Source: a virus
Taxonomy: Duplodnaviria > Heunggongvirae > Uroviricota > Caudoviricetes
DNA: 64,000 nucleotides
IMG/VR virus record: IMGVR_UViG_2675903278_000002
Strand: one strand, 5' to 3'
The notes below the pieces were generated by a model. That model was not told where the DNA came from, did not search any database, and saw nothing but the letters and a program-made list of their open reading frames with translations. How positions within the stretch are numbered: the stretch's first letter is position 1; every line of letters starts with the position of its first letter. The position numbers and the translations under genes are program-made. This document shows, piece after piece, positions 1-64,000 of this stretch.

Positions 1-2256
1 CGCGTCGTAATGTATGGCGTAGAAGGCATTCGTGGTGTAAGCGCATCCGCTGTAGCAATGGGAGCTGCGGCCAGCATTTTTGATGGGATTACCACCAGCC
101 AGTTGCATGAGGCTTTGGTTAAATCTGCCGCTGATTTGATCTCACCAGAAGCACCAAATTACTCACAGGTGGCTGCCCGCCTGAACATTTTTAAAATCCG
201 CAAAGATGCCTTCGGTCGTTACGACTATCCGAACTTCTACCAACACATTGTCAAGAACGTTAACAAGGGCGTTTATGACAAGGATTTGCTGACACATTAT
301 TCGTTTGAAGAGATCGAAGAACTCGGCAATTACATTAAGCCGAAACGTGACGATCTTTTTGGCTATGCAGCTACGGTGCAGTTGCAAAGCAAATACCTCG
401 TTCAAAACCGTGTTACTGGTGAGATTCATGAGGGGCCGCAACATATCTATATGCTGGTAGGCATGTGTCTGTTCCAGAATTGGGAAGACGACTGCGCTGG
501 CAAAACACGTATGGAGATGGTCAAAGGTTTCTATGACGTTACAAGTACGTTCAAACTGTCTCTGCCCACACCAATCATGGCCGGCGTCCGTACTCCAACC
601 CGTCAGTTCTCCAGTTGTGTGCTGATTGAGTCTGGCGATAGTCTGAAAGGGATTAGTGCAGCTTCAGCCGCAATTATCGACTACGTTTCACGTCGTGCTG
701 GAATTGGTATTGGTTTTGGCCGTATCCGTGCGCTGGGCAGCGAGATCCGCAATGGTGAAGCCACCCATACCGGAGTTATTCCATTCCTGAAGCATTTCCA
801 GACGGCTGTTAAATCTTGTTCGCAAGGTGGTGTTCGTGGTGGCGCAGCAACAGCGTTTTACCCGATCTGGCATCTTGAAGTTGAAAGTCTGCTGGTGGTG
901 AAAAATAACCGTGGTATTGATGAAAACCGCGTTCGCCATCTTGATTACGGCGTCATGAGTAACCGTCTAATGTACCGTCGACTCGTCAGAAGCGAGAACA
1001 TCACTCTGTTCAGCCCGCATGATGTGCCTGATATGTACGAAGCCTTCTTCACAGACCAGGAGCTGTTTGAAAAGCTGTACCATAAATACGAAGCCGATGA
1101 TTCAATTCGCAAGAAGTCAGTACCTGCCATTGAGCTGTTCTCATCTCTGATGCAGGAACGAGCGTCCACGGGCCGAATTTATATTGCGAACGTCGATCAT
1201 ATTAACGAGCATGGCGCTTTCATTCCTGCTCTTGCACCTGTTCGCCAGTCAAACCTGTGCATGGAGATCACTCTACCCACTCGTCCACTGGCATTTACCG
1301 ACGACCCGAACGGTGAGATCGCGCTATGCACTTTATCCGCTTTTAACCTCGGAGCCATCCGTTCACTGGAGTCTCTTAAAGAGGTGGCGTTCTATGCCGT
1401 TGCTGCACTGGATTCGTTACTGGATTATCAAGACTATCCGATGGAGGCAGCCGAAGTGCCTGCCAAAGCTCGTCGTAGCTTGGGAATTGGTGTAACCAAC
1501 TTTGCTTATTACCTGGCAAAGAATGGCGTTCGTTATTCTGATACCGCTGGCAATAAACTGGTGCATGAAACGTTCGAAGCTATCCAGTATTACCTTCTTG
1601 ATGCCAGCTGCCGACTTGCTGAAGCAAAAGGTGAGTGTGACTGGTTTGAGCAGACCAAGTACGCAATTGGTCAGTTGCCGATCGACCATTACCGTTCTTC
1701 ATTAGACGAAAGTGGCGAAACCAACTTTGAGTTAAAGATGCCGTGGGAAGAACTGCGTGAACGTATTGCAAAATACGGCCTTCGCAACTCCACACTGACG
1801 GCACAAATGCCATGCGAGACTTCCAGCCAGATCACTAATTCCACCAACGGCATCGAACCGCCTCGTGGACCGGTGTCGGTGAAATCTTCTAAGGACGGCA
1901 TCGTTAAGATGGTCGTGCCTGAGTTTGAAAAACTGAAGGAACAGTATGAATACCTGTGGGATATGCCGGACAACCGCGGCTATCTGACAAAGGTGGCGAT
2001 CATCCAGAAGTTCTTTGACCAGGCTATTTCAGCCAATACCAACTATGACCCTTCTCGCTTTGAAGGCGATAAAGTCCCAATGATGACGCTACTGTCAGAT
2101 TTGCTTCTCGCCTACAAGATGGGAGTTAAAACGCTTTACTACCACAACACCAGAGATGGGGCAGGAAAGCGTGATGACGACGAACCGCAGAATCCACTGA
2201 CGCAAGCTGTAGCCGTCGAGCCAGAAGATGAGTGCGACGGAGCCTGCAAAATCTGA
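1..2256 (+). CDS. nrdA: Class Ia ribonucleoside-diphosphate reductase alpha subunit, 5'-partial (N-terminal ATP-cone region lies upstream of window)
   Basis: Frame is open from base 1. Collinear with E. coli NrdA as I know it (PTPIMAGVRTPTRQFSSCVL, CSQGGVRGGAAT, SNLCMEI, PCETSSQ, C-terminal CDGACKI tail). Confidence 0.95.
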   Translation, partial: RVVMYGVEGIRGVSASAVAMGAAASIFDGITTSQLHEALVKSAADLISPEAPNYSQVAARLNIFKIRKDAFGRYDYPNFYQHIVKNVNKGVYDKDLLTHYSFEEIEELGNYIKPKRDDLFGYAATVQLQSKYLVQNRVTGEIHEGPQHIYMLVGMCLFQNWEDDCAGKTRMEMVKGFYDVTSTFKLSLPTPIMAGVRTPTRQFSSCVLIESGDSLKGISAASAAIIDYVSRRAGIGIGFGRIRALGSEIRNGEATHTGVIPFLKHFQTAVKSCSQGGVRGGAATAFYPIWHLEVESLLVVKNNRGIDENRVRHLDYGVMSNRLMYRRLVRSENITLFSPHDVPDMYEAFFTDQELFEKLYHKYEADDSIRKKSVPAIELFSSLMQERASTGRIYIANVDHINEHGAFIPALAPVRQSNLCMEITLPTRPLAFTDDPNGEIALCTLSAFNLGAIRSLESLKEVAFYAVAALDSLLDYQDYPMEAAEVPAKARRSLGIGVTNFAYYLAKNGVRYSDTAGNKLVHETFEAIQYYLLDASCRLAEAKGECDWFEQTKYAIGQLPIDHYRSSLDESGETNFELKMPWEELRERIAKYGLRNSTLTAQMPCETSSQITNSTNGIEPPRGPVSVKSSKDGIVKMVVPEFEKLKEQYEYLWDMPDNRGYLTKVAIIQKFFDQAISANTNYDPSRFEGDKVPMMTLLSDLLLAYKMGVKTLYYHNTRDGAGKRDDDEPQNPLTQAVAVEPEDECDGACKI

Positions 2257-2261
2257 CATAT

Positions 2262-2290
2262 GGTGGGGGATATCCCCACCTTCTCTTTGA
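2262..2290 (+). terminator. Hairpin after nrdA (weak terminator or RNA stabiliser)
   Basis: GGTGGGG-gatat-CCCCACC followed by U-rich ttctctttgattt. Confidence 0.4.
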
Positions 2291-2318
2291 TTTGTAAGCC
2301 TTGTTTAAACACATAAGA

Positions 2319-2331
2319 TAACAACTTGTTT
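2319..2331. promoter_or_regulatory. Box A palindrome copy (consensus GAAAACAAnnTGTTT)
   Basis: tAACAACTTGTTT, 32 nt upstream of the nrdB ATG. Direct repeat CTTGTTTAAAC at 2300-2310 and 2325-2335. Confidence 0.55.
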
Positions 2332-2362
2332 AAACGCACCAAAAAAGAAAAAGGAAAAACAC

Positions 2363-3505
2363 ATGTCATATTCAACGTTCCGTTTGGGTGCTAATGATGC
2401 AACCAAAGAGCCTATGTTCCTCGGACAATCTGTCAACGTGGCACGTTACGATCAGCAAAAATACCGTGATTTTGAAAAGTTGATTGAACGTCAATTGTCT
2501 TTCTTCTGGCGGCCGGAAGAAGTTGATATTTCGAGCGATCGTATCGACTTCAACACGAAGCTGCGGGACCACGAACGTCACATTTTTCTGAGCAATCTCC
2601 GTTATCAAACGTTACTCGATTCAGTTCAGGGACGTAGTCCAAATGCAACGCTGCTGCCGCTTATCTCTATTCCTGAACTGGAAACGTGGGTTGAAACGTG
2701 GTCTTTCTCTGAGACTATCCATAGCCGCAGCTACACCCACATTATTCGTGGCATGGTGGACGATCCGAGCATTGTTTTTGACGGTATTGTTACGGATGAA
2801 GAAATCATCAACCGAGCGATCAGTATCTCTGCTGAATATGACAGGCTTTATGGGATGACCTGCGAGCGCCAGTCGTTAGGTGAGAAGGAATTTGAGCGTC
2901 TGTACGTAAATGAATATGGCTGGGAGCCATACCCTTTGCACCGTCAGCTTTTCCGCACGTTGGTGTCCATTAATGCGCTTGAGGCGATCCGTTTCTATGT
3001 AAGTTTTGCATGTACGTTTGCCTTTGGCGAACGGAAGTTGCTTGAGGGTAACACCAAAATTATGCGCTTTATTGCCCGTGATGAAGCTCTGCATTGCGAA
3101 GGAACTGAACGCATGATCCGCTTCATGCGTACCGGTCGCGAAGGTTTATTGTGGAAAGAGATTGCTGCTGATGAAGAAAACGTCATTTACGACACCATGA
3201 AATCAGTCGCCGAACAAGAAATGAACTGGGCAGACTATCTCTTCAAAGACGGTTCGATGATTGGTTTAAACGCGGATATTCTCAAAACCTATGTAAAATA
3301 CCGCACCAATCTGGCTATGAATCGTCTTGGCCTGAAGGCTTTATTTCCAGAGGTTACCACCGATCCGCTGGTCTGGATGAACAAGTGGTTGTTAACCGAC
3401 ACACTGCAAATTGCACCACAAGAGGCAGAGCAAAGCACATATCTGGTAGGTCAGATCGATTCTACCGTGGATAAGGCTTCTCTAAGCCAGTTTGCAGACC
3501 TGTAA
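2363..3505 (+). CDS. nrdB: Class Ia ribonucleotide reductase beta subunit
   Basis: Collinear with E. coli NrdB ([41 protein letters not shown]). Shares the leader GGAAAAACACATG. Confidence 0.95.
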
Positions 3506-3582
3506 ACCGATACAAAGCATTATGTGGCCTGGCAACGCTGGGCCACAATGGATCACAAGAATTAAGAAGGAACAAAACTAGC

Positions 3583-4452
3583 ATGAACTTTACCAAACTG
3601 ACTGACCACCTGAAACTTGCCACCGATCGACTCATTGGATTTAAGCCAGAACCATATGAGTTGCATGAAGGCCATGGTGTAGCCACTGAAAGTATTTACA
3701 AGATGGTCGATCAGTTTCATGAACTCTTCCAGCATCCGAGACGCGTTATGCCGACACCAGAGCTGCTTCGTCTCCGTGCAAGCCTGATTCATGAAGAAGC
3801 TGTAGTGGAAGGTATTCCAGCCGCAATGAATGGGGATATTGAGCAACTGCTGGATGCAATGGCCGACTTTTTATACGTTGGTGTTGGTACGATGGTCGCC
3901 ATCAAAGGTGGTATTTCTACCGGCATGACCTATTACACGCAGGAACAGAGCATTGATCGCTTTATGCAGACAATTTTTGTGCCCGGTAACACTGTTTTCG
4001 ATGATATGGCAATGCCATTTCAGGAAGCTCGTGAGGCGTCATGTATGCTCGAAGAGCTGGCAGATAAACTTGAGAACAAGACTGTTAAGGATTCTGAGCT
4101 GATTCAGGAACTGCGCCGTGTCATGAACAAAATCTATGTGGCGTGCATGATGACCTATCGACTGGCTGATTTCCTCGGTATCAATGTAGTCGAGCTGGTT
4201 GGCGAAATTCATCGGTCTAACATGACAAAATTATGGCCTGCTGATGTTGAGGAACGTCGCCAGGCTGTGGCCAACTGCAAATACGACTCTTCAGATCTGG
4301 GATTCCGCCATGCTGATGGCACCGATAAGATGATCGGTTTTCGAATTTCCGATGGAAAGATTCTGAAGTCTCCAACCTATAGTGATGTCGATTTATCCTC
4401 CTTTGTTGAGCAAGCTAAAGCCTCAGCAATGTACGGAATGATCAAAAAATAA
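3583..4452 (+). CDS. MazG-like all-alpha NTP pyrophosphohydrolase (tandem-domain)
   Basis: EExxE...D metal-binding pattern (LIHEEAVVEG...EQLLDAMADFLYV) and C-terminal EIHRSNMTKL typical of the MazG/HisE-like family. SD GAAGGA lies upstream. Confidence 0.5.
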   Translation: MNFTKLTDHLKLATDRLIGFKPEPYELHEGHGVATESIYKMVDQFHELFQHPRRVMPTPELLRLRASLIHEEAVVEGIPAAMNGDIEQLLDAMADFLYVGVGTMVAIKGGISTGMTYYTQEQSIDRFMQTIFVPGNTVFDDMAMPFQEAREASCMLEELADKLENKTVKDSELIQELRRVMNKIYVACMMTYRLADFLGINVVELVGEIHRSNMTKLWPADVEERRQAVANCKYDSSDLGFRHADGTDKMIGFRISDGKILKSPTYSDVDLSSFVEQAKASAMYGMIKK

Positions 4453-4454
4453 TT

Positions 4455-4471
4455 GTAGGTAGTTATCTATC
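4455..4471. promoter_or_regulatory. Box B palindrome-family copy (degenerate)
   Basis: GTAGGTAGTTATCTATC, 3 nt after the stop codon. Same core as the copy at 45037. Confidence 0.45.
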
Positions 4472-4515
4472 TGTGTATATTGCGTTGGCGCGTTAAATTT
4501 CTGAAACAACTATTC

Positions 4516-4548
4516 GTTTTTGGTGGCCTATGGCCACCATTTTTTTAT
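4516..4548 (+). terminator. Rho-independent terminator
   Basis: TGGTGGCC-tat-GGCCACCA followed by TTTTTTT. Confidence 0.8.
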
Positions 4549-4591
4549 CTGTCTGGTCTTGTTCTCTCAATAAATGTAAACTCACGCAATG

Positions 4592-4609
4592 AATAAGTGG
4601 TTACTTATC
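4592..4609. promoter_or_regulatory. Box B palindrome copy
   Basis: AATAAGTggTTACTTATC, 15 nt upstream of the thyA GTG start. Confidence 0.55.
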
Positions 4610-4623
4610 TTTGTGAGGTTTTT

Positions 4624-5727
4624 GTGTCACTCCTTTTGAATCGTGAGCATACGAACGGTCAGGTAACAAACGCATCGTATGCAAAAGTTATTGAGACGGT
4701 GCTTAAAAGCGGCGTGCAGGCTGATGATCGCACAGGCACTGGTACTTTAAGCACCTGCTACGTTCCCTCTTACTACATGCTTACTGGTGGGACTGTGCCG
4801 CTTATTTCTGGAAAGGCGGTAAATCTTAAGCCACTGCTTGTCGAACTTGAGTGGTATCTGAAAGGCACGGGCAACATCCAATTTCTCAAGGATAACGGCG
4901 TTAAGATTTGGGATGCATGGGCCGATGAGAATGGCGATTTGGGGCCGGTTTACGGTAAGCAGTGGCGTCGATGGGAAGATACCCGCATCGTGAGCCATAG
5001 TGAATATCTGAGCAAGATCGCTACTTTCCGTGAACGCGGGTACAAAGTCGAGGGATACCTGGGTATCAGTGAAGATCGCGTAGTGCTGTCCCGTGAAATC
5101 GATCAGCTACAGCGTATTGTCGATACACTGCGCACGAACCCTACCGATCGTCGCATCATGCTTAACGCATGGAACGTAGGCGAGCTTGAGGATATGAAAC
5201 TGCCACCTTGCCACTTTGTCTTCTCTTTGTGGAGTCGTGAGCTGGATTTTGAAACCCGTTTAACGATGGCAACTGACATTGGTCTTCAACACAGTCGCCT
5301 CGGTTATGAGTCTATCTACACCAAGATGCTATACGATCTGGAGATGGACGGCAGTGTTACTGAAACTGAACTGGATGAACTTGGAATCCCCAAACGCATC
5401 CTCAACTCCTGCCTCGTACAGCGTAGCGTAGACACTTTTGTTGGTATGCCATTCAATATTGCTGGCTATGGCATTCTCACTCATTTTCTCGCGAAGATTA
5501 CGGGTCACATGGCCGGTGCATTTGTGCATTTTGGCTTTGACGTGCATTTATACAATAACCACATGGAAAGTGTGTGTGAGCTAATGAAACGACAGGCTCC
5601 AGAGCATTCAGATCCGGTCGTTATTTTCCCTCATGAATGGTCTGAGCTGGATGATTTCAAATGGGACGATATTCTGATTCTTGGCTATGACCCTCTACCG
5701 TGGATCAAGGTTCCAGTGGCGGTGTGA
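4624..5727 (+). CDS. thyA: Thymidylate synthase homologue with two large insertions
   Basis: Motifs DRTGTGT, WADENGDLGPVYGKQWR, LPPCH, QRSVD, PFNIAGY and DVHLYNNH are present. I moved the start to GTG 4624, which has GAGG 5 nt upstream (the track starts at 4597, inside Box B). Confidence 0.85.
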   Translation: MSLLLNREHTNGQVTNASYAKVIETVLKSGVQADDRTGTGTLSTCYVPSYYMLTGGTVPLISGKAVNLKPLLVELEWYLKGTGNIQFLKDNGVKIWDAWADENGDLGPVYGKQWRRWEDTRIVSHSEYLSKIATFRERGYKVEGYLGISEDRVVLSREIDQLQRIVDTLRTNPTDRRIMLNAWNVGELEDMKLPPCHFVFSLWSRELDFETRLTMATDIGLQHSRLGYESIYTKMLYDLEMDGSVTETELDELGIPKRILNSCLVQRSVDTFVGMPFNIAGYGILTHFLAKITGHMAGAFVHFGFDVHLYNNHMESVCELMKRQAPEHSDPVVIFPHEWSELDDFKWDDILILGYDPLPWIKVPVAV

Positions 5728-5728
5728 T

Positions 5729-6142
5729 ATGGCAAGAGGTATGTATGTCTTATGCGAAATTGAAGGTGTGCTGGCAAATGCCAGCCATCGTAAATCAGTA
5801 TCTGACGCGGATGCAGGCCAGCTCATTGCCGGTGATGAACTCATTTTCCCCACCAGCCGTATGTTGCGTGGTTTTGCTCGCTCAGGGGCTGAAGTGGTGC
5901 TTATCAGTAGCCGCTCTGAAACTCTTGAAGCGCCAACTAAACGATGGCTGAAAGATTTTGGCGTTGATTATGACTGGCTTCATCTCGTACCGAATGGCAC
6001 CAGTTATGAGAAGCATATTAAGCGCACATTAGCGGAGCATAAAGGCGATCTGCTTATCGCTGCGCTGGTGCACGATCCTCGACTCCGTGCCGCTTTAGCC
6101 GACTCTCACCATCGACCGGTCATCTATGAGGTGAGCAAATGA
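5729..6142 (+). CDS. Hypothetical protein (possibly HAD-like fold, non-canonical motif I)
   Basis: ATG lies 2 nt after the thyA stop, and the stop overlaps the folA start (ATGA). MYVLCEIEGVLAN sits where HAD motif I would be but lacks DxD. Confidence 0.45.
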   Translation: MARGMYVLCEIEGVLANASHRKSVSDADAGQLIAGDELIFPTSRMLRGFARSGAEVVLISSRSETLEAPTKRWLKDFGVDYDWLHLVPNGTSYEKHIKRTLAEHKGDLLIAALVHDPRLRAALADSHHRPVIYEVSK

Positions 6143-6615
6143 AGATGATCGCTGCTGTTGGCCGTAACTATGAGATCGGCATAGCGAATGAACTCCCCTG
6201 GCGTTGTTCTACCGATCTGAAGCTATTTAAGAGACTCACCAAAAACGCCACTGTCGTTATGGGGCGTAAAACGATGGAAAGTCTCAAACGCCCTCTTCCA
6301 GAGCGTCATAACCTCGTTTTGACGCGCTCTCATGGCTTTGTACCAAATGGATTCTACCCTGCTGGTGTGGATGATGTGTTGCGATTACCAGAGCCTGTGT
6401 GGGTGATTGGCGGGGAACAAATTTACTCGCTATTCATGCCGCATGTTGAAGAGATTTGGCTCTCCCACATCGGCGTTGATGTGCCAAACGCCGATGCATT
6501 CTTCCCGGCAAGCATGATGCGTAATTTAGGCTTTGTGCCTGTTGAAACAGCTTATACCCAACGAGCCAGCGAGGAAGAGCCTGGCTTTTCGCAGATCGTA
6601 TACAGAAGGTCGTAA
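6139..6615 (+). CDS. folA: Dihydrofolate reductase
   Basis: 158 aa. Motifs IAAVGRNYEIG..LPW, VVMGRKT.ES...PLP.R.N.VLT and VIGG..IY are collinear with E. coli FolA. Confidence 0.9.
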   Translation: MKMIAAVGRNYEIGIANELPWRCSTDLKLFKRLTKNATVVMGRKTMESLKRPLPERHNLVLTRSHGFVPNGFYPAGVDDVLRLPEPVWVIGGEQIYSLFMPHVEEIWLSHIGVDVPNADAFFPASMMRNLGFVPVETAYTQRASEEEPGFSQIVYRRS

Positions 6616-7259
6616 TGGATTACCGGATTGGGATCACTGGTGCTCAGGGCAGTGGGAAAACAACCCTGGCTAAATATATCGACAAACATTACGGAATCCC
6701 TTACGTGGATGCTGGTGTCGGAAGTTTGATGAGCCGCCTCGGTGTTCGAGTAGGTGATTCTATGCCTCTATATGAGCGGCTTCAGATTCAAATGGAAATA
6801 GCAAAGCATATAGAGCTACTTACGCGTGGTGTTGAAGGCTTTGTTATCGATCGCACACCTGCTGATGTTATGGCCTACACGTTGGATTTGGTCGGCCATA
6901 CAAATGAAGATCGGTGTATTGAGTTAGCCCTCGATATCGAAAAGTTTTGCCACAAAACTGCTATTTCAAACTTTAACGCCATTGCTGGCTTACGCCCGGG
7001 AGTCGCTCTCTCAGAGCGAGATTACTTGCGATCACAACGAGCATCATTAGACCGTCTGTATGTCGCTCGTATTGATGCGTTGATGTGCGGGGAACTGACA
7101 AAAATTCACCTGCATCCGCAAAGGGGAGATCTGCAAACCTTCGTCGTTTCCAACCGATATCGCACGGTTGAAGCAAGAGCCAGATCAGTGATGAGAATGC
7201 TAGATAACGCTGTAGAAAAGATAGAAAACCGGTTCTGTGGCCGAGTGACCGTTCATTAG
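6615..7259 (+). CDS. P-loop NTPase, nucleotide-kinase-like
   Basis: Walker A GITGAQGSGKTT at the N-terminus. TAATG coupling to folA. The module context suggests a (d)NMP kinase. Confidence 0.45.
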   Translation: MDYRIGITGAQGSGKTTLAKYIDKHYGIPYVDAGVGSLMSRLGVRVGDSMPLYERLQIQMEIAKHIELLTRGVEGFVIDRTPADVMAYTLDLVGHTNEDRCIELALDIEKFCHKTAISNFNAIAGLRPGVALSERDYLRSQRASLDRLYVARIDALMCGELTKIHLHPQRGDLQTFVVSNRYRTVEARARSVMRMLDNAVEKIENRFCGRVTVH

Positions 7260-7320
7260 AAATTGTTCGCCTCTTCGACATTGCGACAATAAAACTCTCA
7301 AAATGGGTTAAGGATAAAAA

Positions 7321-7740
7321 ATGTTTAGTGAAATGTTGCTTGAAGATGAACTGGATCGGAAAACAACAGAGGCTTTGATTCGTGTAGCGGACGAACATTC
7401 CCGGTCGCTTATGAGCGATCGAGAGGCTCGTCTGGCTATTCGTGCCATATTCGAAACTGCGCAGGGGCTTGTTGGTACACAAGTGGGTGAAGCCATTAAC
7501 ATCGCCATGTCTCAGTTCAGTGAAGGCAGTAAAAAGCCTCTGTTTCCTATGCATTTGATGCTGGCTGGTGGCTCGGTGCTTTATATCTCTGTTTGTCTGG
7601 ATAGCAACCAAATCAATATTCTCAACACTGTGTCAGGTAAGTGGAAAGATCCGATTGTCTGTGAAACCAGTGAAGAAACTTTGAAAAAAGCGGCTCAATT
7701 TGTACGTAGCGCACTACTTAAGGGCGCTAAGAAGTTGTAA
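7321..7740 (+). CDS. Hypothetical protein
   Basis: 139-aa ORF with SD AAGGA upstream. No recognisable motif. Confidence 0.5.
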   Translation: MFSEMLLEDELDRKTTEALIRVADEHSRSLMSDREARLAIRAIFETAQGLVGTQVGEAINIAMSQFSEGSKKPLFPMHLMLAGGSVLYISVCLDSNQINILNTVSGKWKDPIVCETSEETLKKAAQFVRSALLKGAKKL

Positions 7741-7749
7741 GGAGTTCTG

Positions 7750-8307
7750 ATGACAACGATTGTTGCAGGCATCGATATCGAGTCTACGGGACTGGATTTC
7801 CTTGCTGGTCATAAAATTATTGAAATCGCAATTACCCGCTATGAACTGGAGACACAGAGACATATTGATAGTCTGGAGATGCGTTTTAACCCTCGCAGAA
7901 ACATAGATCCGAAAGCTCAAGCCGTTCATGGCATTTCATTGGAACAGCTCGCAGCTGAACCTTTGTTGTCAAATCATGCCAGCGAAATTGGCGCTTATAT
8001 GGGGGCATGTAGTGTGTGGGTTGCTCATAACGGCGAAGCATTTGATATACCATTTATTCGACACGAGTTTTCAGGGTATGGAGTAAGACTGCCAGAAGTT
8101 CCTGTTATAGATACTATGTTATCGGGATTGTGGGCCACAGAAGACGGTAAACGTCCCCGCCTTGAAGAGTTGGCCTTCTCTCTTGGCTTTATATACGATC
8201 ATGCCAAAGCACATAGTGCCTTATATGACACAAACTTAATGATGCAATGCTTCTTTAAGGCACGTAATAAGTACGGATTTTTTAAATTACCCTCTGAAAT
8301 TGTGTAA
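7750..8307 (+). CDS. DnaQ/DEDDh-type 3'-5' exonuclease
   Basis: Exo I GIDIESTGLD, Exo II VAHNGEAFDIPFI, Exo III HSALYDT. Confidence 0.8.
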   Translation: MTTIVAGIDIESTGLDFLAGHKIIEIAITRYELETQRHIDSLEMRFNPRRNIDPKAQAVHGISLEQLAAEPLLSNHASEIGAYMGACSVWVAHNGEAFDIPFIRHEFSGYGVRLPEVPVIDTMLSGLWATEDGKRPRLEELAFSLGFIYDHAKAHSALYDTNLMMQCFFKARNKYGFFKLPSEIV

Positions 8308-8312
8308 AACAA

Positions 8313-8349
8313 AAGCCTACTTTAAAAAGTTTAAAGTAGGCTTTCTTTT
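8313..8349 (+). terminator. Rho-independent terminator
   Basis: 13-bp stem AAGCCTACTTTAA/TTAAAGTAGGCTT followed by tctttt. Confidence 0.7.
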
Positions 8350-8465
8350 AAAGAACAGTCGCCTTTCAATCATTTCCTGCCTGTATTTAATACTTTTCCG
8401 CCTGATAGGTTTAGTCAAAATGTAGCCATCGAAACGCAAATGTAACCAAACAGAAGGAGACTTAC

Positions 8466-9275
8466 ATGAGTTCGGTTGAAAATGTAATGACAAATGATGA
8501 TCTGGACGAGCTGACAGCCATGTTGCAATCACTTGATGAACCAGTAAAAAAAGCTGCACAGGTTGAAAATACTGATGATATTGACGATCTGCTGCTCGGC
8601 CTAGATGCTGGCGTAGCCATGAGTTCTGATGATGTTGCCGAAGAACTGTTCAATGAAGAAAAAGCAGGTGATTTCAGCTCTGCTTTAAATGAGTTGGAGT
8701 TAGCGCATGAGCCTATAAACGTAATTAACGCTGAAAGTGTTGAAGCTGCCGAAAACGAGCCAGAACAATTGGGATTTATTGAGGTTGAAGAGTGTGTTGA
8801 GGTTAATGATGAATTAAAAGTTCAACAGTCAAATGATAGCAATACAAATAAAAAAGCTCGTGCTGCAAGAGGTCCTCGTTTTACTTTAAGTGATAAAGAT
8901 GATTCGTTTTTCAATAAAGCGGGCTTAGAAAAAGATATTTTCTTAGACGCTTACGATAACGCGCCTGTCAAAGCAAAGGATAAGATATTAAACCTTCTTA
9001 ATTGGTTTAGCGGAGGTCCAGATATTAGTGTTTACACGGTAATTTCCATGAGACACCTTCTCACAGAAAAGAAGGCTACAAGTAATAGTATTAAGATTGC
9101 TTTAATGAGCAATCCAGAAAAACCGTATCCGCTTAACACTGCGTCAACTCAGGCTGGGCAAATGATGGCTGTATTTCCAGCGACAGGAATTGCCGTTAGA
9201 GGCGGTGGAAATCTAACATTGAACGAAGAATCACCGATCGTTAAGAAGTTTGTCGCGGAGTACACTATTGGATGA
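8466..9275 (+). CDS. Hypothetical protein with strongly acidic N-terminal half
   Basis: SD AAGGAG upstream. The first ~125 aa are D/E-rich (ENTDDIDDLLLGLD, SSDDVAEELFNEE). Confidence 0.55.
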   Translation: MSSVENVMTNDDLDELTAMLQSLDEPVKKAAQVENTDDIDDLLLGLDAGVAMSSDDVAEELFNEEKAGDFSSALNELELAHEPINVINAESVEAAENEPEQLGFIEVEECVEVNDELKVQQSNDSNTNKKARAARGPRFTLSDKDDSFFNKAGLEKDIFLDAYDNAPVKAKDKILNLLNWFSGGPDISVYTVISMRHLLTEKKATSNSIKIALMSNPEKPYPLNTASTQAGQMMAVFPATGIAVRGGGNLTLNEESPIVKKFVAEYTIG

Positions 9276-9350
9276 CGTTCCCCTACTGAAAATAAAGCCC
9301 ATAGAGAGCTTTATAGTGCTGGGTAAGCCAATCACATACCCAGCACCACA

Positions 9351-9398
9351 AAAACGCGCCAGAGAGCTTCTCGTTTGCATTTCTGGCGCGTTTTATTT
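9351..9398 (+). terminator. Probable terminator
   Basis: CGCGCCAGA...TCTGGCGCG (9-bp stem, 18-nt loop) followed by TTTTATTT. Confidence 0.5.
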
Positions 9399-9427
9399 GA
9401 TTGCCAGACATAAAATCAAATGCAAAA

Positions 9428-9448
9428 ATAGGTATTTACTTACCTATC
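9428..9448. promoter_or_regulatory. Box B palindrome copy
   Basis: ATAGGTAtttacTTACCTATC, 11 nt upstream of the methylase ATG. Confidence 0.55.
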
Positions 9449-9458
9449 GAGAAAGAAG

Positions 9459-10052
9459 ATGATTGCAGCCGAAAAAATCAAACAGCGAAAGCGCGACAAC
9501 TCTCTTCGTGACCTCTGGAGAACACCTGACTGGCTGTTTTCTGCCATTCAACGTTATCTTGGAGTGACATTTGATGTTGACGTTGCCTGCAACAAGGACA
9601 ATGCAAAGCTGCCTAATTTCATAGGCGTTGAGCGTGATGCTTTGAAATCTGAATGGGGACAGCCAGGTACAATTGCCTTCCTCAATCCACCCTACTCCAA
9701 AATCTCCCCCTGGATTGATGCGGCTATACGTGAGCAGGCTCGCGGAGTTACAACAGTGATGCTAATTCCTCAATCCCTAGATACAAAGTGGTATGAGCGT
9801 GCAACAGAGTGTGCGAATGAGACGATTATTCTGTCTGGTGGCCGCGTAGCGTTTGTCGAGCCTGACGTCAATCTGGGTCAGGTAGAAGTAAACATCAACC
9901 CAGGTGGCAGTATGCTCGTTGTTTTTCGAGGATTCTGTCAGGACGCTGGGCACTCTATAAGCAAGATCCCTTTGGACGTCATGAAAAGTCTGGGAGGGTA
10001 TGATCCTGCGAATGTGATCAGGAAAAAAAGACCATCAAAGAAGGCTGCTTAG
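9459..10052 (+). CDS. Phage-type DNA N6-adenine methyltransferase (Dam-like)
   Basis: WRTPDWLF near the N-terminus and LNPPYS catalytic motif. The size and layout match the phage Dam family. Confidence 0.8.
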   Translation: MIAAEKIKQRKRDNSLRDLWRTPDWLFSAIQRYLGVTFDVDVACNKDNAKLPNFIGVERDALKSEWGQPGTIAFLNPPYSKISPWIDAAIREQARGVTTVMLIPQSLDTKWYERATECANETIILSGGRVAFVEPDVNLGQVEVNINPGGSMLVVFRGFCQDAGHSISKIPLDVMKSLGGYDPANVIRKKRPSKKAA

Positions 10053-10073
10053 TTTGTTCTGGCGTCTGTAATT

Positions 10074-10157
10074 AGCCTGCTTCTGTATATATAAATAACT
10101 ACATATTAATTATTAATATACGGAAGCAGGCTGTTTTGTATCAGAGACTCCAGACCT
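10074..10157. repeat. Long AT-rich hairpin element, copy A (second copy at 39559-39637)
   Basis: AGCCTGCTTCtGTATATATAAATAA...TTATTAATATACgGAAGCAGGCT followed by gttttgt. The downstream CCAGACCT is also conserved. Confidence 0.65.
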
Positions 10158-10237
10158 GAACATCACTACAGAATCCACTAGAACCCCTTCCCAGACGCTT
10201 TAAAATCGATTTTATGAATCACTTTAAGGAAACTAAC

Positions 10238-10468
10238 ATGTCATACCCGACTAATGTCGTTGCGCTCGTAGAGAGCGATTTTCTGGCCCAGGCCCGTGAA
10301 ATGATGAAAGATCGCGAGCAGGCTTTCAACTTGTACGAATGGGCAATTAAGTGCTTGCATCTTGGGGAGCATCGCGAACTTGTTGAACAGCTTTTAGGTG
10401 AGTTGATTAACGAGGTGTTTGCCTTGAATGTTCAACTACATGGTCGAGAAAATAATCAATCGAAATGA
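10238..10468 (+). CDS. Hypothetical protein
   Basis: ATG 10238 has AAGGA 7 nt upstream. The track start at 10214 remains possible. Confidence 0.45.
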   Translation: MSYPTNVVALVESDFLAQAREMMKDREQAFNLYEWAIKCLHLGEHRELVEQLLGELINEVFALNVQLHGRENNQSK

Positions 10469-10479
10469 TAGATAAGTAC

Positions 10480-10985
10480 AAACTATTCATAAAGTGAATT
10501 GTAAGTGCTAAGATCTGATAGTTTCCAGTCGTAGACTGGAGACTCGACCTGATGGGTGGGGGTAAGCGTCACTGGCGTCAGGTTTAAAAAAGCTCACTAC
10601 CAGCGTAGAACCGGTGCCGTTTAGGTGTCGGGGAAGGGGGAACCAAAGTGAGCGGAGACAAGGGTCACTTTATGATTGTCGAGTCTGGGGTGTTTCGAGA
10701 GGTTGAATCCAGTACTCCCCTTCATAAAGTGTGGGAAGATCTCGGTTCTGGGGTGCTGTCATCCATAACTTCCCAAGTCTAAGCTGGCAGTAGACTTAGG
10801 CCATAACTTTTCAGGTTATGAAACGACCAGGTTGGTGAGGGATTTTTATACTCACCTCCCTGGGAGAGTATTACCTGAAAAGACAACCTCTCACTTCGTT
10901 CGAGGTGAACTTCACTCACTTCGTTCGTTCAGTTCAGGTTTATAAAAACCTGTTCTGGGAAGTAATTTGTTTATTTTAATAATTA
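10480..10985. other. ORF-free, hairpin-dense region (candidate structured ncRNA or origin)
   Basis: No ORF of 60 aa or more in any frame. Long-range pairing AGACTCGAC (10540) with GTCGAGTCT (10678). At least 7 local hairpins. Direct repeats TTCATAAAGTG..AAGATCT x2 and TCACTTCGTTCG x2. Confidence 0.3.
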
Positions 10986-10988
10986 TTA

Positions 10989-11013
10989 ACACGCACGCGT
11001 GTGCGCACGCGCG
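10989..11013. other. 25-nt perfectly alternating purine-pyrimidine tract
   Basis: acacgcacgcgtgtgcgcacgcgcg, which has Z-DNA-forming sequence composition. Confidence 0.6.
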
Positions 11014-11052
11014 AGGAAAAAAATCGGCGCGGCGCTTGATTCAGGAGTTTAT

Positions 11053-11646
11053 ATGACGACGAAGACACCAGCCCGATCGCAAGAAAAAACTCGCAAAAAA
11101 GCCAAAAACAAAAATTCTCCCCGCACCAATTCCACAACGCCTGTCGTAGAGTTCAATCCCCAGCTTAAAACCGTGAAAATCTTCAGTGATGGCTCTTGCC
11201 TTAAAAATCCGGGTGGCCCGGGCGGTTACGGTATAGTTCTCCAGTATCGTGGTGAGGAACGCGAGTTCTCAGATGGTTTTCATAGCACCACCAATAACCG
11301 CATGGAGATGATGGGGGCACTTATCGGGCTGGAGCGTTTGAAATATCCATGCAACGTTATTTTGCACTCTGATAGCCAGTATCTGAAAAACGGCATGACA
11401 CAGTGGATGAAATGGTGGAAACGCAATGGATGGGTGACTTCTGACAAAAAACCGGTAAAGAATGTTGATCTGTGGAAGCGTCTGGATGAGGCTGCAAGTC
11501 GACATAATGTTCGCTGGAAGTGGGTTAAAGGTCACGCCGGGCATCGTGAAAATGAAATATGTGATCGACTCGCGAAGATCGCAGCTTTTTCCGCAGCAGA
11601 TATGCCTCACAAGAAAGATATTGGTTTTGTTTACAACAAGCAGTAA
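11053..11646 (+). CDS. rnhA: Ribonuclease HI with ~40-aa basic N-terminal extension
   Basis: Motifs [35 protein letters not shown] and [13 protein letters not shown] are collinear with E. coli RnhA. ATG 11053 has AGGAG upstream. Confidence 0.9.
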
Positions 11647-11663
11647 GTAAGTGTTTACCTATC
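11643..11663. promoter_or_regulatory. Box B palindrome-family copy
   Basis: GTAAGTAAGTGTTTACCTATC, which includes the rnhA stop TAA. Confidence 0.5.
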
Positions 11664-11791
11664 ATTTTAAATCATGTATCTTATCAGCGTCAGGATGACA
11701 ATGTGTCGGTAAGACACAGTTCCAGGATGGAACGAGAAAGGCGGCTGGCAATCGCCAGCCGCAACTCTTTCTGACACTGGATGGAGTCCAC

Positions 11792-12286
11792 ATGGCACGT
11801 CAAACCTATTTCACTTCTGCAACTAAACGTCCTCGTTCACTACGTCAAATTTTGGCCGAATTATTTAGCGGTCGTGTTCTGTCACGTCTTGATGAACTAG
11901 AGACTGCCGTTCGGTTGCTGAATGAACGTTTAGATAAGCAAGCGTCAGTTGTTGCGAACGTGGGGGCGATTGTTACCTCTGGTTCTTCACGCGAAGCGAA
12001 AAGTACACGGCCTTTAGTGAAGGAGAAAAACAACAAGGACAGTTCGAATGGAAAATTTTCAAAGAAAGAGGCTGAAACCAATGGCCTACGTTCTCATTAT
12101 AGTTTCACTGGCGACGATAGCCGTTCCAGCCGGCCAGAGCCTTTTGATGCCGGGTTCATCCATCACCACACCTCCGTCGACGACAATTACCACCACTCCA
12201 GTAGAGCGTCCTGTCACTCTGGATGGGATGACGGTGGATGCGATACCTCAAGTTCATCCAGTTACTCAGGATCATGCTGTGACTAA
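11792..12286 (+). CDS. Hypothetical protein (C-terminal half doubtful)
   Basis: 164-aa ORF. The last ~70 codons overlap the 12081 ORF in another frame and translate to low-complexity H/S/C/D sequence. Confidence 0.35.
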   Translation: MARQTYFTSATKRPRSLRQILAELFSGRVLSRLDELETAVRLLNERLDKQASVVANVGAIVTSGSSREAKSTRPLVKEKNNKDSSNGKFSKKEAETNGLRSHYSFTGDDSRSSRPEPFDAGFIHHHTSVDDNYHHSSRASCHSGWDDGGCDTSSSSSYSGSCCD

Positions 12287-12299
12287 GGCGGTTGTATGA
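12081..12299 (+). CDS. Small protein with N-terminal hydrophobic segment
   Basis: MAYVLIIVSLATIAVPAG... with AGAGG upstream. The stop overlaps the next start (ATGA), which supports this frame. Confidence 0.4.
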   Translation: MAYVLIIVSLATIAVPAGQSLLMPGSSITTPPSTTITTTPVERPVTLDGMTVDAIPQVHPVTQDHAVTKAVV

Positions 12300-12484
12300 A
12301 CTGGTTTTCAAATCACTTTGGAAAAATTTGGCTGGCAATTCTTGCCCTCATGGCCGCCGGTTGGGTATCGAACATTATAAAACTTGTTTGCTCTGGCGAT
12401 CTCCAGTTTCAGGCTGGTATGACCTTGGCTCGTGTTGTTGGGATTTTTGTTTTTCCAGTTGGTTCGGTACTTGGTTATTTCTGA
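12296..12484 (+). CDS. Small two-TM membrane protein
   Basis: 62 aa. Hydrophobic segments IWLAILALMAAGWV and VVGIFVFPVGSVLGYF. Confidence 0.5.
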   Translation: MNWFSNHFGKIWLAILALMAAGWVSNIIKLVCSGDLQFQAGMTLARVVGIFVFPVGSVLGYF

Positions 12485-12537
12485 CGGCTGTTAGTGCATA
12501 TGCATTGACCATCTCTGCGTAAGCAATTTATGTAATT

Positions 12538-12554
12538 AGAAAACAACTTGTTTT
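12538..12554. promoter_or_regulatory. Box A palindrome copy
   Basis: AGAAAACAACTTGTTTT, 23 nt upstream of the TerB-like ATG. Confidence 0.6.
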
Positions 12555-12577
12555 GACAAATAATAAAAGGAAAACAC

Positions 12578-13003
12578 ATGTTAGGTTTCTTCAAAAAGAA
12601 AACTCGTAAAGCTGTTATCGAAGTCAAAAAAATGGAGAACCGTGATGCGGTTGAGGCCACCGTGTGGGGCGCGTACATGATCTCCTATGCCGACGGCACA
12701 TGTGACGCAAAAGAAATTGCCATTCTTGAGAAGACAATTGCAGCTCTGCCTGCGTTTTCTCCGTTTGCTGGTGAAATTGCCCAAATGAGCGCCAATATCC
12801 GTGCTCGTTACGAAGCGTCCCCTCGTTCTGCTAATGCACAGGCTATTCGTGAGCTGTCTGATATTGCGGGTACTCCAGAGGCGGTCGATGTTCTGTGTCT
12901 GTGCCTTGATATTGCCGACCAAGACGGTATTGGCGAACAAGAAGAGCTGGCCCTGAAAAAGATCGCACAGGCGCTTCAGTTGTCACTGGATGCTTATCTC
13001 TAA
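12578..13003 (+). CDS. TerB-domain (tellurite-resistance TerB-like) protein
   Basis: DG..D..E...L pattern repeated (ADGTCDAKEIAILEK; DQDGIGEQEELALKKIAQAL), typical of TerB. Confidence 0.7.
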   Translation: MLGFFKKKTRKAVIEVKKMENRDAVEATVWGAYMISYADGTCDAKEIAILEKTIAALPAFSPFAGEIAQMSANIRARYEASPRSANAQAIRELSDIAGTPEAVDVLCLCLDIADQDGIGEQEELALKKIAQALQLSLDAYL

Positions 13004-13161
13004 TGCTTGAGAGATTCCGGCTTGTGACCGTCATTGCTCTTCTGGTGATGGCGGTGTTGGTGGATTTTACGGGAAAGATGATGTCTGTCATTTCTGATGG
13101 CGTCCTCATTGGTCTGGCGATCTACTTCGCTTATCCGCTAGTCCGTAAAGCAACGTGTTAA
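13003..13161 (+). CDS. 52-aa two-TM microprotein (not in ORF track)
   Basis: TAATG overlap with the TerB stop. I translated it by hand as MLERFRLVTVIALLVMAVLVDFTGKMMSVISDGVLIGLAIYFAYPLVRKATC. A terminator follows. Confidence 0.45.
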   Translation: MLERFRLVTVIALLVMAVLVDFTGKMMSVISDGVLIGLAIYFAYPLVRKATC

Positions 13162-13163
13162 TG

Positions 13164-13192
13164 ACAAGGGCCAAATGGCCCTTGTGTTTCGT
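13164..13192 (+). terminator. Rho-independent terminator
   Basis: ACAAGGGCC-aaat-GGCCCTTGT followed by gtttcgtt. Confidence 0.7.
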
Positions 13193-13267
13193 TGACCGAA
13201 ATAGAGAGTTTGCACCTTTACGTTTAGCTTGCTCCCCTTTTATGCCACATCACAATAAAGCCAATAA

Positions 13268-13282
13268 GAAAACAACTTGTTT
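13268..13282. promoter_or_regulatory. Box A palindrome copy
   Basis: GAAAACAACTTGTTT, 18 nt upstream of ATG 13301. Confidence 0.6.
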
Positions 13283-13300
13283 AAGCATTAGGAAAAACAC

Positions 13301-13870
13301 ATGTGCAAGAAATGCAAAGCGATAGCTGATGAACAAAACGCCTTATTCGAAGAAATGGATGCTAATGAACTGGTCAAAATGTTAGCCATTCTTCGAGGAA
13401 TAGAAGACGTTTCCATATTTGAGAGAGTGGTTACAGCACTTAATTTTGAGTCCACCTTTGAAGAGCCAACTCAGGTTGTAGCTTTAGCACATCATTTCGG
13501 TGTTCATTATCTTGCTGAAAAAGAGCGCGCTGATAAGTTGCAGGCGACTTTGGATATGGTGAGCGAGACTCAACGAACTGATGACACTAACAAGAGTGAG
13601 GCGATTATTGCCAGCAAAGATCGTGAAATTGCTGGGCTTAAATCCTCTCTAACGATGTTGATGTCTGCGTTCAATCTTATGTCTTCTCAGGCGGGTTATA
13701 AAATGCCATCACTAAACAGCGATGATCCGATGGCCGTTCGTCAGCTTTTGGGAGCAATGGCCGACCAACTCGACGACACAAAGAGTCGGCTTGAAGACAT
13801 GATGCGTGAGTTAAGCCATCGACATAACCTCGCAACACAGCCACACAAAGCCTTTCAAAGCTCTAATTGA
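13301..13870 (+). CDS. Hypothetical protein
   Basis: 189-aa ORF with the shared leader GGAAAAACACATG. Confidence 0.55.
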   Translation: MCKKCKAIADEQNALFEEMDANELVKMLAILRGIEDVSIFERVVTALNFESTFEEPTQVVALAHHFGVHYLAEKERADKLQATLDMVSETQRTDDTNKSEAIIASKDREIAGLKSSLTMLMSAFNLMSSQAGYKMPSLNSDDPMAVRQLLGAMADQLDDTKSRLEDMMRELSHRHNLATQPHKAFQSSN

Positions 13871-13925
13871 TCTGATATGGCCGCATGATCGGCCATATTG
13901 TGTTGATAAAAAACAAGGATGAAAA

Positions 13926-14207
13926 ATGGCATACGGTACAGGGATTTACAACAATAAAGGAATTAACGTTACTGGCTTCCTTACTCCTATTTTTTTTCTT
14001 GATCGATTTACTGCGTCATCAGGCTCTAAGACGTACTCCAATCCGCCACCGGGTAAATCGCTACATGCCGTGTGGTCATTGATGCCTCTTAACAACGACA
14101 ACTACATTAATTTACCTGTTCCAACAGTTACTATTAATGGAAATACGGTTAGTTGGTCAAATTTATATACGGGGCTTGGTTCTTACATATACACATACTG
14201 GGGATAA
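13926..14207 (+). CDS. Hypothetical protein (AT-rich cassette)
   Basis: 93-aa ORF with SD AAGGA upstream. Confidence 0.45.
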   Translation: MAYGTGIYNNKGINVTGFLTPIFFLDRFTASSGSKTYSNPPPGKSLHAVWSLMPLNNDNYINLPVPTVTINGNTVSWSNLYTGLGSYIYTYWG

Positions 14208-14209
14208 TT

Positions 14210-14824
14210 ATGTTCGGGATGTCAATTACTCAATCAGATGGAAGTTTGTGGATGAGTCCAGAATTTACTCCGCAAAATCTGATTAATAAAGGGACAATGT
14301 CTACATCTAAAGGTTCTGTTTTTCAAACATCAATCCCATCAAACAAATCATGCTTTTTCTTCATAAAAAGCAGTAATAAGGCGAACATGATGTTTATTCA
14401 TGAGCATAGTAACGGATACAATGCTCTCAGATTGCATCAGGTAAATGGTAGCCCCGGAACAATAACAGTTTATGCTTTTTCTGATATGGTGTTACCACAT
14501 TCTGGCTATGGCATTGCCATGTATAACAGCGCAGGCGCAATGGTGTATCACGGTGAGATGATGCCCCTTGATGCGAAACTTATCACTATTTCTGACCCTC
14601 AATTTACAATAGATATGGGGTATCCATGTGCGGTAATGCCTGCTATGGTTGGGGTATATAACTATAGACGAACCGATTACGACAGACCTGTCTATGTAAC
14701 AATGACAGGTGCAACTGGAAACCAAGTATATAACGGTCAATGGTATTCCGGTAATGTCACATGGGATATTAAGAAGATTTATACAAACAAAATTCTGGTG
14801 ATAAATACCTCCAAGTATGATTAG
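14210..14824 (+). CDS. Hypothetical protein (AT-rich cassette)
   Basis: ATG lies 2 nt after the upstream stop. 204 aa. Confidence 0.5.
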   Translation: MFGMSITQSDGSLWMSPEFTPQNLINKGTMSTSKGSVFQTSIPSNKSCFFFIKSSNKANMMFIHEHSNGYNALRLHQVNGSPGTITVYAFSDMVLPHSGYGIAMYNSAGAMVYHGEMMPLDAKLITISDPQFTIDMGYPCAVMPAMVGVYNYRRTDYDRPVYVTMTGATGNQVYNGQWYSGNVTWDIKKIYTNKILVINTSKYD

Positions 14825-14887
14825 CCAATGCCTTTATTTGAAGGATTGCCTGTTTATTTCTATTTAGTACCTTTTCATTTTTGAAAT

Positions 14888-14927
14888 AATTGCACCATTA
14901 AACAAATCACTTCTTAATGGTGCAATT
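14888..14927. promoter_or_regulatory. Perfect 14-bp inverted repeat abutting a start codon
   Basis: AATTGCACCATTAA-n12-TTAATGGTGCAATT, immediately followed by ATG 14928. Confidence 0.5.
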
Positions 14928-16613
14928 ATGAATACAGCCCTTTCCATCATCGACGATGCCAACTCAAACACTGCTATCGACTATCGGCAGGAAATGAACG
15001 TCATCCACGAAATTGTGGCCGAGTGCGAGAAAGAGATCGCCTTCATGTATCAGGTACACGACTTCGTTTATGGCGACGAACGCCACAACATGATTAATCG
15101 CCTGCTGAGACTAAACCATCGACCAGATGAAGATCGCTCGCGTTTAAATCGAGGTTGGTTGGATAAAGTCGATCTGGAATGGGTGAAACAGAATATTTGG
15201 GCCGAGTACTGGAGGAAGGTCACGGACATGACTAACGTTTTGCTGATCATGCCAGCTTCCCGTCGAGATGAGTGGCGCGAGCAGTTTATAGAGGGCAAAC
15301 AGGAAGTCATCAAAACTGACAGAACCGGCTACCAGATGAAGGTTAAAGAGTTCGTTGGTGTACCGGAGTTCAAAGCAGAAACGGTCATACCCACGATGCT
15401 TAATTTGCTGAATGACAGGCACAAATATCTCTCTGAGCGCGTGTATGGCTTGTTTAAGGCGCTGAGTCCTGCGCACAAGACAAATAAGACAAACGGTTTC
15501 AGCGAACGTCTGATAATCGCTGACTGCATTTCTGATTTCTGGCGGGACAGCGTTAGTGTGAACTATCGCAAAGAGGACTATATCGACGATCTGCGTGTCT
15601 TGCTTCATTTCTTCGCGCACAAAGAATTTATTACCATCAACCGCACTGCTGAGGTGCTATCAGCTGCGTATCGGGCAAACGACTGCCAGACCGGTGACTG
15701 GATGAACGTCGATGGAAATCTAATGCGCGTGAAGATGTTCAAGAACGGCAACGTTCACTTTGAAATACATCCTGACGTGGCCTGGAAGTTGAATGAGGTG
15801 CTGGCTTACAGTATGCCTGCTGCAATCCCCGCGCCATGTCGCACCGCGCCAAAAACACGGGCACCAAAGCAGTTCGGGTTAATCCAGAAGACGATCTCCG
15901 TGCCGGTTCGCACTGCGCTTCGTGACGGGCGATTAAGCAAAGACAAAGGCGTATGGTACTTCTCTGATTCAGCTCTCCAGAAGTCGCAGGTGGAAGAGCT
16001 TGAGCGCACACTGAGCTTCATTGGCGGCGTGCAGGAGAAAAAGCACTGGCAGTTCCCGTATGAGATCGGCCATACGCTAAATACGATTGTGGCTACCGGA
16101 TTAATACCGGATACAAAATCACACCAGTTCTACCCTACCCCACGCTTGATTGCTGAGTACGTTGCCAGAGCCACTGAATTGAAGTCTGGTGAGAAGCTGC
16201 TGGAGCCTCAAGCCGGACGTGGGGATCTTCTGGCCTATATCAACGCCGATCTGGAAGATGTTACCTGCATAGAAATCGCACCTCTCTTCGCTGATATCCT
16301 GCGCGGAAAAGGGTATACGAACACGATTTGCTGCGACTTCATAAAGTGGTCTGAGGACAACGTAGGTTATCAGTTCGACAAAATCGTTATGAACCCGCCG
16401 TACTCGCTTGGTCGTCATAGAGAGCACACGCTGGCTGCGCTGGGGCATCTGAAAGTCGGCGGGCGTCTTGTAGCAGTATTGCCGGGCACTGCGCCAATAC
16501 TGGACTGGATGACGATGGATAATTACGTTTATGCCAGAGGGAAGTCGTTTACCAACGAGTTTGAAGACACAGGGATCACAGTCAGCGTATACGTTTTCAA
16601 ACGCGTTAAATGA
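14928..16613 (+). CDS. Two-domain protein: N-terminal domain of unknown function plus C-terminal SAM-dependent amino-methyltransferase (N6-A/N4-C type)
   Basis: Motif I LEPQAGRGDL and motif IV MNPPY in the last ~170 aa. Confidence 0.75.
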   Translation: MNTALSIIDDANSNTAIDYRQEMNVIHEIVAECEKEIAFMYQVHDFVYGDERHNMINRLLRLNHRPDEDRSRLNRGWLDKVDLEWVKQNIWAEYWRKVTDMTNVLLIMPASRRDEWREQFIEGKQEVIKTDRTGYQMKVKEFVGVPEFKAETVIPTMLNLLNDRHKYLSERVYGLFKALSPAHKTNKTNGFSERLIIADCISDFWRDSVSVNYRKEDYIDDLRVLLHFFAHKEFITINRTAEVLSAAYRANDCQTGDWMNVDGNLMRVKMFKNGNVHFEIHPDVAWKLNEVLAYSMPAAIPAPCRTAPKTRAPKQFGLIQKTISVPVRTALRDGRLSKDKGVWYFSDSALQKSQVEELERTLSFIGGVQEKKHWQFPYEIGHTLNTIVATGLIPDTKSHQFYPTPRLIAEYVARATELKSGEKLLEPQAGRGDLLAYINADLEDVTCIEIAPLFADILRGKGYTNTICCDFIKWSEDNVGYQFDKIVMNPPYSLGRHREHTLAALGHLKVGGRLVAVLPGTAPILDWMTMDNYVYARGKSFTNEFEDTGITVSVYVFKRVK

Positions 16614-16633
16614 TAGGTAAATACTTACCTAAT
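16613..16633. promoter_or_regulatory. Box B palindrome copy
   Basis: ATAGGTAAatacTTACCTAAT, starting within the methylase stop (TGATAGG). Confidence 0.55.
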
Positions 16634-16674
16634 TTGTGTAAGAATGTAGTTACTAAACGATAAGAGAAAAACAC

Positions 16675-17379
16675 ATGAACAACCTCCAGTTAGAGCATTT
16701 TAACGTCACAGGCCATTCTGATTTTCCTTTCAAGTTTACATTGAAAGGTTATGCAGAGGATGCGGTAGGCCAGATCATTATTGATAAAGGCATCGTTAAG
16801 TTTGAGGGGGATTTTGATGAATCCGCGAAAACATTCATAGACTTCGTTGCCAAACGTTGGAGCGAGCAATGGAAAAACCTGGAAAAGCGCGCCAATGAGT
16901 TTGATCGGTTCATGGATGCAATGGATACAGCAAAAGAGGCTCTTGATGCCGGGACTCCGTTAGATCTGGAGTCACTTTTCAACGGCGAAGTGGCCTCTGC
17001 GATGTTCGCCACCATGTTCGCGGGTGAGTTCGTCCGCAGCGGTGCCAAAAACTACCTTGAGCTGGATTACAACGTCCCTGCAATTGGCGATTTCGTCGTT
17101 ACCATCCAACGCAAAGAAGGTAAGACGCCAGGTGAACGCGTCGCAGAACTTGAGGCTGTTGTGGATCAGCGTAACGGAGAGTGTGACCGTTTGATCAACG
17201 AGCTTCATGCACTTCGGGAAGAAAGAATATGCGCGGGTAGCAATACACGTAATGCAGCGGATATCTACTTCCAGTTAGTTGAGGAATGCCAGATTCCACC
17301 AGGCGGCTCTCTTGTCGATTACGTCAGACATTTAATGACGGAAGTTAACTCCAGCCATAAAGATGGTGAGGTGCGCTGA
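16675..17379 (+). CDS. Hypothetical protein
   Basis: 234 aa. Shared leader GAGAAAAACACATG. Confidence 0.55.
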   Translation: MNNLQLEHFNVTGHSDFPFKFTLKGYAEDAVGQIIIDKGIVKFEGDFDESAKTFIDFVAKRWSEQWKNLEKRANEFDRFMDAMDTAKEALDAGTPLDLESLFNGEVASAMFATMFAGEFVRSGAKNYLELDYNVPAIGDFVVTIQRKEGKTPGERVAELEAVVDQRNGECDRLINELHALREERICAGSNTRNAADIYFQLVEECQIPPGGSLVDYVRHLMTEVNSSHKDGEVR

Positions 17380-17759
17380 TGTTTGGCATTGACGCACAGC
17401 GTATAGCCGCTTTTGCAAAAAGCCCTCTTGATAATCCCTTGTCTCGTAGTGAGCAAATGGAGCTGGCAAGGCTTTTTCTTCACATTCAAAAACAGGCAGA
17501 CGTTTTCAATAACATGCCTGATCAACCTATTCTGGATGGTCACATCCAGATGGTCATTAACAGTCATGAGAAAGGCTGGGCTGCAATCGTCCCCTGCACA
17601 ATTACATACAAGTTGGCGAAAGAGGTTCAAGAGTTTCGAAAAGTCAGCGTCGAATCAGAGTCTACCAAAGCCGCAATAAACACTCTTATTCGCATGGGGT
17701 TCACATGGGACGGTGGAGCTTACTGGCAAGCGCCTCAACCCATTTTATACGGCAATTAG
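17379..17759 (+). CDS. Hypothetical protein
   Basis: ATGA overlap with the upstream gene. Confidence 0.5.
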   Translation: MFGIDAQRIAAFAKSPLDNPLSRSEQMELARLFLHIQKQADVFNNMPDQPILDGHIQMVINSHEKGWAAIVPCTITYKLAKEVQEFRKVSVESESTKAAINTLIRMGFTWDGGAYWQAPQPILYGN

Positions 17760-17897
17760 GCGCTACAAATCCTTCTGCATGAATAAATAAAGGCCATAAC
17801 TTATGGCCTTAAATAAATTGTTTTCTACATTTTCTTATTTGTGAAAATAAACCAGCACTTGGTAGTGCTTATGTAACAGCAAAGAAGAGAAAAACAC

Positions 17898-18353
17898 ATG
17901 AGTAACAAAATCGAAAATCCCGTAGTTCTCATTCACAAGCGCGAGAACCACGACTCCTATGCGGTGGCGATCACCAATGGGAGTCACGATTTTTACGATG
18001 GCCTGCTAATGGCCTCAGTGTCGCCTGATGAGGCAGACAACTCTTTTGCCGTCTTCGCTATGGTTGGTTACTACATGGCTGCTGAAATTGAGAAGTTGCG
18101 GGCGCAGAGAGACGCATTAGCGGCGGAGAATGCAGCCCTGAAAGAATCTGAGCGAGCATTCGATGCGATGTGTGCCGAGGAACACGGAGATAATTGGGTT
18201 AGCGAATTAACGGAGACTCCAGCCACCGATGCTTTTCTGGCTGAAGTACGTGCGCAGGGCGTGGAGATGTTTGCTGAGTGCGCATACACACTTGAACATC
18301 ATGATCACGCAGTAGCTTTTGCCGCTGAGCTTCGTACAGGAAATAAACAGTGA
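17898..18353 (+). CDS. Ead/Ea22-like protein
   Basis: Coiled-coil KLRAQRDALAAENAALKE plus ETPATDAFLAEVRAQGVE, which I recall from lambdoid Ea22-like proteins. Shared leader GAGAAAAACACATG. Confidence 0.5.
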   Translation: MSNKIENPVVLIHKRENHDSYAVAITNGSHDFYDGLLMASVSPDEADNSFAVFAMVGYYMAAEIEKLRAQRDALAAENAALKESERAFDAMCAEEHGDNWVSELTETPATDAFLAEVRAQGVEMFAECAYTLEHHDHAVAFAAELRTGNKQ

Positions 18354-18916
18354 ATGAGATTTACTACCTGACGTTACGTGAACGTTATTCACCAAAACCA
18401 GCGCCTAAATGCTCTGTTTGTGGCGAGGAAATGTCAATACAGCGCATATCTGGAGCACATGTTGTTTATGCCTGTTCCGGTGAGAGTGATGACGGATATT
18501 TTAAGATAGGGCGTACTTTTGCAGATGAACATTATGAAAAATCACGCGTAACAGTAGTTGATGATAGTGATCCCGATGTGATTGCACTGCTGGACGAACT
18601 GGATAAAAGACAGCAACACATCCGACGTCTTGAGCAGGAGAACGTAGAGATGGCCCTAACGCTTGAGAAACTGCGTGTTGAGCTGGAGACCGTTAAACAG
18701 CGGGAAAAGGATCTGTTTATGGAAAATGTTCGACTTAAGTCAGGTATAGCAGGTCTGATACACCTCGGTATTCGATATGCGAATGTCGAAGTCATGAAAA
18801 TAGCTGGAGATGCCCAGCTTTCTACTCCCTGTACTGACAGCATCATAAACAGTATTGCATCAGGCGTTTTCACCAAAGAGGGTCAGCATTATGAGAACAG
18901 TAGAAGTTCGCGCTGA
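18350..18916 (+). CDS. Ead/Ea22-like protein (Cys-pair plus coiled coil)
   Basis: GTGA overlap with the upstream gene. CSVCGEEM...YAC, followed by a leucine-rich coiled coil. Confidence 0.45.
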   Translation: MNEIYYLTLRERYSPKPAPKCSVCGEEMSIQRISGAHVVYACSGESDDGYFKIGRTFADEHYEKSRVTVVDDSDPDVIALLDELDKRQQHIRRLEQENVEMALTLEKLRVELETVKQREKDLFMENVRLKSGIAGLIHLGIRYANVEVMKIAGDAQLSTPCTDSIINSIASGVFTKEGQHYENSRSSR

Positions 18917-19076
18917 AGATGTAACCCCAGGTGATGTGGTCATAACATCTAAAGGCAAACGATGTGCGGTTAAATCTTTCTGGATGGAAGGTGACAAAGT
19001 GACTCTGTTCGGTACGGATGGTTCCGAAACGGATTATGACTACGACGAATTGCTTGTTGTTGAGAGAGCTGCCTAA
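18891..19076 (+). CDS. Small hypothetical protein
   Basis: ATG 18891 has GAGGG 8 nt upstream. 61 aa. Confidence 0.4.
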   Translation: MRTVEVRAEDVTPGDVVITSKGKRCAVKSFWMEGDKVTLFGTDGSETDYDYDELLVVERAA

Positions 19077-19834
19077 TGACCACCTTAACCAAAGAACAGT
19101 TAATCTCCCATGCACGCGAAAGCGTTAGTTATCTGGAAGACTTGAAAGGACGTGTTAGTAAAGAAGGTGCGGACTGCAAAGTTGTTATTGAGATGGTTGC
19201 ACGAGATCTAAAACTGGCACGAATTGCACTGGCCTCGCTTGAGGCAAAACCAATAGGTGCATTCCACATTGCAGAACAGCAAGTTGACGGCACAAGTGAC
19301 TACCTCAAGGATGGAGAATGGCCTATTGATAATGGGACAATTGAAGTATACGCCGCCCCTCCAGTGCCAGTAGTACCGGAAGAAAAACCAATGCCTAACG
19401 CTCTAAGCATGCTTGAAAGAGAGATCACACAACTGATTGGTGATGCGCAGGAAGCCACTGTTACTGGCTATGAGTTAATCGCTGAAGCTTGGCGTTTGAT
19501 GGATGGACAAGACCCTAAAACCAGCGATTGGCATAGCAAGGCTTCGAAGTATTTAAATTCCAATATTGTAGAAAAAGTTGATGATGACCGTATTGAGGCT
19601 GTTAAGGCCGTTTTGCGTAGACTGGCTGGCAACCATCCGGATTTTCCGGATAGTTCCCAACAATCGCCCAAGAAAAGCGTAAAAACCACTCTGGAAAGAG
19701 GCTATCTTGAGGCCGCATTAAAGATTAAGCCGGGCCATACGCTAGGCGTCATTGATGCCATGTTGGTTCATGAAATGGCGAAGGCTTTATTGCCGCTGGT
19801 GGCTGATAAAATTCCGAATAAGGCCGATATCTGA
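19076..19834 (+). CDS. Hypothetical protein
   Basis: TAATG coupling to the upstream gene. 252 aa. Confidence 0.5.
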   Translation: MTTLTKEQLISHARESVSYLEDLKGRVSKEGADCKVVIEMVARDLKLARIALASLEAKPIGAFHIAEQQVDGTSDYLKDGEWPIDNGTIEVYAAPPVPVVPEEKPMPNALSMLEREITQLIGDAQEATVTGYELIAEAWRLMDGQDPKTSDWHSKASKYLNSNIVEKVDDDRIEAVKAVLRRLAGNHPDFPDSSQQSPKKSVKTTLERGYLEAALKIKPGHTLGVIDAMLVHEMAKALLPLVADKIPNKADI

Positions 19835-19845
19835 TCACCATGCTA

Positions 19846-19876
19846 AAATCCCCTCAATTCACAGAGGGGATTTTTG
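19846..19876 (+). terminator. Rho-independent terminator
   Basis: 10-bp stem AAATCCCCTC/GAGGGGATTT followed by TTTTT. Confidence 0.8.
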
Positions 19877-19879
19877 TAT

Positions 19880-20146
19880 ATGTTGCATAGAGTTTTATGG
19901 AAAAGCGTTATTGTCGGCGCGATACTGGCTATATCTGGGTGTGCAATGGTGCAATACAACGACGGTGAAAAGGTAAGCATACAGTCAGATGGTTGGTATG
20001 GCCTGGATAGCCTGCAAAAAACCGCAGATAAAGCCTGTCAGCAATATGGGAAGTCTAAAGCAGTATATCAGCATAGCGCGAACGCTAACCCTAATCTTGC
20101 GCCCGGTTCGGGTGTTCAGAATACCATCTGGAAATGTGAGCCTTAA
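19880..20146 (+). CDS. Small lipoprotein
   Basis: Signal peptide with lipobox [12 protein letters not shown]. 88 aa from ATG 19880. Confidence 0.6.
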
Positions 20147-20148
20147 AT

Positions 20149-20400
20149 ATGAGCGACTGGAATATTGCAGCTAAAAGTCAGGAAGAACGGGATAAGGTTA
20201 ACGTTGATCTGGCTGCCAGCGGTGTGGCGTACAAAGAGCGATTGAACATACCTGTCATAGCTGAACAGGTAGCCCGCGAGCAACCAGAGAACCTGCGCAC
20301 CTATTTCATGGAACGGTTACGGCACTACCGGCAGTTAAGCCTCCAGTTGCCAAAAGGAAGCCATCCGGTGTATCAGAACGAGGATGCACCAAGAAAATAA
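20149..20400 (+). CDS. Hypothetical protein
   Basis: 83-aa ORF starting 2 nt after the upstream stop. Confidence 0.5.
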
Positions 20401-20407
20401 CGGCAAG

Positions 20408-20776
20408 ATGGGGAAGACATTAAACATGCTTAACTATCACGACAACACGCGTTCTATGCAGACAATCCGCACCAATACAGCGGTGGTCGATAGCTTTCCT
20501 GTACATACTCAAGGCCGTGAAGATACCGTGGAAGTGCGACGCATGTTGTGTCGCCGGTCACCAGGCCACCAGCACTTCATCGTAACGTTTAAAAGCGATG
20601 TAGAGCGCGCCGAGAAAATCTCTAACTCCACATCTCTGGTTAGTCCGTTGGCGGAGGTTATTGTGCGCAACAATAAGGCGCGCTTTGTCCTTGAGGAGCA
20701 TCATTCTGATTTTAATGAAAAAATTGAGTCAAGCATTTTGCAATATATGAATGGCAAGTTCACGCCACCAATGTGA
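20408..20776 (+). CDS. Hypothetical protein
   Basis: The start is uncertain (20384, 20408 or 20426). Confidence 0.4.
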   Translation: MGKTLNMLNYHDNTRSMQTIRTNTAVVDSFPVHTQGREDTVEVRRMLCRRSPGHQHFIVTFKSDVERAEKISNSTSLVSPLAEVIVRNNKARFVLEEHHSDFNEKIESSILQYMNGKFTPPM

Positions 20777-20837
20777 TTAGCCCCCAGCGTGGCGCGCCTG
20801 CAAACCCCGCTTTCACAAACTATGCCTTTTCAATGTA

Positions 20838-20857
20838 TACTGTATGAATAAACAGTA
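20838..20857. promoter_or_regulatory. LexA (SOS) box
   Basis: TACTGTATGAATAAACAGTA matches CTGT-N8-ACAG and overlaps a TATACT -10-like hexamer. Confidence 0.85.
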
Positions 20858-20875
20858 TCATTGAGGTAAAACGCT

Positions 20876-21265
20876 ATGGGCTTCCCTTCTCCTGCGGCGG
20901 ATTATGCAGAGAGCCGTATTTCTCTTGATCAGCAACTAATCAGACATCCTTCAGCGACCTACTTCATGCGGGCAGCTGATAGTCATCATCGTGAGGGAAT
21001 ATTACAGGGTGCATTGCTGGTGGTCGATTCCTCACTTACCCCGGTTGATGGTTCTCTGCTTGTATGCGCTCTGGATGGGGAATATCGCGTAAAAAGATAC
21101 CGGAAGTACCCACGTCAGCATCTGGAGGATTTAAGAACCGGTAAGAAGGAAGCATTGCCAAAGGATGACGATGGATGCACGGGCAGCAATGCCGTGTTTG
21201 GTGTGATCACTCACATTATCAACGACGCAAGAAGTGGCGAGTTTGATGATTGTCCCGTGATGTAG
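20876..21265 (+). CDS. umuD: UmuD'-like protein (pre-truncated UmuD homologue, P1 HumD-like)
   Basis: Begins MGFPSPAADY..., which matches E. coli UmuD from its Cys24/Gly25 cleavage site onward. HPSATYF is conserved, and the Ser (ADS) and Lys (VKR) positions are retained. Confidence 0.85.
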   Translation: MGFPSPAADYAESRISLDQQLIRHPSATYFMRAADSHHREGILQGALLVVDSSLTPVDGSLLVCALDGEYRVKRYRKYPRQHLEDLRTGKKEALPKDDDGCTGSNAVFGVITHIINDARSGEFDDCPVM

Positions 21266-21276
21266 GAGAACTGATT

Positions 21277-21301
21277 AGGCGGTGCATTGCACCGCCTTTT
21301 T
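21277..21301 (+). terminator. Rho-independent terminator
   Basis: GGCGGTGC-att-GCACCGCC followed by TTTTT. It ends 1 nt before the mrp stop codon. Confidence 0.8.
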
Positions 21302-21302
21302 A

Positions 21303-22403
21303 TCACACTGCGCGGAATGCGATTTCGCCAGGTATTACTTCACCTTGCCAATACATTTGGGCAGCAACGCGATCTGCGAGGTCACGATAAATAGCCGTAA
21401 ATTCGCTATCTGGACGACTAATAACGGTTGGTGTTCCGTTATCCAGATCTTCACGAAGAGAGATATGAAGTGGCATTTGGCCTAACAACTGCGTGTTGTA
21501 TTTCTCGGCCAGTTTCTGTGCGCCACCGGTGCCAAAAATTGGCTCGTGATGACCGCAGTTACTGCAAATATGCACACTCATGTTTTCGACGATACCCAGT
21601 ACCGGCACTTCGACTTTTTCGAACATCACAATGCCTTTCTTCGCATCGATCAGCGCGATGTCTTGCGGCGTAGTTACCACAACCGCACCAGTTACAGGAA
21701 TGTTCTGCGCCAGCGTCAACTGAATATCACCAGTGCCCGGCGGCATATCGAGAACGAGATAGTCCAGATCAGGCCATAGAGTTTCCTGCAACATCTGCAT
21801 CAGCGCCTTGCTGGCCATCGGTCCACGCCACACCATTGCATTGTCGTCGGTGACCAGATAACCAATAGAGTTGGTTGCCAGGCCATGAGACATGATAGGT
21901 GCCATGTGAGTACCGTCCGGTGAGGTTGGACGTTGGTTTTCCGCGCCCAGCATGGTTGGAATTGATGGACCATAGATATCGGCATCCAAAATACCAACTT
22001 TCGCACCTTCAGCAGCCAACGCCAGTGCCAGATTTACCGCCGTGGAGGATTTACCTACGCCGCCCTTGCCTGAGCTGACGGCGATAATGTTCTTAACGCC
22101 ATTAATGCCTGGTTGGTTTTTGACGCGCTTAAGCGTGGCAATGTTGTACGACAGCTTCCAGTCAATAGCCTTTGCGCCAGTGATACGGAGCAGATCACCA
22201 CTACATTGCTCTTTCAGGTCTTCAAAAGGCTTATTCCACACGAAAGGCATGATTAGTTCGACATGCAGTGTGTCATCCATCAACGCAACATGGTGTAACG
22301 CTTTAAGCGTAGTCAGGTTGTGTTTCAGGGTTGGGTGCTGAAAATTAGCCAGCGTACCGGCTACCATTGCTCTCAGGGCATCCGGCGATTTGGACTCGCT
22401 CAT
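21303..22403 (-). CDS. mrp: Fe-S cluster carrier ATPase Mrp/ApbC (host-type)
   Basis: 366 aa. Nearly collinear and identical to E. coli Mrp as I recall it (AVSSGKGGVGKSS, CSNCGHHEPIFG). Confidence 0.95.
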   Translation of the reverse strand: MSESKSPDALRAMVAGTLANFQHPTLKHNLTTLKALHHVALMDDTLHVELIMPFVWNKPFEDLKEQCSGDLLRITGAKAIDWKLSYNIATLKRVKNQPGINGVKNIIAVSSGKGGVGKSSTAVNLALALAAEGAKVGILDADIYGPSIPTMLGAENQRPTSPDGTHMAPIMSHGLATNSIGYLVTDDNAMVWRGPMASKALMQMLQETLWPDLDYLVLDMPPGTGDIQLTLAQNIPVTGAVVVTTPQDIALIDAKKGIVMFEKVEVPVLGIVENMSVHICSNCGHHEPIFGTGGAQKLAEKYNTQLLGQMPLHISLREDLDNGTPTVISRPDSEFTAIYRDLADRVAAQMYWQGEVIPGEIAFRAV

Positions 22404-22560
22404 CCCGTCTCCTTTATTTTAATTTGCGCAATTGTCGCCTTGTAGTGTACTCCAGCTACGACATTTAATCATTTATGAGAAATGCTGTTATCACATGGCA
22501 GACATAAGGCCATTTTGTTACTATCAAGCCCCTTTTCACTACAAAGAAGTAATGCCTACT

Positions 22561-24594
22561 ATGACCCAAGTCGCGAAGAAAATTCTGGTGACGTGCGCGC
22601 TGCCGTACGCTAACGGCTCAATCCACCTCGGCCATATGCTGGAGCACATCCAGGCTGATGTCTGGGTTCGTTACCAGCGAATGCGCGGCCACGAGGTTAA
22701 TTTCATCTGTGCCGACGATGCCCACGGTACGCCGATCATGCTGAAAGCACAGCAGCTTGGTATCACACCGGAGCAGATGATTGGCGAAATGAGTCAGGAA
22801 CACCAGACTGATTTCGCAGGCTTTAACATCAGCTATGACAACTATCACTCGACGCACAGCGAAGAGAACCGTCAGTTGTCTGAGCTTATCTATACTCGCC
22901 TGAAAGAGAACGGTTTTATTAAAAACCGCACTATCTCTCAGTTGTACGACCCGGAAAAAGGCATGTTCCTGCCGGATCGTTTTGTAAAAGGCACCTGCCC
23001 GAAATGTAAAGCGCCAGATCAATACGGCGATAACTGTGAAGTCTGCGGCGCAACATATAGCCCGACTGAATTGATCGAGCCGAAATCGGTGGTTTCTGGC
23101 GCTACCCCGGTAATGCGTGATTCCGAACACTTCTTCTTTGATCTGCCTTCTTTCAGCGAAATGTTGCAGGCATGGACCCGCAGCGGCGCGTTGCAGGAGC
23201 AGGTGGCGAACAAAATGCAGGAATGGTTTGAATCCGGCCTGCAACAGTGGGATATCTCCCGAGATGCGCCTTACTTCGGTTTTGAAATTCCGAACGCGCC
23301 GGGCAAATATTTCTACGTCTGGCTGGACGCGCCGATTGGCTACATGGGTTCCTTCAAGAATCTGTGCGACAAGCGCGGCGATACCACCAGCTTCGATGAA
23401 TACTGGAAGAAAGACTCCACCGCCGAGCTGTACCACTTCATCGGTAAAGATATTGTTTACTTCCACAGCCTGTTCTGGCCTGCCATGCTGGAAGGCAGCA
23501 ACTTCCGCAAGCCGACCAACCTGTTTGTTCACGGCTATGTGACGGTGAACGGCGCGAAGATGTCCAAGTCTCGCGGCACCTTTATTAAAGCCAGCACCTG
23601 GCTGAATCATTTTGACGCCGACAGCCTGCGTTACTACTACACTGCGAAACTCTCTTCGCGCATTGATGATATCGATCTCAACCTGGAGGATTTCGTTCAG
23701 CGCGTGAATGCCGATATCGTGAACAAAGTGGTTAACCTGGCCTCCCGTAATGCAGGCTTTATCAACAAGCGTTTTGACGGCGTGCTGGCAAGCGAACTGG
23801 CTGACCCGCAACTGTACAAAACCTTTACTGATGCCGCTGAAGTGATTGGCGAAGCATGGGAAAGCCGCGAATTTGGTAAAGCTATCCGTGAAATCATGGC
23901 ATTGGCTGACCTGGCTAACCGCTATGTCGATGAACAGGCTCCGTGGGTGGTGGCGAAGCAGGAAGGACGCGATGCCGATCTGCAGGCGATTTGCTCTATG
24001 GGCATTAACCTGTTCCGCGTGCTGATGACGTACCTGAAGCCGGTACTGCCGAAACTGACTGAACGTGCAGAAGCATTCCTGAATACAGAACTGACCTGGG
24101 ATGGTATCCAGCAACCGCTGCTGGGCCATAAAGTAAATCCGTTCAAGGCACTGTATAACCGCATCGATATGAAGCAGGTTGAAGCACTGGTGGAAGCATC
24201 CAAAGAAGAAGTGAAAGCCACAGCCGCACCGGTAACTGGCCCACTGGCTGACGACCCGATTCAGGAAACTATCACCTTTGACGACTTCGCCAAAGTTGAC
24301 CTGCGCGTGGCGCTGATTGAAAACGCAGAGTTTGTAGAAGGTTCTGACAAACTGCTTCGCCTGACGCTGGATCTCGGTGGTGAAAAGCGTAATGTCTTCT
24401 CAGGCATCCGTTCCGCTTATCCAGATCCACAGGCACTGATTGGTCGTCACACCATTATGGTGGCTAACCTGGCACCACGTAAAATGCGCTTCGGTATCTC
24501 TGAAGGCATGGTGATGGCTGCTGGCCCCGGCGGGAAAGATATCTTCCTGTTAAGCCCGGATGCTGGTGCTAAACCTGGCCACCAGGTTAAGTAA
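22561..24594 (+). CDS. metG: Methionyl-tRNA synthetase (host-type, full length)
   Basis: 677 aa from ATG 22561 ([25 protein letters not shown]..., KMSKS). Only scattered substitutions relative to E. coli K-12 MetG as I recall it. The track ORF start at 22432 is upstream read-in. Confidence 0.97.
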
Positions 24595-24613
24595 TTAAAC
24601 AACCTCTCTTCGC

Positions 24614-24641
24614 AATGCCCGGCAACACGCCGGGCATTTTC
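24614..24641 (+). terminator. Rho-independent terminator of metG
   Basis: ATGCCCGGC-aacac-GCCGGGCAT followed by TTTT. Confidence 0.85.
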
Positions 24642-24677
24642 ATATAGACACAATCCCTTCTGATTTACACAGTACCT

Positions 24678-24692
24678 AAAACAATTTGTTTT
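24678..24692. promoter_or_regulatory. Box A palindrome copy
   Basis: AAAACAATTTGTTTT. The extended context AACAATTTGTTTTCTGCCTT is shared with the copy at 29301. Confidence 0.6.
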
Positions 24693-24727
24693 CTGCCTTT
24701 TGTTGATGGAGATAATAAACCACATAA

Positions 24728-24743
24728 GAAAACAACTTGTTTT
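24728..24743. promoter_or_regulatory. Box A palindrome copy
   Basis: GAAAACAACTTGTTTT, 12 nt upstream of ATG 24756. Confidence 0.6.
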
Positions 24744-24755
24744 GGAGTGGTTGAA

Positions 24756-25055
24756 ATGTTGAACATTACCCAAGCCTACCAGGTGGCATTGATCAGCTCA
24801 TCTCATACATCAGAGGAAGATGCTCGCCGATTCATGATCGCAAGCAATGAGCTGGATTGGGTTTCACAAATTGAGTACGGTTGCATTGTCCACGCCGGGT
24901 TACAGGACGATGACTGGAAAGATGAGTTGCGTCGATATGGTATATCCGAGGGCGCGATTGCGAACATTCAGAAAGTACTTGATGTAGGCTTTGACTCTGT
25001 ACATTTTGATTGTGGTGCACCGGTCGTTGAAGGGCTAGAGTGCTGGCAATGGTAA
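24756..25055 (+). CDS. Hypothetical protein
   Basis: ATG 24756 has GGAG 8 nt upstream. 99 aa. Confidence 0.5.
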   Translation: MLNITQAYQVALISSSHTSEEDARRFMIASNELDWVSQIEYGCIVHAGLQDDDWKDELRRYGISEGAIANIQKVLDVGFDSVHFDCGAPVVEGLECWQW

Positions 25056-25091
25056 TCCGGCAATCGCTTCATACTAGACAACGGAGAATTT

Positions 25092-25277
25092 ATGCTTAAA
25101 GAAGACTCATATCTACTAAAGGCGCTTGAAATGCGTGGCGTTGAACCTACAGTGAAAAACGCTCACGATATCTACCTTCAGTTTTCACCGGAGCTGAAAC
25201 GGTTCATAAATCAATACGGGGTTAATGACTCAAGTGTTAAAGCAATGATAGATGATGAATTAGACCATCTCATCTAA
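25092..25277 (+). CDS. Small hypothetical protein
   Basis: 61 aa. SD GGAGA upstream. Confidence 0.45.
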   Translation: MLKEDSYLLKALEMRGVEPTVKNAHDIYLQFSPELKRFINQYGVNDSSVKAMIDDELDHLI

Positions 25278-25429
25278 TCGTTTCCTATGATAATGGTTTT
25301 CACTTTGAGATTGTTATTTTTCATAGCTAAAGCTGATGTTTGTGGAAGGTGGATTGATAAACGGATGCGTATTTAGGTTATACAAGTGAGAAAATTGATA
25401 ATATATAAACGCGATTTTTATGTGATGGA

Positions 25430-25999
25430 ATGGATGTGATGGAAACCCAGAACCAACAAACAAAACCTCTGAATAACATTTATGCGTGGATTCTAGCGTT
25501 CATGCCTTTCTTCTTTGGAGTATCGCCGGAAGAGTATACCAATTACGCTATTATAATTGGGGGTGTAACTACCATCGGTTTGTTAGTAGCTGACAGAATG
25601 GCTCTATCGGAGTCTGGCTGTGAACCACCTTCAATTCTATGGGGGGTATTCCTCCTGCCTGTCTATCTCTGGAAGCGCGCGACTATTACAAAAGGCAGCA
25701 GAGTGCCATTTATCATAATCGTTGCGTCGCTGGCTTGGATTATCTTCATCGGCATCCCACACAAGGACGAGGTTGCTCTTGAAGAAGCAGCCTGCCCTCT
25801 CGTGACAACTATTCTGAAAGAGAATAACGGTTCGACTGCACCAAAATGTATGAAGGTGACAATAGAGGACAAGGTGACGGATAAGTTCTATAGAGCAACG
25901 GCTACACTAGACAATGGTAATGACATTAACATTACTCTGGAACTTACCGGCGACAGGAACTTCTACGTCCGTGTTCCAAATGTTTATCTGAACAACTAA
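25430..25999 (+). CDS. Membrane protein (about 4 TM segments plus soluble C-terminal domain)
   Basis: Hydrophobic segments IYAWILAFMPFFF, AIIIGGVTTIGLLV, ILWGVFLLPVYLW and FIIIVASLAWIIFIGI. Lies in AT-rich surroundings. Confidence 0.5.
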   Translation: MDVMETQNQQTKPLNNIYAWILAFMPFFFGVSPEEYTNYAIIIGGVTTIGLLVADRMALSESGCEPPSILWGVFLLPVYLWKRATITKGSRVPFIIIVASLAWIIFIGIPHKDEVALEEAACPLVTTILKENNGSTAPKCMKVTIEDKVTDKFYRATATLDNGNDINITLELTGDRNFYVRVPNVYLNN

Positions 26000-26099
26000 C
26001 GGTTGCAACTTATTGATAATGGCGGTCACAATTTGATTCTTTTCTATAAGAACCCGTTGATCGCCACTACTCCCCTCCCATACCAGCAATCACATCATT

Positions 26100-26870
26100 A
26101 AATATCAATAGGTTATGGTTGTTTATACAAATAAGAAAACAACTAAATAACAGATCAACGAAACGTCAACGCTTTCACCCGATTTGGTCTAAAAAATTGA
26201 CGTTTTCACACATCACTTCTTATACCCGTAACTCTACGCAGCAGACATCGCCACAGCGTCCAATTTTCACCACAGACGACCCAACACACTACCAACAAAA
26301 ACACACGCTCAAAATCGCTCCCGTTGCGTTACACAACCATATAAACAACTTATTTTCAGGCATAACAAAACAACTAAATAACACACATGCCATTTCCAAA
26401 AACAACCAACCTCTTTATGGCAGGCTACCGAAAAGACCCACCTCTTCTCCCCAGGCTACCGGACAACCAACCTAACTTTCACAGGCAATCCGAAAACATT
26501 CATACGCGCGATACCCACGACACGCCATTACCCAAACAGCGAAGAAACACCAGAATCACTGAACCCCCAACGAAGCCTGTAACCGCAAGGCTTCTCTCAA
26601 TCCCAAAAGACACGAAACAGAACAATCACGGGAAACGCCATTACCCAACACACGAATAACTACAAAAGCCCTTCACGCACTCCAGACAAACAACTCAAAC
26701 ACAATAACGAAAGGAATCGCCCACCTGCCATTACTCCATACACGGAGAAGAACAATCACCAAAACGACGAGAACACCCCATAGAAGAACCACCGCAAAAC
26801 GAACGAAACCACATACACCGACAGAGAGAACAACACACCCAATTCACCAACAGAATTAGTCGCCGTATAG
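26100..26870 (+). other. A+C-skewed, G/T-poor non-coding tract
   Basis: By hand count, about 100 G in 780 nt, and 70-80% A+C in the lines I counted. Track ORFs here translate to low-complexity T/P/Q/N/H sequence. Confidence 0.6.
26421..26510 (+). repeat. Three tandem ~30-bp repeats (CAGGCTACCGnAnAAnCCnACCT...)
   Basis: Units start at 26421, 26452 and 26482. A related triplet lies at 30416-30500. Confidence 0.6.
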
Positions 26871-26981
26871 AACGTTCTGGAAGGAGTGAGTGTTAACGTC
26901 CATAGAGAGGTTGAGACAGATAAAACACGAATAAAACACAACATGTATAGCGAAGAAGCCAGGTATGTATAAGTGGGGAGA

Positions 26982-27007
26982 GAAGGAGGGGTGTCGCCTC
27001 CTTTTTC
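26982..27007 (+). terminator. Rho-independent terminator closing the A+C-rich tract
   Basis: AAGGAGG-ggtgtcg-CCTCCTT followed by TTT. Confidence 0.6.
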
Positions 27008-27069
27008 GTATTTATTCAACTCCTGATTTTACCCCCCGTAACACCCCTACGGTCAGCCTTCGGTCCATA

Positions 27070-27205
27070 CAGGGAAAAGGCTGCATCCCGCTACAGAAAC
27101 GGCTGGGTTGCCTTCGGGGAACGGCTGGAGGTTTTCAGGGAAACGGTCGAGTTGCCTGTGTGGATTTCGGGAAAAGGCTCGATGCCGGTTCAGGAACGGT
27201 GGCGT
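27070..27205 (+). repeat. Iteron-like array: six direct repeats (G/C)GGAAA(A/C)GGCT
   Basis: The GG anchor of each repeat falls at 27079, 27101, 27123, 27145, 27176 and 27198, giving spacings of 22, 22, 22, 31 and 22 bp. Confidence 0.7.
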
Positions 27206-27342
27206 ACCGGTATAGCGTGAGGGAGAGTTGCGGCTGTCCACCTGTAATGTGCGGGAAGAAGAGAGGCGCTCACGTGCAGGCGAACTTACTTACCGCTGGA
27301 TTCCCTCTGAATGCCCAGCTACAGCGTAATTGTGCCAGACAG

Positions 27343-27489
27343 TCAGCGGGTCACAATCGATTTCAGTAGGTTTTCGGGGAGAAGAAAATTCTGCCCACCA
27401 GCCCTGCGGCGCGCGTAGAGCAGAATATCGTAAATACTGGTTCCGTGTCGTTCCCGGATACTCACTACCCAGCCTGGCTTTCCCGACAT
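27343..27489 (-). CDS. Possible 48-aa basic protein
   Basis: Internal ATG has AAAGGA 4 nt upstream and gives MSGKPGWVVSIRERHGTSIYDILLYARRRAGGQ... It is divergent from the 27583 gene. The track start at 27546 lies inside Box A. Confidence 0.3.
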   Translation of the reverse strand: MSGKPGWVVSIRERHGTSIYDILLYARRRAGGQNFLLPENLLKSIVTR

Positions 27490-27536
27490 AAAATCCTTTT
27501 CCGCCTTTGTCTTATTGCGATAATAACACCAACAAG

Positions 27537-27551
27537 TAAACAACATGTTTA
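27537..27551. promoter_or_regulatory. Box A palindrome copy
   Basis: TAAACAACATGTTTA, preceded by GATAATAACACCAACAAG (a shared -10-like context). Confidence 0.6.
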
Positions 27552-27582
27552 GACGTTATATAAACGAAGTGAGGATGAAGAG

Positions 27583-27801
27583 ATGATTAAGATGCCTGTG
27601 ACGGTTGAGGTGTGGGGCGTGGATTCCCTGGCTGAGTGTCTGGATGCAGTGGGGCCGGAGTTGTACCGCAAGTTGTGGTCGTTCGTCCCGGCAGAAGGGG
27701 AATCGCCCAAAGGGAAGGATATCTGGCACCTGCTGAGTGAAGATGAAAAGCGGGAGCTGGTGGACGCGGTACACAGCGAGTTCCCGGGCGACGAAGATTA
27801 A
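27583..27801 (+). CDS. Small acidic hypothetical protein (cassette 1)
   Basis: 72 aa. GAGGA lies 7 nt upstream. Confidence 0.5.
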   Translation: MIKMPVTVEVWGVDSLAECLDAVGPELYRKLWSFVPAEGESPKGKDIWHLLSEDEKRELVDAVHSEFPGDED

Positions 27802-27806
27802 GAGTG

Positions 27807-27830
27807 AGGCCACCAGCACGGTGGCTTTTG
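27807..27830 (+). terminator. Rho-independent terminator
   Basis: GCCACC-agcac-GGTGGC followed by TTTT. Confidence 0.7.
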
Positions 27831-27912
27831 TCGCTATTAACCTCCGGGCAGCGCAGCACCGTAACGATATACTTTGTGGCCGTTTTCTTACTGGTATTGT
27901 TTACGCAATTCA

Positions 27913-27927
27913 GAAAACAACATGTTT
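27913..27927. promoter_or_regulatory. Box A palindrome copy
   Basis: GAAAACAACATGTTT, 12 nt upstream of ATG 27940. The ~65-bp upstream context is duplicated at 28352-28411. Confidence 0.6.
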
Positions 27928-27939
27928 AAGGATTGCGTT

Positions 27940-28269
27940 ATGTTTGCAAATATCGACATCAACCAAATCAAGAAAATGACTCAAAAAGAGTTTGACCAGT
28001 TTTATGAGTTAGAAGGTTGGTCTTCCACTCTGATCAATTCGCGGTGGGTGCTTGAGCTGATGACTCGTGATGACGCACCTGCTTTGATGATTTGCGACAT
28101 GGGTGAAGATGCTGACTTTATGGATATGAGCGAATTTTGTGTGGACACATACAACCGCAGCCAGAAGTACTACTTCACATGCGATAGCGAAAATGACGTG
28201 ATTTCTAAGGTCTATCTTCACCTCGTCCAGCATTGGGACGTTCAGGAGTTTCTTGAAGTATTCGAGTAA
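27940..28269 (+). CDS. Small acidic hypothetical protein (cassette 2)
   Basis: ATG 27940 has AAGGA 7 nt upstream. 109 aa. Confidence 0.5.
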   Translation: MFANIDINQIKKMTQKEFDQFYELEGWSSTLINSRWVLELMTRDDAPALMICDMGEDADFMDMSEFCVDTYNRSQKYYFTCDSENDVISKVYLHLVQHWDVQEFLEVFE

Positions 28270-28278
28270 CCCCAACCA

Positions 28279-28304
28279 AAGCCAGCATTGCTGGCTTAAT
28301 TTCT
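28279..28304 (+). terminator. Hairpin terminator (weak U-tract)
   Basis: AAGCCAGC-att-GCTGGCTT followed by aatttctc. Confidence 0.5.
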
Positions 28305-28396
28305 CTATAGCCGCAGGGAAGAACCTGCATATCGCTCATGCACCTGATCAATATGCTTTGTAGCCGTTTTCTTACTGGTATTATTTACGCCATTGA

Positions 28397-28411
28397 GAAA
28401 ACAAGTTGTTT
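28397..28411. promoter_or_regulatory. Box A palindrome copy
   Basis: GAAAACAAGTTGTTT, 11 nt upstream of ATG 28423. Confidence 0.6.
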
Positions 28412-28422
28412 ACGGAGTTGTG

Positions 28423-28734
28423 ATGAAAAAATCATTGGTTCTTGGTCTGGACAAAGACCAGAAGAGAAAAGAGAAGCCTGCGCTGGTTGCTCAATTAACT
28501 TTGCTGGACATCGTTGCCAATGGAACCTCTATTCGTCTGTTCCGTGAAACAGCGGTGTCTTTCGATAAAAACACCTTTACTCGTTATGTAATGAATGTTC
28601 GTCGCCAGCGTGGAAAAGGCTGGGTGGCATTTCAAAGAATGTGGCCGGAACATCAGCTCGAACTGGCTTTGATGGAAGTTAACCGCGTGGCCCAGCAAGA
28701 GATTCAGAGAGCATCAGTGATGGCAATAGCCTGA
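28423..28734 (+). CDS. Small basic hypothetical protein (cassette 3)
   Basis: ATG 28423 has GGAG 5 nt upstream. 103 aa. Confidence 0.5.
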   Translation: MKKSLVLGLDKDQKRKEKPALVAQLTLLDIVANGTSIRLFRETAVSFDKNTFTRYVMNVRRQRGKGWVAFQRMWPEHQLELALMEVNRVAQQEIQRASVMAIA

Positions 28735-28768
28735 TAATGTGCAAGTGGTAATTAGTCGACAGTACGAC

Positions 28769-28797
28769 AGCCCCGCCATCCTTACGGGGCTTTTTTG
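28769..28797 (+). terminator. Rho-independent terminator
   Basis: GCCCCG...CGGGGC followed by TTTTTT. Confidence 0.85.
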
Positions 28798-28801
28798 TAT
28801 T

Positions 28802-28817
28802 GTAAGTACATACTTAT
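28802..28817. promoter_or_regulatory. Box B palindrome copy
   Basis: GTAAGTACATACTTAT. This is the only cassette in the array that carries Box B instead of Box A. Confidence 0.55.
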
Positions 28818-28860
28818 GATCATAGAATATAAAAATAACCAAAACACTACGGAGAGTGAA

Positions 28861-29256
28861 ATGACCGTTAAACGCGAAAAACTGACAGTTGATGTTTACT
28901 ATGCCTCTGAAACCGCCGAAGGTAAGAATGTGGCAAAAATCACCGTTGTTACGTACAACACCGAAACTGGTGCCGAAGTCCAGGCCAGTACGATCGTGCG
29001 TAAAGGTGATGCCTCCGACGGCGAGTACGCGACTCAATACCAGTCCATTCTCGATGCAACTGACCCGCTGCTGCTGAAAATCGAGAACTACTTCCGCCAG
29101 GTTGATGAAGAGGTGTTTGAAACCATGATGAATATGGTTAACACCGTATTCGCCTCCAACCTGAATACCAACACTACCTGGATTGGTCAGTACGGCCTGC
29201 GCATTACCTCTGGCATTCCTGCCGACACCTTAATCCCTGAAAGCGTATTCGCTTAA
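28861..29256 (+). CDS. Hypothetical protein (cassette 4)
   Basis: ATG 28861 has GGAG 6 nt upstream. 131 aa. Confidence 0.5.
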   Translation: MTVKREKLTVDVYYASETAEGKNVAKITVVTYNTETGAEVQASTIVRKGDASDGEYATQYQSILDATDPLLLKIENYFRQVDEEVFETMMNMVNTVFASNLNTNTTWIGQYGLRITSGIPADTLIPESVFA

Positions 29257-29264
29257 TCCTCTTT

Positions 29265-29292
29265 AAATGGCGCGTAAACCGCGCCATTTTCT
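29265..29292 (+). terminator. Rho-independent terminator
   Basis: AATGGCGCG-taaac-CGCGCCATT followed by TTTC. Confidence 0.8.
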
Positions 29293-29300
29293 TATGCCCG

Positions 29301-29315
29301 ATAACAATTTGTTTT
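29301..29315. promoter_or_regulatory. Box A palindrome copy
   Basis: ATAACAATTTGTTTT. Confidence 0.55.
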
Positions 29316-29373
29316 CTGCCTTATCTGATTTGTGAAAATGATTTCACTGAAGCAACTTAATAAGGAAACCATC

Positions 29374-29748
29374 ATGGGACTTGATATCTATATCGAGACA
29401 CAGCCTAAAAACGATCTGAATAACGAGGCATCCAGAAAGCAGGTTGCTTACTTCCGTAAGTTCAATGCGCTCGTTGGGTGGATGGAGCGCAACGTAGGTG
29501 AAGTCGAAAATTGTGAGCTTTTAGAATTAACGATGAATGACATTTGTTTTCTGAAGGCTCATTTGATGCACATAAACGAAAGTAATTGCGAAGAGTACTT
29601 GCCTACCCGGGAAGGTTTTTTCTTCGGCAGTCAGGAGTACGATGAAGGTTACTGGCATGATGTGGGGCAGTTGAAAGAGCTTGTGGAAGATCTGATTAAG
29701 AACCACGACTTTCACAATAACAGACTGACCTTCTGCGCCTGGTGGTAA
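29374..29748 (+). CDS. Hypothetical protein (cassette 5)
   Basis: ATG 29374 has AAGGA 7 nt upstream. Begins MGLDIYIETQ... 124 aa. Confidence 0.5.
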   Translation: MGLDIYIETQPKNDLNNEASRKQVAYFRKFNALVGWMERNVGEVENCELLELTMNDICFLKAHLMHINESNCEEYLPTREGFFFGSQEYDEGYWHDVGQLKELVEDLIKNHDFHNNRLTFCAWW

Positions 29749-29750
29749 AT

Positions 29751-29894
29751 ATGGGCGATTTCAAGAAACGCCTGAAGGAAAGAGCCGAGATGGTCAGAAA
29801 GCAAAACGCCTCTTCTGTCATCAGATACGCAAGGCAGTTTAGTCGCAACAACAAATCAGTTGAGGAAAAGATCCTTAGCGTAATCGGTCGATAA
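29751..29894 (+). CDS. 47-aa basic microprotein (not in ORF track)
   Basis: ATG lies 2 nt after the upstream stop. I translated it by hand as MGDFKKRLKERAEMVRKQNASSVIRYARQFSRNNKSVEEKILSVIGR. Confidence 0.4.
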   Translation: MGDFKKRLKERAEMVRKQNASSVIRYARQFSRNNKSVEEKILSVIGR

Positions 29895-29901
29895 TTATTA
29901 A

Positions 29902-29921
29902 GGCCACCAGCATTGGTGGTC
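29902..29921 (+). terminator. Conserved GGCCACCA/TGGTGG hairpin (no U-tract)
   Basis: The context ATTAAGGCCACCAgcatTGGTGGtCTTAAATGAC is nearly identical to that at 30367-30400. Confidence 0.45.
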
Positions 29922-30049
29922 TTAAATGACTTTTAATAACCGAAGGTTAGTTTGAAACCTGGCTATCAACTTCCAGAACCTTTCTTGTGTATTCAGCCTG
30001 TATTAACTTCTTTTATGCCTTATCTACACTGCGATAATTACACCAACAA

Positions 30050-30064
30050 GAAAACAACATGTTT
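30050..30064. promoter_or_regulatory. Box A palindrome copy
   Basis: GAAAACAACATGTTT, preceded by GATAATTACACCAACAAG. Confidence 0.6.
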
Positions 30065-30083
30065 ACGCAGTGAGGATATGCTC

Positions 30084-30365
30084 ATGACTGATTTCACCAT
30101 TACCCCTAAAGCACAAAATGTATTTCTTGAATCATGGCTGGACTTGCCGGAAACAGAACAGCAAGAAATGGATCATGTGGATTATGACGAGCAGGTAAGC
30201 ACGCGATTCTTCCACTTTGAGGGATGCGTTTACGACATTGCTGACTTCATGCGAGATGACCGCTTCCCTGAATGGCACGCCAGTTATCCACTAAACGCCT
30301 TTGCCATGCTGATGATCCGTGTGGATGATTCAGGGGATACCATCGACATCGGTCTGCTCCACTAA
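30084..30365 (+). CDS. Small acidic hypothetical protein (cassette 6)
   Basis: ATG 30084 has GAGGA 7 nt upstream. 93 aa. Confidence 0.5.
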   Translation: MTDFTITPKAQNVFLESWLDLPETEQQEMDHVDYDEQVSTRFFHFEGCVYDIADFMRDDRFPEWHASYPLNAFAMLMIRVDDSGDTIDIGLLH

Positions 30366-30370
30366 AGATT

Positions 30371-30394
30371 AAGGCCACCAATGCTGGTGGCCTT
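30371..30394 (+). terminator. Conserved hairpin (perfect 10-bp stem, no U-tract)
   Basis: AAGGCCACCA-atgc-TGGTGGCCTT. Confidence 0.45.
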
Positions 30395-30415
30395 AAATGA
30401 CCATCCTGTTTCCCG

Positions 30416-30500
30416 CAGGCTAAAAACACCAACCTCTTACCTCCAGGCAACCGACAAACCCACCTGTTCCCGTCCGGCTACCGCAACTTTCCACTTTGAC
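30416..30500 (+). repeat. Three tandem ~29-bp repeats related to those at 26421-26510
   Basis: CAGGCTAAAAACACCAACCT.., CAGGCAACCGACAAACCCACCT.., CCGGCTACCGCAACTTTCCAC. Units start at 30416, 30444 and 30474. Confidence 0.55.
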
Positions 30501-30534
30501 GCCTTATTCGTACAACGATAATTAACACCAACAA

Positions 30535-30549
30535 GAAAACAATTTGTTA
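30535..30549. promoter_or_regulatory. Box A palindrome copy
   Basis: GAAAACAATTTGTTA, preceded by TTGACG-n15-GATAAT (sigma70-like). Confidence 0.6.
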
Positions 30550-30569
30550 TTTACGATAAGGAATTAATC

Positions 30570-31052
30570 ATGAATTTTATCGCTACTGTAAACGCACCCG
30601 CACATGGCAATATCGCTGTAACGTTCTCTGACATTGAAAAACGAGTACTTGGTGCATGGCGCGACAATGAGACGGTAGAACTGTCAGCACAAGAAAAATG
30701 CATTATTGCACGCGACATCATTGGCAATCGTCGTTACTCGCGGGTATTTGAGAAAGCGTATGTGGTAAATTCTGGGTTCGGAACGTTCGTCTTTCCGGTG
30801 CGCTCCGGGCGATTCTGCCAGTCCAAGCTGATTGAGTTCGCTACGCAGATTTCTGTCTGGATTAAAACTCAATCGTCGTTCAAATTTTCCGACGATGAAG
30901 CAGTATCGCAGGGGATGCGGATCGCCAACAATGCGATTAAATGCAAAAACATTACGTATACCGCTGGCGTTGATACATGGAAACTGTTTTGCGCTAACTT
31001 TATGCTGAATGTATACGCAAGCAACCGCATCCACATCCTTGATGGCGTGTAA
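30570..31052 (+). CDS. Hypothetical protein (cassette 7)
   Basis: 160 aa. SD AAGGA upstream. Confidence 0.5.
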   Translation: MNFIATVNAPAHGNIAVTFSDIEKRVLGAWRDNETVELSAQEKCIIARDIIGNRRYSRVFEKAYVVNSGFGTFVFPVRSGRFCQSKLIEFATQISVWIKTQSSFKFSDDEAVSQGMRIANNAIKCKNITYTAGVDTWKLFCANFMLNVYASNRIHILDGV

Positions 31053-31058
31053 CTGAGA

Positions 31059-31084
31059 AGAGGGCCAGAAACGGCCCTTTCTCT
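31059..31084 (+). terminator. Rho-independent terminator
   Basis: AGGGCC-agaaac-GGCCCT followed by TTCTC. The loop contains the iteron core CAGAAACGGC. Confidence 0.6.
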
Positions 31085-31099
31085 ATAGCCACCAGCTGC

Positions 31100-31180
31100 C
31101 GCAGGGAAATTTTCAGAAACGGCGAGGAACGTATTCATAAGCCGACGGGAAACGGCCAGGATTTTTTCGGGAAACGGCTG
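31100..31180 (+). repeat. Second iteron-like set (GGGAAACGGC family)
   Basis: GCAGGGAAAT, CAGAAACGGCG, CGGGAAACGGCC and CGGGAAACGGCTG. The last two are 22 bp apart. Confidence 0.55.
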
Positions 31181-31279
31181 CATTCGCCTTTATGTAGAAA
31201 AAAACATCGGGAAGCTGGTGGAATCCAACCAGCGGTTGTCGGACAGGCGAGCGGGGAAAATTATGATGACTTTCGTCGC

Positions 31280-31590
31280 CTGAGACATCCAGATTTCTTT
31301 CGTAGCATAATCACATACGTGATTAAGTGGTGTGATTATGTGAAAAATCACGCGCACATAATACGCGAGCGGATACGGAACAAAACAAAATGCCGATCCG
31401 CGCCGACAAATAAACGCGGATCACATAGCAAGAATAAAAGCCAATGATTAGCCATACGTTATAGCGCAATATAACGCATTTTAAGCGCGTTAATGTGCTA
31501 AGTAATGGGTATGTACTGGTAAGGATATAAAAGCGCGTCTATGGCGTTATTTTGGCGCTTATTTTTATGTTGTTGGAGTGAGTTAAAGAC
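31280..31590. other. ORF-free AT-rich region with nested inverted repeats
   Basis: CATAATCACA (31306) pairs with TGTGATTATG (31331), enclosing AATCAC-atac-GTGATT. GATCCGCG (31395) pairs with CGCGGATC (31415). Confidence 0.45.
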
Positions 31591-31593
31591 AAT

Positions 31594-31664
31594 AAAAAAC
31601 GCGCCATCATTGGCGCGCTATGGTGGGAGTATTGGAAACGAAAAAAGCGCCCATAGTGGGCGCT
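31594..31664 (-). terminator. Tandem rho-independent terminators for the minus-strand module
   Basis: Read on the minus strand: AGCGCCCA-cta-TGGGCGCT+TTTTTT, then CGCGCCA-atga-TGGCGCG+TTTTTT. Confidence 0.8.
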
Positions 31665-31669
31665 CGATT

Positions 31670-31900
31670 TTATTTGTGTAAACTGATTTTAAATCCCATT
31701 TCTACAAACGCTTTTAACATTAAAAATATATCAGCGTCGTTGATTCCAATATCCGAACGCTCAATATCATTTAATAAATCAATTTTACGCGTTGTTTCAT
31801 CGATAAACTCGACTGAGCGCCCAGCGTAACCAGCGATCCCAGCGATGCGATTAACAAAATATTCATTGCGCACGTTAACGCCAGCGATAAGAACAAACAT
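31670..31900 (-). CDS. Hypothetical protein
   Basis: 76-aa ORF, AT-rich. Confidence 0.45.
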   Translation of the reverse strand: MFVLIAGVNVRNEYFVNRIAGIAGYAGRSVEFIDETTRKIDLLNDIERSDIGINDADIFLMLKAFVEMGFKISLHK

Positions 31901-31921
31901 GATAAAGCTCCTTAAAAAAAA

Positions 31922-32125
31922 TTAAATAGAATTTTGAAGTTTTCCGATTAATGCGCTTAAACGTAAGTATTCACGTTTGCGCTTGCAATCTCGCTTGCTG
32001 TTGAGCAAATCAGAAAACGTAAAATTTAATTGGTCGCGTTGCGCGATCAAATCATCGATTAATTCCAGTTTATAAGCGCGATACTTTGCGCGATATTCCG
32101 CGCGGATCTTGTCATAGCTGACCAT
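31922..32125 (-). CDS. Hypothetical coiled-coil protein
   Basis: Start moved to ATG 32125, which has AAGGAG 8 nt upstream. The track start at 32170 would read through a hairpin. Confidence 0.45.
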   Translation of the reverse strand: MVSYDKIRAEYRAKYRAYKLELIDDLIAQRDQLNFTFSDLLNSKRDCKRKREYLRLSALIGKLQNSI

Positions 32126-32173
32126 TTTTAAAGCTCCTTTAAAGCGCCCACTATGGGCGCTTGATTCCATTAA

Positions 32174-32824
32174 TTACGCTTTGAAAGCATCAGCTAAATA
32201 ATTGTAGAAATCATTTTTAATGAAGCGATATTGCTGAGTACCAGCTTTCGCGCTCCCAGCTCCTTTGACTTTTTCAACAAGTCCAAGACGTTCGCAAAGA
32301 TTGATCAACTGGTTGGCTTGAGTATAGCCAGCGTCCAATTTAATTTCGCACGCTTTTTTCGCTTCATTCATTAAATCGAAAACAGCGCCATTGGTGAACG
32401 TGTCGATCTCGTCGTTAATCATATCGATTAATGCGAATACACGAGATCCGGACATATCAGCGACGGAATAAACACACTTTCCAGCTTTAATGGATTTAAC
32501 CAGATAAACCAGTTTTTCCAGAGAATAACTATTAGTCATTGCATCACGGAAAAATACTTCTGGCGCTTGTTTGCTTGCTTTGATCGCATAGTAGAAAACA
32601 GAGCACAATTTTTCGTCTTCTACAGCGTTTACAACGTTGTTGATGAAGTAAGCAAGTTTAGTGGTTGCAGCTTGCATATTTGCTTTGTCTGCTTTGGTGT
32701 GCGTGCCATTTTTATAATGTTCGTTATATGTTTGAGTTGCCAGATCTGCTTTTTCGCGCAGTTCATCGGATACAATGGAAGCAGCTTCAATGATGGATTT
32801 TTTAGAAATGATAATGTTAGCCAT
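32174..32824 (-). CDS. Hypothetical protein, 216 aa
   Basis: SD AAGGAAAAA upstream. No motif recognised. Confidence 0.55.
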   Translation of the reverse strand: MANIIISKKSIIEAASIVSDELREKADLATQTYNEHYKNGTHTKADKANMQAATTKLAYFINNVVNAVEDEKLCSVFYYAIKASKQAPEVFFRDAMTNSYSLEKLVYLVKSIKAGKCVYSVADMSGSRVFALIDMINDEIDTFTNGAVFDLMNEAKKACEIKLDAGYTQANQLINLCERLGLVEKVKGAGSAKAGTQQYRFIKNDFYNYLADAFKA

Positions 32825-32889
32825 GATAATTTTTCCTTATGTAAATTTAAAATTTATTGTCGTTAGCGTCTTCGCTTTCGACGAGTTCA

Positions 32890-32917
32890 ATTATCGATAT
32901 GCGAAAAAAGATTGCAA
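32890..32917 (-). promoter_or_regulatory. Sigma70-like promoter for the 32824 gene
   Basis: On the minus strand: TTGCAA-n16-GATAAT. Confidence 0.5.
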
Positions 32918-33065
32918 GTGTTTTTTTTAAATTTTTTGCAGGGATGAAAGTCCTAGAAATAAAAGCGAGATCGTCGAAGGTGTTCCCTAAATAAATAATT
33001 GATTGCGGCTTTAGACCTTATATATATTTAGGTTATTTGATTTGTAGATATAAAGAAGTGATGTG

Positions 33066-33097
33066 AAAAATAATAACCGGACTTAGCCGGTTATTAA
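33066..33097 (-). terminator. Rho-independent terminator
   Basis: On the minus strand: TAATAACCGG-ctaagt-CCGGTTATTA followed by TTTTT. Confidence 0.8.
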
Positions 33098-33107
33098 CCT
33101 TATAGAT

Positions 33108-33416
33108 TTATTGAACAGACTCTACAGCCTTACGATTGGTGTCAAATAGCGCATCAACGAACTGTGCCGATGACTCGCTAGATTCGCAATCCAACATTGC
33201 CCGTTCTTCATTTGCCACTTTCTTACACAGTTCCACATTCTCACCTATCGCTTTTCCTGCTTTTACGGCTGCCGAAAATTGATACATGCAAACTGATACA
33301 TTCTGAGACGTTGAGCACACGTCATTCATCAGCGACTGAATGACAGGCTTATAGTCCATTGCATTTGCCGCAACTGAGCAAAGTAAAAATAATGGTGGTA
33401 ACAATATCGATTTCAT
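33108..33416 (-). CDS. Secreted Cys-containing small protein
   Basis: Signal peptide MKSILLPPLFLLCSVAANA. 102 aa. Confidence 0.55.
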   Translation of the reverse strand: MKSILLPPLFLLCSVAANAMDYKPVIQSLMNDVCSTSQNVSVCMYQFSAAVKAGKAIGENVELCKKVANEERAMLDCESSESSAQFVDALFDTNRKAVESVQ

Positions 33417-33419
33417 AAC

Positions 33420-33944
33420 TCAAAAAGGCAAAATTCGTTCAACCCAATCGAACAAAACAACTATTTTTCTACCGTTCTCGACACGTAGTGTAACCTGACA
33501 AGCATCTGCGCCTGCTGACACCCCCTCAATTTCACGGCCATCCGCCATGTACACCCTTATAGATTTGTTTGCTTTGTAGGCTTGGTTGCAAATTGCAAAA
33601 AAATCGCGGCGTGATGGCCGATTATCGACATAATCAGGGTGAACTGTTAGTCGACCTTTGAAATCGTGAGCGATACTGTCAACCACACCTGATTCAATTG
33701 TACTAATGCGTTCAAGTGGGAGCCTTATACGATTTTCTTTGTCAAAAGGGGCTGGGCAAAGGTCAACTTTGTTACGAGATGGCATGAGGCCATAAACGTA
33801 CATGCAAAACGCCTGGCCATCTTCGAGAGTGACCCTTACAGGAATTTGTTCTCTGCGCCAGAACATCAGTAGTTTTTCAACGTTAGTGTAATCTCGCGGC
33901 CAGAGTTCAGCTTGGATACCGTAGGTAATATCTTTGGTTGTCAT
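33420..33944 (-). CDS. Hypothetical protein (two beta-rich halves, possibly Sm-like)
   Basis: Start uncertain (33944 or 34022). Segments VRVTLEDGQAFCMYVYG and IRVYMADGREIEGV...VTLRVENGRKIVVLFDWVERI. Confidence 0.45.
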   Translation of the reverse strand: MTTKDITYGIQAELWPRDYTNVEKLLMFWRREQIPVRVTLEDGQAFCMYVYGLMPSRNKVDLCPAPFDKENRIRLPLERISTIESGVVDSIAHDFKGRLTVHPDYVDNRPSRRDFFAICNQAYKANKSIRVYMADGREIEGVSAGADACQVTLRVENGRKIVVLFDWVERILPF

Positions 33945-33948
33945 ATCA

Positions 33949-34413
33949 TCACAGAGTTGTTGGCAGAATGTCGATGTCACCAGAATTGCTGGTAAACACC
34001 CTGAACGCTTTTGTGTCTCCATTCTTCAGAGTCGTTTCTCGCTCTTGACGAGCGGGGTTTAGAGCACATAAACCTGCACCTTCAAGAGATGCACCCACAA
34101 TTAATTCTCCGGCATTTAAATGGAAAGTCGCTTTTTCGCCTGTAGCCAGTTTTGCGACAGTTTCGCCGTTGATGAAAATGGAAGCATCACATCCAGCTCC
34201 TACAAAACCTGTGTCTCTCATTACCACCAACGTAGCTGGCGCTGCGCTTTGATACTTGAACACTTTGGCCTGCGGTGCTGGTTTGGCGTCATGGATTGAT
34301 ATTGGGTGTGATTGGCACGCGGCAAGCATCAACACTGGTAACGTTAGTAGAGGGAGAAGCGAGTATTTCATGATAGTTTTAGAACAGAAAGTGAACAGTA
34401 TGGGAGACTTCAT
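33949..34413 (-). CDS. Lipoprotein
   Basis: Lipobox LPVLMLAA-C. GGGAGA SD lies before ATG 34413. Confidence 0.6.
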   Translation of the reverse strand: MKSPILFTFCSKTIMKYSLLPLLTLPVLMLAACQSHPISIHDAKPAPQAKVFKYQSAAPATLVVMRDTGFVGAGCDASIFINGETVAKLATGEKATFHLNAGELIVGASLEGAGLCALNPARQERETTLKNGDTKAFRVFTSNSGDIDILPTTL

Positions 34414-34439
34414 CTTTGTCTCCCTAATTGATAGCGTGA

Positions 34440-34718
34440 TTATTTTAATCTGCTTAATAGCGTTTCGAGATCTTCCTTTGTCATATTAGAGTTCTCATAG
34501 ATACGCATGATTTTCTCACGAGTCTTAGCGGAAGCCCCGACAGAAGATATAACCTTGTCAAAGTCGGCCATTGTCAATTGTTCCAGAATGGTATTTATGA
34601 CTTCAGCCTTAGACATTTTGATATTTTTTTCTTTTAGTTTCACTTGAAACTTTCCAAGTTTGTCATTGGCCTTATCAGACAATGCTACCTGACAGTAAGT
34701 TGTTTTCTTTTCACTCAT
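34440..34718 (-). CDS. Hypothetical protein
   Basis: 92 aa. Starts 2 nt after the helicase stop. Confidence 0.5.
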   Translation of the reverse strand: MSEKKTTYCQVALSDKANDKLGKFQVKLKEKNIKMSKAEVINTILEQLTMADFDKVISSVGASAKTREKIMRIYENSNMTKEDLETLLSRLK

Positions 34719-34720
34719 AA

Positions 34721-36280
34721 CTAATCTCGTTTCAGAACTCCAAAATCGAATGCTCCATCAATAGGCAATACACCTTCTGCAAAGCCAGGTGTGGTGTCGA
34801 TGATGTGTTTTCGCTCATAAGAGTGAGACAACAGGTATTTGTTGCTAATGTCAATGAAATCAGTGATAAAACACACGTTTGCCTGATTTTTTTTGGCTCG
34901 TAAGCCACGACCGACACGCTGCCTCATTTCAACTTCTGCTTTTCCACCACCAGCCAGAATGACCGCACCAACGCTTGGCACATCAACACCGACATCCAGA
35001 ATAGTCGAGCCTATTAAAACATCTATTTCGCCAGACGCTAAACTGTTCAGCTTTGCTTGCCTTGTCGCCTGGTTCGATTCCCCATAGATGAAGTCAACTT
35101 TAAGACCTGACTCCTTCATCATCTCCATCAGGATTTGCCCGTGGCGTTTAAGACGAACCAGAGTCATGCAATTGAGAGAATGTTGCTTATAGAGCAATGC
35201 TTCGCGCACAATGGCCTCGTTACGTCCCAAATTATACACGATCCCCAACTGATAAGCCTTTTGGTAGGCTGTGCTCATACCTACTCTAAAATTAAGGTGT
35301 TTGTTGGCAAGTTCCGCCTTGATTCTGACCTCGTCTGGCTTGTAAGCAACTTTATGATAAAGGAAGTACGGTTTTGCCAGAATGCCTCGATCAATCAGGT
35401 ACTTTTCTGTGACTTTAATTTCAATTCGACCGGCCACAGCCATCAGACGCATGTTGGCTTCTGTAGAATCCTTCATGAACGGCGTGGCCGTAAGCGCCAG
35501 ACGATAGTCTGCGTTCACACATAATCTGGCAATGTCATAGAAATTAGAGCCTGAAGACTCATGCGCTTCTTCCAGAATAAGCAGAGACACACTTGAAAGG
35601 AAGCGTTTCACCAACTCCCGACGTTTGAGGTGGTAGCTTTTCTTATCTGGTGTTGCATCGCGTGGTGGTTCTTCGAGGAAACTTGCAAGAGTTTGAACTG
35701 TAGCGACGTTGATATGTCGTGATACCTGGAACTCACCCGAGCCAATGACTCCAACCTTTTGGTCTTTTAACCACGGTTCGCCATTTTCGGCGCGGTAGTC
35801 GATGGATCTCTGGAAGTTTTCGGCCATTTGAAACATCAGAACAGAGCGGGTTGTTAAAAATAATGTCATTCGACCGATACGTGCAGCTGCTTTGCAGGCA
35901 ACGTTAGATTTCCCGCCACCAGTAGCGATCTGCGCAATCATCATTCCCTCTCGAACCAGTGTTTCCACAGTCTGATCCTGATACGCATAATCAGGATTGT
36001 ATGGGAATGGGTTAACCGCCGGATTTGGTTTACCAAGCGCCGGGGCTTTGTCTTTGCGGATATGAACACATTTGATGCCCGCCTTGTTCAAGTTCGCCGC
36101 TACAGGCTTGGCAAAGCCAGCAGGGAACGAGTTTTTACTCCAGTTGAACATCGTGCTTGTGCCCTTCCAGTCGCCAGTCTCGACTTCGTAGCTCAACATT
36201 TGCTGCACCAGTTGCTTTACCTTGTCATCTGCGCCAGAAATAAGCGCATTTACTGCGTTAGATACAATCCGAACAGTCAT
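34721..36280 (-). CDS. Superfamily-2 DEAD/DEAH-type helicase
   Basis: Motif I IATGGGKS, motif II LLILEEAHE, motif III LTATP, motif VI QRVGRGLR. Confidence 0.8.
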   Translation of the reverse strand: MTVRIVSNAVNALISGADDKVKQLVQQMLSYEVETGDWKGTSTMFNWSKNSFPAGFAKPVAANLNKAGIKCVHIRKDKAPALGKPNPAVNPFPYNPDYAYQDQTVETLVREGMMIAQIATGGGKSNVACKAAARIGRMTLFLTTRSVLMFQMAENFQRSIDYRAENGEPWLKDQKVGVIGSGEFQVSRHINVATVQTLASFLEEPPRDATPDKKSYHLKRRELVKRFLSSVSLLILEEAHESSGSNFYDIARLCVNADYRLALTATPFMKDSTEANMRLMAVAGRIEIKVTEKYLIDRGILAKPYFLYHKVAYKPDEVRIKAELANKHLNFRVGMSTAYQKAYQLGIVYNLGRNEAIVREALLYKQHSLNCMTLVRLKRHGQILMEMMKESGLKVDFIYGESNQATRQAKLNSLASGEIDVLIGSTILDVGVDVPSVGAVILAGGGKAEVEMRQRVGRGLRAKKNQANVCFITDFIDISNKYLLSHSYERKHIIDTTPGFAEGVLPIDGAFDFGVLKRD

Positions 36281-36325
36281 AAACCTCTTTCCTTAGTGCC
36301 TTTTGTATGTTATTTGGCTATTATA

Positions 36326-36345
36326 ATAAGTAAGTGATTACTTAG
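36326..36345. promoter_or_regulatory. Box B palindrome copy in the divergent helicase/ParB-like intergenic region
   Basis: ATAAGTAAgtgaTTACTTAG. Confidence 0.55.
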
Positions 36346-36362
36346 TGGATTGTAGCAATAAA

Positions 36363-37043
36363 ATGGATGTAAAAATCACGATTTTGCAGGTTGATGTTGC
36401 CAACCTTCGCCCGAATACCTGGAACACCAATTCGGTTGGTGCGCAGAATTTTGAAAAACTGAAAGGTTCTATCGAAAAATTGGGCTTTTTTAAGCCAATT
36501 TTGGCTCGTGAACTTGAAGATGGATTTTTTGAAATCCTCGGCGGTGAACATCGCTGGCGTGCTGCTATTGAGCAAGGAATTTCAACGGTTCCGGTGCTTT
36601 CTGTGGGCAAAATTAGCGATGTCGTAGCTAAACAGATGTCACTGGTGGACAACGAGCGATACGGTGAAGACGACCAAATCGCATTGCAACGCTTCATTGA
36701 AGAAATTCAGTCAGAACTTGACTATCAACTGTCTGAAATCGCCCCGTATGACGACGAAATCTCGATGGTTTTAGCAAAAGAGGCGGCAATCGACCTTGAA
36801 GCACTGGAGGCGTTGTCTCGTGGTAGTGATGAGCCTGTCGATACCGACAAACGAGAGAAAACCGAACGTGTGGGTGCGGAACATCAGACCATGCGCTTCA
36901 AAGTAACTTTCGATGCGTCAGATCGTGTTGCAGAAACCATAAAAAACATCATCAAAGAGCAGGCTATTAACACCGGTAATGAAATGGAGAACGCTGGTGA
37001 GGCTCTGGTGTGGCTGGTCGACTACTACAAGGAGCGTATGTAA
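36363..37043 (+). CDS. ParB/Srx-fold (ParB N-terminal domain) protein 1
   Basis: PILARELEDGFFEILGGEHRWRAA carries the GxxHR ParB box. The start is either ATG 36363 or GTG 36345. Confidence 0.7.
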   Translation: MDVKITILQVDVANLRPNTWNTNSVGAQNFEKLKGSIEKLGFFKPILARELEDGFFEILGGEHRWRAAIEQGISTVPVLSVGKISDVVAKQMSLVDNERYGEDDQIALQRFIEEIQSELDYQLSEIAPYDDEISMVLAKEAAIDLEALEALSRGSDEPVDTDKREKTERVGAEHQTMRFKVTFDASDRVAETIKNIIKEQAINTGNEMENAGEALVWLVDYYKERM

Positions 37044-37711
37044 TGACCAAAAAGTTTGAAATCGTATATCGCGACCCGGCAGATCTTATTCCCTATGAGA
37101 TGAATGCCAAAAAGCATGATGAACAGCAGATCAGAGATTTGGCCGCAGCCATTAAAAAGCGCGGATTTGACCAGCCAATTACGGTCGATAAGAACGACGT
37201 AATTATTACTGGCCACGGCCGCCGTGAGGCTGCAATTTTTGCTGGACTTGAGCGCGTACCGGTTATTGTTCGTGATGATCTGAGTGATGACGAGGTTCGT
37301 GCGAAGCGCCTTGAAGATAACCGACTTGCCAGCATTGATTACGATGCAATTAAGCTACAGAAAGAGCTTGAGTCGCTTGTTCTGGACGATATTGAGGTTT
37401 TCGGCTTTGAAGAGCGTGAGTTGAATGTTCTCGTTGGCAGTATGACAGAAGAAATGGACACCGACTCGCTAGTTATCGATCTTGGCGAAGAAACTAAACG
37501 ACAGAAGGATGAACACACCGAGATCAGTCGTGAAGTTGCAGCGGAAGAAGTACGTGTTGTCGACGTATTGGGCTTTAAAACGCTCCCTGCTGGCTCTGCC
37601 ATTGTTGTTGGTGATTTGCTTGCCCATATGGAAGAAATGACGGGAGAAAGCGGGGTAGACGCATTTGTGGCATATGCGGAGAAGATCTCTTCCGGGGAGA
37701 TGGCTGCATGA
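37043..37711 (+). CDS. ParB-like nuclease-domain protein 2
   Basis: TAATG coupling with AAGGAG upstream. Motifs QPITVDKNDVIITGHGRREAA and VPVIV. Confidence 0.7.
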   Translation: MTKKFEIVYRDPADLIPYEMNAKKHDEQQIRDLAAAIKKRGFDQPITVDKNDVIITGHGRREAAIFAGLERVPVIVRDDLSDDEVRAKRLEDNRLASIDYDAIKLQKELESLVLDDIEVFGFEERELNVLVGSMTEEMDTDSLVIDLGEETKRQKDEHTEISREVAAEEVRVVDVLGFKTLPAGSAIVVGDLLAHMEEMTGESGVDAFVAYAEKISSGEMAA

Positions 37712-38373
37712 GCAAATACATCATCAACGTATCGTTTCAGACACGCGTAAATAAAACCACGCGCACGTTGGAAATCGCTGAGTCGTTCGGGCTTGGCCTG
37801 GACGAAAAAGAGTGGACGCTTTACGACAATCTGGAGCTGGAAGTGAAGCAGGGCGATGTGGTGTACATCACCGGCCAATCCGGTTCCGGCAAATCCGTTG
37901 TGCTGCGCGAGTTGCAACGACAGATGAAGGATGAAGGGCTGTCTGTAGCCTCCATCGATGATTTTACCTTCGATAATGAGGTTAACGTCATCGATCAGTT
38001 GGGCAAAACGACCAGTGATGCGCTTGGGTTGTTATCTATGGCTGGTCTGAACGATGCATATCTGTTTGTTCGCAAGCCTTCTGAAATGTCAGACGGCCAG
38101 AAATATCGTCTCAAGATTGCCAAACTGATTGAGTCAGGCGCTAAAGTATGGGCTGCTGACGAGTTCGGCGCTGTTCTCGACCGTGTAACCGCTCAGGTTG
38201 TGGCGTCTAACCTCCAGCGTGCCGCTCGAAAGGTTGGTGCGACGGTAATGGTGGCGACGACTCACGAAGACCTGAAGAACGCGCTGCGCCCTGATATGCA
38301 GATCACCAAGCACTACAAAGAACGCGTGAAGGTGGAATATCACAATGGTAGTCATGATGAGGTCCATTCATGA
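37708..38373 (+). CDS. Soluble ABC-type ATPase
   Basis: Walker A GQSGSGKS, signature MSDGQKYR, Walker B VWAADEF, H-loop TTHE. ATGA overlap with the upstream gene. Confidence 0.75.
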   Translation: MSKYIINVSFQTRVNKTTRTLEIAESFGLGLDEKEWTLYDNLELEVKQGDVVYITGQSGSGKSVVLRELQRQMKDEGLSVASIDDFTFDNEVNVIDQLGKTTSDALGLLSMAGLNDAYLFVRKPSEMSDGQKYRLKIAKLIESGAKVWAADEFGAVLDRVTAQVVASNLQRAARKVGATVMVATTHEDLKNALRPDMQITKHYKERVKVEYHNGSHDEVHS

Positions 38374-39260
38374 CGGACATCATCATTAAACGCTACCGCC
38401 CTGAAGAGTTTCCGCGTCATCTGGACTTTCTGGAGCGAATGACTGTTACAAAGGGAACTGTAGAGGACTGGCACGCTCTTAAGTCGCTTCACTACAAAAC
38501 AGACGGCAAACCTTTCGCGCCAACTTACTATCGCTGCGAACTTGATGACCGTCTGGTGGGCGTCGTGGTTATGGCTTACCCGAAACTACTGTTGGCACCT
38601 CGCCACCGCATGTTTCCTAAGTTGAAACCAACCACTAATACCACCGTGGCTAACCAGTACTGGGGTCGGTACGTGAATAACAACTTTGCGGTGATCAGTC
38701 GCTCAGTTGTGGATACTCAGTATCGTGGCGTAGGCGTCTCTTATAGAATGATTAACCTGGTTAGCAGGATGCATGACCGGCCAATCATTGAGATCCAGTC
38801 CTCGATGAGCAAATACAATCCCTTCGCCATGAAAGCAGGGTTTAAGTTCATCCGCCCTGAGCGACCGAAGAGCTATGAAAGTGCACTGCGTGTGTTCCAG
38901 CGCCATTTCCGCTCCGACCCGGGTGATAACGAGGCGATCGTCAAAGAGTTGTTCGCTATGAGCGAGTCTCGTCGTCGCCGTGCGCTGCGCGATTTGGTGG
39001 CGGACTACCATAAGAACAGTTCCCTGGCAAAAGCTGGGCGGAATCGTGGCACGACGATTCAGGACATTGCCGACAGTCTGGTGGACGAGGCCAGCATTGT
39101 GAAGCTGCTCAAGGACATTCACAACCTGAGCTTTACGTCTCCGTTGTATGGTGTGTACCGAAACCCTGACTTTGGCCGTCGACTGCCTGACACGCTGCCA
39201 CTGCTGGCATTCGACAAACAACCTTTGGATAAACCGTTAGAAATTGCTTTACCGGCATAA
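38370..39260 (+). CDS. Hypothetical protein with GNAT-like acetyltransferase core
   Basis: ATGA overlap with the upstream gene. VDTQYRGVGVSYRMI resembles GNAT motif A (Q/RxxGxG/A). Confidence 0.45.
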   Translation: MTDIIIKRYRPEEFPRHLDFLERMTVTKGTVEDWHALKSLHYKTDGKPFAPTYYRCELDDRLVGVVVMAYPKLLLAPRHRMFPKLKPTTNTTVANQYWGRYVNNNFAVISRSVVDTQYRGVGVSYRMINLVSRMHDRPIIEIQSSMSKYNPFAMKAGFKFIRPERPKSYESALRVFQRHFRSDPGDNEAIVKELFAMSESRRRRALRDLVADYHKNSSLAKAGRNRGTTIQDIADSLVDEASIVKLLKDIHNLSFTSPLYGVYRNPDFGRRLPDTLPLLAFDKQPLDKPLEIALPA

Positions 39261-39269
39261 GGATTTGCC

Positions 39270-39536
39270 ATGACGTTAACCGACAAACAAAAGGACATCA
39301 TCAAAACGCTCAATCTCGGTTATGAGCGAGGTCATCTACTTGACCTGGACGAATTGCTTGAAGTTTTGCCGTACAAGACAACCAAGCAAAGTATCCAGTT
39401 CTCAATTCGCGCTCTGATAAAAAAGGGGCTGGTGGAGAAAGGGCATACGCGCCAACGCAGTGACAATCGCTATCACCGCCGGACTCTTGGGTTAACCACT
39501 TTAGGTCGAGCCAAAGCGAAGTTACTGGTGATGTAA
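39270..39536 (+). CDS. Small winged-helix (MarR-like) DNA-binding protein
   Basis: 88 aa, with TKQSIQFSIRALIKKGLVEK. Confidence 0.5.
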   Translation: MTLTDKQKDIIKTLNLGYERGHLLDLDELLEVLPYKTTKQSIQFSIRALIKKGLVEKGHTRQRSDNRYHRRTLGLTTLGRAKAKLLVM

Positions 39537-39558
39537 TCGGTCTGGGAGCTTATTTAAA

Positions 39559-39637
39559 GACCTGCATCTGTATATATAAATAATAAGTAACTTATTAAAT
39601 ATATACGGAAGCAGGCTTCGTAAGACATGCCAGACCT
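39559..39637. repeat. Long AT-rich hairpin element, copy B
   Basis: GACCTGCATCTGTATATATAAATAATAAGT-a-ACTTATTAAATATATACGGAAGCAGGCT, plus the conserved CCAGACCT. The centre contains a Box B-like AATAAGTAACTTATT. Confidence 0.65.
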
Positions 39638-39651
39638 AATTAAACACCCCA

Positions 39652-39666
39652 GAAAACAAGTTGGTT
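39652..39666. promoter_or_regulatory. Box A palindrome copy (degenerate)
   Basis: GAAAACAAGTTGGTT. Confidence 0.5.
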
Positions 39667-39676
39667 AGCAGATGCA

Positions 39677-39692
39677 GTAAACAAGTTGTTTT
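39677..39692. promoter_or_regulatory. Box A palindrome copy
   Basis: GTAAACAAGTTGTTTT, 39 nt upstream of the terS ATG. Confidence 0.6.
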
Positions 39693-39721
39693 AGAGCGCA
39701 TGGACGCGCTCTGTGTGTTTT
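39693..39721 (+). terminator. Leader hairpin upstream of the packaging operon (terminator-like)
   Basis: AGAGCGC-atggac-GCGCTCT followed by gtgtgTTTT. The U-tract is not contiguous with the stem. Confidence 0.4.
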
Positions 39722-39731
39722 AGAGGGATCT

Positions 39732-40364
39732 ATGACGGTCGAAAAAGACGAGGTAAAAACTCGCCTGACACCAGCGGAGTGGGCCGAAGCTGAAGCCAAA
39801 TGGACGTCAGGCGAATATACACTCTCAAAGCTGGAGGAAGAGTACGGCATTCGTCGTGAAACACTCTCCAGACATTTCAAAAAGCGAGGATTAGAGAAAG
39901 GCGCGGACTCTGTTGGGAAGATGGTTCGTGAGTCTCTTAAATCTGACGCAGAGCTTCGCGCTAAAGCCCGTGCGGAAAAGATAGAAGAACGTCGTACACG
40001 TTATGACGGCTGGGCGTATGCGTTGGGGCAGATGGTGATGGTCGAAGTCACTACGGCCAAACGTGAGGGTAAGCCTTTAGGGGCGATTGAGGATTCTCTC
40101 AAGAGCTTACAGAGAGCCAGTAATACCCTTGCAAAATGCTTTGAAGTTTCGTCCAAAGCATTGGGCATGGATCATGCGGAAAATGACGAGGAAGAAATTC
40201 CGAACCTGGTATTTGGTGAGCTTACGCCTTCCCAGGTGGCGAAATTACGTCAGGAAGACGACGAGCCTGAAATCATCGATGACGAATTGCTTGAGACGTT
40301 GGAAGAAGAAGCTCTAAGCGAATTTGATGCGACAGATGATGGAAGTGAAGGGGAGGACGAATAA
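39732..40364 (+). CDS. Terminase small subunit (putative)
   Basis: Lies immediately upstream of, and is ATGA/TAATG-coupled to, the large subunit. N-terminal HTH-like LSKLEEEYGIRRETLSRHFKKRG and an acidic C-terminus. Confidence 0.65.
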   Translation: MTVEKDEVKTRLTPAEWAEAEAKWTSGEYTLSKLEEEYGIRRETLSRHFKKRGLEKGADSVGKMVRESLKSDAELRAKARAEKIEERRTRYDGWAYALGQMVMVEVTTAKREGKPLGAIEDSLKSLQRASNTLAKCFEVSSKALGMDHAENDEEEIPNLVFGELTPSQVAKLRQEDDEPEIIDDELLETLEEEALSEFDATDDGSEGEDE

Positions 40365-41620
40365 TGGCAATCCCGTCCTCGCTCAGTCTTGTGCAACTGC
40401 ATTCTGGACAGATGAAAGTCTTCCAGTCTCCGCATCGATTTAAAGTTGTTTGTGCTGGTCGACGCTGGGGAAAATCCCGGTTGTCGATCTCCACTATTAT
40501 TCGTGCGGCGGCAAAGGAAAAAAAGCAAAGAGTCTGGTATGTCGCTCCTACTTACCAGATGGCTCGCCAGATTTTGTGGGACGATCTACAGGAAGTTCTG
40601 CCTCGTAAGTGGGTTAGGAAAAAGAACGACACCACGATGACAATCGTGTTGAAGAACGGTTCGGAGATCGCCCTCAAAGGTGCTGATAAGCCTGACACTC
40701 TGCGCGGCGTAGCGTTGCATTTTGTAGTGCTTGATGAATTTCAGGATATGAAGGCTGACACCTGGTACAAGGTGTTACGACCTACTCTTTCATCGACACG
40801 CGGCGGTGCACTGATCATTGGTACGCCAAAAGGCTTCTCGGAATTTCACAAACTGTGGACTATAGGCCAGAACGTAGAGCTGCAAACAAAGGGACAGTGG
40901 AAGAGCTGGCAGTTTGTAACTGCCGATTCTCCGTTTGTACCTACGGCGGAAATTGAAGCTGCTAAGAACGATATGGACCCGAAATCGTTCGCTCAGGAGT
41001 ACCTGGCGAGCTTTGAGAACATGTCCGGGCGCGTTTACTACCCGTTCGATCGTAACGTGCATGTAAAACCGCTTCAGTTCAACCCTCGGTTGCCTATATG
41101 GGTAGGGCAGGACTTCAACATTGACCCGATGTCTTCAGTAATTTTGCAACCTCAGCCAAATGGTGAGCTATGGGCAATTGATGAATTGGTGCTCTTTTCC
41201 TCTAACACGGCAGAGGTTTGTGATGAGCTTGAGAGACGCTTCTGGCGCTGGAAATCACAGATAACGGTATTTCCAGATCCGGCAGGTGCTTATCGCCAAC
41301 ATGCTCGCGGGGAGTCTGACGTCGACATATTCAAAGAGAAGGGATTCTTACGTGTCGATTATTCGAAAAAGCACCCGCCAATTGCGGATCGTGTTAATGC
41401 TGTTAACCGAATGCTGATGACCGCATCTGGAGATATCCGGCTGTATATCGATCCGAAGTGCAAGCATTTGATTGATTCACTGGAAAAAGTCATCTACAAG
41501 CCTGGAACACGAGATATGGATAAGACAGGTGGCATTGAGCATAGTGCAGACGCATTGGGCTATCCAGTACATCGTAGGTATCCAGTCAAAAACCGTGTTA
41601 TTCTTGGTGGTTCTCGATAG
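40364..41620 (+). CDS. Terminase large subunit
   Basis: Walker A-like VCAGRRWGKS, Walker B HFVVLDEFQD, and a C-terminal nuclease-type DPAG region. Confidence 0.85.
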   Translation: MAIPSSLSLVQLHSGQMKVFQSPHRFKVVCAGRRWGKSRLSISTIIRAAAKEKKQRVWYVAPTYQMARQILWDDLQEVLPRKWVRKKNDTTMTIVLKNGSEIALKGADKPDTLRGVALHFVVLDEFQDMKADTWYKVLRPTLSSTRGGALIIGTPKGFSEFHKLWTIGQNVELQTKGQWKSWQFVTADSPFVPTAEIEAAKNDMDPKSFAQEYLASFENMSGRVYYPFDRNVHVKPLQFNPRLPIWVGQDFNIDPMSSVILQPQPNGELWAIDELVLFSSNTAEVCDELERRFWRWKSQITVFPDPAGAYRQHARGESDVDIFKEKGFLRVDYSKKHPPIADRVNAVNRMLMTASGDIRLYIDPKCKHLIDSLEKVIYKPGTRDMDKTGGIEHSADALGYPVHRRYPVKNRVILGGSR

Positions 41621-41638
41621 GTAAGTAATTATCTAAGG
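41617..41638. promoter_or_regulatory. Box B palindrome-family copy
   Basis: ATAGGTAAGTAATTATCTAAGG. Its TAG is the terL stop codon, and it lies 9 nt before the portal ATG. Confidence 0.55.
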
Positions 41639-41646
41639 TTATTCAA

Positions 41647-43221
41647 ATGGAATTGAACGACAAACAAATTAAGGATCTGGTGGCGCGACGCCACCCGGAA
41701 TACGAAAAGAAAAAAGAACATTGGGACTTCCTCGCCAGCACTTACGCTGGCGGGCGTGGTTGGTTTACAGACAATATCTTTCGTTACTTTAAAGAGGGAG
41801 ATCAGGAGTTTAAGGAGCGAGTTGAACGTGCTTATCGCTTCAACCACACTCGTGAGGTGGTAAACCTCATCAACAAATATCTCTTTAAAGAAGACATTCA
41901 TAGAAATATCGAAGAGGCACCAGAGCAGATCCGCAATTTCTGGAAACGTGCGACTCGCCAGAATGCCTCTATTGACTCATTTATGGCCGCTATTGATTTG
42001 CAGTCGTCTATTTACGGTCGCATATGGGTTGTTGTCGATAGCACGATGAGTGGTGATGTTGAGTCAGTAGCTGACGAGAAAAAGAAAGATGCTCGCGCCT
42101 ACGCCTACTGGATTTCACCTCAGCAAATGCTGGATGTGGCATGGGACGACGACGGGAATATGTTGTGGGCGTTAATTGTGGAAGTCGCTCGTGATGACGC
42201 AGATCCTTTTACTTCTACAGGTCAGGAATACCAACGTTATCGTCTGTGGACACAAAACGAGTGGTATCTGTTCCGTGAGGAAGTGAAGAAGGGCGCTGGT
42301 GGAGCAGGTCGCCGTCAGGCAAAAGTTATTTTAGAGGATAGCGGTGAGCATAATCTCGGCGTAGTTCCTGTGTTTCCTGTTGATTGTATTGGAGAAAGTG
42401 AATCACCGTATTTCAGCCCATCGTTGATCGATGATATCGCTTATCTTGATCGTGCGGTTGCAAACTATCTGTCAAACCTTGATGCCATTATTCAGGATCA
42501 GACATTTAGCCAGTTGGCTATACCGGTACAGTCGCTTTTACCTGGTGATGAAAACCACACTAAAGTGCTTGAAATGGGCACAAAGCGAGTATTCACCTAC
42601 GATTCTGAAGGTGGAAACCAGCCGTTTTATCTGTCACCAGACCCGAAACAAGCTCAGATGATCATCACTACGATTAAGACGGTGATTAACGAAATCTACC
42701 ATTCAGTTGGTGTAGCTGGTGAGCGAACGAAGCAGGACAACGCACAGGGAATCGATAATTCATCTGGTGCCGCAAAAATGTATGACTTCCAGCGTGTAAA
42801 TAGCTTGCTTGTCACAAAAGCAGAGCGTCTGGAAAGGGCTGAACGCCAAATCATGCTACTGGTTGCGAAATGGATGGGGGTAGATCTGGACGAAGACCAC
42901 TCTTTAATTGCGTATCCAGAAAGTTTCGATATTCGTGGCCTTACTGATGAATTTTCTGTTGCCGAGAAACTGTCATTACTTCAGGCACCGGACTCTGTAC
43001 GTCGTCACCAGATGGAAATGCTTATTGAGAAGATTTTCCCGAACATTACTGAGGCGATGAAAAAGGAATTTGATAAAGATCTCTTGAATTTTCCTCCAAA
43101 AAATGATCTAAATACCCTTGAAAATAAGTCAGTACTTACTTATGATCGTGGTGCAGCCCAAGAAAGCGGGCAAGATCAACCCCGAGGGAATGGGGACTCA
43201 TCTACTCAAGAGAACGAGTGA
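41647..43221 (+). CDS. Portal protein
   Basis: 524 aa, directly downstream of the large terminase. The call rests on size and synteny. Confidence 0.75.
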   Translation: MELNDKQIKDLVARRHPEYEKKKEHWDFLASTYAGGRGWFTDNIFRYFKEGDQEFKERVERAYRFNHTREVVNLINKYLFKEDIHRNIEEAPEQIRNFWKRATRQNASIDSFMAAIDLQSSIYGRIWVVVDSTMSGDVESVADEKKKDARAYAYWISPQQMLDVAWDDDGNMLWALIVEVARDDADPFTSTGQEYQRYRLWTQNEWYLFREEVKKGAGGAGRRQAKVILEDSGEHNLGVVPVFPVDCIGESESPYFSPSLIDDIAYLDRAVANYLSNLDAIIQDQTFSQLAIPVQSLLPGDENHTKVLEMGTKRVFTYDSEGGNQPFYLSPDPKQAQMIITTIKTVINEIYHSVGVAGERTKQDNAQGIDNSSGAAKMYDFQRVNSLLVTKAERLERAERQIMLLVAKWMGVDLDEDHSLIAYPESFDIRGLTDEFSVAEKLSLLQAPDSVRRHQMEMLIEKIFPNITEAMKKEFDKDLLNFPPKNDLNTLENKSVLTYDRGAAQESGQDQPRGNGDSSTQENE

Positions 43222-43229
43222 TAAGTAAC
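43218..43229. promoter_or_regulatory. Box B half-site
   Basis: GTGATAAGTAAC, containing the portal stop TGA. Confidence 0.35.
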
Positions 43230-43242
43230 AAAAGGAATTTTT

Positions 43243-44130
43243 ATGAATCTGTGGCAAATGCTTTTGGCCCGTCGTGGTCTGATGGATGTCGCTGAAGCGC
43301 ATGAGCGTGGAGGCGCTGGCGGTGTAGCTGCTGATAATGAGCAGAGTACACAAGATCCTGACAAACAGGGTGAACAAAAAGAGCAGCCGAAGGGCGATGA
43401 CGAATACGCTGGCATGACTCAGGAAGAGTTACTGGCCGAACTTCGTAAAACCAAGAAAGCTGGTGCTGAACTGCTGAAGGAGAACATGAAGCGCAAAGAG
43501 AAAGAGCGCACATTGGCCGATCAGCTTGCTCAGTACGGTGATATCGATCCGGCTCGTGCTCGCCAGCTTTTAGAAGCTGAACAGGCCGCAGAAAACGCAC
43601 GTCGTGAGGCGGAGCAAGCTGAACTGGAGCGTCGTGGTGAGTTCGATGCTGTTAAAAAACAGATGATCGAAGCACACCAGGCAGAGCTGGCACAGCGTGA
43701 CGAACGTTATGCAGCACTGGAAAGTGAAAACGCATCACTGAAATCTCAATTAGTCGAGATGACCGTGGGCGCTTCCTTCAGTAACTCTCTCTTCCTACGT
43801 GACAAAGTTCTGATGACCCCGGCAAAAGCCCGCGTGATCTACGGTTCTCATTTTGAAGTGGGTGAAGACGGTAGCGTAGTGGGTTATGACAAACCGGCAG
43901 GTCACAAAGAACGAGCTGTTCTGGTTGACGGTGAAGGTAAGCCGTTGCCGTTTGAATCCGCGATTGAACGCATTGTGCGGGCAGATCCGGAAGCTGACGC
44001 ATTGATGCGTAGCGAAGCCAAGCAGGGTGTAGGCTCACATTCCAAATCGACCTACACAATATCCCAACCGAAGAACAAGTCGACTATGGATAAGTTGGCC
44101 TCCGGTCTGGGGAAAATTGGACTTAAGTAA
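43243..44130 (+). CDS. Scaffolding protein (putative)
   Basis: Lies between the portal and capsid genes. E/A/K/Q/R-rich coiled coil. Confidence 0.65.
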   Translation: MNLWQMLLARRGLMDVAEAHERGGAGGVAADNEQSTQDPDKQGEQKEQPKGDDEYAGMTQEELLAELRKTKKAGAELLKENMKRKEKERTLADQLAQYGDIDPARARQLLEAEQAAENARREAEQAELERRGEFDAVKKQMIEAHQAELAQRDERYAALESENASLKSQLVEMTVGASFSNSLFLRDKVLMTPAKARVIYGSHFEVGEDGSVVGYDKPAGHKERAVLVDGEGKPLPFESAIERIVRADPEADALMRSEAKQGVGSHSKSTYTISQPKNKSTMDKLASGLGKIGLK

Positions 44131-44155
44131 CATCTAAATCAAAGGGAATTGATAG

Positions 44156-45031
44156 ATGCCATTACTGCGTGAAGAAGCTGAAAAGCTGTCTAACAACGAA
44201 CTTGAACAGGGTGTGATCGAAACTATCATCGATCGCGATGACCTGTTTGCCATCCTGCCTTTTATGAAAATTAATTCAAAGGCATATCTGTACAACCGTG
44301 AAAAAACGCTGAGTGAAGCTACCTTCATCGACGTTAACGACACCATCCCTGAAGGTGCAGCAACCTTCGAAGAATGCGTTGCGAAACTGCGTATTCTGGC
44401 TGGTGACGTAGACGTTGATAAATTCCTGGCGACCACTATGGCCGACACCAACAACCAGTTGGCTATTCAGGTTCGTCAGAAAGTTAAAGGTCTGGCTCGT
44501 GCGTTCCGTCGCAACCTGATTTTGGGTGACTCCAGCTCCAACAACAAGGCGTTTGACGGCATTCCACGCCTGATGCACGCAGATCAGAAGATCGATATCG
44601 CCGGTGCATCTATGACTTTCTCTATGTTCGACGAACTGGTCGATGCGGTGAAAGATCTTGGTGCTGACTGCATCATGATGCGTTCAGAGCACCTGCGTGC
44701 TTACCGTGCGCTGCTGCGTACAGTAAACGTAGGTCCGTCTGAAATCATGATGGAGAACTTCGGTCGTCCGATGCTGTGTCATAACGGCGTTCCGTTCATC
44801 ATCAACGACTTCATCCCGACCGATTCTGGCAAAGCAAGCATCTACTGCCTGCATCTGTCAGAAGAGAACGGCGTTACTGGTCTGTATGGCGGCGACAACG
44901 CAGGTATCGTTGTTGAAAACATTGGTACTGTACAGAACAAAGACGCAGTACGTACCCGTGTGAAGTGGTACTGCTCTCTGGCGAATAAGCACGATAAGGC
45001 TATCGCTGCACTGACCAATGTAAAAATTTAA
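44156..45031 (+). CDS. Major capsid protein (HK97-fold type)
   Basis: 291 aa, between the scaffold gene and a strong terminator. The call rests on position and composition. Confidence 0.8.
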   Translation: MPLLREEAEKLSNNELEQGVIETIIDRDDLFAILPFMKINSKAYLYNREKTLSEATFIDVNDTIPEGAATFEECVAKLRILAGDVDVDKFLATTMADTNNQLAIQVRQKVKGLARAFRRNLILGDSSSNNKAFDGIPRLMHADQKIDIAGASMTFSMFDELVDAVKDLGADCIMMRSEHLRAYRALLRTVNVGPSEIMMENFGRPMLCHNGVPFIINDFIPTDSGKASIYCLHLSEENGVTGLYGGDNAGIVVENIGTVQNKDAVRTRVKWYCSLANKHDKAIAALTNVKI

Positions 45032-45036
45032 TCAGT

Positions 45037-45060
45037 GTAGTAGATAAGTAGTTATCTATG
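45037..45060. promoter_or_regulatory. Box B palindrome-family copy
   Basis: GTAGTAGATAAGTAGTTATCTATG. Confidence 0.5.
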
Positions 45061-45062
45061 TT

Positions 45063-45092
45063 AAAGGGTGGGCTATACGCCCACCCTTTTTG
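45063..45092 (+). terminator. Rho-independent terminator after the capsid gene
   Basis: GGGTGGGC-tatac-GCCCACCC followed by TTTTT. Confidence 0.9.
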
Positions 45093-45104
45093 TAGGAGCG
45101 AGAA

Positions 45105-46025
45105 ATGCCAGAACAAAAGATGAAGATTACGGAAGAGGCATTTTCGGATTTTACGGGGCATATGTGCCGTGCCGGATTTACCAATTCTATCTCCGATCAA
45201 CCTTTAACTGAGCGGCAACAAAGTCAGCTATCTGCTTGTTTGCAGGCGGTTCCCCTCTCCCAATCCGTAAACATAACCCCGGCTTCACCGTCAGTTTTGG
45301 TTGGGAAAACTGTTCAACTTAGTGCAGGTATTAGTATGGGTAAGAGTGCCAGTTCATTCACCTGGAAGTCAGCCAATGACCAAATTGCAACCGTTAACGG
45401 CACTGGATTAGTAACTGGCGTAGCACCAGGCAAAGTAAAAATTACTGCAACTGATCAGGAAACCCAGCTTTCCGCTTCAGTGGAAGTCACCGTAAATCCG
45501 GTAGCCGTTCAATCCGTAACGGTAACGCCAGAATCAACGTCTGTTGAGAAAGGGAAATCAGTCAGTCTGAAAGCGAATGTTCAGCCGTCAAATGCGACGA
45601 ATAAGGCTGTTACCTGGTCTTCCAAAAATGAAGATAAGGCAACGGTAGACCAGAGCGGGAACGTTACTGGTGTAGAAGTTGGCACTGCGACGATTGAGAT
45701 CGTTTCCCAAGATGGCAGCAAAAAGGCAACTGCAACGGTGGAAGTAACTGCGCCTGTTGTGGCTGTTACCGGCGTCGAAATCGACCCAAATAGCACAACC
45801 GTTGAGGCAAACAAAACTGTTCAGCTGACCGCAAATGTCGAGCCGGCAGGAGCAACAAATAAAACCGTTACTTGGGAATCCAAAAATACCGAGTTTGCAA
45901 CGGTGGATAGCGAAACCGGTGTTGTAACTGGCGTTGCGGCTGGTACTGCCACAATCGAGGTTACTACCCAAGATGGTAGCCACAAAGCGACAGCGACCGT
46001 AGAAGTCACTGCTGCACAGGAATAA
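45105..46025 (+). CDS. Ig-like (Big_2-type) triple-domain protein, probable capsid decoration
   Basis: Three repeats of the pattern V.V.P.S..V..GK.V.L.A.V.P..ATNK.V.W.S.N...ATVD..G.VTGV..G.A.I. Confidence 0.7.
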   Translation: MPEQKMKITEEAFSDFTGHMCRAGFTNSISDQPLTERQQSQLSACLQAVPLSQSVNITPASPSVLVGKTVQLSAGISMGKSASSFTWKSANDQIATVNGTGLVTGVAPGKVKITATDQETQLSASVEVTVNPVAVQSVTVTPESTSVEKGKSVSLKANVQPSNATNKAVTWSSKNEDKATVDQSGNVTGVEVGTATIEIVSQDGSKKATATVEVTAPVVAVTGVEIDPNSTTVEANKTVQLTANVEPAGATNKTVTWESKNTEFATVDSETGVVTGVAAGTATIEVTTQDGSHKATATVEVTAAQE

Positions 46026-46069
46026 TCAATATTGGGCGGCGAAAGCCGCCCATGTAGAGAGAATGCGTT

Positions 46070-46504
46070 ATGAAACCAGCAAAAATTGTTTTATTAGAAC
46101 CGCAATTTTCCGGTTATTCGGGAATGTTGTGCGGCGTTCAGTTCGAGAACGGGGTGTCCGTAGCGGAGTTGCCTTTTATCGATCAGCAAAGGATTTGTGC
46201 CTCAATGCGAGCATCAACAGTCGAGGGCAAAAATGTTTCTCCGTCTGCCGCATACAGTGATCGTGGCGAGTTGACCGCAGACCTGATTACCGAGCCAGCA
46301 GCACCTGACATTGTGCCAATGAAACGTGGGACACCAGATGAACCGGCCAAACAGATCCAGACTTTCACACGAGAAGAGTTGGAGTCAATTGCAGACAATG
46401 AAGGCATTGCCGGTCTACGTGTGATTGGTAATCAGGTTGGTGTCAAAGCGAAAGGAATTGTCGAGATGATTGAAGGCATCCTGAAAGCACAAGGCGGTGA
46501 GTAA
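46070..46504 (+). CDS. Hypothetical head-module protein
   Basis: 144 aa. Has a C-terminal HeH/Rho-N-like segment FTREELESIADNEGIAGLRV. Confidence 0.5.
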   Translation: MKPAKIVLLEPQFSGYSGMLCGVQFENGVSVAELPFIDQQRICASMRASTVEGKNVSPSAAYSDRGELTADLITEPAAPDIVPMKRGTPDEPAKQIQTFTREELESIADNEGIAGLRVIGNQVGVKAKGIVEMIEGILKAQGGE

Positions 46505-47337
46505 TGGCGCAGATCGACTCGTATCGTAGCGGTGAAGCTGTTTCCCTTTCATTTGCCTTCAACGTGCTGGATATCGAATCTGCTACCTACACAGTAAAGG
46601 ACAGCACCGGGGCTATTCTCGTTGATGGCGAGCCGCTAGAAATTACCAGCGGTCAAATGTCGATTCCGGTTGTCGTGTCGGCTGAATATAACCAGCTCTC
46701 TGAGAAAGAACGCGATCTGCGGTACGTCATTGTGAAGGCTGTTGCATCGGGTCTGACGCATGAAGAGCGGCAAATGTATGTTCTGCTGAATAGTTTTGAA
46801 CTGTCGATACCAGAACAGTCGTTTGCAACTGTCGCTGATGCTCAAATGCAAGCGATCGATATGCTGAATGGGGACACTTTGCTGTCGGATGGTGAAGGCT
46901 TAATGCGCAAGCGTCTCATTGAGGCTACCAGACGAATTAAAACTTTACCGTTCTCAATCCGCAAAATTCTACGTATCGACTTTGACCGATACGATCGCCC
47001 TCAAAATATGCTGAATGTGTATGACATTCCGTGGGGAGCAGATGGAGCGTACCGGCATGATTTAGTCGATTGGGAAAAGATGACGCAGGAGAAGTTTGAA
47101 GAGTTCCCTGACTACTTCAAAGAAGCGTTGATGCTTGCCGTTGTCAACGAAGCGTGTGAGATCGCAAATGGCAATGATGTTGCCGCAGCACGAGAGGATG
47201 GCATTTTGTCAGAGTCAATCGGTGAAACAACCAACATGTACCGTACCGGTAAAGCTGCAAACGTGCATGTGGCTCGCAGTACCTGGCGCTTGCTGGTCAG
47301 TTACATCAACAACCGTATGATTGTTCGCCGTGCGTAA
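46504..47337 (+). CDS. Hypothetical head-completion/connector protein
   Basis: TAATG coupling. The call rests on synteny only. Confidence 0.45.
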   Translation: MAQIDSYRSGEAVSLSFAFNVLDIESATYTVKDSTGAILVDGEPLEITSGQMSIPVVVSAEYNQLSEKERDLRYVIVKAVASGLTHEERQMYVLLNSFELSIPEQSFATVADAQMQAIDMLNGDTLLSDGEGLMRKRLIEATRRIKTLPFSIRKILRIDFDRYDRPQNMLNVYDIPWGADGAYRHDLVDWEKMTQEKFEEFPDYFKEALMLAVVNEACEIANGNDVAAAREDGILSESIGETTNMYRTGKAANVHVARSTWRLLVSYINNRMIVRRA

Positions 47338-47416
47338 CGCCAGTCGCATTATTTACTTTTGGTCGAAAGGGTTTTTGGCCAGTAATGAGAGCGACCGACA
47401 ACAACAGAGAGAGAGC

Positions 47417-47761
47417 ATGAATATTTCGTGGCAAACAGAAATTGCGATCTACCGCTTTGGCGCAAAGAACGTTTACGGCGAGGCGCAATTACAATTCGTC
47501 AGGAAGACGAATGTCGGCGTGGTTAAGTTCGAACAGAGTAATGAGAAATCGTCAGTTCGTGCTGATAGCTCTGGTAGTCGTGGTAAGGCGAGTCTGGAGC
47601 TGTTTGATGCTGTGTTAGTTGTCCCTTTAGAAGCGGCTGTACAACTTGATGATGTGCTGATCCTTGAAGGTCAAAAATTAAAGGTGTCCAGTGTTCATCG
47701 CCGCTGGGGGCTACGAGGAAGACCTGGGCATCTTGAAGTAGGGGCGAATATATGGGTCTGA
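47417..47761 (+). CDS. Hypothetical head-tail joining protein
   Basis: ATG 47417 follows a purine-rich AGAGAGAGAG stretch. The call rests on synteny only. Confidence 0.45.
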   Translation: MNISWQTEIAIYRFGAKNVYGEAQLQFVRKTNVGVVKFEQSNEKSSVRADSSGSRGKASLELFDAVLVVPLEAAVQLDDVLILEGQKLKVSSVHRRWGLRGRPGHLEVGANIWV

Positions 47762-48225
47762 AATACGATGCGCATCAGTTCAAACGTGCGGGGAATCGAC
47801 TCAACAACAGCCAGAAAGCATTTAAGCGATATCTTATCCGGGACATGGAAAAGCTGGCGCGTTTGGTTGAGCGTCTCAGCCGTGCAATGGCCCCGCTGGA
47901 AACCGGATCTCTGGAGACAGCCATCTTTGCCAGGGTGATTAAAGAAGGTTATTCAGGGCTGCGTATTGAGCTTTCTGTGTCTGGAGCAAAACCACGTCAG
48001 GGGCATCCGGGCGTAGAAGTAGGTGACTATGCTAAGTACATGGAGCTGGGTAAATACCGACTCGGTTATCTTTCTCGAATGAAGAACGTGACAAACCCAC
48101 CAATTGCCGGTGTTAAACCCCGTGTTGGGCCACACTTTCTGGAAAGAGCGGTGGAAATTAGCGAGAAGCAGTTCTCAGAAGCGATTCTTGAGGCTGCCAG
48201 AAAAGCCGGATTTACGAGAGGTTAA
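47752..48225 (+). CDS. HK97 gp10-like tail-completion protein
   Basis: GDYAKYMELG...GPHFLERAV resembles the gp10-family motif (YA.YVEFG...PFLRPA). Confidence 0.6.
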   Translation: MGLKYDAHQFKRAGNRLNNSQKAFKRYLIRDMEKLARLVERLSRAMAPLETGSLETAIFARVIKEGYSGLRIELSVSGAKPRQGHPGVEVGDYAKYMELGKYRLGYLSRMKNVTNPPIAGVKPRVGPHFLERAVEISEKQFSEAILEAARKAGFTRG

Positions 48226-48226
48226 T

Positions 48227-48610
48227 GTGTTTATTGAAGCGTTTGCAAGTTTGATGCAGAAGGCAAAGATTGGCACGGTCGGGACTGACATTTTCTGTCA
48301 CTACTTGCCTGCCAATGTGAAATCTGGCGTCCTGCTTATTAACCCAAATACCGGCATCAGCATCGATCATGAGCTACAGGGCTTTTATCACGAATCATTC
48401 ACAATCATTGTGCGTGGTTCGTCAATTACTACGACGGTTGAGAAAGCCCATAAAATCATTGAGATGTTTCCAGTAGAGGAAACGGAATCTGGTGGTGTTT
48501 ATTTTCGACTTGTACGACCGATGGCGATGCCAATCATTTATCCCAAAAATGATGGGGCATTAATAGAAGCAGGCATTCCTGTTGAATTTGCTGGCTATTT
48601 ATTGAATTAA
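48227..48610 (+). CDS. Tail terminator-like protein (gpU position)
   Basis: GTG 48227 has GAGAGG 6 nt upstream. 127 aa, immediately before the tube gene. Confidence 0.5.
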   Translation: MFIEAFASLMQKAKIGTVGTDIFCHYLPANVKSGVLLINPNTGISIDHELQGFYHESFTIIVRGSSITTTVEKAHKIIEMFPVEETESGGVYFRLVRPMAMPIIYPKNDGALIEAGIPVEFAGYLLN

Positions 48611-48617
48611 CTCAATT

Positions 48618-48636
48618 GGTAAGTATATACTTACTA
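48618..48636. promoter_or_regulatory. Box B palindrome copy (perfect)
   Basis: GG-TAAGTATATACTTA-CTA, a perfect 14-bp palindrome. Confidence 0.6.
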
Positions 48637-48684
48637 TTAGCGCAATGAATGCGTAGAATTAACGGAAAAAGGAGTTTTCCATCA

Positions 48685-49431
48685 ATGTCTAATACCCATG
48701 TAAAAAACATCAAACTTGGTGCCTGTAAGGTGTCGTTTGGTGGTGTGGATTTGGGTTACACCAAAGGTGGTGTTCAGGTTGAAGTAGCCACTGAAACGCT
48801 GAAAGTCACCGTCGATCAGTTGGGGCAGACCGTAATTTCCGAATTAGTTCAGGGGCGCAACATTACCATCACCGCGCCTCTGGCTGAGTCTGTACTCCAA
48901 AACATGGTTGACCTGATGCCTGGTTCTACTCTGAGCGAAGATGACAACTCTGTCACGATCACATCTGCACAGGGCGTTAACCTGATTGATGTGGCGAAGG
49001 AGCTGGTTCTGACTCCGCAGGACACCACCGACTATGTGTTGACCATCCCGAAAGCGGCAACCGCGGGCAACTTCACTATGACCTACCAGTCTGATGATGT
49101 TCGTGTGTTCTCTGTTCAGTTCAGCGCATACCCGGATGATGAAGGCGTTCTGGGCAAAATGAGCGGTCCTAAACCGGTAAAAACTGTGTCGATCTCACCG
49201 GAATCTCCAACCGTAAAAGCTGGAGAAACTGTGCAACTGACAGCCGAAATCACTCCAGCTGATGCCGCAGACAAAACCGGTGTTTGGGAATCCGAAGACC
49301 AGGAAAAGGCCACGGTAGATCAAACGGGTCTGGTACGTGGTGTGGCGCAGGGTTCTACAAATATCTCCTTCACCAGCAATAGCGGTGGTAAGAAGGCAAC
49401 TAAGTCAGTAACGATTAACCCCGCAGATTAA
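48685..49431 (+). CDS. Major tail tube protein with C-terminal Ig-like (Big_2) domain
   Basis: AAGGAG upstream (the track start at 48649 remains possible). The C-terminus ISPESPTVKAGETVQLTAEITPADAADKTGVWESEDQEKATVDQTGLVRGV is Big_2-like. A terminator follows. Confidence 0.75.
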   Translation: MSNTHVKNIKLGACKVSFGGVDLGYTKGGVQVEVATETLKVTVDQLGQTVISELVQGRNITITAPLAESVLQNMVDLMPGSTLSEDDNSVTITSAQGVNLIDVAKELVLTPQDTTDYVLTIPKAATAGNFTMTYQSDDVRVFSVQFSAYPDDEGVLGKMSGPKPVKTVSISPESPTVKAGETVQLTAEITPADAADKTGVWESEDQEKATVDQTGLVRGVAQGSTNISFTSNSGGKKATKSVTINPAD

Positions 49432-49444
49432 TCAGTAATTAAGC

Positions 49445-49470
49445 AGAGGCTCAGGATGGGCCTCTCTTTT
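49445..49470 (+). terminator. Rho-independent terminator after the tube gene
   Basis: AGAGGC-n9-GCCTCT followed by CTTTT. Confidence 0.7.
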
Positions 49471-49486
49471 AAAAGGATTTTAACCA

Positions 49487-49804
49487 ATGACCAAATTACT
49501 CGATCTCGATTCCATTCTGCCTCCGAAGAAAAGCATCAAATTTGGCGGTCAGGAATATCCCATCGTTGAAATGACGGTAGGTCTGTTCGTTTCCATCAAG
49601 CAGATGGAAGGCAAAGATCTCATGAACATGTCTCCTGTTGAGCAAGTGACAGCTTATGCAGATCTGGTTCGTAAGGTTATCCCTTCAGTACCTGACGAAG
49701 TTCTTGAAAAACTGACTGTTCCGCAACTCCAGCAGATCTTCACCTTCGCTATGGAAGTGATTGATGAAGAAAACGAAAAAGCGGCTGGCGAAGGGGCAAA
49801 GTAA
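49487..49804 (+). CDS. Tail assembly chaperone (gpG-like)
   Basis: 105 aa with an acidic C-terminus. Lies between the tube and tape-measure genes. Confidence 0.7.
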   Translation: MTKLLDLDSILPPKKSIKFGGQEYPIVEMTVGLFVSIKQMEGKDLMNMSPVEQVTAYADLVRKVIPSVPDEVLEKLTVPQLQQIFTFAMEVIDEENEKAAGEGAK

Positions 49805-50154
49805 TTTCCCGCGATGAATCCGGGACAAGGACCGTCTCAATAGATCTCGGATTCTATTTCAGTCGTGTAGTTGCTCACTACGCCGTGTCGCCATTAGAGC
49901 TACTGAACGTTCCTCTCACGATGTTCTGGATGCTCAGTCGCAATATAGACCGTCTGCGTGCGGAAGAGGATGTCCGCAACTTACAAGTCGCTCGTGCGTC
50001 CCAGGCGGATGGCGAGGCTGTGAAGGCGTTCATGGAGGGTTTGCAACTCAGGATTGGAAGACCAGTCGTAACAGATAAAGTCTACGATCCAAGCCAGGAT
50101 AAGGCAGACCCTGACGCCAAAGAGCAACTGATGCAAATATTTGGCAGAGGATGA
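49768..50154 (+). CDS. -1 frame extension (gpT-like part of a G-T fusion chaperone)
   Basis: This frame is -1 relative to the G frame and is open from 49768. The two frames overlap over 49768-49804. The ORF ends 8 nt before the tape-measure ATG. Confidence 0.55.
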   Translation, partial: RKRKSGWRRGKVISRDESGTRTVSIDLGFYFSRVVAHYAVSPLELLNVPLTMFWMLSRNIDRLRAEEDVRNLQVARASQADGEAVKAFMEGLQLRIGRPVVTDKVYDPSQDKADPDAKEQLMQIFGRG

Positions 50155-50161
50155 CAAGGGA

Positions 50162-53100
50162 ATGTCACAAAACGTAGAGTTTATCCTGTCGCTGGAAGAC
50201 AAACAGTTTACAGCGTCAATCGATCGTGCGGGGAAACTGCTTACTCGATTTGGTGAGCAGGTAACAAAGCCTGCTCAAAAAATCCAAACCTTTGAACGCT
50301 CTTTGGGTTCGGTCGCCCGTATCATTGGCGTTCTGGAAAGCAAGCTCGATTCTACGGCAGATAAACTACAGGATGTAGCTGCCGGTTTTGAGCTTGCTTC
50401 AGATGCTACGCGTAAAATGCGTGGCAACATCACCAGCCTCAATTCTGGTCTTAAAGCCCTGATTGAGCGCGTCGATACGACAACTTCTTCAGTAGATAAA
50501 CTCACCGCGTCATTACGTAAAGTGCAATCAGAGCTAAATGATTTCTCTGATTGGGCGACCTATGCAAGCAAAAGCGCAAGCCGCTTTGGTACGGAGGTCA
50601 AAGAAGCCTCTGCGTCCGTGAGTGGCATGAATACGCGCCTTAATACCACGACGAAGCGACTCAGTAATTGGGGTGTCACAACGAGTCAGGCTGCCGAGGG
50701 ACTGAAAAAGGTTCGTGAGCAGATGGACGAAGTTATCGGACGTCAGCAACTGATTAGCAAGCCGGTACGCGTTCGTACATCTGGAAGTGGCGATGGTGGT
50801 AGCGGGCGGCGTAGCGGCGCTTCTGGCCATAGCGGTAAAAGTAACGAAGGAGGTATGTTCTCTGGCCTTCGTGGCAACATTTTCCTGCTTGGCGAGATCG
50901 GAGATGCAGCCAGAACGGTTACTGACATCATGTTTGGGTGGCAGAAGCCTATTGTTGAAGCTGCGGCCGAAATGGAACGTATGCGGGTGATGCTTCGAGG
51001 GTTGAATAAGGAGAAGTCCAACCCGGGCCAGGCTGCCGCTGATGATATGAAGTACATCGTAGACATGGCGCAAAATGCGCCGTTCGCGATGCAGGCGTTA
51101 ACAGATTCCTTCGTGAAGTTTCGTTCTGCTGGCTTAGATCCAACCGATGGTTCTCTGAAGGCGCTGGTGGACTCCGTTGCTCGTTTTGGTGGTGATAGTG
51201 AGCTGTTGAAACGTGCGGCTGTGGCCGTTCAGCAGATGTCCGGTAAGGGCGTTGTGTCAATGGAAGAGCTACGTCAGCAATTAGGTGAAGCCGTTCCTAA
51301 CGCGATGCAGGCAATGGCAGACGCCGCAGGCATCACTATGGGGGAACTGACTAAAGCCGTTGCCAGCGGTACGGTTGAGGCAAAACAGGCGTTGTCTCTG
51401 ATGTTTGTTGGTCTGCGTGCGGAGAATGAGAACGCAGCGAAAGACATGATGCAAACCTACACAGGTGCGCTGGCGCAACTTCAGACGTCATTCACGTTAT
51501 TTGCTGATCGGGTTGGTCAGGCCGGATATCTGGATTCTCTATCGAAGGGGATGAAAGAACTGGCTTCAATCATGAATAGCGCCGAAGGGATTTCGTTTGC
51601 CAATTCTTTAGGCTCGGGGTTAACGACGGCAATCGATGGGTTGCGTCAGCTTGCTCAATGGTTAGCAAAGAACCAAGAGCTGGTAATTAATCTCGGTAAG
51701 GTCGTGGCCGCGATGGTTGCGTTCAAACTGATGCGAGCAGGGATCATGGGGGTAGTTGGCGCAGGCAGCCAGATGGTTAGCACCTTTGCCACGATGGCGA
51801 CCGCCATACAGACCCCATTTAACCTCGGCGCTACAGCAGTAACCCGATTCAATCGTGCGGCACGTATGGGGCTGGCTCCGATCCCCTCTCTTATTTTCGC
51901 CATCCGTGGGGCGATTACGGGGCTTAAAGGCGCTTTTGCTGGATTAACGGCGTTCATTGCGGCAAACCCTATAGGGGCAGCATTTACAGTCGCCACTGTA
52001 GCTGTTGCTGGCCTAATCACGTACATGACCATGCTCCGCAGCGAAACTTCAAAGGTCGTTGACGAGATTAGGAAAATACCAGAGGCGATGACGGCGGCCA
52101 AACGTGCACAAATGGCCGACCGCGCAGAAAAGCTCGAAAAGCAGATTCTTGCTGATCAACGAGCATTAAAAACTGGTGAGGGTGTTAATTACGTATCTAA
52201 CTCTGCCGGTGTTATTACTCACAAAGAGTCGAAGGCTGACATCGAAGCACGCCTGAAAAAAAATCAGGAAGAGTATCAAAAGATAACCGGCACGATAGCT
52301 CTTGGTGACGGCGCTGTAGCAAAGCGTTTGGCTAAAGAGGCTGCCGAATCTCAGATTGAGAAAATTCGAGCGGAAAACCAGATTTTCGCGGCAACATTCG
52401 TGAAAGCCCGGCAAGAGGCTCTGGATAAGATCCAGAAAATCAATGATGACGGTTCACTTTCAGATGACGAAAAGAACAAGCTATTGGCACCGTTACGTGA
52501 AACGGTAAACAAAAGCTATCTGGAGCCTGCGCAAAAACTGGTTGATTCACTTTCTTCTCGTAAGAATGCGACCGAGAAGCAAATTGCGACTCTTAATGAT
52601 CAGCTTGAAAAAGCCAAAAAGGATGGAAATACCGAGCAGATCCAGAAACTGCAAGGCAGTATTCGTGGTTATCAGGAGCATTTGGAAGCCGTTGCTCAGG
52701 AGCTGACTCAGGCAGAGTTCGAGAGAGATAACGCGGCCAAAACTGGTAAGGGCGTAATGTCAAACCAGGGGACTGTTCTTGGGTTAGGTACAACTGATAA
52801 AGCTGCTCAGAAGGCGTTGGCGCAATATATGCGAAACCAGATGGATTCTGCGACTTATCAGCGTACTTTGCCTGACGGCACTCCGATGATGGACTTCGAA
52901 GGTAAGCCGATTATTGGGCCTAAACAACTCAAGACGCAGCTTAATTTGCAGAAAGCATCCAGTGCCAGCTCTCTGGAGAAAATGAGCGATGAAGAGCGTG
53001 CCGCAGCCATTGCCGCACTTACTAAAGCTCGTGAACAGGATGCAGCAGCTGCCGAGAAAGCAGCCCAACGATCAGCTAACGCCTCGCAGCGTGCGGCCAA

Positions 53101-54733
53101 GAAGGAACAGGCAGCGCAACAGAAACTGGCAGCCGGATACCAGAAGGCTCTGGACAAAGCTGATCAGCTTATGGGGCAAATGGGTGAAAGCTCTAAGGCT
53201 ACGGTATCGTTTGATCAGTCTCTTCGCGATACAACGAAATCGCTGACAGATTTGGCTAATGCGGTACCTAACGAGTTCATCACTCAAGAGATGATCGACA
53301 AGGCGAAAAAACGTCTTGAAGACCTCAAAAATGCGACACCTGAATATCGCGAGATGTTTAATCGCCGCAATGTTGAGCAGATGATCTCCACTTGGGCACC
53401 GGAGGCGGATTCCATTATTAGTGCTGGCTATACGCCGTCTCGCGAAGAGAAAGTTGCTGATTTCGAAGACACCTACAACCGCAATCTCAAAGCGTTGATA
53501 GAACTTCGTGATAAGGCGTCTGATCCTAAAGTTGTGGCGCTTTATACAAAGAAAATCAATCAACTGATTGCTGCTGGCAATACCGCGCTTATTAAAGAGA
53601 CGGGGACTGCGACGCAGAAGTTGGCACTGGAATACGAAAATCTGGCAGAGCAGATCGAAAGCACCTGGACTGATTTGTTTAGTGGCTTAACTGATGTCCT
53701 GACTGATTTCGTTATTAACGGGAAGATGAGCTTCTCCAGCCTATCTCAGTCCATTTTGAAAGATATCACCAATATGGTCGTGAAGTCGCAGATCACGCTG
53801 CCTCTAATGAACATGTTGGGGATGGGAACCACCGCAGCTGGTAGTTCACAGAGTGGTAATTTGCTCACCGGGGTTGCTTCCGCAGTTGCCAATCAAGGTG
53901 TGCGCATAAGCAACACTGTTAATGGCGACAAGTCGGTAGGAGAAGCCACGAAGGAGACGTCCAGTTCGGTAACTGGATTGGGGCAAACGACACAGCAGAC
54001 CACCAGCGCAATTGGCACAGCAACAAATGCGATTGGTAGCTGGGTATCAGGGCTATTTAATAGCACCGAAGCCAAAGATGCTGAGACAAAAGCAGTGAAG
54101 GACTCCATCTTCTCGATGCAGAACCTCAGCTCTGTTACCGGCGCTCTGTCTGCCGCGTTTGCAATGCTTGGAGCTAATGCTTCCGGCTCTGGTAATAAGT
54201 GGTTGAATTTCGGCGCGACAGTTGCATCTGGTTTGGTTTCAGTATGGGCTGGTGGTGGATTCGATGGATTGATGTCCGGTTCTTCTGGCTCAACTTCCGG
54301 GTTCAACAATCTGACCAGTTCTGCTGCCGATGGCACGAATGGTATTCCTGCAATTCCGAAGTTTGCAAATGGTGGCATATTCGGAAAAGACGGCGTGATC
54401 CCGCTCCGGGCATACCAGAAAGGCGGTATCGCCAACTCACCTCAATTGGCGTTGTTTGGGGAAGGCGATATGAATGAGGCGTATGTTCCATTGCCTGATG
54501 GTCGAACAATCCCTGTAACGCTCAGTACCGATGGTATGAGTGGAGGAGGAAATGTTCTTTCTCCGGTATCAATTGAGATCAACGTCCATAGTGACGGTAG
54601 CACAACTGAATCCGGCGATACAGAAAGCATATGGAACAATGCCGCTCAACGGATGAAAGCAATCGCGCTTGAGACTATCGCTCAAGAGAAACGCCCTGGC
54701 GGATCACTCAACCCAAACACTCAACGTAACTAA
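50162..54733 (+). CDS. Tail tape measure protein
   Basis: 1523 aa from ATG 50162. Long helical A/Q/K/E-rich sequence with central hydrophobic segments. Synteny supports the call. Confidence 0.9.
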   Translation: MSQNVEFILSLEDKQFTASIDRAGKLLTRFGEQVTKPAQKIQTFERSLGSVARIIGVLESKLDSTADKLQDVAAGFELASDATRKMRGNITSLNSGLKALIERVDTTTSSVDKLTASLRKVQSELNDFSDWATYASKSASRFGTEVKEASASVSGMNTRLNTTTKRLSNWGVTTSQAAEGLKKVREQMDEVIGRQQLISKPVRVRTSGSGDGGSGRRSGASGHSGKSNEGGMFSGLRGNIFLLGEIGDAARTVTDIMFGWQKPIVEAAAEMERMRVMLRGLNKEKSNPGQAAADDMKYIVDMAQNAPFAMQALTDSFVKFRSAGLDPTDGSLKALVDSVARFGGDSELLKRAAVAVQQMSGKGVVSMEELRQQLGEAVPNAMQAMADAAGITMGELTKAVASGTVEAKQALSLMFVGLRAENENAAKDMMQTYTGALAQLQTSFTLFADRVGQAGYLDSLSKGMKELASIMNSAEGISFANSLGSGLTTAIDGLRQLAQWLAKNQELVINLGKVVAAMVAFKLMRAGIMGVVGAGSQMVSTFATMATAIQTPFNLGATAVTRFNRAARMGLAPIPSLIFAIRGAITGLKGAFAGLTAFIAANPIGAAFTVATVAVAGLITYMTMLRSETSKVVDEIRKIPEAMTAAKRAQMADRAEKLEKQILADQRALKTGEGVNYVSNSAGVITHKESKADIEARLKKNQEEYQKITGTIALGDGAVAKRLAKEAAESQIEKIRAENQIFAATFVKARQEALDKIQKINDDGSLSDDEKNKLLAPLRETVNKSYLEPAQKLVDSLSSRKNATEKQIATLNDQLEKAKKDGNTEQIQKLQGSIRGYQEHLEAVAQELTQAEFERDNAAKTGKGVMSNQGTVLGLGTTDKAAQKALAQYMRNQMDSATYQRTLPDGTPMMDFEGKPIIGPKQLKTQLNLQKASSASSLEKMSDEERAAAIAALTKAREQDAAAAEKAAQRSANASQRAAKKEQAAQQKLAAGYQKALDKADQLMGQMGESSKATVSFDQSLRDTTKSLTDLANAVPNEFITQEMIDKAKKRLEDLKNATPEYREMFNRRNVEQMISTWAPEADSIISAGYTPSREEKVADFEDTYNRNLKALIELRDKASDPKVVALYTKKINQLIAAGNTALIKETGTATQKLALEYENLAEQIESTWTDLFSGLTDVLTDFVINGKMSFSSLSQSILKDITNMVVKSQITLPLMNMLGMGTTAAGSSQSGNLLTGVASAVANQGVRISNTVNGDKSVGEATKETSSSVTGLGQTTQQTTSAIGTATNAIGSWVSGLFNSTEAKDAETKAVKDSIFSMQNLSSVTGALSAAFAMLGANASGSGNKWLNFGATVASGLVSVWAGGGFDGLMSGSSGSTSGFNNLTSSAADGTNGIPAIPKFANGGIFGKDGVIPLRAYQKGGIANSPQLALFGEGDMNEAYVPLPDGRTIPVTLSTDGMSGGGNVLSPVSIEINVHSDGSTTESGDTESIWNNAAQRMKAIALETIAQEKRPGGSLNPNTQRN

Positions 54734-54775
54734 CTATCGACTGCCCCGACCGGGGCAGTCTCACAAGGATGTGAG

Positions 54776-55111
54776 ATGGAAAGACAAACGTTTAATTGGT
54801 ATCCAGATTACGAATCTGAAAAGAGCGTAAAACCGAATGTAACGGTACTTAATTTTGGTGATGACTACGAGCAGCGACAGGCTCAAGGTCTTAATCGTAT
54901 TAAAGAAGAATGGTCGTTAACCTTTACCAGATCATACAACGAAATTAATGCAATCGATGACTTCCTGACTGAGCGAGCAGGCGTTGAGTCGTTCTATTGG
55001 GTTAATCCAAGAGGAAAACGGATTGTAGTTGTATGTGACAGTCATACGGTCAAGCGATATCAGGGGTACTGTGTCTTAACTGCTACATTCAGACAAGTAT
55101 TTGAGGCTTAA
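54776..55111 (+). CDS. Minor tail protein, lambda gpM-like
   Basis: 111 aa. Alignable to gpM (..V.FGD.Y.QR...GLN......W.L.F......E...I..FL...G...F.W.P). Confidence 0.8.
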   Translation: MERQTFNWYPDYESEKSVKPNVTVLNFGDDYEQRQAQGLNRIKEEWSLTFTRSYNEINAIDDFLTERAGVESFYWVNPRGKRIVVVCDSHTVKRYQGYCVLTATFRQVFEA

Positions 55112-55117
55112 GTATCT

Positions 55118-55143
55118 GGATAAGTAAGTACTAATTTACTATC
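55118..55143. promoter_or_regulatory. Box B palindrome-family copy
   Basis: GGATAAGTAAGTACTAATTTACTATC. Confidence 0.5.
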
Positions 55144-55193
55144 ATTGTGGCGCTGACAGGATGTTAGCGCCTACTTATTTCAAGGATGAAACA

Positions 55194-55892
55194 ATGGGAA
55201 TTAAAGCTGATATTCAGAGCTTATCTCCCTCTGCACTCATTGAGTTGTTCGTACTGGATATGTCGAACACAACTTCAGGGGGGAAGTTATTCTTCCACGC
55301 CGGAACAAACGAACTGATGCAACCTGTCGTCTGGCAAGGAGTGACATACGAGCCGTGGCCAATCAAAGCATCAGGCTTTGACAAAACTGGCCAGGGAACG
55401 TTGCCACGTCCAAAAATTCAGGTATCGAACTTTGCCGGAACCGTCTCTGCGGAAGTTCAGGCGAACGACGATCTTGTTGGCTGCCGCATTATTCGCAAGA
55501 TGACGCTGGCTCGCTTCCTCGATGCCGTTAATTTTAAAGACGGCAACCCAACAGCAGATCCAAACCAACATTTCCCGGATGAAATGTGGTTTATCGAACA
55601 GAAAACTCTCGAAACTCATCAGGTTGTCGAGTTTGAATTGTCCAGTGTGTTCGATTTGATGGGGGTGCAACTGCCGTATCGTCAGATCATTAAAAACACC
55701 TGCCCGTGGAAATACCGAGGGCCAGAATGCGGCTATACCGGTCCATATTTCGACAAAAATAACCAGCAGACGTCTATGTCTGGTGCTGATTACTGCACAA
55801 AACGTTATGACGCCTGTAATGCGCGTCGGAATTATTTTGCCAACGGAGTGATCCATTTTGGCGGGTTTATTGGAGCTACGCGATATGGGTAA
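55194..55892 (+). CDS. Minor tail protein, lambda gpL-like
   Basis: 232 aa from ATG 55194, the same length as gpL. ARFLDAVNF and C.W.YRG.ECGY.GP (Fe-S Cys cluster) are conserved. Confidence 0.85.
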   Translation: MGIKADIQSLSPSALIELFVLDMSNTTSGGKLFFHAGTNELMQPVVWQGVTYEPWPIKASGFDKTGQGTLPRPKIQVSNFAGTVSAEVQANDDLVGCRIIRKMTLARFLDAVNFKDGNPTADPNQHFPDEMWFIEQKTLETHQVVEFELSSVFDLMGVQLPYRQIIKNTCPWKYRGPECGYTGPYFDKNNQQTSMSGADYCTKRYDACNARRNYFANGVIHFGGFIGATRYG

Positions 55893-56682
55893 TAAAGCAA
55901 TCCCTGAGCTTGGCTCTGATGTTATGCAGCAAATCTATCTCTGCGCCATAAATCGCTACCCTAATGAAGCGTGTGGCTTTCTGGTGAGAACTAATGGCGA
56001 CAAATATCGCTTTATGGAAGCGCGAAATGTTTCGGAGAACCCGCAGAACACTTTTGTAATGCACGTTGACGACATTATGGCGGCAGAGGATGCAGGTGAC
56101 GTAATCGCAATCTGGCATTCACATACTGATGAATCAGCAGAAGCATCTGATGCCGATCGTGCAGGCTGTGAAGCGACGGAAGTTCCGTGGATGATTCTGG
56201 CTATTCGCAAGAATGTTGAGGGAGATGCCCCTTTCCATTTTAGCGAGATGAATGTGATCACACCTGATGGTTTCGAAATGCCATACCTGGGTAGACCGTA
56301 TGTATTTGGCGTATTCGATTGCTGGATGTTGTGTCGGGACTATTTGAAGCGTGAGTTTAACGTCGAGCTTAACCCGAACGCACACCTGCATATTCCATCG
56401 TGGTACACCGGCGATAACGACATTCTCGACCAGAACTACCGAAACGAGGGATTGGTACGGCTTGCGCCTGGAACAGAGCCTCAACGTGGGGACGTCTTCT
56501 TTATTCAATACGGGAAAATGCCAGATCACTGCGCGGTTTATATCGGCGATGGAATGATTCTTCATCACCAGATCGACCGTCTTAGTTGTCGTGCTTATTA
56601 CGGCGGAATGTATCAGAAACATACGACGCATCACTTGCGTCACAGAGACTTGCTCAAGGGAGATGAGACGTGTCTGAGTTAG
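55885..56682 (+). CDS. Tail tip assembly protein, lambda gpK-like (MPN/JAMM plus NlpC/P60)
   Basis: EACGFLV...WHSHT..S...S..D matches JAMM, and FDCWMLCRDY...H matches NlpC/P60. Confidence 0.85.
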   Translation: MGNKAIPELGSDVMQQIYLCAINRYPNEACGFLVRTNGDKYRFMEARNVSENPQNTFVMHVDDIMAAEDAGDVIAIWHSHTDESAEASDADRAGCEATEVPWMILAIRKNVEGDAPFHFSEMNVITPDGFEMPYLGRPYVFGVFDCWMLCRDYLKREFNVELNPNAHLHIPSWYTGDNDILDQNYRNEGLVRLAPGTEPQRGDVFFIQYGKMPDHCAVYIGDGMILHHQIDRLSCRAYYGGMYQKHTTHHLRHRDLLKGDETCLS

Positions 56683-57263
56683 TTCATGTGCAGCTTGGCG
56701 GCCCTATGGCCAAACATTTTGGCCGCCACTGGCATCTAAAGGTGCGCAATACAAAACAGGCTCTGGATTTAATTGAGGCCAACAAGCCTGGGTTTAAAGC
56801 ATGGATGAAGCGCAATATCAAAACCTATGACCGTTACCACATCCAGATCACCAATAAACAGGGCCACAAGTGGTCTGTTGACGAAAGTGAATATCAGATG
56901 ATGGGGCAGTCTGACAACATTGCCAAAATCCGCATTACACCTGTTCCGCGAGGAAGCGGTGGATCTGCTTTTGGGTGGTTTCAGACGGTAGTAGGGGCCG
57001 CTTTGTTGGTTGTATCGGCGGTAGTGATGCCTGCTTTAGCACCTCTCGGTTTGTCACTGATGATGGGCGGCATATCACAAATCATATCGCCGCAAGCCAC
57101 TAACGAAAGTGTGAGACAGGCAGATAACTCGAACTCTTATTATTTCGACGGCCCTCAAAATACAGAAAACCAGGGCAACCCAGTACAACTTATCTATGGC
57201 GAGGAAATTCTGGTTGGCTCACAGGTTGTGAGTTCTTCAATCACGATTGACCAGCTAATGTAA
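56670..57263 (+). CDS. Tail assembly protein, lambda gpI-like
   Basis: GTG start overlapping the K-like gene. Gly-rich hydrophobic core, with QLIYGEEILVGSQVVS matching gpI VLYGEMRVGSRVVS. Confidence 0.8.
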   Translation: MSELVHVQLGGPMAKHFGRHWHLKVRNTKQALDLIEANKPGFKAWMKRNIKTYDRYHIQITNKQGHKWSVDESEYQMMGQSDNIAKIRITPVPRGSGGSAFGWFQTVVGAALLVVSAVVMPALAPLGLSLMMGGISQIISPQATNESVRQADNSNSYYFDGPQNTENQGNPVQLIYGEEILVGSQVVSSSITIDQLM

Positions 57264-57280
57264 ACAAGGATTTTTTGAAC

Positions 57281-60200
57281 ATGGAACAGTTCAAGAAGAA
57301 AAAGCTACCGCTGTTTATTGCCGGTGCGGGTGGTAAAAAAAGCAGCAAAAGCTCCAGCCGTACACCGGTTGAAGCCGACGATACCGTAAATTCTCGTGCA
57401 ATGGCCGCTATCCTCGATCTTCTTGGGGAAGGGGTAATTGGCGGCTTAGTAAATGGCGCAAGATCTATTTTTATCGACGATCTGCCGATTGTAAATGAAG
57501 ACGGTTCCTCCAACTTCAGCGGAATCACATGGGATTTTCGCGACGGTTCACAAGACCAGACTCCAATGTCTGGCTTTGATTTCGTTGAAACGCCTAAATC
57601 CGTCAATATCCAGTTAAAAAAAACACATTATGTAACGGTTTCAATCGATAACGATGAAGCTGATCGGGTTCGTGTCATCATGAAGTTTCCTTCTTTGCGA
57701 AGCATAGATAAAAAAACTGGTGACACGAACGGTACGACTGTTGAGTACAAGTTCCAGATAGCAAATGGCGACTCAACATTTGTAGATGTGGTCGCTGAAG
57801 GTGAAAAAAGCGTTGGCATTAAGCTAACAGCAAAGAAGACCGGCGTTTATTACCGTAGCTATGAGCTGAAGCTGCCTAAGCCTGGACGAGCATACAAGGT
57901 TCGTGTGGTCCGTATTACCGATGATAACAGTAGCCAGTATCTCTATAACGATACATGGGTGGATTCAATCGGGGAAATTGTCGATACACCGATGAACTAT
58001 CCAAACTCTGTTTTGGTTGGATTGAAGGTAAACTCTGAGCAATTCGGCAGCACCATGCCATCTCGCTCTTATCTGGTGCGTGGCCTAAAAATTCGAGTAC
58101 CTTCAAACTATAACGAGTCCAGTAACACTTACGCTGGGGTATGGGATGGCACTTTTAAGCTGTTGTCTTCTTCGAACCCCGCGTGGATTCTCTTTGATTT
58201 GCTGACCAATGCTCGATATGGCCTTGGTCAGTATGTGTCGGAATCTATGATTGACCTTGGCCAGTTGTACCAGATTGGTCGATATTGTGACGAAGAGGTC
58301 GATGATGGCTTTGGTGGCAAAGAGAAACGCTTTGCAATCAATACGCAGATCACCAGTCGACAGGACGCATACCGGCTAATTCAGGATATTGCCGGAGCAT
58401 TCCGCGGCATGGTGTTTTGGGCTGGTGGGATGGTTAACATCATGCAGGATAGCCCATCAGATCCGGTAATGATGTTTACCAACTCTAACGTCAAAGATGG
58501 ATTGTTTACCTATAAAGGTTCTGCGCGTAAAGATCGCCCATCCGTTGCGCTCGTAACCTACAACAACAAGGAGGACGGTTATAAGCAAAACATCGAGTAC
58601 GTCGAAGATCAGGACGCAATGCGCCGTTATGGTGAGCGTAAAACAGAAGTCGTAGCATTTGGCTGTACAAGCCGAGGGCAGGCTCACCGAGTTGGTTTGT
58701 GGCTTTTATATACCGCCAGAATGGAGTCGGATGTAATTACATTTACTGCCGGCTTAGACGCGTCATTTCTGATGCCTGGTGAAACCGTTCTGATTCAGAA
58801 CAAATATCGCGCAGGCAAACGTAACTCAGGTCGAATTGTGGCGTTTACCAAAAACAGCGTCACACTCGATGCGCCTGTGTCGTTAGCCAAAGGCGGCTGC
58901 TTTATTCGAATACTGAATCAGGAAGGCAAAATCGTTGAACGCGATGTTCTTGAAACTGGCGAAAATATAACAAAAGTTACGTTTTCAAAAGCCCTGTCTT
59001 CGGCTGAAACGCCTGTTTTGAACGGCGTCTGGACTATTACAGAACCAGACCTCGAACCTATGCGCGTTCGCATCGTTAACATCGCGCAGGGGGAAACGCC
59101 GGGTAGCTTTGACATCACCGCTGTTGAGAACAATCCGTCTAAATATGAGGCAATCGACAATGGTGCAACGCTGATCCCGCAGAATACGACGGTATTGGAC
59201 CCAACTTACTCCAAGCCATCTAATTTGCAAATCACTGAAGGGACTTATCTCTCAAGCCCGGGCAACCTGTCAGTAAAACTGACTGCAACATGGGAAGGGA
59301 AATCTCCAGAGTATTGGATCAGTTGGCGACGTTCTGATGAAAACAATGTATCGAACTGGCAATCGGCGCGTGTAACCGAAGAGCAATACGAAATCGTTAA
59401 TGTCGCGGAGAATGGACGCTACGACTTCCAGCTGTATGCGGTTTCATTCAACGGTAAAAAAACAGAGATTATCAGTGCCGTTTATCAGGTGTTGGGCACA
59501 ATGACACCGCCGGATTCCCCAACGTCATTAACGGCCGTTGGAGACTATCGTAATGTGATACTGAATTGGGTTAATCCAGATTCGGTAGACCTTGATCACA
59601 TTAATGTTTACGCATCCCAGACCAACAATCTGGATACGGCGAAACTGATCGCAGAGTCTGCAAGCACCACCTTTACACATGCTGGTCTTGGGGATAGCGA
59701 AACGTGGTATTACTGGGTTCGAGCATCGAACAAGCGAGGTATGTTAAGTCCTCCGAACTCAAACTTGGGTACAGAGGCGACAACTCGCGATGTACTGTCG
59801 TTCCTGACTGGCAAAATTACATCTTCCGAGCTTGGTCAGGCTCTGCTTGAGGACATCAACAGCAAAGCCTCTCAAGAAGCAGTTGACGAGTTAAATGAGC
59901 ATATCAACCAGAGCGTCGAATCTTTGGAGGGGGCGGTAAACGACGTTAAGGAAGATATAGCTGAATTAGATCAGCAGTTCAGCGATAACCTCGCGGATTT
60001 TGAAATAAAATTCAACGAGCGTAGCGATGCTTTGGAGAACGCACAAACCGAGCTTAAAGGTGAGGTTTCGGCAACGATCGACAAGGTCAATGAAGCGTTT
60101 GAAAAAATTGATGCTACTGATGCTGCAATTGTTGAAATCGAAAACACCGTATCTGAACACGATAAAGCTCTCGCTAATACAGTCGAGGCAATAAAGGCTG

Positions 60201-62008
60201 CAAGAGATGAAGCGGCGGCTCTTATTGCTAAGGAAAGCGAGGCTCGTGTTGAAGGCGATGCTGCAAACGCTAAACAACTGGAAGTGTTGCAGTCAACGGT
60301 AGAGGAAAGCTCCGCTGCCGTTGAAGAAATGAAAAAGACGGTTGCAGAGGTCGATCGTGCCAGTGCAGAACTGACTACGAACATTGAGGCGTTAGCCAAA
60401 ACAAATATTGACCTGGCTCTTCGTCAAGATGAAGACCAGCACAAGCAGATGGTCAATAACGCGAAGATCGCAACAACACAGAAAACCTTTGCTGATGATA
60501 TGTCTGCAATGGCCACGAAGGTTGAGGAAATTCGCGTAGAAATTGGCGAAGACATTAAGGCCAGTATTCTGGAAGAGTCCACCGCTCGTGCCGATGGCGA
60601 TGAAGCGTTGGCAAAGCGTGTCACTCAGCTGCAATCTAAGTTTGAAGGAGATATCAGCGCGGCGATTAGTACAGAGCAGGAGGCTCGTACATCTGCCGAT
60701 GAAGCTCTGACGACACAGATCACTCAGCTTGAGTCGAAAGTAAGCAACGATATCGTCGCAGCTATTAAGGAAGAGCAAGAAGCCCGAGCAACGGAAGATT
60801 CGGCTCTGGCAAGCCAGATCACCCAACTTCAGGCAAAGGTTGATGATGATATTTCTGCTGCAATACGTAGTGAGCAGGAGGCCCGAGCAAGCGGGGACTC
60901 TGCGTTAGCCAAACAAATAAACCAGCTTCAGTCAAAGGTTGACGGTGATATATCCGCTGCCATCACTCAGGAGCAGGAGGCCAGAGCAAGTGCTGACCAG
61001 GCGCTCTCACGAGAAATTAACAGCCTGCGAGCACAAACCGGAACTGATATTGCCGCAGCGGTTGCTGTAGAGACAAAAGCAAGGACTGATGCCGATAGTG
61101 CATTGTCTACCCAGATTACGTCTCTTACAGCAAAAGCTAATGATCTCGAGGCGTCTCTTGCCAGAGAAACAACGGCTCGTGCAGATGGTGATACCGCTTT
61201 AACAAAAGAGGTTTCAAGTTTAAAAGCACAGACAGCGAAAGATATTAGTGCGGCCGTTGCAGTTGAAACGCAGGCTCGAACTGATGCTGACTCGGCGTTG
61301 TCGTCTCAGATCACCAAGCTGACCTCTCAATACAAAGAGGATATTAAAGCGGCTGTAGCAACCGAAACGAAAACGCGTACAGAGCAAGATGCTGCATTGG
61401 CGACTCAAATCACAAACTTAGAGTCTCAAACGGCAGCCAACATTTCCGCGGCGGTAACAACTGAAACGACAGCGAGAACGCAGGCAGATAATGCTCTGAG
61501 TGGGCGAATCGATACTCTGAAAGCAGAGGTGGATGGAAATACCGCGACAATTCAACAGCAGGCAACAGCTATTGCTGATACCAACAAAAAAGTATCAACC
61601 GCGTGGACGTTGAAAATGGAGACTTCAACGAGCGGAGGGCAGAAGTATGTTGCCGGTATTGCGCTTGGTATTGACACCACTGGGCTATCTCAGTTTTTGG
61701 TTCAGGCGGACAGGTTTGGTTTGGTCAACTCTGTTAACGGGAAGATCACAACGCCATTTGTTATCGAAAACAGTATCGCCTATATGAATGGAGCGTATAT
61801 CAAGGATGGCACAATCACCAATGCAAAAGTAGGCGATCTGCAATCTACCAATTTTGTTAGCGGTAGATCTGGATGGCGGTTCGGCAAAAATGGAACGCTT
61901 GAGATCAACGGTAATAGCGGCGGCAATGGGCGATTGGTTATAAATGGTCAGCGGATTGACGTTTATGACGATAACAACGTCCTACGAGTAAGAATTGGCC
62001 GTCTGTGA
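57281..62008 (+). CDS. Central tail fibre / host-specificity protein, lambda gpJ-like, with inserted coiled-coil repeat array
   Basis: The N-terminal ~850 aa is J-like, with an FN3-type segment. The C-terminus KYVAGIALGIDTTG...FLVQADRFGL is J-like. The start is ATG 57281 or TTG 57275. Confidence 0.9.
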   Translation: MEQFKKKKLPLFIAGAGGKKSSKSSSRTPVEADDTVNSRAMAAILDLLGEGVIGGLVNGARSIFIDDLPIVNEDGSSNFSGITWDFRDGSQDQTPMSGFDFVETPKSVNIQLKKTHYVTVSIDNDEADRVRVIMKFPSLRSIDKKTGDTNGTTVEYKFQIANGDSTFVDVVAEGEKSVGIKLTAKKTGVYYRSYELKLPKPGRAYKVRVVRITDDNSSQYLYNDTWVDSIGEIVDTPMNYPNSVLVGLKVNSEQFGSTMPSRSYLVRGLKIRVPSNYNESSNTYAGVWDGTFKLLSSSNPAWILFDLLTNARYGLGQYVSESMIDLGQLYQIGRYCDEEVDDGFGGKEKRFAINTQITSRQDAYRLIQDIAGAFRGMVFWAGGMVNIMQDSPSDPVMMFTNSNVKDGLFTYKGSARKDRPSVALVTYNNKEDGYKQNIEYVEDQDAMRRYGERKTEVVAFGCTSRGQAHRVGLWLLYTARMESDVITFTAGLDASFLMPGETVLIQNKYRAGKRNSGRIVAFTKNSVTLDAPVSLAKGGCFIRILNQEGKIVERDVLETGENITKVTFSKALSSAETPVLNGVWTITEPDLEPMRVRIVNIAQGETPGSFDITAVENNPSKYEAIDNGATLIPQNTTVLDPTYSKPSNLQITEGTYLSSPGNLSVKLTATWEGKSPEYWISWRRSDENNVSNWQSARVTEEQYEIVNVAENGRYDFQLYAVSFNGKKTEIISAVYQVLGTMTPPDSPTSLTAVGDYRNVILNWVNPDSVDLDHINVYASQTNNLDTAKLIAESASTTFTHAGLGDSETWYYWVRASNKRGMLSPPNSNLGTEATTRDVLSFLTGKITSSELGQALLEDINSKASQEAVDELNEHINQSVESLEGAVNDVKEDIAELDQQFSDNLADFEIKFNERSDALENAQTELKGEVSATIDKVNEAFEKIDATDAAIVEIENTVSEHDKALANTVEAIKAARDEAAALIAKESEARVEGDAANAKQLEVLQSTVEESSAAVEEMKKTVAEVDRASAELTTNIEALAKTNIDLALRQDEDQHKQMVNNAKIATTQKTFADDMSAMATKVEEIRVEIGEDIKASILEESTARADGDEALAKRVTQLQSKFEGDISAAISTEQEARTSADEALTTQITQLESKVSNDIVAAIKEEQEARATEDSALASQITQLQAKVDDDISAAIRSEQEARASGDSALAKQINQLQSKVDGDISAAITQEQEARASADQALSREINSLRAQTGTDIAAAVAVETKARTDADSALSTQITSLTAKANDLEASLARETTARADGDTALTKEVSSLKAQTAKDISAAVAVETQARTDADSALSSQITKLTSQYKEDIKAAVATETKTRTEQDAALATQITNLESQTAANISAAVTTETTARTQADNALSGRIDTLKAEVDGNTATIQQQATAIADTNKKVSTAWTLKMETSTSGGQKYVAGIALGIDTTGLSQFLVQADRFGLVNSVNGKITTPFVIENSIAYMNGAYIKDGTITNAKVGDLQSTNFVSGRSGWRFGKNGTLEINGNSGGNGRLVINGQRIDVYDDNNVLRVRIGRL
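60584..61570 (+). repeat. Ten tandem 99-bp (33-aa) repeats inside the J-like gene
   Basis: Unit starts at 60584, 60683, 60782, 60881, 60980, 61079, 61175, 61274, 61373 and 61472. Unit consensus AR..(G/A)D.AL..QI..L.SKV..DISAAI..EQE. Confidence 0.85.
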
Positions 62009-62038
62009 TGGTGGAAAAAAAATTTTATATCGGTAAAA

Positions 62039-62059
62039 ATAGGTAAGTATTTACTTAAT
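62039..62059. promoter_or_regulatory. Box B palindrome copy
   Basis: ATAGGTAAGTATTTACTTAAT, followed by the hairpin GGCGGG-n9-CCCGCC and AAGGAG. Confidence 0.55.
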
Positions 62060-62101
62060 GGCGGGCAAGGATAACCCGCCAAATCAAGGAGCATATTCAA
62101 C

Positions 62102-64000
62102 ATGTGGTACAGGGAAGGTACTATCACATTTACACAGGGTAGCAATACTCTGGTTGGGGCAGGGACAGCCTGGAACGTAACAGCTAATGGTGTGTTGCCG
62201 GGGATGATCGTCATTGGCCCCGACAATAAGCTGTATGAGATCAAGCGCGTAATAAGCGATACGAATATTGTTCTCTCAGAACCTTATACCGGCGAAACTC
62301 AGTCTGAGGTTCCGTGCCGAATCATTACGACCTATGAAGGCGACTTAACACAGTTTAGCGCGCGCTTTACAGCACTAATGTCGCGTATGTCGGCTGATTC
62401 CAAGTCTATGCGCAGTTGGTTGACTGCTCTGGATGAGGTGACAATCGAGCGTGAAGACGGTACAGAAGTAACCGTTAAGCCGCTAATGCAGATCGTCAAC
62501 GAGCACAACGAAAACGTTGAGTGGTATAAAAATAACACTGACGCGATTGATGCTGCTGGCGACAAAGCTCGTGAGGCGGCGGCCAGTGCTGCCGCAGCAG
62601 CAGAAAGCGCCAATACCGCTGGAGAAAAAGCCTCTCAAGCGTCTCAAAGTGCATCCGCTGCGGCATCCTCACAAAGTGCCGCAAGTGCGAGTGCAACTGC
62701 TGCGAAAAAATCTGAAACGAATGCCGCAGCGTCACAACAATCAGCAGCCACTTCTGCATCCACCGCGACCACGAAAGCGTCAGAAGCTGCCACCTCAGCC
62801 CGGGATGCGGCGGCCTCAAAAGAGGCAGCGAAATCATCAGAAACGAACGCATCCTTGAGCGCCAGTAGCGCAGCTTCCTCGGCAACGGCGGCAGGAAATT
62901 CCGCGAAGGCGGCAAAAACGTCCGAGACGAACGCCAGGTCTTCTGAGACGGCAGCGGGACAGAGCGCCTCAGCTGCGGCAGGCTCAAAAACAGCGGCTGC
63001 GTCGTCTGCCAGTGCCGCGTCAACAAGTGCCGGGCAGGCCTCAGCCAGTGCCACCGCCGCCGGAAAATCGGCAGAAAGTGCCGCATCGTCTGCTTCAACA
63101 GCCACAACGAAGGCTGGCGAAGCCACTGAACAGGCCAGCGCAGCAGCGAGGTCTGCTTCCGCAGCGAAGACATCCGAAACGAACGCGAAAGCGTCGGAAA
63201 CCAGCGCAGAATCATCAAAAACGGCTGCCGCATCGTCCGCCAGTTCGGCGGCGTCATCGGCATCATCTGCGTCTGCTTCAAAAGATGAGGCGACCAGACA
63301 GGCGTCAGCAGCGAAGGGCAGTGCCACGACGGCATCCACGAAAGCAACAGAGGCGGCAGGCAGTGCGACGGCAGCATCTCAGAGCAAAACTACTGCTGAA
63401 TCCGCTGCGACCCGTGCGGAAGCTGCTGCTGATCGTGCTGAAGAGATTGCCGGTGCAGTTGCGATGGAAGACGCAAGCCTTACAACTAAAGGTGTTGTGA
63501 AACTTAGCAGTGCTGTTGATAGCACCAGTGAATCGCTGGCCGCAACGCCAAAAGCAGTTAAAGCAGCCAATGACAATGCGAATAGCAGGGTGCCATCTAA
63601 CCGAAAAGTTAACGGAAAAGCATTGACTGCGGATATAACATTAACGCCGAAAGATATTGGTACTTTAAATTCAGTAACGATGTCTTTCTCTGGCGGGGCT
63701 GGGTGGTTCAAACTGGCTACGGTTACCATGCCACAAGCGAGTTCCATCGTTTACATCGCATTGATTGGTGGCGCTGGTTACAACGTCGGTTCCCCACATC
63801 AGGCAGGCATTTCAGAACTGGTTCTACGAGCAGGCAATGGAAACCCCAAAGGAATTACCGGGGCTTTGTGGAAGCGTACAGCCGTCGGATTAACGAATTT
63901 CGCCTGGATCAACACATCCGGCGATACATATGATATTTACGTTGAGATTGGCAATTATGCGACGAGTGTAAATATCCATTGGGATTGTACTGCAAATGCG
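62102..64000 (+). CDS. Side tail fibre protein, 3'-partial (runs off the window; absent from the ORF track)
   Basis: My hand translation from ATG 62102 is open for 633 codons to base 64000. It begins MWYREGTITFTQGSNTLVG..., has a long Ala/Ser/Thr-rich helical region, and then SLAATPKAVKAANDNANSRVPSNRKVNGKAL, a motif common in lambda Stf/P2 H-type fibres. Confidence 0.85.
   Translation, partial: MWYREGTITFTQGSNTLVGAGTAWNVTANGVLPGMIVIGPDNKLYEIKRVISDTNIVLSEPYTGETQSEVPCRIITTYEGDLTQFSARFTALMSRMSADSKSMRSWLTALDEVTIEREDGTEVTVKPLMQIVNEHNENVEWYKNNTDAIDAAGDKAREAAASAAAAAESANTAGEKASQASQSASAAASSQSAASASATAAKKSETNAAASQQSAATSASTATTKASEAATSARDAAASKEAAKSSETNASLSASSAASSATAAGNSAKAAKTSETNARSSETAAGQSASAAAGSKTAAASSASAASTSAGQASASATAAGKSAESAASSASTATTKAGEATEQASAAARSASAAKTSETNAKASETSAESSKTAAASSASSAASSASSASASKDEATRQASAAKGSATTASTKATEAAGSATAASQSKTTAESAATRAEAAADRAEEIAGAVAMEDASLTTKGVVKLSSAVDSTSESLAATPKAVKAANDNANSRVPSNRKVNGKALTADITLTPKDIGTLNSVTMSFSGGAGWFKLATVTMPQASSIVYIALIGGAGYNVGSPHQAGISELVLRAGNGNPKGITGALWKRTAVGLTNFAWINTSGDTYDIYVEIGNYATSVNIHWDCTANA

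Follow-up and report, generated by a model that had tools for sequence, protein, structure and literature searches.

Between positions 27,530 and 31,090 of the window (the whole 64,000-nucleotide stretch of DNA that was analysed), eight genes form seven transcription units, all on the + strand, and the locus raises the question of what kind of array this is. An initial annotation had read it as a shufflable island, where conserved flanks would allow exchange of accessory genes, such as anti-defence or host-takeover genes. The element belongs to the SSU5/pHCM2-like phage-plasmid type, with matches at 99.5% to ~110-kb E. coli plasmids and at 98.6% to phage Cyrano.

Anatomy of the cassettes

The repeats, genes, leader boxes and hairpins of the initial annotation were all recovered where it had placed them (Table 1), and its division of the array into autonomous promoter-gene-terminator units agrees both with the predicted anatomy and with the whole-cassette differences found among relatives. 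G1-G8 are real coding genes, since variation across relatives is dominated by the third codon position in all eight (1.75-4.7 times the mean of positions 1 and 2); a 46-aa ORF at 30381-30521, lacking codon periodicity (ratio 1.09), was rejected as non-coding. The products of G1, G2, G4, G5 and G7 are acidic (pI 4.1-4.75), including those of 72, 109 and 93 aa already described as strongly acidic (pI 4.4, 4.2 and 4.1), while G3, G6 and G8 encode basic proteins.

Table 1. Coordinates (window positions) of the genes, predicted promoter modules and hairpins of the array, and of two related sites outside it
Feature	Position	Strand	Description
Two-operator module outside array	24679..24742	+	O1 24679-24691, GATAAT, O2 24730-24742, centres 51 bp apart; precedes DUF5983 gene (predicted promoter), start of variable region
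G1 module (Box A)	27488..27551	+	extended -10 TGCGATAAT 27516-27524, then AACACCAACAAG, palindrome O2 AAACAACATGTTT 27538-27550
G1	27583..27801	+	72 aa, pI 4.4, GC 0.58; variable cassette; phrog_6757; present in 13/42 close, 27/32 distant relatives
G1 hairpin	27807..27832	+	GCCACC-AGCAC-GGTGGC then TTTT; -15.9 kcal/mol
G2 module (Box B)	27856..27932	+	TGGTATTGT 27892-27900, palindrome 27915-27927
G2	27940..28269	+	109 aa, pI 4.2; E. coli clade only; present in 41/42 close, 0/32 distant relatives
G2 hairpin	28279..28311	+	hairpin 28279-28297, then common TTCTCTATAGCC tail
G3 module (Box B copy)	28340..28416	+	TGGTATTAT, palindrome AAACAAGTTGTTT 28399-28411
G3	28423..28734	+	103 aa, pI 10.5; core gene; present in 73/74 loci
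G3 intrinsic terminator (predicted)	28770..28796	+	GCCCCG...CGGGGC then TTTTTT; highly conserved
G4 promoter (predicted)	28800..28828	+	sigma-70-like TTGTAA-17-TAGAAT, palindrome-free; sole unit outside shared module family
G4	28861..29256	+	131 aa, pI 4.4; core gene; internal segment 28886-29164 mosaic in 9 relatives
G4 hairpin	29265..29293	+	AAATGGCGCG-TAAAC-CGCGCCATTT
G5 module	29302..29345	+	O1 TAACAATTTGTTT 29302-29314, TCTGCCTTATCT, extended -10 TGTGAAAAT 29331-29339; downstream O2 degenerate
G5	29374..29748	+	124 aa, pI 4.75
G6	29751..29894	+	47 aa, basic; translation coupled to that of G5
Hairpin module 3' of G6	29892..29930	+	TTAAGGCCACCAGCATTGGTGGTCTTAA then ATGAC; left breakpoint of G7 deletion
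G7 module (Box A)	30002..30065	+	degenerate O1 (intact in relatives), TGCGATAAT 30030-30038, palindrome 30052-30064
G7	30084..30365	+	93 aa, pI 4.1; variable cassette
Hairpin module 3' of G7	30363..30401	.	perfect 12-bp stem; right breakpoint of G7 deletion; terminator-like score on both strands
C/A-rich non-coding stretch 5' of G8	30402..30500	+	conserved across genera
G8 module (Box A)	30494..30549	+	GATAAT 30517-30522, palindrome AAACAATTTGTTA 30537-30549
G8	30570..31052	+	160 aa, pI 9.2; core gene
G8 hairpin	31061..31090	+	then common TTCTCTATAGCC tail
Palindrome pair, 25 bp apart	39654..39691	+	leader of gene opening late/packaging operon

Each unit is probably built of five parts: promoter, operator, leader with a Shine-Dalgarno sequence, small ORF and GC-rich hairpin. 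The promoter would be of the extended -10 sigma-70 type (TGnGATAAT or TGGTATTRT), an assignment based on consensus and positional conservation, and the putative operator is a 13-bp palindrome, AAACAA-N-TTGTTT, centred at ~+13, often with a second copy exactly 51 bp upstream, at ~-38. The module consensus, O1-TCTGCCTT..TGnGATAAT-AACACCAACAAGA-O2 with a spacing of 51 bp, holds across 422 distinct segments. They stem from Klebsiella, Yersinia pMT1, Buttiauxella and Kluyvera relatives, in which G8 is 67-70% identical at the protein level. The reported near-identity of the non-coding modules was borne out: 27856-27932 and 28340-28416 share 84% identity over 77 nt, the hairpin modules at 29892-29930 and 30363-30401 share 82%, and GATAAT(T)AACACCAACAAG is found three times, at 27519, 30033 and 30517. 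Box A and Box B are both present, but they are not the two separate kinds first proposed, the same palindrome being found in both: Box B consists of TGGTATTGT or TGGTATTAT (ACACCAACAAGA in distant relatives) and the Box A palindrome. Judged from their sequence, both boxes belong to a single module family, in which the 13-bp palindrome comes after an extended -10 promoter. Nor is every unit served by one of them, since G4 has a different, palindrome-free predicted promoter, conserved over 62 distinct sequences.

A stable GC-rich hairpin (-12 to -20 kcal/mol) closes every unit, and TTCTCTATAGCC lies 3' of the hairpins at 28300 and 31079. Both AAGGCCACC...GGTGGCCTT hairpins lack a real T-run and may therefore serve to stabilise or process the RNA instead of terminating transcription.

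A palindrome common to cassettes and core genes

At up to one mismatch, the window contains 31 strand hits of AAACAANWTGTTT, where 1.63 are expected and 0 of 100 shuffles reach 31, and the sites each lie shortly 5' of a + strand gene start. In the window they also precede nucleotide-metabolism genes and the late operon, whose first gene has a Cyrano orthologue annotated as terminase small subunit; the rest of Cyrano contains four further sites, before ParA, helicase, cobT and gene 58, and thus 5' of partition and replication genes. Conserved across genera, the palindrome marks an element-wide regulon: the box is a property of the element and not of the array, the modules serve the regulon instead of being dedicated recombination flanks, and their similarity is explained mainly by function, promoter and operator being conserved across genera. 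Because the palindrome is also found at partition, replication, nucleotide-metabolism and late promoters, the cassettes appear wired into the element's own programme.

The palindrome would be bound by a putative dimeric regulator encoded on the element, most likely a repressor, which would keep the cassettes silent in the lysogen; they would presumably be switched on early after induction or infection. In RNA-seq of Cyrano in strain LF82, the G2-G8 orthologues had 5.7-25 normalised counts, against a median of 9.8, except the G6 orthologue CYRAN_109, which with 58 counts (~6x background in the lysogen) exceeded the authors' moron cut-off (PMC9928086). The two ParB-like genes of Cyrano were silent in the lysogen and its ParA operon was expressed (PMC9928086). 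The ParA operon carries the palindrome and is yet expressed, so that the site may modulate instead of silencing, or could be an activator site.

Indeed, a tenable though unlikely alternative is that the palindrome serves as a site for an activator or belongs to a non-sigma-70 promoter, the silence in the lysogen reflecting an absent activator. In agreement with this, no DNA-binding protein expressed in the lysogen could be tied to the palindrome, which is absent from the control region of CYRAN_45, annotated as a CI-like repressor, and the upstream copy, near -38, is placed much as a class II activator site would be. However, the near-constant copy lies at ~+7 to +19, downstream of the predicted start, a typical position for a repressor and an unusual one for an activator, and a good extended -10 is normally activator-independent.

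Cassette turnover among relatives

Among 74 loci, from 42 close and 32 distant relatives, 19 cassette combinations were found, with G3, G4 and G8 as core and G1, G2, G5/G6 and G7 as variable genes; G8 is present in all anchor relatives. Relatives differ by gain, loss or swap of whole cassettes, as the initial annotation had proposed, and the breakpoints fall inside the common modules. G1, a cassette bounded exactly by two palindrome-box copies, is missing in 22 of 53 close relatives, with the junction inside the box; the upstream half of its module then precedes G2 as predicted promoter. G7 is missing in 17/53, the junction being the 34-nt hairpin module, and G5/G6 in 2, with the junction in a 22-nt promoter-upstream module; 29302..29345 is the breakpoint both for this deletion and for replacements. 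Three different module parts are used, with homology down to 8-21 nt. The G5/G6 slot can instead hold a 46-aa, 232-aa or 310-aa gene, with the same leader and terminator modules around unrelated coding sequences; the 232-aa and 310-aa genes have leader and terminator in common, and one relative (L058) carries the 310-aa cassette as an insertion, with a copy of the duplicated hairpin module on either side. Since whole cassettes differ and unrelated genes occupy the same flanks, the region is not "syntenic and invariant". Gene order, on the other hand, is strictly collinear in 90 loci, which indicates slot-wise gain, loss and replacement and not free shuffling; of the proposed shufflable island, the gain, loss and replacement at module breakpoints stand, the shuffling does not, and exchange is to be understood in this limited sense.

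An ordinary conserved regulon without exchange, where one regulator explains the boxes and relatives differ by passive, one-way loss of sequence between direct repeats, would account for the collinear order, for modules conserved across genera like functional sites and for the commonest kind of difference, a clean deletion whose junction lies in a repeat; simple deletion between repeats could explain most indels, and true gains are seen for only a few cassettes. This explanation is nevertheless rather unlikely, as it does not fit the alternative occupants of the G5/G6 slot or the hairpin module duplicated at an insertion, nor the restriction of G2 and G6 to the E. coli clade and of f15, f80 and f88 to other clades, nor the occurrence of all four combinations of G1 and G7 presence and absence among close relatives.

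Known systems and possible functions

The closest known analogue is the PeSL (promoter-early stem-loop) cassettes that T4-type phages carry in their hyperplastic regions (Arbiol et al. 2010, PMC2839356; Comeau et al. 2014, PMC4122927). In both systems small, mostly ORFan, non-essential genes are clustered, each flanked by a conserved composite motif of sigma-70-like promoter and stem-loop, indels and replacements between close relatives break in the flanking motifs, and T4-like recombination proteins are encoded. However, where T4-like myoviruses are virulent, the array resides in a temperate siphovirus that is also a plasmid, its motif sequences are unrelated to those of PeSL, its promoter module contains a 13-bp palindromic operator in one or two copies and is shared with core partition, replication and late promoters, and its breakpoints involve several module parts and very short homologies.

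Morons, in the concept of Hendrix and colleagues, are autonomous promoter-gene-terminator units of temperate phages, expressed from the repressed prophage. The cassettes match this definition in their anatomy, they lie between phage genes, and G1 and the 310-aa cassette (GC 0.36) deviate from the composition of the element; expression of the G6 orthologue points in the same direction. Still, it is improbable that they are lysogenic-conversion genes expressed from the resident plasmid-prophage to the benefit of the host, given that the orthologues of G2, G3, G4, G5, G7 and G8 are at or near background in the LF82 lysogen and that 6/7 promoters carry the operator found also at replication, nucleotide-metabolism and late genes, which favours co-regulation with the phage programme over constitutive prophage expression. 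An integron-like or lox-like system, with the palindrome as recombination site for the element's tyrosine integrase (CYRAN_44), would explain the exact bounds of the G1 cassette, but is highly improbable, because the other breakpoints are in hairpin and promoter-upstream modules, the 6-1-6 palindrome has no spacer of the kind found in known core sites of tyrosine recombinases (loxP, attC) and also precedes invariant core genes, the integrase is encoded in the other genome half, attC-like sites are absent and the cassettes bring their own promoters.

As for the regulon, a short site present ~20 times over a ~110-kb plasmid-type genome, at replication, partition and accessory promoters, recalls the P1 C1 repressor, whose asymmetric operators are dispersed along the genome, and KorB of RK2, which has twelve palindromic OB sites of 13 bp. 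The KorB sites have the same 6-1-6 geometry, and the upstream copy near -38 is placed as in class I OB; the sequence of the element's site is unrelated to P1 and RK2 sites and, unlike P1 operators, palindromic. A KorB-like role for the ParB-like genes of the element is unsupported, since they are off in the lysogen.

The array products gave no matches in Pfam, PHROG-function or PADLOC. G3, G4, G7 and G8 are confined to the SSU5-like lineage; G3 homologues comprise only 16 representatives, each at least 47% identical, and the G7 family 35 clusters, with an Enterobacterales host for every named source and many contigs of ~105-112 kb. The RefSeq label of the G7 family, "ABC transporter", is wrong, and the AlphaFold2 model of G7 is unusable (pLDDT 56). 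Only G5, with a confident AlphaFold2 model, belongs to a broad protein family; two of its homologues, each in a different conjugative element, have an anti-restriction gene nearby: ArdA no more than two genes away, or a KlcA/ArdB-family gene as direct neighbour. The anti-defence clusters of conjugative-plasmid leading regions (ArdA, KlcA/ArdB, ArdC) resemble the array as sets of small, often acidic accessory genes expressed early, a timing that is predicted for the array; they differ in their single-strand promoters, those of the array being predicted to be double-stranded and operator-controlled, and no recognised anti-defence gene is found in the array. This is guilt by association and concerns one gene of the eight, and a counter-defence or host-takeover role is a circumstantial lead for G5 only.

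Taken as operator-controlled cassettes, these units would probably represent the distal part, organised as single-gene units, of a hyperplastic accessory early-gene region spanning ~24.6-31.1 kb of the window. Near-identical modules of 13-77 bp bracket every cassette, and homologous recombination between them, possibly by the element's T4-like UvsW/UvsY/gp32/RecA machinery (the Cyrano annotation includes T4-like recombination genes), would delete, insert or replace a whole cassette, so that promoter and terminator stay functional where the ends are joined.

Genes and hairpins of the array

The 3.8 kb around the array share 99.5% identity with E. coli plasmids that are non-mobilisable and about 110 kb long, and 98.6% with Escherichia phage Cyrano, an SSU5-like phage-plasmid carried by strain LF82 (PMC9928086), with further matches in Klebsiella, Enterobacter, Yersinia, Salmonella and Citrobacter plasmids; this makes the window part of an SSU5/pHCM2-type phage-plasmid. 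Ninety related loci were gathered and their ORFs clustered; 74 of them span the array and were used for presence counts (42 close and 32 distant relatives), and breakpoints were read from 53 close relatives. ORF families f17, f24, f27, f64, f77 and f81, produced by a simple ORF caller, were inspected and dropped as spurious.

The eight plus-strand ORFs listed in the initial annotation (G1-G8, in seven transcription units) were all found at the positions given there. Across relatives they display third-codon-position bias, with ratios of 1.75-4.7, whereas a 46-aa ORF lying within the array has a ratio of 1.09 and no such bias; G1-G8 are thus genes, and the 46-aa ORF is none. Each unit ends, as had been proposed, at a predicted stable hairpin (-12 to -20 kcal/mol), two of which, of the form AAGGCCACC...GGTGGCCTT, are without a clear T-run. 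The repeats described earlier were all recovered, including Box A at three sites, a 39-nt hairpin module pair with 82% identity, the TTCTCTATAGCC tails and the longer pair listed in the table. Several products had been described as strongly acidic; five are acidic (pI 4.1-4.75), the other three being basic. An Rfam search of the array gave no family matches and a tandem-repeat search nothing relevant.

Some non-coding features around the array deserve mention. Upstream of it, about 850 nt are extremely G-poor and A/C-rich on the plus strand (GC skew about -0.45 to -0.50, AT skew up to +0.62); this tract starts just past a promoter-like module bearing a putative operator and stops at a predicted strong terminator. 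The ORFs annotated within it, CYRAN_103 and CYRAN_104 of Cyrano, show no coding-like behaviour, and the tract may correspond to a long non-coding RNA. The array is flanked on both sides by short GGGAAACGGCT-like direct repeats, iteron- or centromere-like in appearance. Upstream of G8, a C/A-rich non-coding stretch is conserved across genera, and CAGGCTAnnnnAAnAnCCCACC is repeated within it; the stretch has at its left end a hairpin with a terminator-like score on both strands, so that an antisense small RNA is conceivable.

Positions of the features discussed, in window coordinates unless a locus of a relative is named
Feature	Position	Strand	Remark
Methionyl-tRNA synthetase gene	22432-24594		full length
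Palindrome match inside this gene	23446		one mismatch
GIY-YIG endonuclease-like gene and relatives	L009 3847-4812 (= window 25055-26013)		u2/u3 slot
G-poor tract	26100-26960	+	
Palindrome of the promoter-like module	26343-26355		
Stretch resembling 30402-30500	26398-26473		
Predicted strong terminator	26980-27007		
GGGAAACGGCT-like repeats, upstream	27072-27179		four copies
Array	27530-31090	+	
Repeat pair	27856 and 28340		77 nt, 84% identity
G6	29751-29894	+	47 aa; CYRAN_109
G7	30084-30365	+	93 aa, acidic
46-aa ORF	30381-30521		
C/A-rich stretch upstream of G8	30402-30500		
GGGAAACGGCT-like repeats, downstream	31147-31179		two copies
FljA homologue	33420-34022	-	PF03614, E = 2.5e-84
Leader of the first late/packaging-operon gene	39654-39730		two palindromes
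CYRAN_43	L090 18269-18823		184 aa; outside the window

The promoter module and its possible regulator

The leader boxes share a core, the 13-bp palindrome AAACAA-N-(T/A)TGTTT (duplex AAACAAGTTGTTT). When up to one mismatch is allowed, the 64-kb window has 31 strand hits where 1.63 are expected, and no shuffle reaches 31. All sites lie 11-67 nt upstream of a plus-strand start codon, with the sole exception of the match inside the methionyl-tRNA synthetase gene, which is a chance hit. The palindrome precedes six of the seven array units, nrdB, a TerB-like gene, a DUF5983 gene, several unknown genes and the leading gene of the late/packaging operon, which in Cyrano has an orthologue annotated as terminase small subunit; the rest of the Cyrano genome adds four sites, ahead of ParA, the replicative helicase, cobT and gene 58. 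One short site thus recurs at many of the element's promoters, as is typical of a repressor-operator regulon, and the boxes are primarily element-wide regulatory sites, a point missed by the initial annotation.

A consensus from 422 distinct segments of relatives reads O1 AAACAAnTTGTTT - TCTGCCTTTTnTTATnTGnGATAAT - AACACCAACAAGA - O2 AAACAAnTTGTTT - A.GGA..ATG, where O1 and O2 are the upstream and downstream copies of the palindrome, separated by exactly 51 bp from centre to centre. TGnGATAAT has the form of an extended -10 element; with it as the -10, O2 would span about +7 to +19 and O1 about -44 to -32. Box A and Box B, described as two separate boxes, are both present as leader boxes; Box B has the Box A design with TGGTATTGT or TGGTATTAT, and carries ACACCAACAAGA in distant relatives, therefore the two belong to one family. 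The claim of such a box for every gene fails at G4, whose promoter, TTGTAA-17-TAGAAT, is palindrome-free and unlike all others. The module is kept in Yersinia, Klebsiella, Buttiauxella and Kluyvera relatives, although identity of the G8 protein is down to 67-70% in them, and the intergenic regulatory sequence is conserved as well as the coding sequence or better, which indicates selection on function and not merely recent copying.

To our knowledge, the palindrome matches no E. coli transcription-factor consensus site. A full-text literature search with the motif sequence returned unrelated primers only, and no description of the motif or of the variable region was found in the searchable literature. 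The dispersed 13-bp palindrome, with its 6-1-6 layout, recalls both the OB sites of KorB and the C1 operators of P1, but this is a resemblance only. The late/packaging operon also stands out, as the leader of its first gene carries two palindromes spaced by 25 bp and, after them, a GAGCGC...GCGCTC hairpin and a T-rich tract; late genes may be controlled here by attenuation or antitermination.

In published RNA-seq of the LF82 lysogen in LB, the array orthologues are at or near the background of the element, with normalised counts of 5.7-25 where the median is 9.8; the only exception is the 47-aa G6 orthologue, which with 58 counts is alone above the cut-off (PMC9928086). Inside macrophages expression is several-fold higher, and Cyrano is induced by ciprofloxacin (PMC9928086). 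G6, which is coupled to G5, is thus about 6-fold above lysogen background while G5 is silent, suggesting an internal promoter or a stable RNA fragment.

The location of the near-universal O2 downstream of the predicted start, the good extended -10 and the silence in the lysogen point to a dimeric protein that would repress transcription through the palindrome. It is possible that the palindrome is instead an activator site, or purely modulating, because the ParA operon bears it and is expressed in the lysogen, and none of the lysogen-expressed proteins among the candidates screened could be tied to it; the location of O2 and the good extended -10 speak against an activator. A role of the palindrome as an RNA hairpin is ruled out, since by inspection it would form at most five A-U-rich pairs.

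As for the putative repressor itself, the candidates screened gave no assignment. The CI-like CYRAN_45 has different palindromes, and not AAACAA-N-TTGTTT, in its own control region, and two ParB-like genes are silent in the lysogen. FljA is a post-transcriptional repressor of flagellin, and a role of its homologue on the element is disfavoured, since O1 is not transcribed. No domain could be recognised in the highly expressed CYRAN_43 and CYRAN_117, and no DNA-binding domain in the other lysogen-expressed genes; an exhaustive HMMER search with G3, considered as a possible winged-helix regulator, retrieved only close lineage-restricted relatives. CYRAN_43, which adjoins the integrase and CI-like repressor genes, is by far the top-expressed gene of the element in the lysogen, with about 7,000 counts where the median is 10. 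The FljA-like protein is clearly homologous to the repressor of phase-1 flagellin and has a weak Hfq-like tail; a gene of this kind would not be expected on a phage-plasmid.

Cassette turnover among related elements

Across related replicons the array is not invariant: its content differs by cassette, with 19 combinations in the 74 array-spanning loci. The order is collinear in the 90 loci, u1 ... [G1] [G2] G3 G4 [G5 G6] [G7] G8, with u1 upstream of G1. The proposal of a shufflable island is therefore supported in part, for autonomous cassettes that turn over at conserved flanks, while shuffling was overstated. G3, G4 and G8 form the core; G1 is carried by 13/42 of the close and 27/32 of the distant relatives, G5 by 34/42 and 6/32, G7 by 23/42 and 31/32, respectively, and G2 and G6 are found in the E. 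coli clade only. The close relatives show each of the four G1/G7 presence states, and natural relatives can do without G1, G2, G5/G6 and G7.

Among the 53 close relatives, G1 is absent from 22, with a junction of 8-21 nt overlap inside the palindrome box, G7 from 17, with junction at a 34-nt hairpin module, and G5/G6 from two, with junction at a 22-nt promoter-upstream module. A replacement, with a 46-aa gene in place of G5/G6, and an insertion, with a 310-aa gene between duplicated hairpin modules, were also observed; this 310-aa gene and a 232-aa gene have a common leader (GCGATAATTATCACATCRAAAACAAACGAGGAATTAAAAATG) and terminator, and encode unrelated proteins. In other clades the G1/G2 slots are occupied by the ORF families f15 or f80, or by a lipoprotein (f88). 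Upstream, the variable region extends as far as about 25,055, and at least four alternatives are known for the u2/u3 slot there; in some genera this slot holds a GIY-YIG endonuclease-like gene, and homing-type nucleases are likewise typical of T4 hyperplastic regions. Directly upstream of the variable region, the methionyl-tRNA synthetase gene is found in just 21 of the 90 loci. According to the Cyrano annotation, the element encodes T4-like UvsW, UvsY, a gp32-like SSB, RecA, SbcCD and RuvC, a gene set that makes efficient short-homology recombination plausible.

Products of the array and comparison with known systems

All array proteins and alternative cassettes were scanned with Pfam, PHROG and PADLOC, which yielded no informative match or functional assignment and recognised no anti-defence gene in the array; among solved structures, no sequence match to G4, G5, G7 or G8 had an E-value < 0.1. 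G3, G4, G7 and G8 are confined to SSU5-like elements, and the AlphaFold2 model of G7 (pLDDT 56) is too poor for a structure search. RefSeq and UniRef call the G7 family 'ABC transporter', a name that nothing supports and that looks like a propagated annotation error. G5 stands apart: it has a confident model (pLDDT 94) and 78 homologue clusters with identity down to 28%; a 37% identical homologue lies two genes upstream of ArdA on an IncI-like plasmid, a 47% identical one directly upstream of KlcA/ArdB-family and MPTase-PolyVal genes in a TraI_2 conjugative element, and more are found in early or nucleotide-metabolism regions of lytic phages. This context is no more than circumstantial evidence for a counter-restriction role of G5. 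A recent survey reports few recognised anti-defence systems in SSU5-group elements.

The closest parallel is offered by the PeSL cassettes of T4-type hyperplastic regions, where small ORFan genes lie between conserved promoter and stem-loop motifs that are points of insertion, deletion and replacement (PMC2839356; PMC4122927). Here, predicted extended -10 modules and hairpins of the stability reported above are found between all genes, the eight small genes are without Pfam match or PHROG function and partly lineage-restricted and dispensable, and breakpoints fall inside the motifs, with three junction classes, a replacement and an insertion with module duplication. However, the host is a temperate siphovirus/plasmid and not a T4-type myovirus, the motif sequences are unrelated, and the promoter module bears operators of an element-wide regulon. 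The module consensus also differs from the T4 early promoter consensus and the element is SSU5-like, so that the array is an analogue of PeSL cassettes and shares no descent with them. Morons fit in anatomy, the units appearing as independent promoter-gene-terminator sets, but not in expression, since the Cyrano orthologues, G6 excepted, are near background in the lysogen. Integron cassettes have attC sites and an adjacent integron integrase, and are promoter-less; with no integrase in or next to the array, own promoters, heterogeneous breakpoints and no Rfam match, several defining features of an integron-like or lox-like mechanism fail.

Phage-plasmids of the SSU5 group occur frequently in E. 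coli, Shigella, Klebsiella, Salmonella Typhi and Yersinia pestis; how they are regulated has hardly been studied, and recognised anti-defence genes appear to be almost absent from them. A broader reading, which we consider rather unlikely, is that in SSU5-like phage-plasmids, including relatives of Y. pestis pMT1 and S. Typhi pHCM2, one undescribed regulator acting on AAACAA-N-TTGTTT runs much of early, partition, replication and late transcription, and that its operator-bearing promoter/terminator modules double as a plug-and-play recombination scaffold, by which counter-defence genes, G5 being a DNA-mimic-like anti-restriction protein, would be swapped under correct early control. None of these findings overturns current concepts. 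The operator/promoter consensus maps the transcription units of the element and points to the missing regulator, and the delimited variable region is a natural place to look, cassette by cassette, for genes of early host takeover or counter-defence, G5 being the best first candidate. The array also provides evidence that modular exchange of regulatory cassettes, so far known in virulent T4-type phages, operates in a temperate phage-plasmid.

Follow-up and report, generated by a model that had tools for sequence, protein, structure and literature searches.

Five genes follow each other on the minus strand of a phage-plasmid, and they code for a helicase, a 92-aa protein, a lipoprotein, a 174-aa protein and an exported protein of 102 aa. 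Do these genes work together as one system, and what is the role of the 174-aa protein, whose sequence recalls RNA-binding proteins?

The element and the layout of the cluster

We have studied a window of 64,000 nucleotides, the viral record IMGVR_UViG_2675903278_000002. It belongs to an Escherichia coli SSU5-like phage-plasmid, with 99.8% identity to plasmid CP059946.1 and 79% identity to phage SSU5. Phage-plasmids of the SSU5/pHCM2/pMT1 type are frequently found in clinical E. coli, Klebsiella, Salmonella Typhi and Yersinia pestis. The cluster is a segment of their collinear backbone and is not self-contained as a system; its neighbours are phage-type genes. The GC minimum of the window (0.40) is found at 32–34 kb. 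Neither Rfam nor a tRNA scan gave any match in the window.

The five minus-strand genes (Table 1) had been proposed from their open reading frames. They are genuine and not chance reading frames, since each product matches a PHROG family (E about 1e-46 to 1e-100), homologues are found in 259–1002 plasmid records for each of four products (helicase, lipoprotein, FljA-like and 102-aa protein), and the FljA-like gene has a low dN/dS, given below. The earlier note described them as packed 2–5 nt apart. We have measured gaps of 2 nt (helicase/92-aa), 4 nt (lipoprotein/FljA-like) and 3 nt (FljA-like/102-aa), but 26 nt between the 92-aa and lipoprotein genes, or 68 nt with the annotated lipoprotein start; therefore the description is valid at only three of the four junctions. 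Weak promoter-like matches are found directly upstream of the lipoprotein gene and of the FljA-like gene, and in Klebsiella relatives a gene on the opposite strand sits between the helicase and the FljA-like gene. At the end of the cluster the terminator noticed at 33066–33097 corresponds to a hairpin at 33096–33071 with a 10-bp stem and a 6-nt loop, followed by TTTTT.

The control region at the other end contains a perfect 18-bp palindrome, TAAGTAAGTGATTACTTA, at 36327–36344. With up to two mismatches the motif has 7 sites in the window, against 0.00 expected. A variant is found upstream of the helicase ATG, within about 140 nt, in 12 of 12 relatives, Acinetobacter included; its distance to the ATG is 38–64 nt in all of them except the K. 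oxytoca element.

Table 1. Position of the cluster features in the window
Feature	Position	Strand	Basis or remark
Divergent control region, helicase start to ParB-like gene start	36281..36362		82 nt
Predicted SF2 DExH helicase, 519 aa	34721..36280	minus	Pfam, PHROG, PDB matches
92-aa protein	34440..34718	minus	phrog_1466
Lipoprotein	33949..34413 (or start 34371)	minus	phrog_890, lipobox
FljA-family protein, 174 aa, tandem Sm/Hfq-like, putative translational repressor	33420..33944	minus	
N-terminal Sm-like unit, residues 20–85	33690..33887	minus	DSSP of model, hhalign
C-terminal Hfq-homologous unit, residues 113–173	33426..33608	minus	Pfam Hfq, hhalign
Putative exported 102-aa protein	33108..33416	minus	phrog_9536, AlphaFold2 model
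Intrinsic-terminator-like hairpin and T-run	33066..33096	minus	Sequence

The helicase and its small partner

Judged by its sequence, the 519-aa product is an SF2 DNA helicase of the XPB/Rad25/UvsW type, and a backbone gene of the phage-plasmid. It has the Pfam domains ResIII (PF04851, 1e-14), DEAD (PF00270, 2e-14) and Helicase_C (PF00271, 3e-13) and matches phrog_16 'DNA helicase' (E 1e-93); its best sequence matches in PDB are XPBII (2.5e-12), Rad25 and T4 UvsW (2e-8). The helicase is carried by 1002 plasmid records and has 90–99.8% identity among SSU5-like elements.

The 92-aa gene is always found directly 3' of the helicase. Homologues of its product (E 5e-46 for its PHROG family) turned up in each of the five relatives tested, and identities over relatives are 34–100%. 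Neither Pfam nor PDB gave a significant match, also when the 92-aa family was used to search PDB. Only by eye does the protein resemble a ribbon-helix-helix protein; a match to RHH_4 (E 0.025) appears for the Acinetobacter counterpart only, Pfam gives no support over six orthologues, and neither does an hhalign comparison with that counterpart (probability 0.8%). The helicase and its partner are found together as far out as Acinetobacter elements, in which no FljA-like gene is detectable.

Lipoprotein slot and exported protein

The lipoprotein has 140 aa if it starts at 34371, as annotated in relatives, or 154 aa from the ATG at 34413, which has a better Shine-Dalgarno sequence. Its lipobox, already pointed out in the earlier note, is borne out by the sequence: L-A-A-C within LPVLMLAAC ends the signal peptide, MKYSLLPLLTLPVLMLAA-C, and follows the pattern [LVI][ASTVI][GAS]C, and Gln is found at +2. 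The product matches phrog_890 'lipoprotein' (E 6e-52) and weakly DUF2846; a PDB sequence search gave nothing significant. The gene is carried by the window, SSU5, pMT1 and pHCM2. In Klebsiella the slot contains a distant lipoprotein homologue, inverted, and in Cyrano, Kp65 and Ec68 it is occupied by other genes. Homologues of the lipoprotein are also found on unrelated plasmids.

The gene of the 102-aa protein is optional. It comes directly after the FljA-like gene, and the lineages that have it are those of the window, pHCM2, Kp79 and Kp36; it is missing from SSU5, pMT1, Cyrano and others. The protein family is rare, with just 12 clusters among 5.8 billion proteins. The product had been proposed as a secreted protein with cysteines, and we agree: the N-terminus MKSILLPPLFLLCSVAANA looks like a signal peptide, which we judge to be real, and the predicted mature part has four Cys. 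These four Cys and the signal peptide are kept in the family down to 23% identity. In the AlphaFold2 model (pLDDT 72) helices 23–34, 40–66 and 77–101 form a three-helix bundle; a PDB sequence search with the family gave nothing significant.

An FljA-family protein on the phage-plasmid backbone

FljA has so far been treated as a Salmonella-specific accessory to flagellar phase variation. It blocks the translation of fliC mRNA post-transcriptionally, both in its canonical form and in the z66 form (PMC2652032); the same mechanism is described in a preprint (bioRxiv 10.1101/2025.10.27.684867). The earlier note could assign the operon to no known system, and this no longer applies to the 174-aa product: it matches PF03614 (Flag1_repress) with 282 bits (cutoff 24) over profile positions 1–170 of 170 (E 1.5e-84 to 2.5e-84). 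By homology its place in the FljA family is clear. The longest reading frame starts at 34022 and has 200 aa; every homologue begins at the Met of the 174-aa form.

The FljA-like gene is found in 835 plasmid records, among them 345 of Klebsiella, 229 of Escherichia, 92 of Enterobacter and 62 of Yersinia. The helicase records of these genera are nearly equal in number (346, 228, 92 and 62). In very distant elements of Klebsiella, K. oxytoca and Moellerella the gene likewise comes after those of the helicase and its small partner. The N-terminal motif WPRDY is missing from the positional orthologues that diverge most. Purifying selection acts on the gene, also in elements of Klebsiella and Y. pestis: dN/dS is 0.09–0.17 where dS is unsaturated (0.16 for pMT1 vs pHCM2), and a pair of Klebsiella lineages has pN 0.18 vs a saturated pS of 0.79.

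Two Sm/Hfq-like units

A strand pattern reminiscent of Sm/Hfq folds had been noticed by eye in the two halves of the 174-aa protein. The topology of the AlphaFold2 model, Pfam and hhalign all support this call. The model (pLDDT 83.7, pTM 0.80) predicts two tandem units, each with a helix and five strands. According to DSSP the N-terminal unit has its helix at 20–31 and strands at 36–40, 45–54, 59–63, 72–76 and 80–85; the C-terminal unit has its helix at 113–124 and strands at 128–133, 138–146, 150–154, 160–164 and 168–173. The modelled protein has the order that defines the Sm fold, an N-terminal helix and then five bent strands.

Matches to Hfq below the Pfam threshold are found in 13 of the 33 FljA-family members. 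The window protein has 19.6 bits for Hfq (PF17209) over residues 120–162, against a cutoff of 27, and 13 bits for TIGR02383, against 61.7. Distant members of the family clear the gathering scores of both Hfq and Flag1_repress over identical residues; one of them, P0155, passes with 28.0 for Hfq (cutoff 27), and together with P0156 it bridges the FljA family and Hfq. When only close homologues were used, hhalign comparisons of the halves had probabilities below 10%; they became informative once the distant members were added. The halves of the 174-aa family then align with each other (E 1.5e-4, 62 columns) and with Hfq (E 3.3e-4 for the N half; E 3.4e-5 and 57 columns for the C half), always in register. 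The topology of the model and modest hhalign scores (probability 38–51%) suggest, at a modest level, that the N-terminal domain is an Sm domain.

The family differs from Hfq in its alignments: the invariant F-D-W-V-x-R-I occupies the place of Y-K-H-A-I-S, and K/N-type residues are found instead of the arginine rim patch RRER. A PDB sequence search with the FljA-family profile gave nothing significant, and a BFVD fold search with the model gave no convincing two-domain match. In the literature we have found no description of the fold of FljA and no paper that links it to the Sm/Hfq fold or to phage-plasmids. A trimer of the tandem units is conceivable.

Function of the FljA-like protein

On balance it seems probable that the cluster is a phage-plasmid backbone segment with an FljA-like repressor which acts mainly on phage-plasmid mRNAs, fliC being secondary. 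The minus strand would start in the 82-nt divergent control region with its deeply conserved palindrome. The XPB/UvsW-like helicase and the 92-aa protein would form a phage replication/recombination module, the oldest conserved pair. A variable cargo slot comes next, occupied here by what is probably an outer-membrane lipoprotein; it would be followed by the FljA-family protein with its two predicted Sm/Hfq domains, by the optional exported three-helix protein, probably stapled by disulfides, and by the terminator. If it works as FljA does, the 174-aa protein would bind the leader of one or more specific mRNAs and stop their translation, in a way similar to T4 RegA, a translational repressor among replication genes. 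Klebsiella, Y. pestis and Moellerella are non-flagellate hosts. The main targets would be phage-plasmid or other non-flagellin transcripts, because the gene is persistent, has no link to a flagellin gene and is maintained by purifying selection when the element belongs to such a host; where hosts are flagellated, the silencing of fliC might follow as a side or secondary effect. For the lipoprotein and the 102-aa protein the simplest view is that of lineage-specific envelope cargo, which might serve in surface modification or superinfection exclusion.

A rather less probable reading is a lysogenic conversion of motility, in which the FljA-like protein binds the leader of host fliC and stops flagellin synthesis: a cost would be saved, a major antigen would be hidden or flagellotropic phages would lose their receptor, and the cargo for remodelling the surface would also include the lipoprotein and the periplasmic protein. 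Membership in the FljA family is strong, envelope-directed cargo genes adjoin the FljA-like gene, and E. coli and Salmonella, the hosts of the window's lineage, are flagellated. To our knowledge the repression of fliC is the sole characterised function of the family, which counts against a repressor of the element's own mRNAs. Residues of the motifs ITYG..AE.WPRDY and FDWV.RI are invariant across canonical FljA and the phage-plasmid clade, so that a common type of target would fit. For FljA homologues carried by plasmids, a post-transcriptional repression of fliC has been shown (PMC2652032); for the phage-plasmid clade we have found no such experiment in the literature. However, identity to canonical FljA is only about 38%, the most divergent positional orthologues are without WPRDY, and the gene is equally persistent and selected in Klebsiella (345 records), Y. 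pestis pMT1 (62) and Moellerella, an argument that is weakened since phage-plasmids may pass between flagellate and non-flagellate hosts. The 64-kb window also has no flagellin partner gene to take the place of FliC (tblastn with the FliC N-terminal region). A blastn-short search of the window for fliC-leader-like sequences gave only chance matches (best E 1.2), and no alternative RNA target site was found in it either.

It is unlikely that the protein is a general Hfq-like RNA chaperone, which would match sRNAs with mRNAs or compete with host Hfq. Its C-terminal domain is homologous to Hfq and the Providencia members are named 'RNA chaperone Hfq' by NCBI, but YKH has become FDW, the arginine rim patch is replaced, and the window protein stays under both Hfq thresholds. 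The tandem architecture and the known behaviour of the family favour a specific repressor.

The idea of one odd system made of all five genes is not supported. A check of gene neighbourhood had been proposed, and it gave a divided result: the helicase and 92-aa pair is conserved and the FljA-like gene persists in Enterobacterales elements, but lineages differ in what fills the lipoprotein slot and in whether they have the 102-aa gene. Conserved gene order reflects backbone collinearity, because the flanking genes are equally syntenic. Of the defence-system searches that had also been suggested, PADLOC found no such system: in PADLOC-DB 2.0 the helicase alone has partial matches to generic SF2 models (PbeA 5e-23 and others), and the other four proteins have no match or only chance-level ones. 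We have dropped a defence system on these grounds, the matches being generic and covering only part of the models. A dedicated system of a helicase with envelope effectors, for anti-phage defence, exclusion or maintenance, is very improbable: it would fit the single strand, the gaps of mostly 2–4 nt, the one terminator-like site at the end, the identical five-gene order of pHCM2 and the partial matches of the helicase to PbeA and Dnd-restriction models, but these matches are generic, lineage-specific genes, even on the opposite strand, intervene between the 92-aa and FljA-like genes, SSU5, pMT1, Cyrano and others have no 102-aa gene, Acinetobacter elements keep just the pair of helicase and small protein, and lipoprotein homologues occur on unrelated plasmids. 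The cluster is a mosaic.

Implications and comparison with known systems

The FljA family might be primarily one of phage-plasmid tandem-Hfq regulators of their own mRNAs, with the FljA of Salmonella and E. coli as a domesticated offshoot; we offer this as a tentative idea. Nearly all the diversity of the family would then be found at one conserved SSU5-type locus across Enterobacterales, the controlled mRNAs would be those of replication, lysis-lysogeny or late genes, and the protein might be a trimer which mimics the six-membered Sm ring. If FljA is a two-domain relative of Hfq, its mode of RNA binding becomes directly testable, and the bacterial Sm superfamily gains a new tandem architecture. 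If its main home is the phage-plasmid backbone, these elements carry a dedicated and so far unexamined post-transcriptional regulator. Depending on its target, it would bear on the stability and induction of the element or on the motility and antigenicity of the host.

The 519-aa product shares its ResIII/DEAD and Helicase_C cores with XPB/Rad25 and T4 UvsW. It differs from them by an N-terminal region of about 100 residues without a family match, and no counterpart of the 92-aa protein is known as their partner. T4 RegA is a phage translational repressor which binds phage mRNA leaders and whose gene lies among DNA-replication genes; the likeness concerns how the window protein would work, and no kinship in sequence or fold is expected. 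Hfq and the bacterial Sm-like proteins (PF17209) are connected to the window protein by a sequence bridge through Providencia-type members, and RNA binding would be their common ground. Hfq has one Sm unit per chain whereas the model of the window protein has two, and the latter is without the YKH motif of Sm2 and the arginine rim patch.

The closest comparison is with FljA of Salmonella enterica, the phase-1 flagellin repressor, which has 179 aa against 174 aa in the window protein. They have 37–39% identity and common invariant motifs: ITYG..AE.WPRDY at the N-terminal side, SRRDFF..C, and FDWV.RI at the C-terminal side. Unlike FljA, the gene of the window belongs to a phage-plasmid backbone, in the same cluster as a helicase; its neighbours are the genes of a lipoprotein and a secreted protein, where fljA has upstream of it the flagellin gene fljB with an invertible or phase-variable promoter, and it persists in elements of non-flagellate hosts. 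As FljA, its product is expected by homology to be an mRNA-binding translational repressor.

Layout of the gene cluster

The cluster consists of five consecutive genes on the minus strand, which the earlier note had correctly described, together with the lipobox, the exported type of the 102-aa product with its cysteines and the terminator at the end. The gene spacing of 2–5 nt which it gave holds for three junctions (2, 4 and 3 nt); the remaining one, between the 92-aa gene and the lipoprotein gene, has 26 (or 68) nt. The longest ORF of the FljA-like gene has 200 aa, it starts 5' of the start common to all homologues. The region 32–34 kb has the lowest GC content in the window (0.40). Two weak sigma-70-like matches (9/12 positions) lie directly upstream of the start codons of the lipoprotein and FljA-like genes. 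They are possible internal promoters, which would fit those relatives where the helicase and the FljA-like gene cannot share a transcript.

Features of the window, and palindrome sites in two relatives
Feature	Position	Strand	Basis
Helicase, 519 aa	34721–36280	-	ORF list
92-aa protein	34440–34718	-	ORF list
Lipoprotein, lipobox L-A-A-C	33949–34371, or start at 34413	-	ORF list
FljA-like protein, 174 aa	33420–33944	-	ORF list
ITYG..AE.WPRDY motif, residues 5–19 of FljA-like protein	33888–33932		
102-aa protein, signal-peptide-like N-terminus, four Cys	33108–33416	-	ORF list
Terminator-like hairpin and T-run	33096–33066	-	sequence
Weak sigma-70-like matches	34439–34468, 33945–33974	-	
Divergent operon	36345–39260 and beyond	+	
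Perfect palindrome TAAGTAAGTGATTACTTA	36327–36344		
Palindrome sites, window	4590–4607, 11644–11661, 16614–16631, 36327–36344, 43125–43142, 55121–55138, 62040–62057		
Palindrome site, Moellerella locus L012	1105–1122		
Palindrome sites, relative L013	3906–3923, 7398–7415		

An SSU5-type phage-plasmid

The region, 3.4 kb long, shares 99.8% identity with E. coli plasmid CP059946.1 and 79% with Salmonella phage SSU5. Matches that span 80% of it or more are found in 109 plasmid records, almost all of them non-mobilizable and about 100–115 kb in size. The same annotated neighbourhood is found in SSU5, S. Typhi pHCM2, Y. pestis pMT1, phage Cyrano and elements of Klebsiella: a pair of ParB-like genes and an ABC ATPase gene diverge from the helicase, with a portal gene further on. 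By these identities and neighbourhoods, the window belongs to the SSU5-type phage-plasmids. The divergent operon precedes the portal gene and is conserved out to Acinetobacter. Two of its products have a ParB N-terminal domain and another is an ABC-type ATPase; a further one, of 296 aa, has in Cyrano the annotation of an ATPase with a fused acetyltransferase domain.

The helicase has ResIII/DEAD and Helicase_C cores (Pfam) and belongs to phrog_16, "DNA helicase"; its closest solved relatives in the PDB are XPBII, Rad25 and T4 UvsW. Its identity among Enterobacterales elements is 90–99.8%. The 92-aa protein (phrog_1466) directly follows it in every relative compared; neither Pfam nor the PDB gives a significant match for this protein. 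A ribbon-helix-helix reading of its N-terminus was a likeness by eye which could not be substantiated. The lipoprotein belongs to phrog_890, with a weak DUF2846 match, and has homologues also in unrelated plasmids. The 102-aa gene is restricted to some lineages, often without annotation. Immediately after the FljA-like gene, both pHCM2 (NZ_CP029876.1, locus L008, 3959–4267) and Klebsiella pY9645-105 (locus L005, 5526–5834) have an intact unannotated homologue with a signal peptide and four Cys; many tblastn matches also have no annotated feature.

Backbone and cargo

The earlier note saw an odd combination of genes which it could not assign to a known system; the comparison of relatives does not support a reading as one unknown system. 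The helicase and 92-aa pair is universal among the relatives compared and reaches Acinetobacter elements (42% identity), in which a FljA-like gene could not be detected. This gene is present in 835 plasmid records; in Enterobacterales the FljA-like and helicase counts per genus are almost one to one (Klebsiella 345/346, Escherichia 229/228, Enterobacter 92/92, Yersinia 62/62). It keeps its position downstream of the pair even in very divergent elements, namely one from Klebsiella (36% identity) and those from K. oxytoca and Moellerella. The interval between the 92-aa and FljA-like genes varies: the window, SSU5, pMT1 and pHCM2 have a same-strand lipoprotein there, Klebsiella has a distant homologue of it in the opposite orientation, and Cyrano, another E. 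coli lineage and a second lineage from Klebsiella have unrelated genes. The Klebsiella homologue (L005, 4399–4836; 28% identity) occupies the same slot, which has therefore been rearranged, not merely refilled. Gene order is conserved, yet the flanking genes are equally syntenic, so that it is kept by backbone collinearity and not by functional coupling. PADLOC recognised no defence system in the five proteins. With its variable interval and optional 102-aa gene, the cluster amounts to phage-plasmid backbone with cargo, of an ordinary kind and heavily sampled.

The control region

The helicase and a ParB-like gene diverge from an 82-nt region, in which the perfect palindrome is placed. It is one of a dispersed set of 18 bp, with the form TAAGTAAGT-NN-TTACTTA; the window has seven sites with up to 2 mismatches, mostly at gene boundaries, against 0.00 expected from shuffles. 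In all 12 relatives examined, Acinetobacter included, a variant precedes the helicase ATG by no more than about 140 nt, and by 38–64 nt in all of them but the K. oxytoca element. The palindrome probably acts as an operator or as a promoter element, in a phage-plasmid regulon which includes the cluster. As a conserved mark of the control region of the cluster it is of interest.

Role of the FljA-like protein

The 174-aa protein is unambiguously, by its sequence, a member of the FljA family (Pfam Flag1_repress, E 2.5e-84, full profile). Passages of PMC2652032 and bioRxiv 10.1101/2025.10.27.684867 state that translation of the fliC mRNA is blocked by FljA and by its z66 homologue, which is encoded on a plasmid; the former cites Bonifield & Hughes 2003 and Yamamoto & Kutsukake 2006 for this. 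By homology the window protein should be a translational repressor which binds mRNA leaders.

Its target may be the host fliC, as repression of this gene is the only known function of the family and the window protein has motifs in common with canonical FljA. Against it, identity with canonical FljA is only 37–39%, no flagellin gene is linked to the FljA-like gene in the window, and the gene persists under purifying selection in elements of Klebsiella, Y. pestis and Moellerella, hosts known to lack flagella. Its dN/dS is 0.09–0.17 where dS is not saturated; for a Klebsiella–Klebsiella pair, pN is 0.18 and pS, here saturated, is 0.79. We therefore favour, at about even chances, a role like that of RegA, exerted on mRNAs of the element itself; silencing of host fliC is the main rival, and less likely. 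The window has no fliC-leader-like site, and no alternative target emerged either.

In a neighbour-joining tree canonical FljA groups with the window-type and Kp36-type phage-plasmid clades (80% bootstrap), against the Providencia/Xenorhabdus and Klebsiella-166 clades. This grouping suggests, without proof, that a phage-plasmid family gave rise to the flagellar repressor as an offshoot. In SSU5/pHCM2/pMT1-type elements the FljA-family gene is a persistent, unstudied component.

The ITYG..AE.WPRDY motif is the most conserved stretch which the window protein has in common with canonical FljA. It is outside both Sm barrels, in a low-confidence part of the model (pLDDT <50, residues 1–13). The most divergent clades lack it or have it in altered form; it may be an arm which binds RNA or a partner. 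Two records are anomalous. P0079, from a record named Gemella morbillorum, matches the FljA-like protein over its first half only, with complete divergence after it, which suggests a chimeric or contaminated record. P0074, from a 5.2 Mb E. coli chromosome, has a scrambled internal stretch and is possibly a decaying integrated copy.

A tandem Sm/Hfq-like protein

The resemblance to Sm/Hfq folds, a weak call by eye in the earlier note, is right, and better founded than was thought. The AlphaFold2 model, obtained from a 33-sequence alignment (pLDDT 83.7, pTM 0.80), has two tandem units, both made up of one helix and then five strands. The window protein matches Pfam Hfq below threshold (19.6 bits, residues 120–162), as do 13 of the 33 family members; two match LSM. 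HMMER, run exhaustively on 1.84 billion representatives, gave only 31 members, which include 174-aa Providencia proteins named "RNA chaperone Hfq" by NCBI. These bridge both families: P0155 exceeds both gathering scores over overlapping residues (Hfq 28.0 vs 27, Flag1_repress 28.1 vs 24) and aligns with Aquifex Hfq over 62 residues (E 1.5e-4), while P0156 exceeds that of Flag1_repress, with Hfq at 26.0 vs 27. After distant Providencia-type members were added to the alignment, hhalign matched in register the C-terminal half to Hfq (E 3.4e-5, 57 columns), the N-terminal half to Hfq (E 3.3e-4) and both halves to each other (E 1.5e-4, 62 columns).

The Hfq name is also given to the positional orthologue in Moellerella (L012), another of the Morganellaceae, whose gene is annotated 34 codons too short (4600–5025, instead of a 175-aa ORF at 4498–5025).

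Our literature search found no description of an Sm/Hfq fold for FljA; that the proteins of this family are tandem Hfq-like proteins is of interest. They differ from Hfq itself: where its Sm2 motif has YKH, the FljA-like protein has an invariant F-D-W-V-x-R-I, and the window protein stays below the thresholds of the Hfq models. It is therefore a tandem protein of the Sm/Hfq superfamily, not an Hfq.

Follow-up and report, generated by a model that had tools for sequence, protein, structure and literature searches.

A conserved ParB-ABC ATPase-GNAT gene block beside the packaging genes of an SSU5-like phage-plasmid and its possible role in DNA acylation

The stretch of DNA analyzed here (64,000 nucleotides, hereafter the window) belongs to an SSU5-like phage-plasmid of E. 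coli, matching phage Cyrano at 99%. Five consecutive genes upstream of its packaging genes, whose usual labels are plasmid-partition genes and an ABC transporter, are instead a conserved viral enzyme set, and sequence comparison identifies the ABC ATPase and GNAT genes as the split form of a widespread family of fused ABC-GNAT proteins, COG2401. The explanation that we tentatively prefer is that a ParB-fold-guided, ATP-dependent acyltransferase would act on the phage DNA, probably acylating it, shortly before it is packaged. No published experimental work on the module was found.

Gene layout and conservation

All five ORFs of the cassette were confirmed on the + strand: ParB1, running to 37043 from an ATG at 36363 (the RefSeq and Cyrano start) or a GTG at 36345; ParB2 (37043-37711); a soluble, single-domain ABC ATPase (37708-38373); a 296-aa GNAT-fold protein (38370-39260) and an 88-aa winged-helix-like protein (39270-39536). 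The tight coupling described in the first-pass annotation is evident in a TAATG at 37041-45 and ATGA overlaps at 37708 and 38370, the fifth gene being separated from the fourth by 9 nt that include an AAGGA ribosome-binding site, and the peptides that the annotation quoted (LGGEHRWRAA, ITGHGRREAA, MSDGQKYR and QYRGVGVS) were all found in the translations. A UvsW/DEAD-type helicase (34721-36280, - strand; Pfam ResIII, DEAD and Helicase_C; phrog_16) is the divergent neighbor; on the other side, a TerS-like protein (39732-40364, + strand) is directly followed by the large terminase TerL (40364-41620, + strand) and then by the portal gene, with phrog_867 and Terminase_6N (37 bits) matching TerS-like/TerL jointly.

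The co-occurrence of the five genes, which had been put forward as a test of the operon, was seen in every relative examined, the whole block being collinear in 80 of 80 diverse viral contigs whose flanks were long enough, those of predicted-virulent Nickievirus phages among them. Under the same requirement for flank, the helicase is divergently upstream in 59/59 diverse viral contigs, and it is also found so in nickie, RHEph10, BUCTxx99 and L003-L005. TerL follows the cassette in all 69 contigs of the SSU5/Nickievirus lineage, where synteny is strict and extends over helicase, cassette, TerS, TerL and portal; this could be plain inheritance. Phages of Rhizobium, Stenotrophomonas and Xanthomonas carry the cassette too, as does a 3.27-Mb contig; the module is thus distributed independently of plasmid lifestyle, and it is under strong purifying selection.

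The ParB-fold proteins

Two distinct ParB/Srx-fold proteins had been proposed, and both pass the Pfam gathering score of ParB_N (PF02195, cut-off 26.3 bits), ParB1 with 49.9 and ParB2 with 35.2 bits, and carry the GxxRxxA phosphate-binding motif. ParB1 (phrog_723 at 2e-79) has a ParB-CTPase-fold N-domain of the ParB/Srx type followed by an acidic linker and, at the C-terminus, a conserved element of ~50 aa; its N-domain profile matched the structures of Noc, Spo0J and ParB at E 8e-15. Its paralogue ParB2, 33% identical to ParB1 across the N-domain, resembles PadC and KorB and has the subtype of ParB domain that elsewhere occurs joined to DNA methyltransferases of phages (phrog_498 at 1.7e-31, PADLOC MTase_II at 2.9e-17). 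For the nucleotide specificity of this fold, neither sequence nor AlphaFold3 is a reliable predictor (PMC12704722). Both proteins are strongly acidic (pI ~4.5; 4.55 for ParB1), with long acidic linkers of pI 4.1, and the C-terminal element of neither one resembles a known DNA-binding fold.

Database annotation and phage-plasmid surveys regard these as plasmid partition genes, and the ParB_N domain of both proteins, the name "ParB-like partition protein" that they bear in the SSU5, nickie and RHEph10 annotations, and their being counted as partition genes in PMC7969092 and PMC8085198 all point that way. We nevertheless consider a partition role hardly tenable. Neither the operon nor the rest of the window contains a ParA (a tblastn with the ParA-type protein of the plasmid family returned nothing), and a ParA/MinD-type ATPase (MipZ, AAA_31, E 7e-14) with a small partner lies ~30 kb away in the same plasmid type; the earlier statement that this is not a canonical ParAB locus agrees with our analysis, as the only ATPase of the operon is ABC-type. 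Furthermore, both ParBs fall below the cut-off of the full-length ParB model TIGR00180 (43 vs 58 bits for ParB1) and lack the central HTH and the canonical C-terminal dimerisation domain. Nor is the block confined to segregating replicons, as the predicted-virulent Nickievirus phages and the 3.27-Mb contig indicate, and in some E. coli assemblies chimeric ORFs join parts of different cassette genes (P0027, P0030).

The ABC ATPase

The third gene encodes a true ABC-type ATPase with every motif, not a ParA-type enzyme, exactly as had been read from the sequence (ABC_tran 50.1 bits, cut-off 25), whereas its CbiA score of 19 bits lies under the cut-off of that model. No other protein of the block is as well conserved; 8 orthologues at 53-57% identity share unchanged the Walker A sequence GQSGSGKS, the signature SDGQ, the Walker B sequence VWxADEF, the D-loop (LD) and the H-loop (TTHxD), and comparison to solved NBDs gave matches down to E 2e-13. 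The database label of ABC transporter was rejected: no transmembrane-like segment occurs in any of the five proteins (highest 19-residue Kyte-Doolittle mean, 1.46) and no permease gene is a neighbor, the genes around it being those of the helicase, the ParB-fold, GNAT and wHTH proteins and the terminase.

The GNAT protein and the fused ABC-GNAT family

The GNAT-like assignment of the 296-aa protein failed at the level of sequence HMMs (Acetyltransf_10 14.4 bits vs a cut-off of 23.6, E 0.037), with no sequence match in NCBIfam, PADLOC or PDB, and stood at the level of fold: strands 1-7 and helices 1-4 of the GNAT fold are present, helix 4 and strand 6 being separated by a helical insertion of ~90 residues. 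Motif A, which in GNATs binds the pyrophosphate of acyl-CoA (R/Q-x-x-G-x-G/A), reads R119-G-V-G122-V-S here; 35 split and 25 fused homologues conserve it together with motif B (N150-P-F-A153-x-x-A-G157-F158), and nine residues (H41, Y42, R111, R119, G122, E141, M146, F152 and Y260) are invariant across both families. Some fused relatives do pass the whole-protein Pfam cut-off (Acetyltransf_1 25.6 and 21.5 bits vs 20.7). The protein is basic (pI 9.8).

The two genes are homologous to both halves of COG2401, in the order ABC then GNAT, and in the window they form two ORFs overlapping by ATGA. The ATPase halves of the window and of P0160 and P0206 are 46-48% identical, and the GNAT halves match the fused family at E 1e-15 to 1e-27; a COG2401-type name had already been given to the 296-aa protein by JGI and in the Cyrano record. 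Membership in this family tells nothing of mechanism.

Among 268 proteins compared we found 67 ABC-GNAT fusions, some of which have a further domain. ParB_N-ABC-GNAT fusions with DGEHR and NPN ParB motifs are P0199, P0225, P0226, P0228 and three Bathyarchaeia ORFs, and P0206 is a fusion of a family-B DNA polymerase (PolB) to ABC-GNAT within a virus replication module, indexed in 35 assembly-collection blocks. Both architectures tie the ATPase-GNAT pair to DNA, and the first one mirrors that of the ParB-methyltransferases, with the GNAT replacing the methyltransferase, which argues for DNA acylation. The ParB partner is missing from most archaeal ABC-GNAT genes, and this counts against an acylation guided by ParB.

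The fifth protein

Support for a winged helix in the 88-aa protein was weak, coming from MarR-like (E 0.004) and Sta1/Lrs14 (E 0.003-0.004) matches, a CARF C-terminal region in PADLOC (4.5e-5) and weak LexA-type matches. The protein belongs to phrog_900 (2e-45) and is basic (pI 10.2), and its gene stands directly after the GNAT gene in 79/79 diverse contigs. It may be a loader or targeting factor of the enzyme, or instead a late-gene regulator outside it.

Control region and Box B

The divergent control region of 64-82 nt shared with the helicase contains a TATAAT hexamer (36321-26, + strand) and, just 3' of it, the Box B palindrome TAAGTGATTACTTA reported in the first-pass annotation, which we located at 36331-36344 (+ strand). 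The pattern TAAGT-N4-ACTTA has 6 copies in the window against 0.01 expected, each copy having a + strand gene 3-120 nt downstream; neither SSU5 nor any of the distant relatives examined that keep the five genes has Box B.

These copies bear on a KorB/KorA-like transcription control, in which ParB-fold switches and the winged-helix protein would set the late (packaging and structural) switch via Box B, the ABC and GNAT proteins being unrelated passengers. Such a role would be in line with the small basic wHTH gene placed directly before the late operon, as are many phage late activators, and with a palindrome that overlaps the operon's own promoter region and recurs upstream of + strand genes. 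We judge it very unlikely, however, given that ParB1 and ParB2 have no KorB-type HTH or DNA-binding domain, that other genomes encode ParB and ABC-GNAT as one covalent fusion, that SSU5 and the distant relatives keep the five genes without Box B, and that the best-conserved members are enzymes. Among the four readings left open at the outset, DNA marking and a packaging accessory were favored, and KorB-like global regulation was disfavored by the missing KorB-type HTH and the pI of 4.5 of the ParBs.

Terminase adjacency and the large palindrome

In 50 of 80 loci of Bathyarchaeia and Methanocella proviruses the fused ABC-GNAT gene is immediately downstream of TerL, and in Bacillota prophages the fusion is again beside the large terminase, so that terminase adjacency recurs in three virus lineages, each with a different gene order. 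This counts in favor of an action on DNA before packaging, although the adjacency in proviruses may not reflect function, because genes at prophage ends beside terminases are often accessory cargo; this possible cargo insertion and the possible plain inheritance of synteny in the SSU5/Nickievirus lineage weigh against DNA acylation before packaging.

The gap between the fifth gene and terS contains a large palindrome (39561-39615) with 17-nt arms and an AT-rich center, TAAGTAACTTA. In SSU5 its arms are perfect (17/17), the start of the right arm is where both linear GenBank records, that of SSU5 and that of Cyrano, break, and in L003, L004, L005 and L010 this gap likewise contains long inverted repeats. 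It is a candidate genome terminus, cos/pac site or protein-loading site, and the record ends may also be assembly breaks or copied conventions.

These observations underlie the main rival, a possible but doubtful packaging-accessory complex, in which the ParB-fold and winged-helix proteins would assemble at the palindrome next to terS and, together with the ABC ATPase, mark, bridge or clear the concatemer for the terminase, while the GNAT would acetylate a protein (terminase, portal, or a nucleoid protein bound to the DNA, such as HU or Alba) and not DNA. UvsW is a DNA-maturation enzyme in T4, and a UvsW-type helicase is always the divergent neighbor of the cassette; the ABC-GNAT genes lie beside TerS/TerL in the three lineages; the inverted repeat before terS is conserved and two GenBank records end there; and the commonest chemistry of GNATs is protein lysine acetylation. 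However, the fusion to a replicative family-B polymerase misfits a packaging-only role, and well-studied tailed phages package without such proteins. The cargo caveat applies to TerL adjacency at provirus ends here as well, as does the uncertain origin of the record ends at the palindrome.

Proposed acylation of phage DNA before packaging

Our preferred reading, a DNA acylation preceding packaging, would have one functional unit built round an ATP-dependent acyltransferase, formed by the ABC ATPase and the GNAT protein, which many other viruses make as one polypeptide, and guided to the phage DNA by the two ParB-fold NTP-switch proteins, probably with the small basic winged-helix protein. Expressed from its own promoter adjoining the packaging operon, the unit would act on phage DNA once it has been replicated and before it is packaged, and transfer an acyl group from acyl-CoA to DNA bases by a Mom-like or TmcA-like reaction, the ATPase giving base access or processivity, and the progeny DNA would thereby gain a protective mark against host nucleases. 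We infer from the comparisons above the substrate (DNA), the base acylation, its timing, the protective role and the identity of the DNA-recognising protein.

Besides the fusions and terminase adjacency, this reading is favored by the invariant acyl-CoA-binding GNAT motifs and ATPase motifs, by the basic pI of the GNAT and of the fifth protein, by the precedents of Mom, TmcA and DpdB described below, and by the other neighbors of ABC-GNAT genes: an amidoligase and a weak Dam-like methyltransferase in Bacillota prophages, and an SNase nuclease in Nitrososphaeria. On the other side, most GNATs acylate proteins or small molecules, and the literature contains no report that we could find of a modified base in SSU5-like phages. 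To our knowledge, hundreds of SSU5-type plasmids have been sequenced with no anomalies reported, although in plasmid form the operon may not be expressed. The step in which a ParB clamp would sit on DNA is weakened by the acidity of ParB1 and ParB2, their missing HTH and the unmatched C-terminal elements.

A different use of the same enzymes is a host-directed or counter-defence effector, in which acyltransferase and ATPase would inactivate a host factor (a defence protein, a tRNA or a nucleotide signal) and the ParB-fold proteins would be regulators that sense NTPs, or else acidic decoys. Some GNAT toxins are known to acetylate aminoacyl-tRNA, the linkers of ParB1 and ParB2 are acidic (pI 4.1), the ATPase weakly matches those of defence systems (mad3 at 1.8e-13), and according to a survey (PMC12704722) orphan ParB-fold proteins carried by mobile elements may have anti-defence roles. 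We find this improbable, as the GNAT protein has no PADLOC match, the PolB and ParB fusions point to DNA, and the module is not variable cargo, as would be usual for counter-defence genes, but a core block that is strictly conserved.

Extended to the whole family, acylation of DNA would mean a new viral hypermodification machine, in which an ABC-ATPase-driven GNAT, recruited by ParB-fold nucleotide switches, acylates the bases of dsDNA coupled to replication (PolB fusions) or to packaging (terminase adjacency), from the SSU5 supergroup to viruses of Bathyarchaeia. This broader proposal is unlikely as it stands; if true, the machine would be conserved from the enterobacterial phage-plasmids of the SSU5 supergroup, Yersinia and Salmonella plasmids included, to Bathyarchaeia viruses.

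Comparison with known systems

Mom of phage Mu (PDB 8bv8) is a GNAT-fold enzyme that modifies DNA adenine. It ranks 26th among PDB GNATs against the window protein (~10% identity), a fold match no better than that of ~190 other GNATs, and, unlike the five-gene module, it acts without an ATPase or ParB partner. TmcA/NAT10 is an ATPase-coupled GNAT that acetylates cytidine in RNA, and is similar in concept, joining an NTPase to a GNAT so that nucleotide hydrolysis drives nucleobase acetylation.

ParABS and KorB-KorA share with the module the N-terminal ParB-CTPase fold and a GxxRxxA-type motif, but the module has no ParA and no HTH domain for centromere or operator binding, its ParB-fold proteins are acidic and it occurs also in non-plasmid viruses; assignment as a KorB-KorA pair was rejected, as the HTH operator-binding domain of KorB and a KorA partner were not found. 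DpdB, a ParB-like ATPase, belongs to a system that exchanges DNA bases. The Dpd and Dnd systems resemble the module in grouping a ParB-fold protein (DpdB, DndB), an ATPase and an enzyme that modifies DNA base or backbone in one cluster, DndB being treated in the ParB survey (PMC12704722). No genes of DpdA/TGT, DndC or DndA type are present in the cluster, and the PADLOC Dnd/Dpd matches were weak generic ATPase or helicase ones only.

COG2401, described as an [quoted passage not shown], has MK0520 as its prototype and is an uncharacterised family found commonly in archaea, Bathyarchaeia included. It has in common with the window proteins the N-terminal AExFGLG motif, the GNAT catalytic residues and the GNAT helical insertion; the window differs in having two overlapping genes, plus two separate ParB-fold genes and the wHTH gene. 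The phage fusions of ParB_N to a DNA methyltransferase (PF02195 + N6_N4_Mtase; phrog_498) have the same ParB subtype as ParB2 (1.7e-31). In them, as in the module, a ParB fold stands ahead of a group-transfer enzyme, and like the module they are enriched in phages and prophages, according to the same survey (PMC12704722); the module differs in having an ABC ATPase and an acyl-CoA-dependent GNAT in place of a SAM-dependent methyltransferase.

Region identity and distribution

Region 36326-39536 shares 99.0% identity with Escherichia phage Cyrano and 85% with Salmonella phage SSU5, and it matched 772 plasmids in PLSDB, 719 of them covering at least 80% of its length. The matched plasmids are mostly non-mobilisable IncFIB-type replicons, and the main genera are Klebsiella (307), Escherichia (218), Enterobacter (91), Yersinia (62) and Salmonella (49). 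From these identities and plasmid matches, the window is an E. coli member of the SSU5 phage-plasmid supergroup, which was described in PMC7969092. Elsewhere in the window, positions ~21300-24600 correspond to the apbC and metG genes of plasmid pAVS0223-B (4991-8282 of comparison locus L006), in a stretch of raised G+C content (0.49-0.51); in this close relative the phage-plasmid is annotated as encoding an ApbC iron-sulfur carrier and a methionine-tRNA ligase of full length.

The five genes

The five ORFs, the overlaps between them and the motifs quoted in the first-pass annotation were all found in the sequence. ParB1 (36363-37043) and ParB2 (37043-37711) are joined by TAATG at 37041-45, ATGA at 37708 and at 38370 opens the ABC ATPase (37708-38373) and the GNAT gene (38370-39260), respectively, and a 9-nt gap precedes the fifth gene (39270-39536); all are on the + strand. 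Pfam searches bore out the two ParB-fold proteins (ParB_N, 49.9 bits for ParB1 and 35.2 for ParB2 against a cut-off of 26.3) and the ABC-type ATPase (ABC_tran, 50.1 bits against 25). This ATPase had been described as soluble, and a membrane-spanning segment is indeed absent from all five proteins, so that the label "ABC transporter" is a misnomer.

The GNAT-like call for the 296-aa protein was upheld by its predicted structure but not by sequence models (Acetyltransf_10, 14.4 vs 23.6 bits). The protein has zero matches in NCBIfam or PADLOC, a PDB sequence search returned E values of 0.98 or higher, and the BFVD viral structure library holds no close homologue; the fold was settled by structure prediction alone, not by sequence searches. 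Among the BFVD matches to the GNAT model was an entry with the name "Amidoligase enzyme". The order of secondary-structure elements indicates a single GNAT domain with a ~90-residue helical insertion between helix 4 and strand 6, and rules out a distinct C-terminal domain after the GNAT domain. As for the 88-aa product of the fifth gene, its likeness to a winged-helix protein, also proposed previously, is weak.

All motifs of the ABC ATPase are invariant among alpha- and gammaproteobacterial phages at 53-57% identity. In the GNAT protein, motif A (R119-x-x-G122) and motif B (N150..A153..G157-F158) show little or no variation, and nine residues never vary in either the split or the fused family described below. 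The catalytic equipment of both proteins is intact and strongly selected.

The block is not a partition locus

The claim that this is not a canonical ParAB cassette held, the operon having no ParA-type ATPase. A MinD/ParA-type ATPase of this plasmid family (MipZ and AAA_31, E 7e-14) is encoded ~30 kb from the block: in pAVS0223-B (NZ_CP124417.1) a 222-aa ATPase and its 117-aa partner occupy 30915-31942, a locus that lies outside the window and whose ATPase counterpart was searched for in the window and not found. Partition in this plasmid type is more likely to be the task of that locus. ParB1 and ParB2 both fall below the cut-off of the full-length ParB model (43 vs 58 bits), and they match the solved ParB, Noc, PadC and KorB structures over ~95-115 N-terminal residues only. 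Past this domain there is a 65-75-residue acidic linker (pI 4.1) and then a short conserved C-terminal element in which no DNA-binding fold was recognised. With no ParA, a truncated ParB match and a separate MinD/ParA locus, the partition reading was rejected; the papers we found list these genes simply as "parB, parB-like" partition genes and report no experiments on them (PMC8085198, PMC7969092).

Conservation of the block in viruses

The same collinear order is found in distant relatives: a divergent UvsW-type helicase, ParB1, ParB2, the ABC ATPase, 0-3 small variable ORFs, the GNAT protein and the small basic protein, then a gap of 130-330 nt followed by a TerS-like gene, TerL and portal. 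At ~41-44% protein identity the block is present in Pseudomonas phage nickie, Rhizobium phage RHEph10, Stenotrophomonas phage BUCTxx99 and Xanthomonas phage JGB6, and further copies lie on a contig of Ectothiorhodospira and on contigs from metagenomes, one of them 3.27 Mb long. The Nickievirus Nican01, which has long direct terminal repeats, is predicted to be virulent (PMC11256456).

A distant query was used to sample 80 diverse IMG/VR contigs. Among the loci with enough flank, the helicase was present in 59/59, ParB1 in 63/63, ParB2 in 65/65, the ABC ATPase in 71/71, the small protein in 79/79, TerL in 69/69 and portal in 56/58, while TerS, sought with a single sequence, was found in 66/76. 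The order and orientation were identical across the loci examined, and the five genes co-occurred in every locus with enough flank, clearly the opposite of the lack of co-occurrence that the first-pass annotation had named as a refutation. All these loci belong to one virus lineage, and synteny within it is insufficient by itself to prove joint function.

Some E. coli assemblies carry chimeric ORFs (P0027, P0030, P0332 and P0333) that are 89-100% identical to the window and in which ParB is fused with the C-terminus of GNAT, ABC with GNAT, or a minor tail protein L domain with ParB. Their sequences suggest natural deletions in or around the cassette of some plasmids, which still persist in assemblies.

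A split form of a fused ABC-GNAT family

A profile built from the GNAT alignment retrieved 873 relatives from 1.84 billion representative proteins. Many of them are 440-500 aa long, with ABC_tran at the N-terminus and GNAT at the C-terminus, and the ABC ATPase of the window is 46-48% identical to the N-terminal half of these fusions, including the distinctive AExFGLG motif. Since both halves are homologous to the fused relatives, the phage pair is the split form of COG2401, named by COG/JGI [quoted passage not shown], a name already in the Cyrano record.

Small ORFs with no Pfam match are found at the block junctions of relatives, mostly between the ABC and GNAT genes, and none is present in the E. 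coli window. Inserted ORFs were located in comparison loci L002 (10013-10267), L003 (7705-7995), L004 (6961-7999), L009 (5646-5981), L005 (6332-6640 and 7262-7736) and L010 (4336-4755 and 5393-5895), those of L004 including Gp49-family and RyR-domain proteins. The ABC/GNAT junction seems to be a hotspot for insertions splitting the ancestral fusion.

Larger fusions were also detected. ParB, ABC and GNAT form a single chain, whose N-terminal ParB-fold domain has NPN and DGEHR motifs, in four relatives (P0199, P0225, P0226 and P0228) and in three Bathyarchaeia ORFs. A 1260-aa protein, P0206 (6001-9783 of loci L013/L014), joins a complete family-B DNA polymerase to ABC-GNAT within a virus-like replication module (Prim-Pol, RecA/Rad51, RNA ligase, SMC-like ATPase) on uncultivated contigs, and the index of the assembly collection lists it in 35 blocks. 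These fusions show that ParB fold, ABC ATPase and GNAT domain act jointly, and they point to DNA as what the three act on. Another fused relative from the representative library, P0166 (847 aa), carries an intein (Hint plus LAGLIDADG homing endonuclease) within its ABC ATPase domain; inteins are usually located at conserved sites of essential DNA-metabolism proteins.

The terminase link extends to other virus groups

Scanning one genome per species gave 545 loci for the fused ABC-GNAT, the best 80 of which are mostly from Bathyarchaeia, with some from Nitrososphaeria and Methanocella and a few from bacteria. In 50 of these best 80 the next gene upstream, in the same orientation, encodes a large terminase (Terminase_6N), and ahead of it come an HTH TerS-like gene and tail genes (tail tube, HK97 gp10-like). 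ABC-GNAT is the last provirus gene, as cellular genes (YidC/EMC3-like insertase, cytidylate kinase, AP endonuclease) begin downstream of it. The gene after ABC-GNAT in Nitrososphaeria encodes an SNase nuclease. Two Bacillota prophages show the order ABC-GNAT, Amidoligase_2, small ORF, TerL and SPP1-type portal, one of them with a weak Dam-like gene just upstream; Amidoligase_2 (PF12224, E 2e-47) was placed between the fused ABC-GNAT and the terminase at 8510-9400 of locus L016 and 8874-9347 of locus L015. ABC-GNAT hence adjoins packaging genes in three virus groups, in three gene orders. The link to terminase predates the SSU5/Nickievirus-type lineage, with two caveats: the archaeal loci are one related provirus family, and cargo genes are known to insert at the ends of prophages.

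Non-coding elements

The Box B palindrome proposed at 36331-44 is real, and its pattern, TAAGT-N4-ACTTA, is strongly over-represented in the window (6 copies vs 0.01 expected). The copies are at 4594, 28803, 36331, 43125, 48620 and 62044, and as RNA each would fold into a 5-bp stem closed by a 4-nt loop. Each precedes the start of a + strand gene by 3-120 nt, and both the early and the structural regions have copies. The pattern is kept in close E. coli relatives and absent from SSU5 and distant relatives; it was thus rejected as a universal recognition site of the block, and may be a lineage-specific operator or RNA hairpin signal.

Between the fifth gene and terS lies a 55-bp palindrome (39561-39615) whose centre is AT-rich and whose 17-nt arms match perfectly in SSU5. 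In GenBank, the linear records of both SSU5 and Cyrano are opened at about the first base of its right arm, and long inverted repeats occupy the same gap in distant relatives (L003, L004, L005 and L010). The palindrome may mark the end of the genome or a cos site, may serve for loading, or may reflect an artefact of assembly. Upstream of terS, 39650-39725 contains two 17-nt direct repeats, CAGAAAACAAGTTGGTT and CAGTAAACAAGTTGTTT, and a GC-rich hairpin (39692-39713) lies between two exact copies of TGTTTTAGAG, directly ahead of the terS ribosome-binding site.

Possible function and significance

The block is real, widespread and mis-annotated on clinically common plasmids, and its function is what we infer here: an NTP-switch-guided group-transfer enzyme that would act on nucleic acid. 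The reading we tentatively favour is that of an ATP-dependent acyltransferase delivered to phage DNA between replication and packaging, where its simplest chemistry would be the acylation of bases. The ParB domain of ParB2 is of the subtype found in phages as fusions with N6/N4 DNA methyltransferases (phrog_498, 1.7e-31; PADLOC MTase_II, 2.9e-17). Being acidic and HTH-less, ParB1 and ParB2 are poor candidates for DNA clamps; DNA recognition would then have to come from the basic GNAT protein (pI 9.8) or the small protein (pI 10.2). No DNA modification is known in these phages, and a paper on the nicked DNA of Pseudomonas phage (PMC11780129) is unrelated to the block.

Except for the polymerase fusion, the same data fit a packaging-accessory complex in which GNAT acetylates a protein, the main rival reading, which we rate somewhat lower than the favoured one. 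That the acyltransferase would amount to a truly new DNA-acylation system is more doubtful still.

The genes themselves are known, in large PHROG families, and the fused family is a named, uncharacterised COG; in the literature we found no paper on the block as a unit, on its link to terminase or on a test of its function. Sequenced clinical plasmids of Enterobacteriaceae carry it by the hundred, annotated as "partition proteins" and an "ABC transporter", and an SSU5 parB, which may or may not be ParB1 or ParB2, serves as a phage-plasmid marker in at least one screening scheme. Our analysis corrects this annotation to a conserved viral enzyme module unrelated to partition, gives the orphan COG2401 a first biological context, in tailed viruses and adjoining terminase, and provides a concrete multi-protein case for the newly surveyed non-partition proteins of the ParB-CTPase fold. 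DNA acyl-transfer, if true, would be a new phage DNA-modification route bearing on restriction and CRISPR evasion, sequencing artefacts and biotechnology; the packaging reading, if true, would mean a new terminase accessory common to bacterial and archaeal viruses.

Comparison with known systems

Mom, which modifies adenine in DNA, has the GNAT fold, TmcA acetylates cytidine by means of a GNAT domain coupled to an NTPase, and DpdB and DndB are ParB-like proteins of DNA-modification systems. Mom was rejected as a specific homologue of the GNAT protein, whose fold is not specifically Mom-like. These precedents, together with the intact motifs, the methyltransferase-type subtype of ParB2 and the fusions, are the reasons for which we favour an acyltransferase acting on DNA. 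A 2025 survey reported that ParB-methyltransferase fusions are enriched in phages and prophages, as well as a ParB-acetyltransferase fusion that binds GTP (PMC12704722). The ParB-ABC-GNAT chains have the same architecture as the ParB-methyltransferase fusions, with an acyl-CoA enzyme instead of the methyltransferase.
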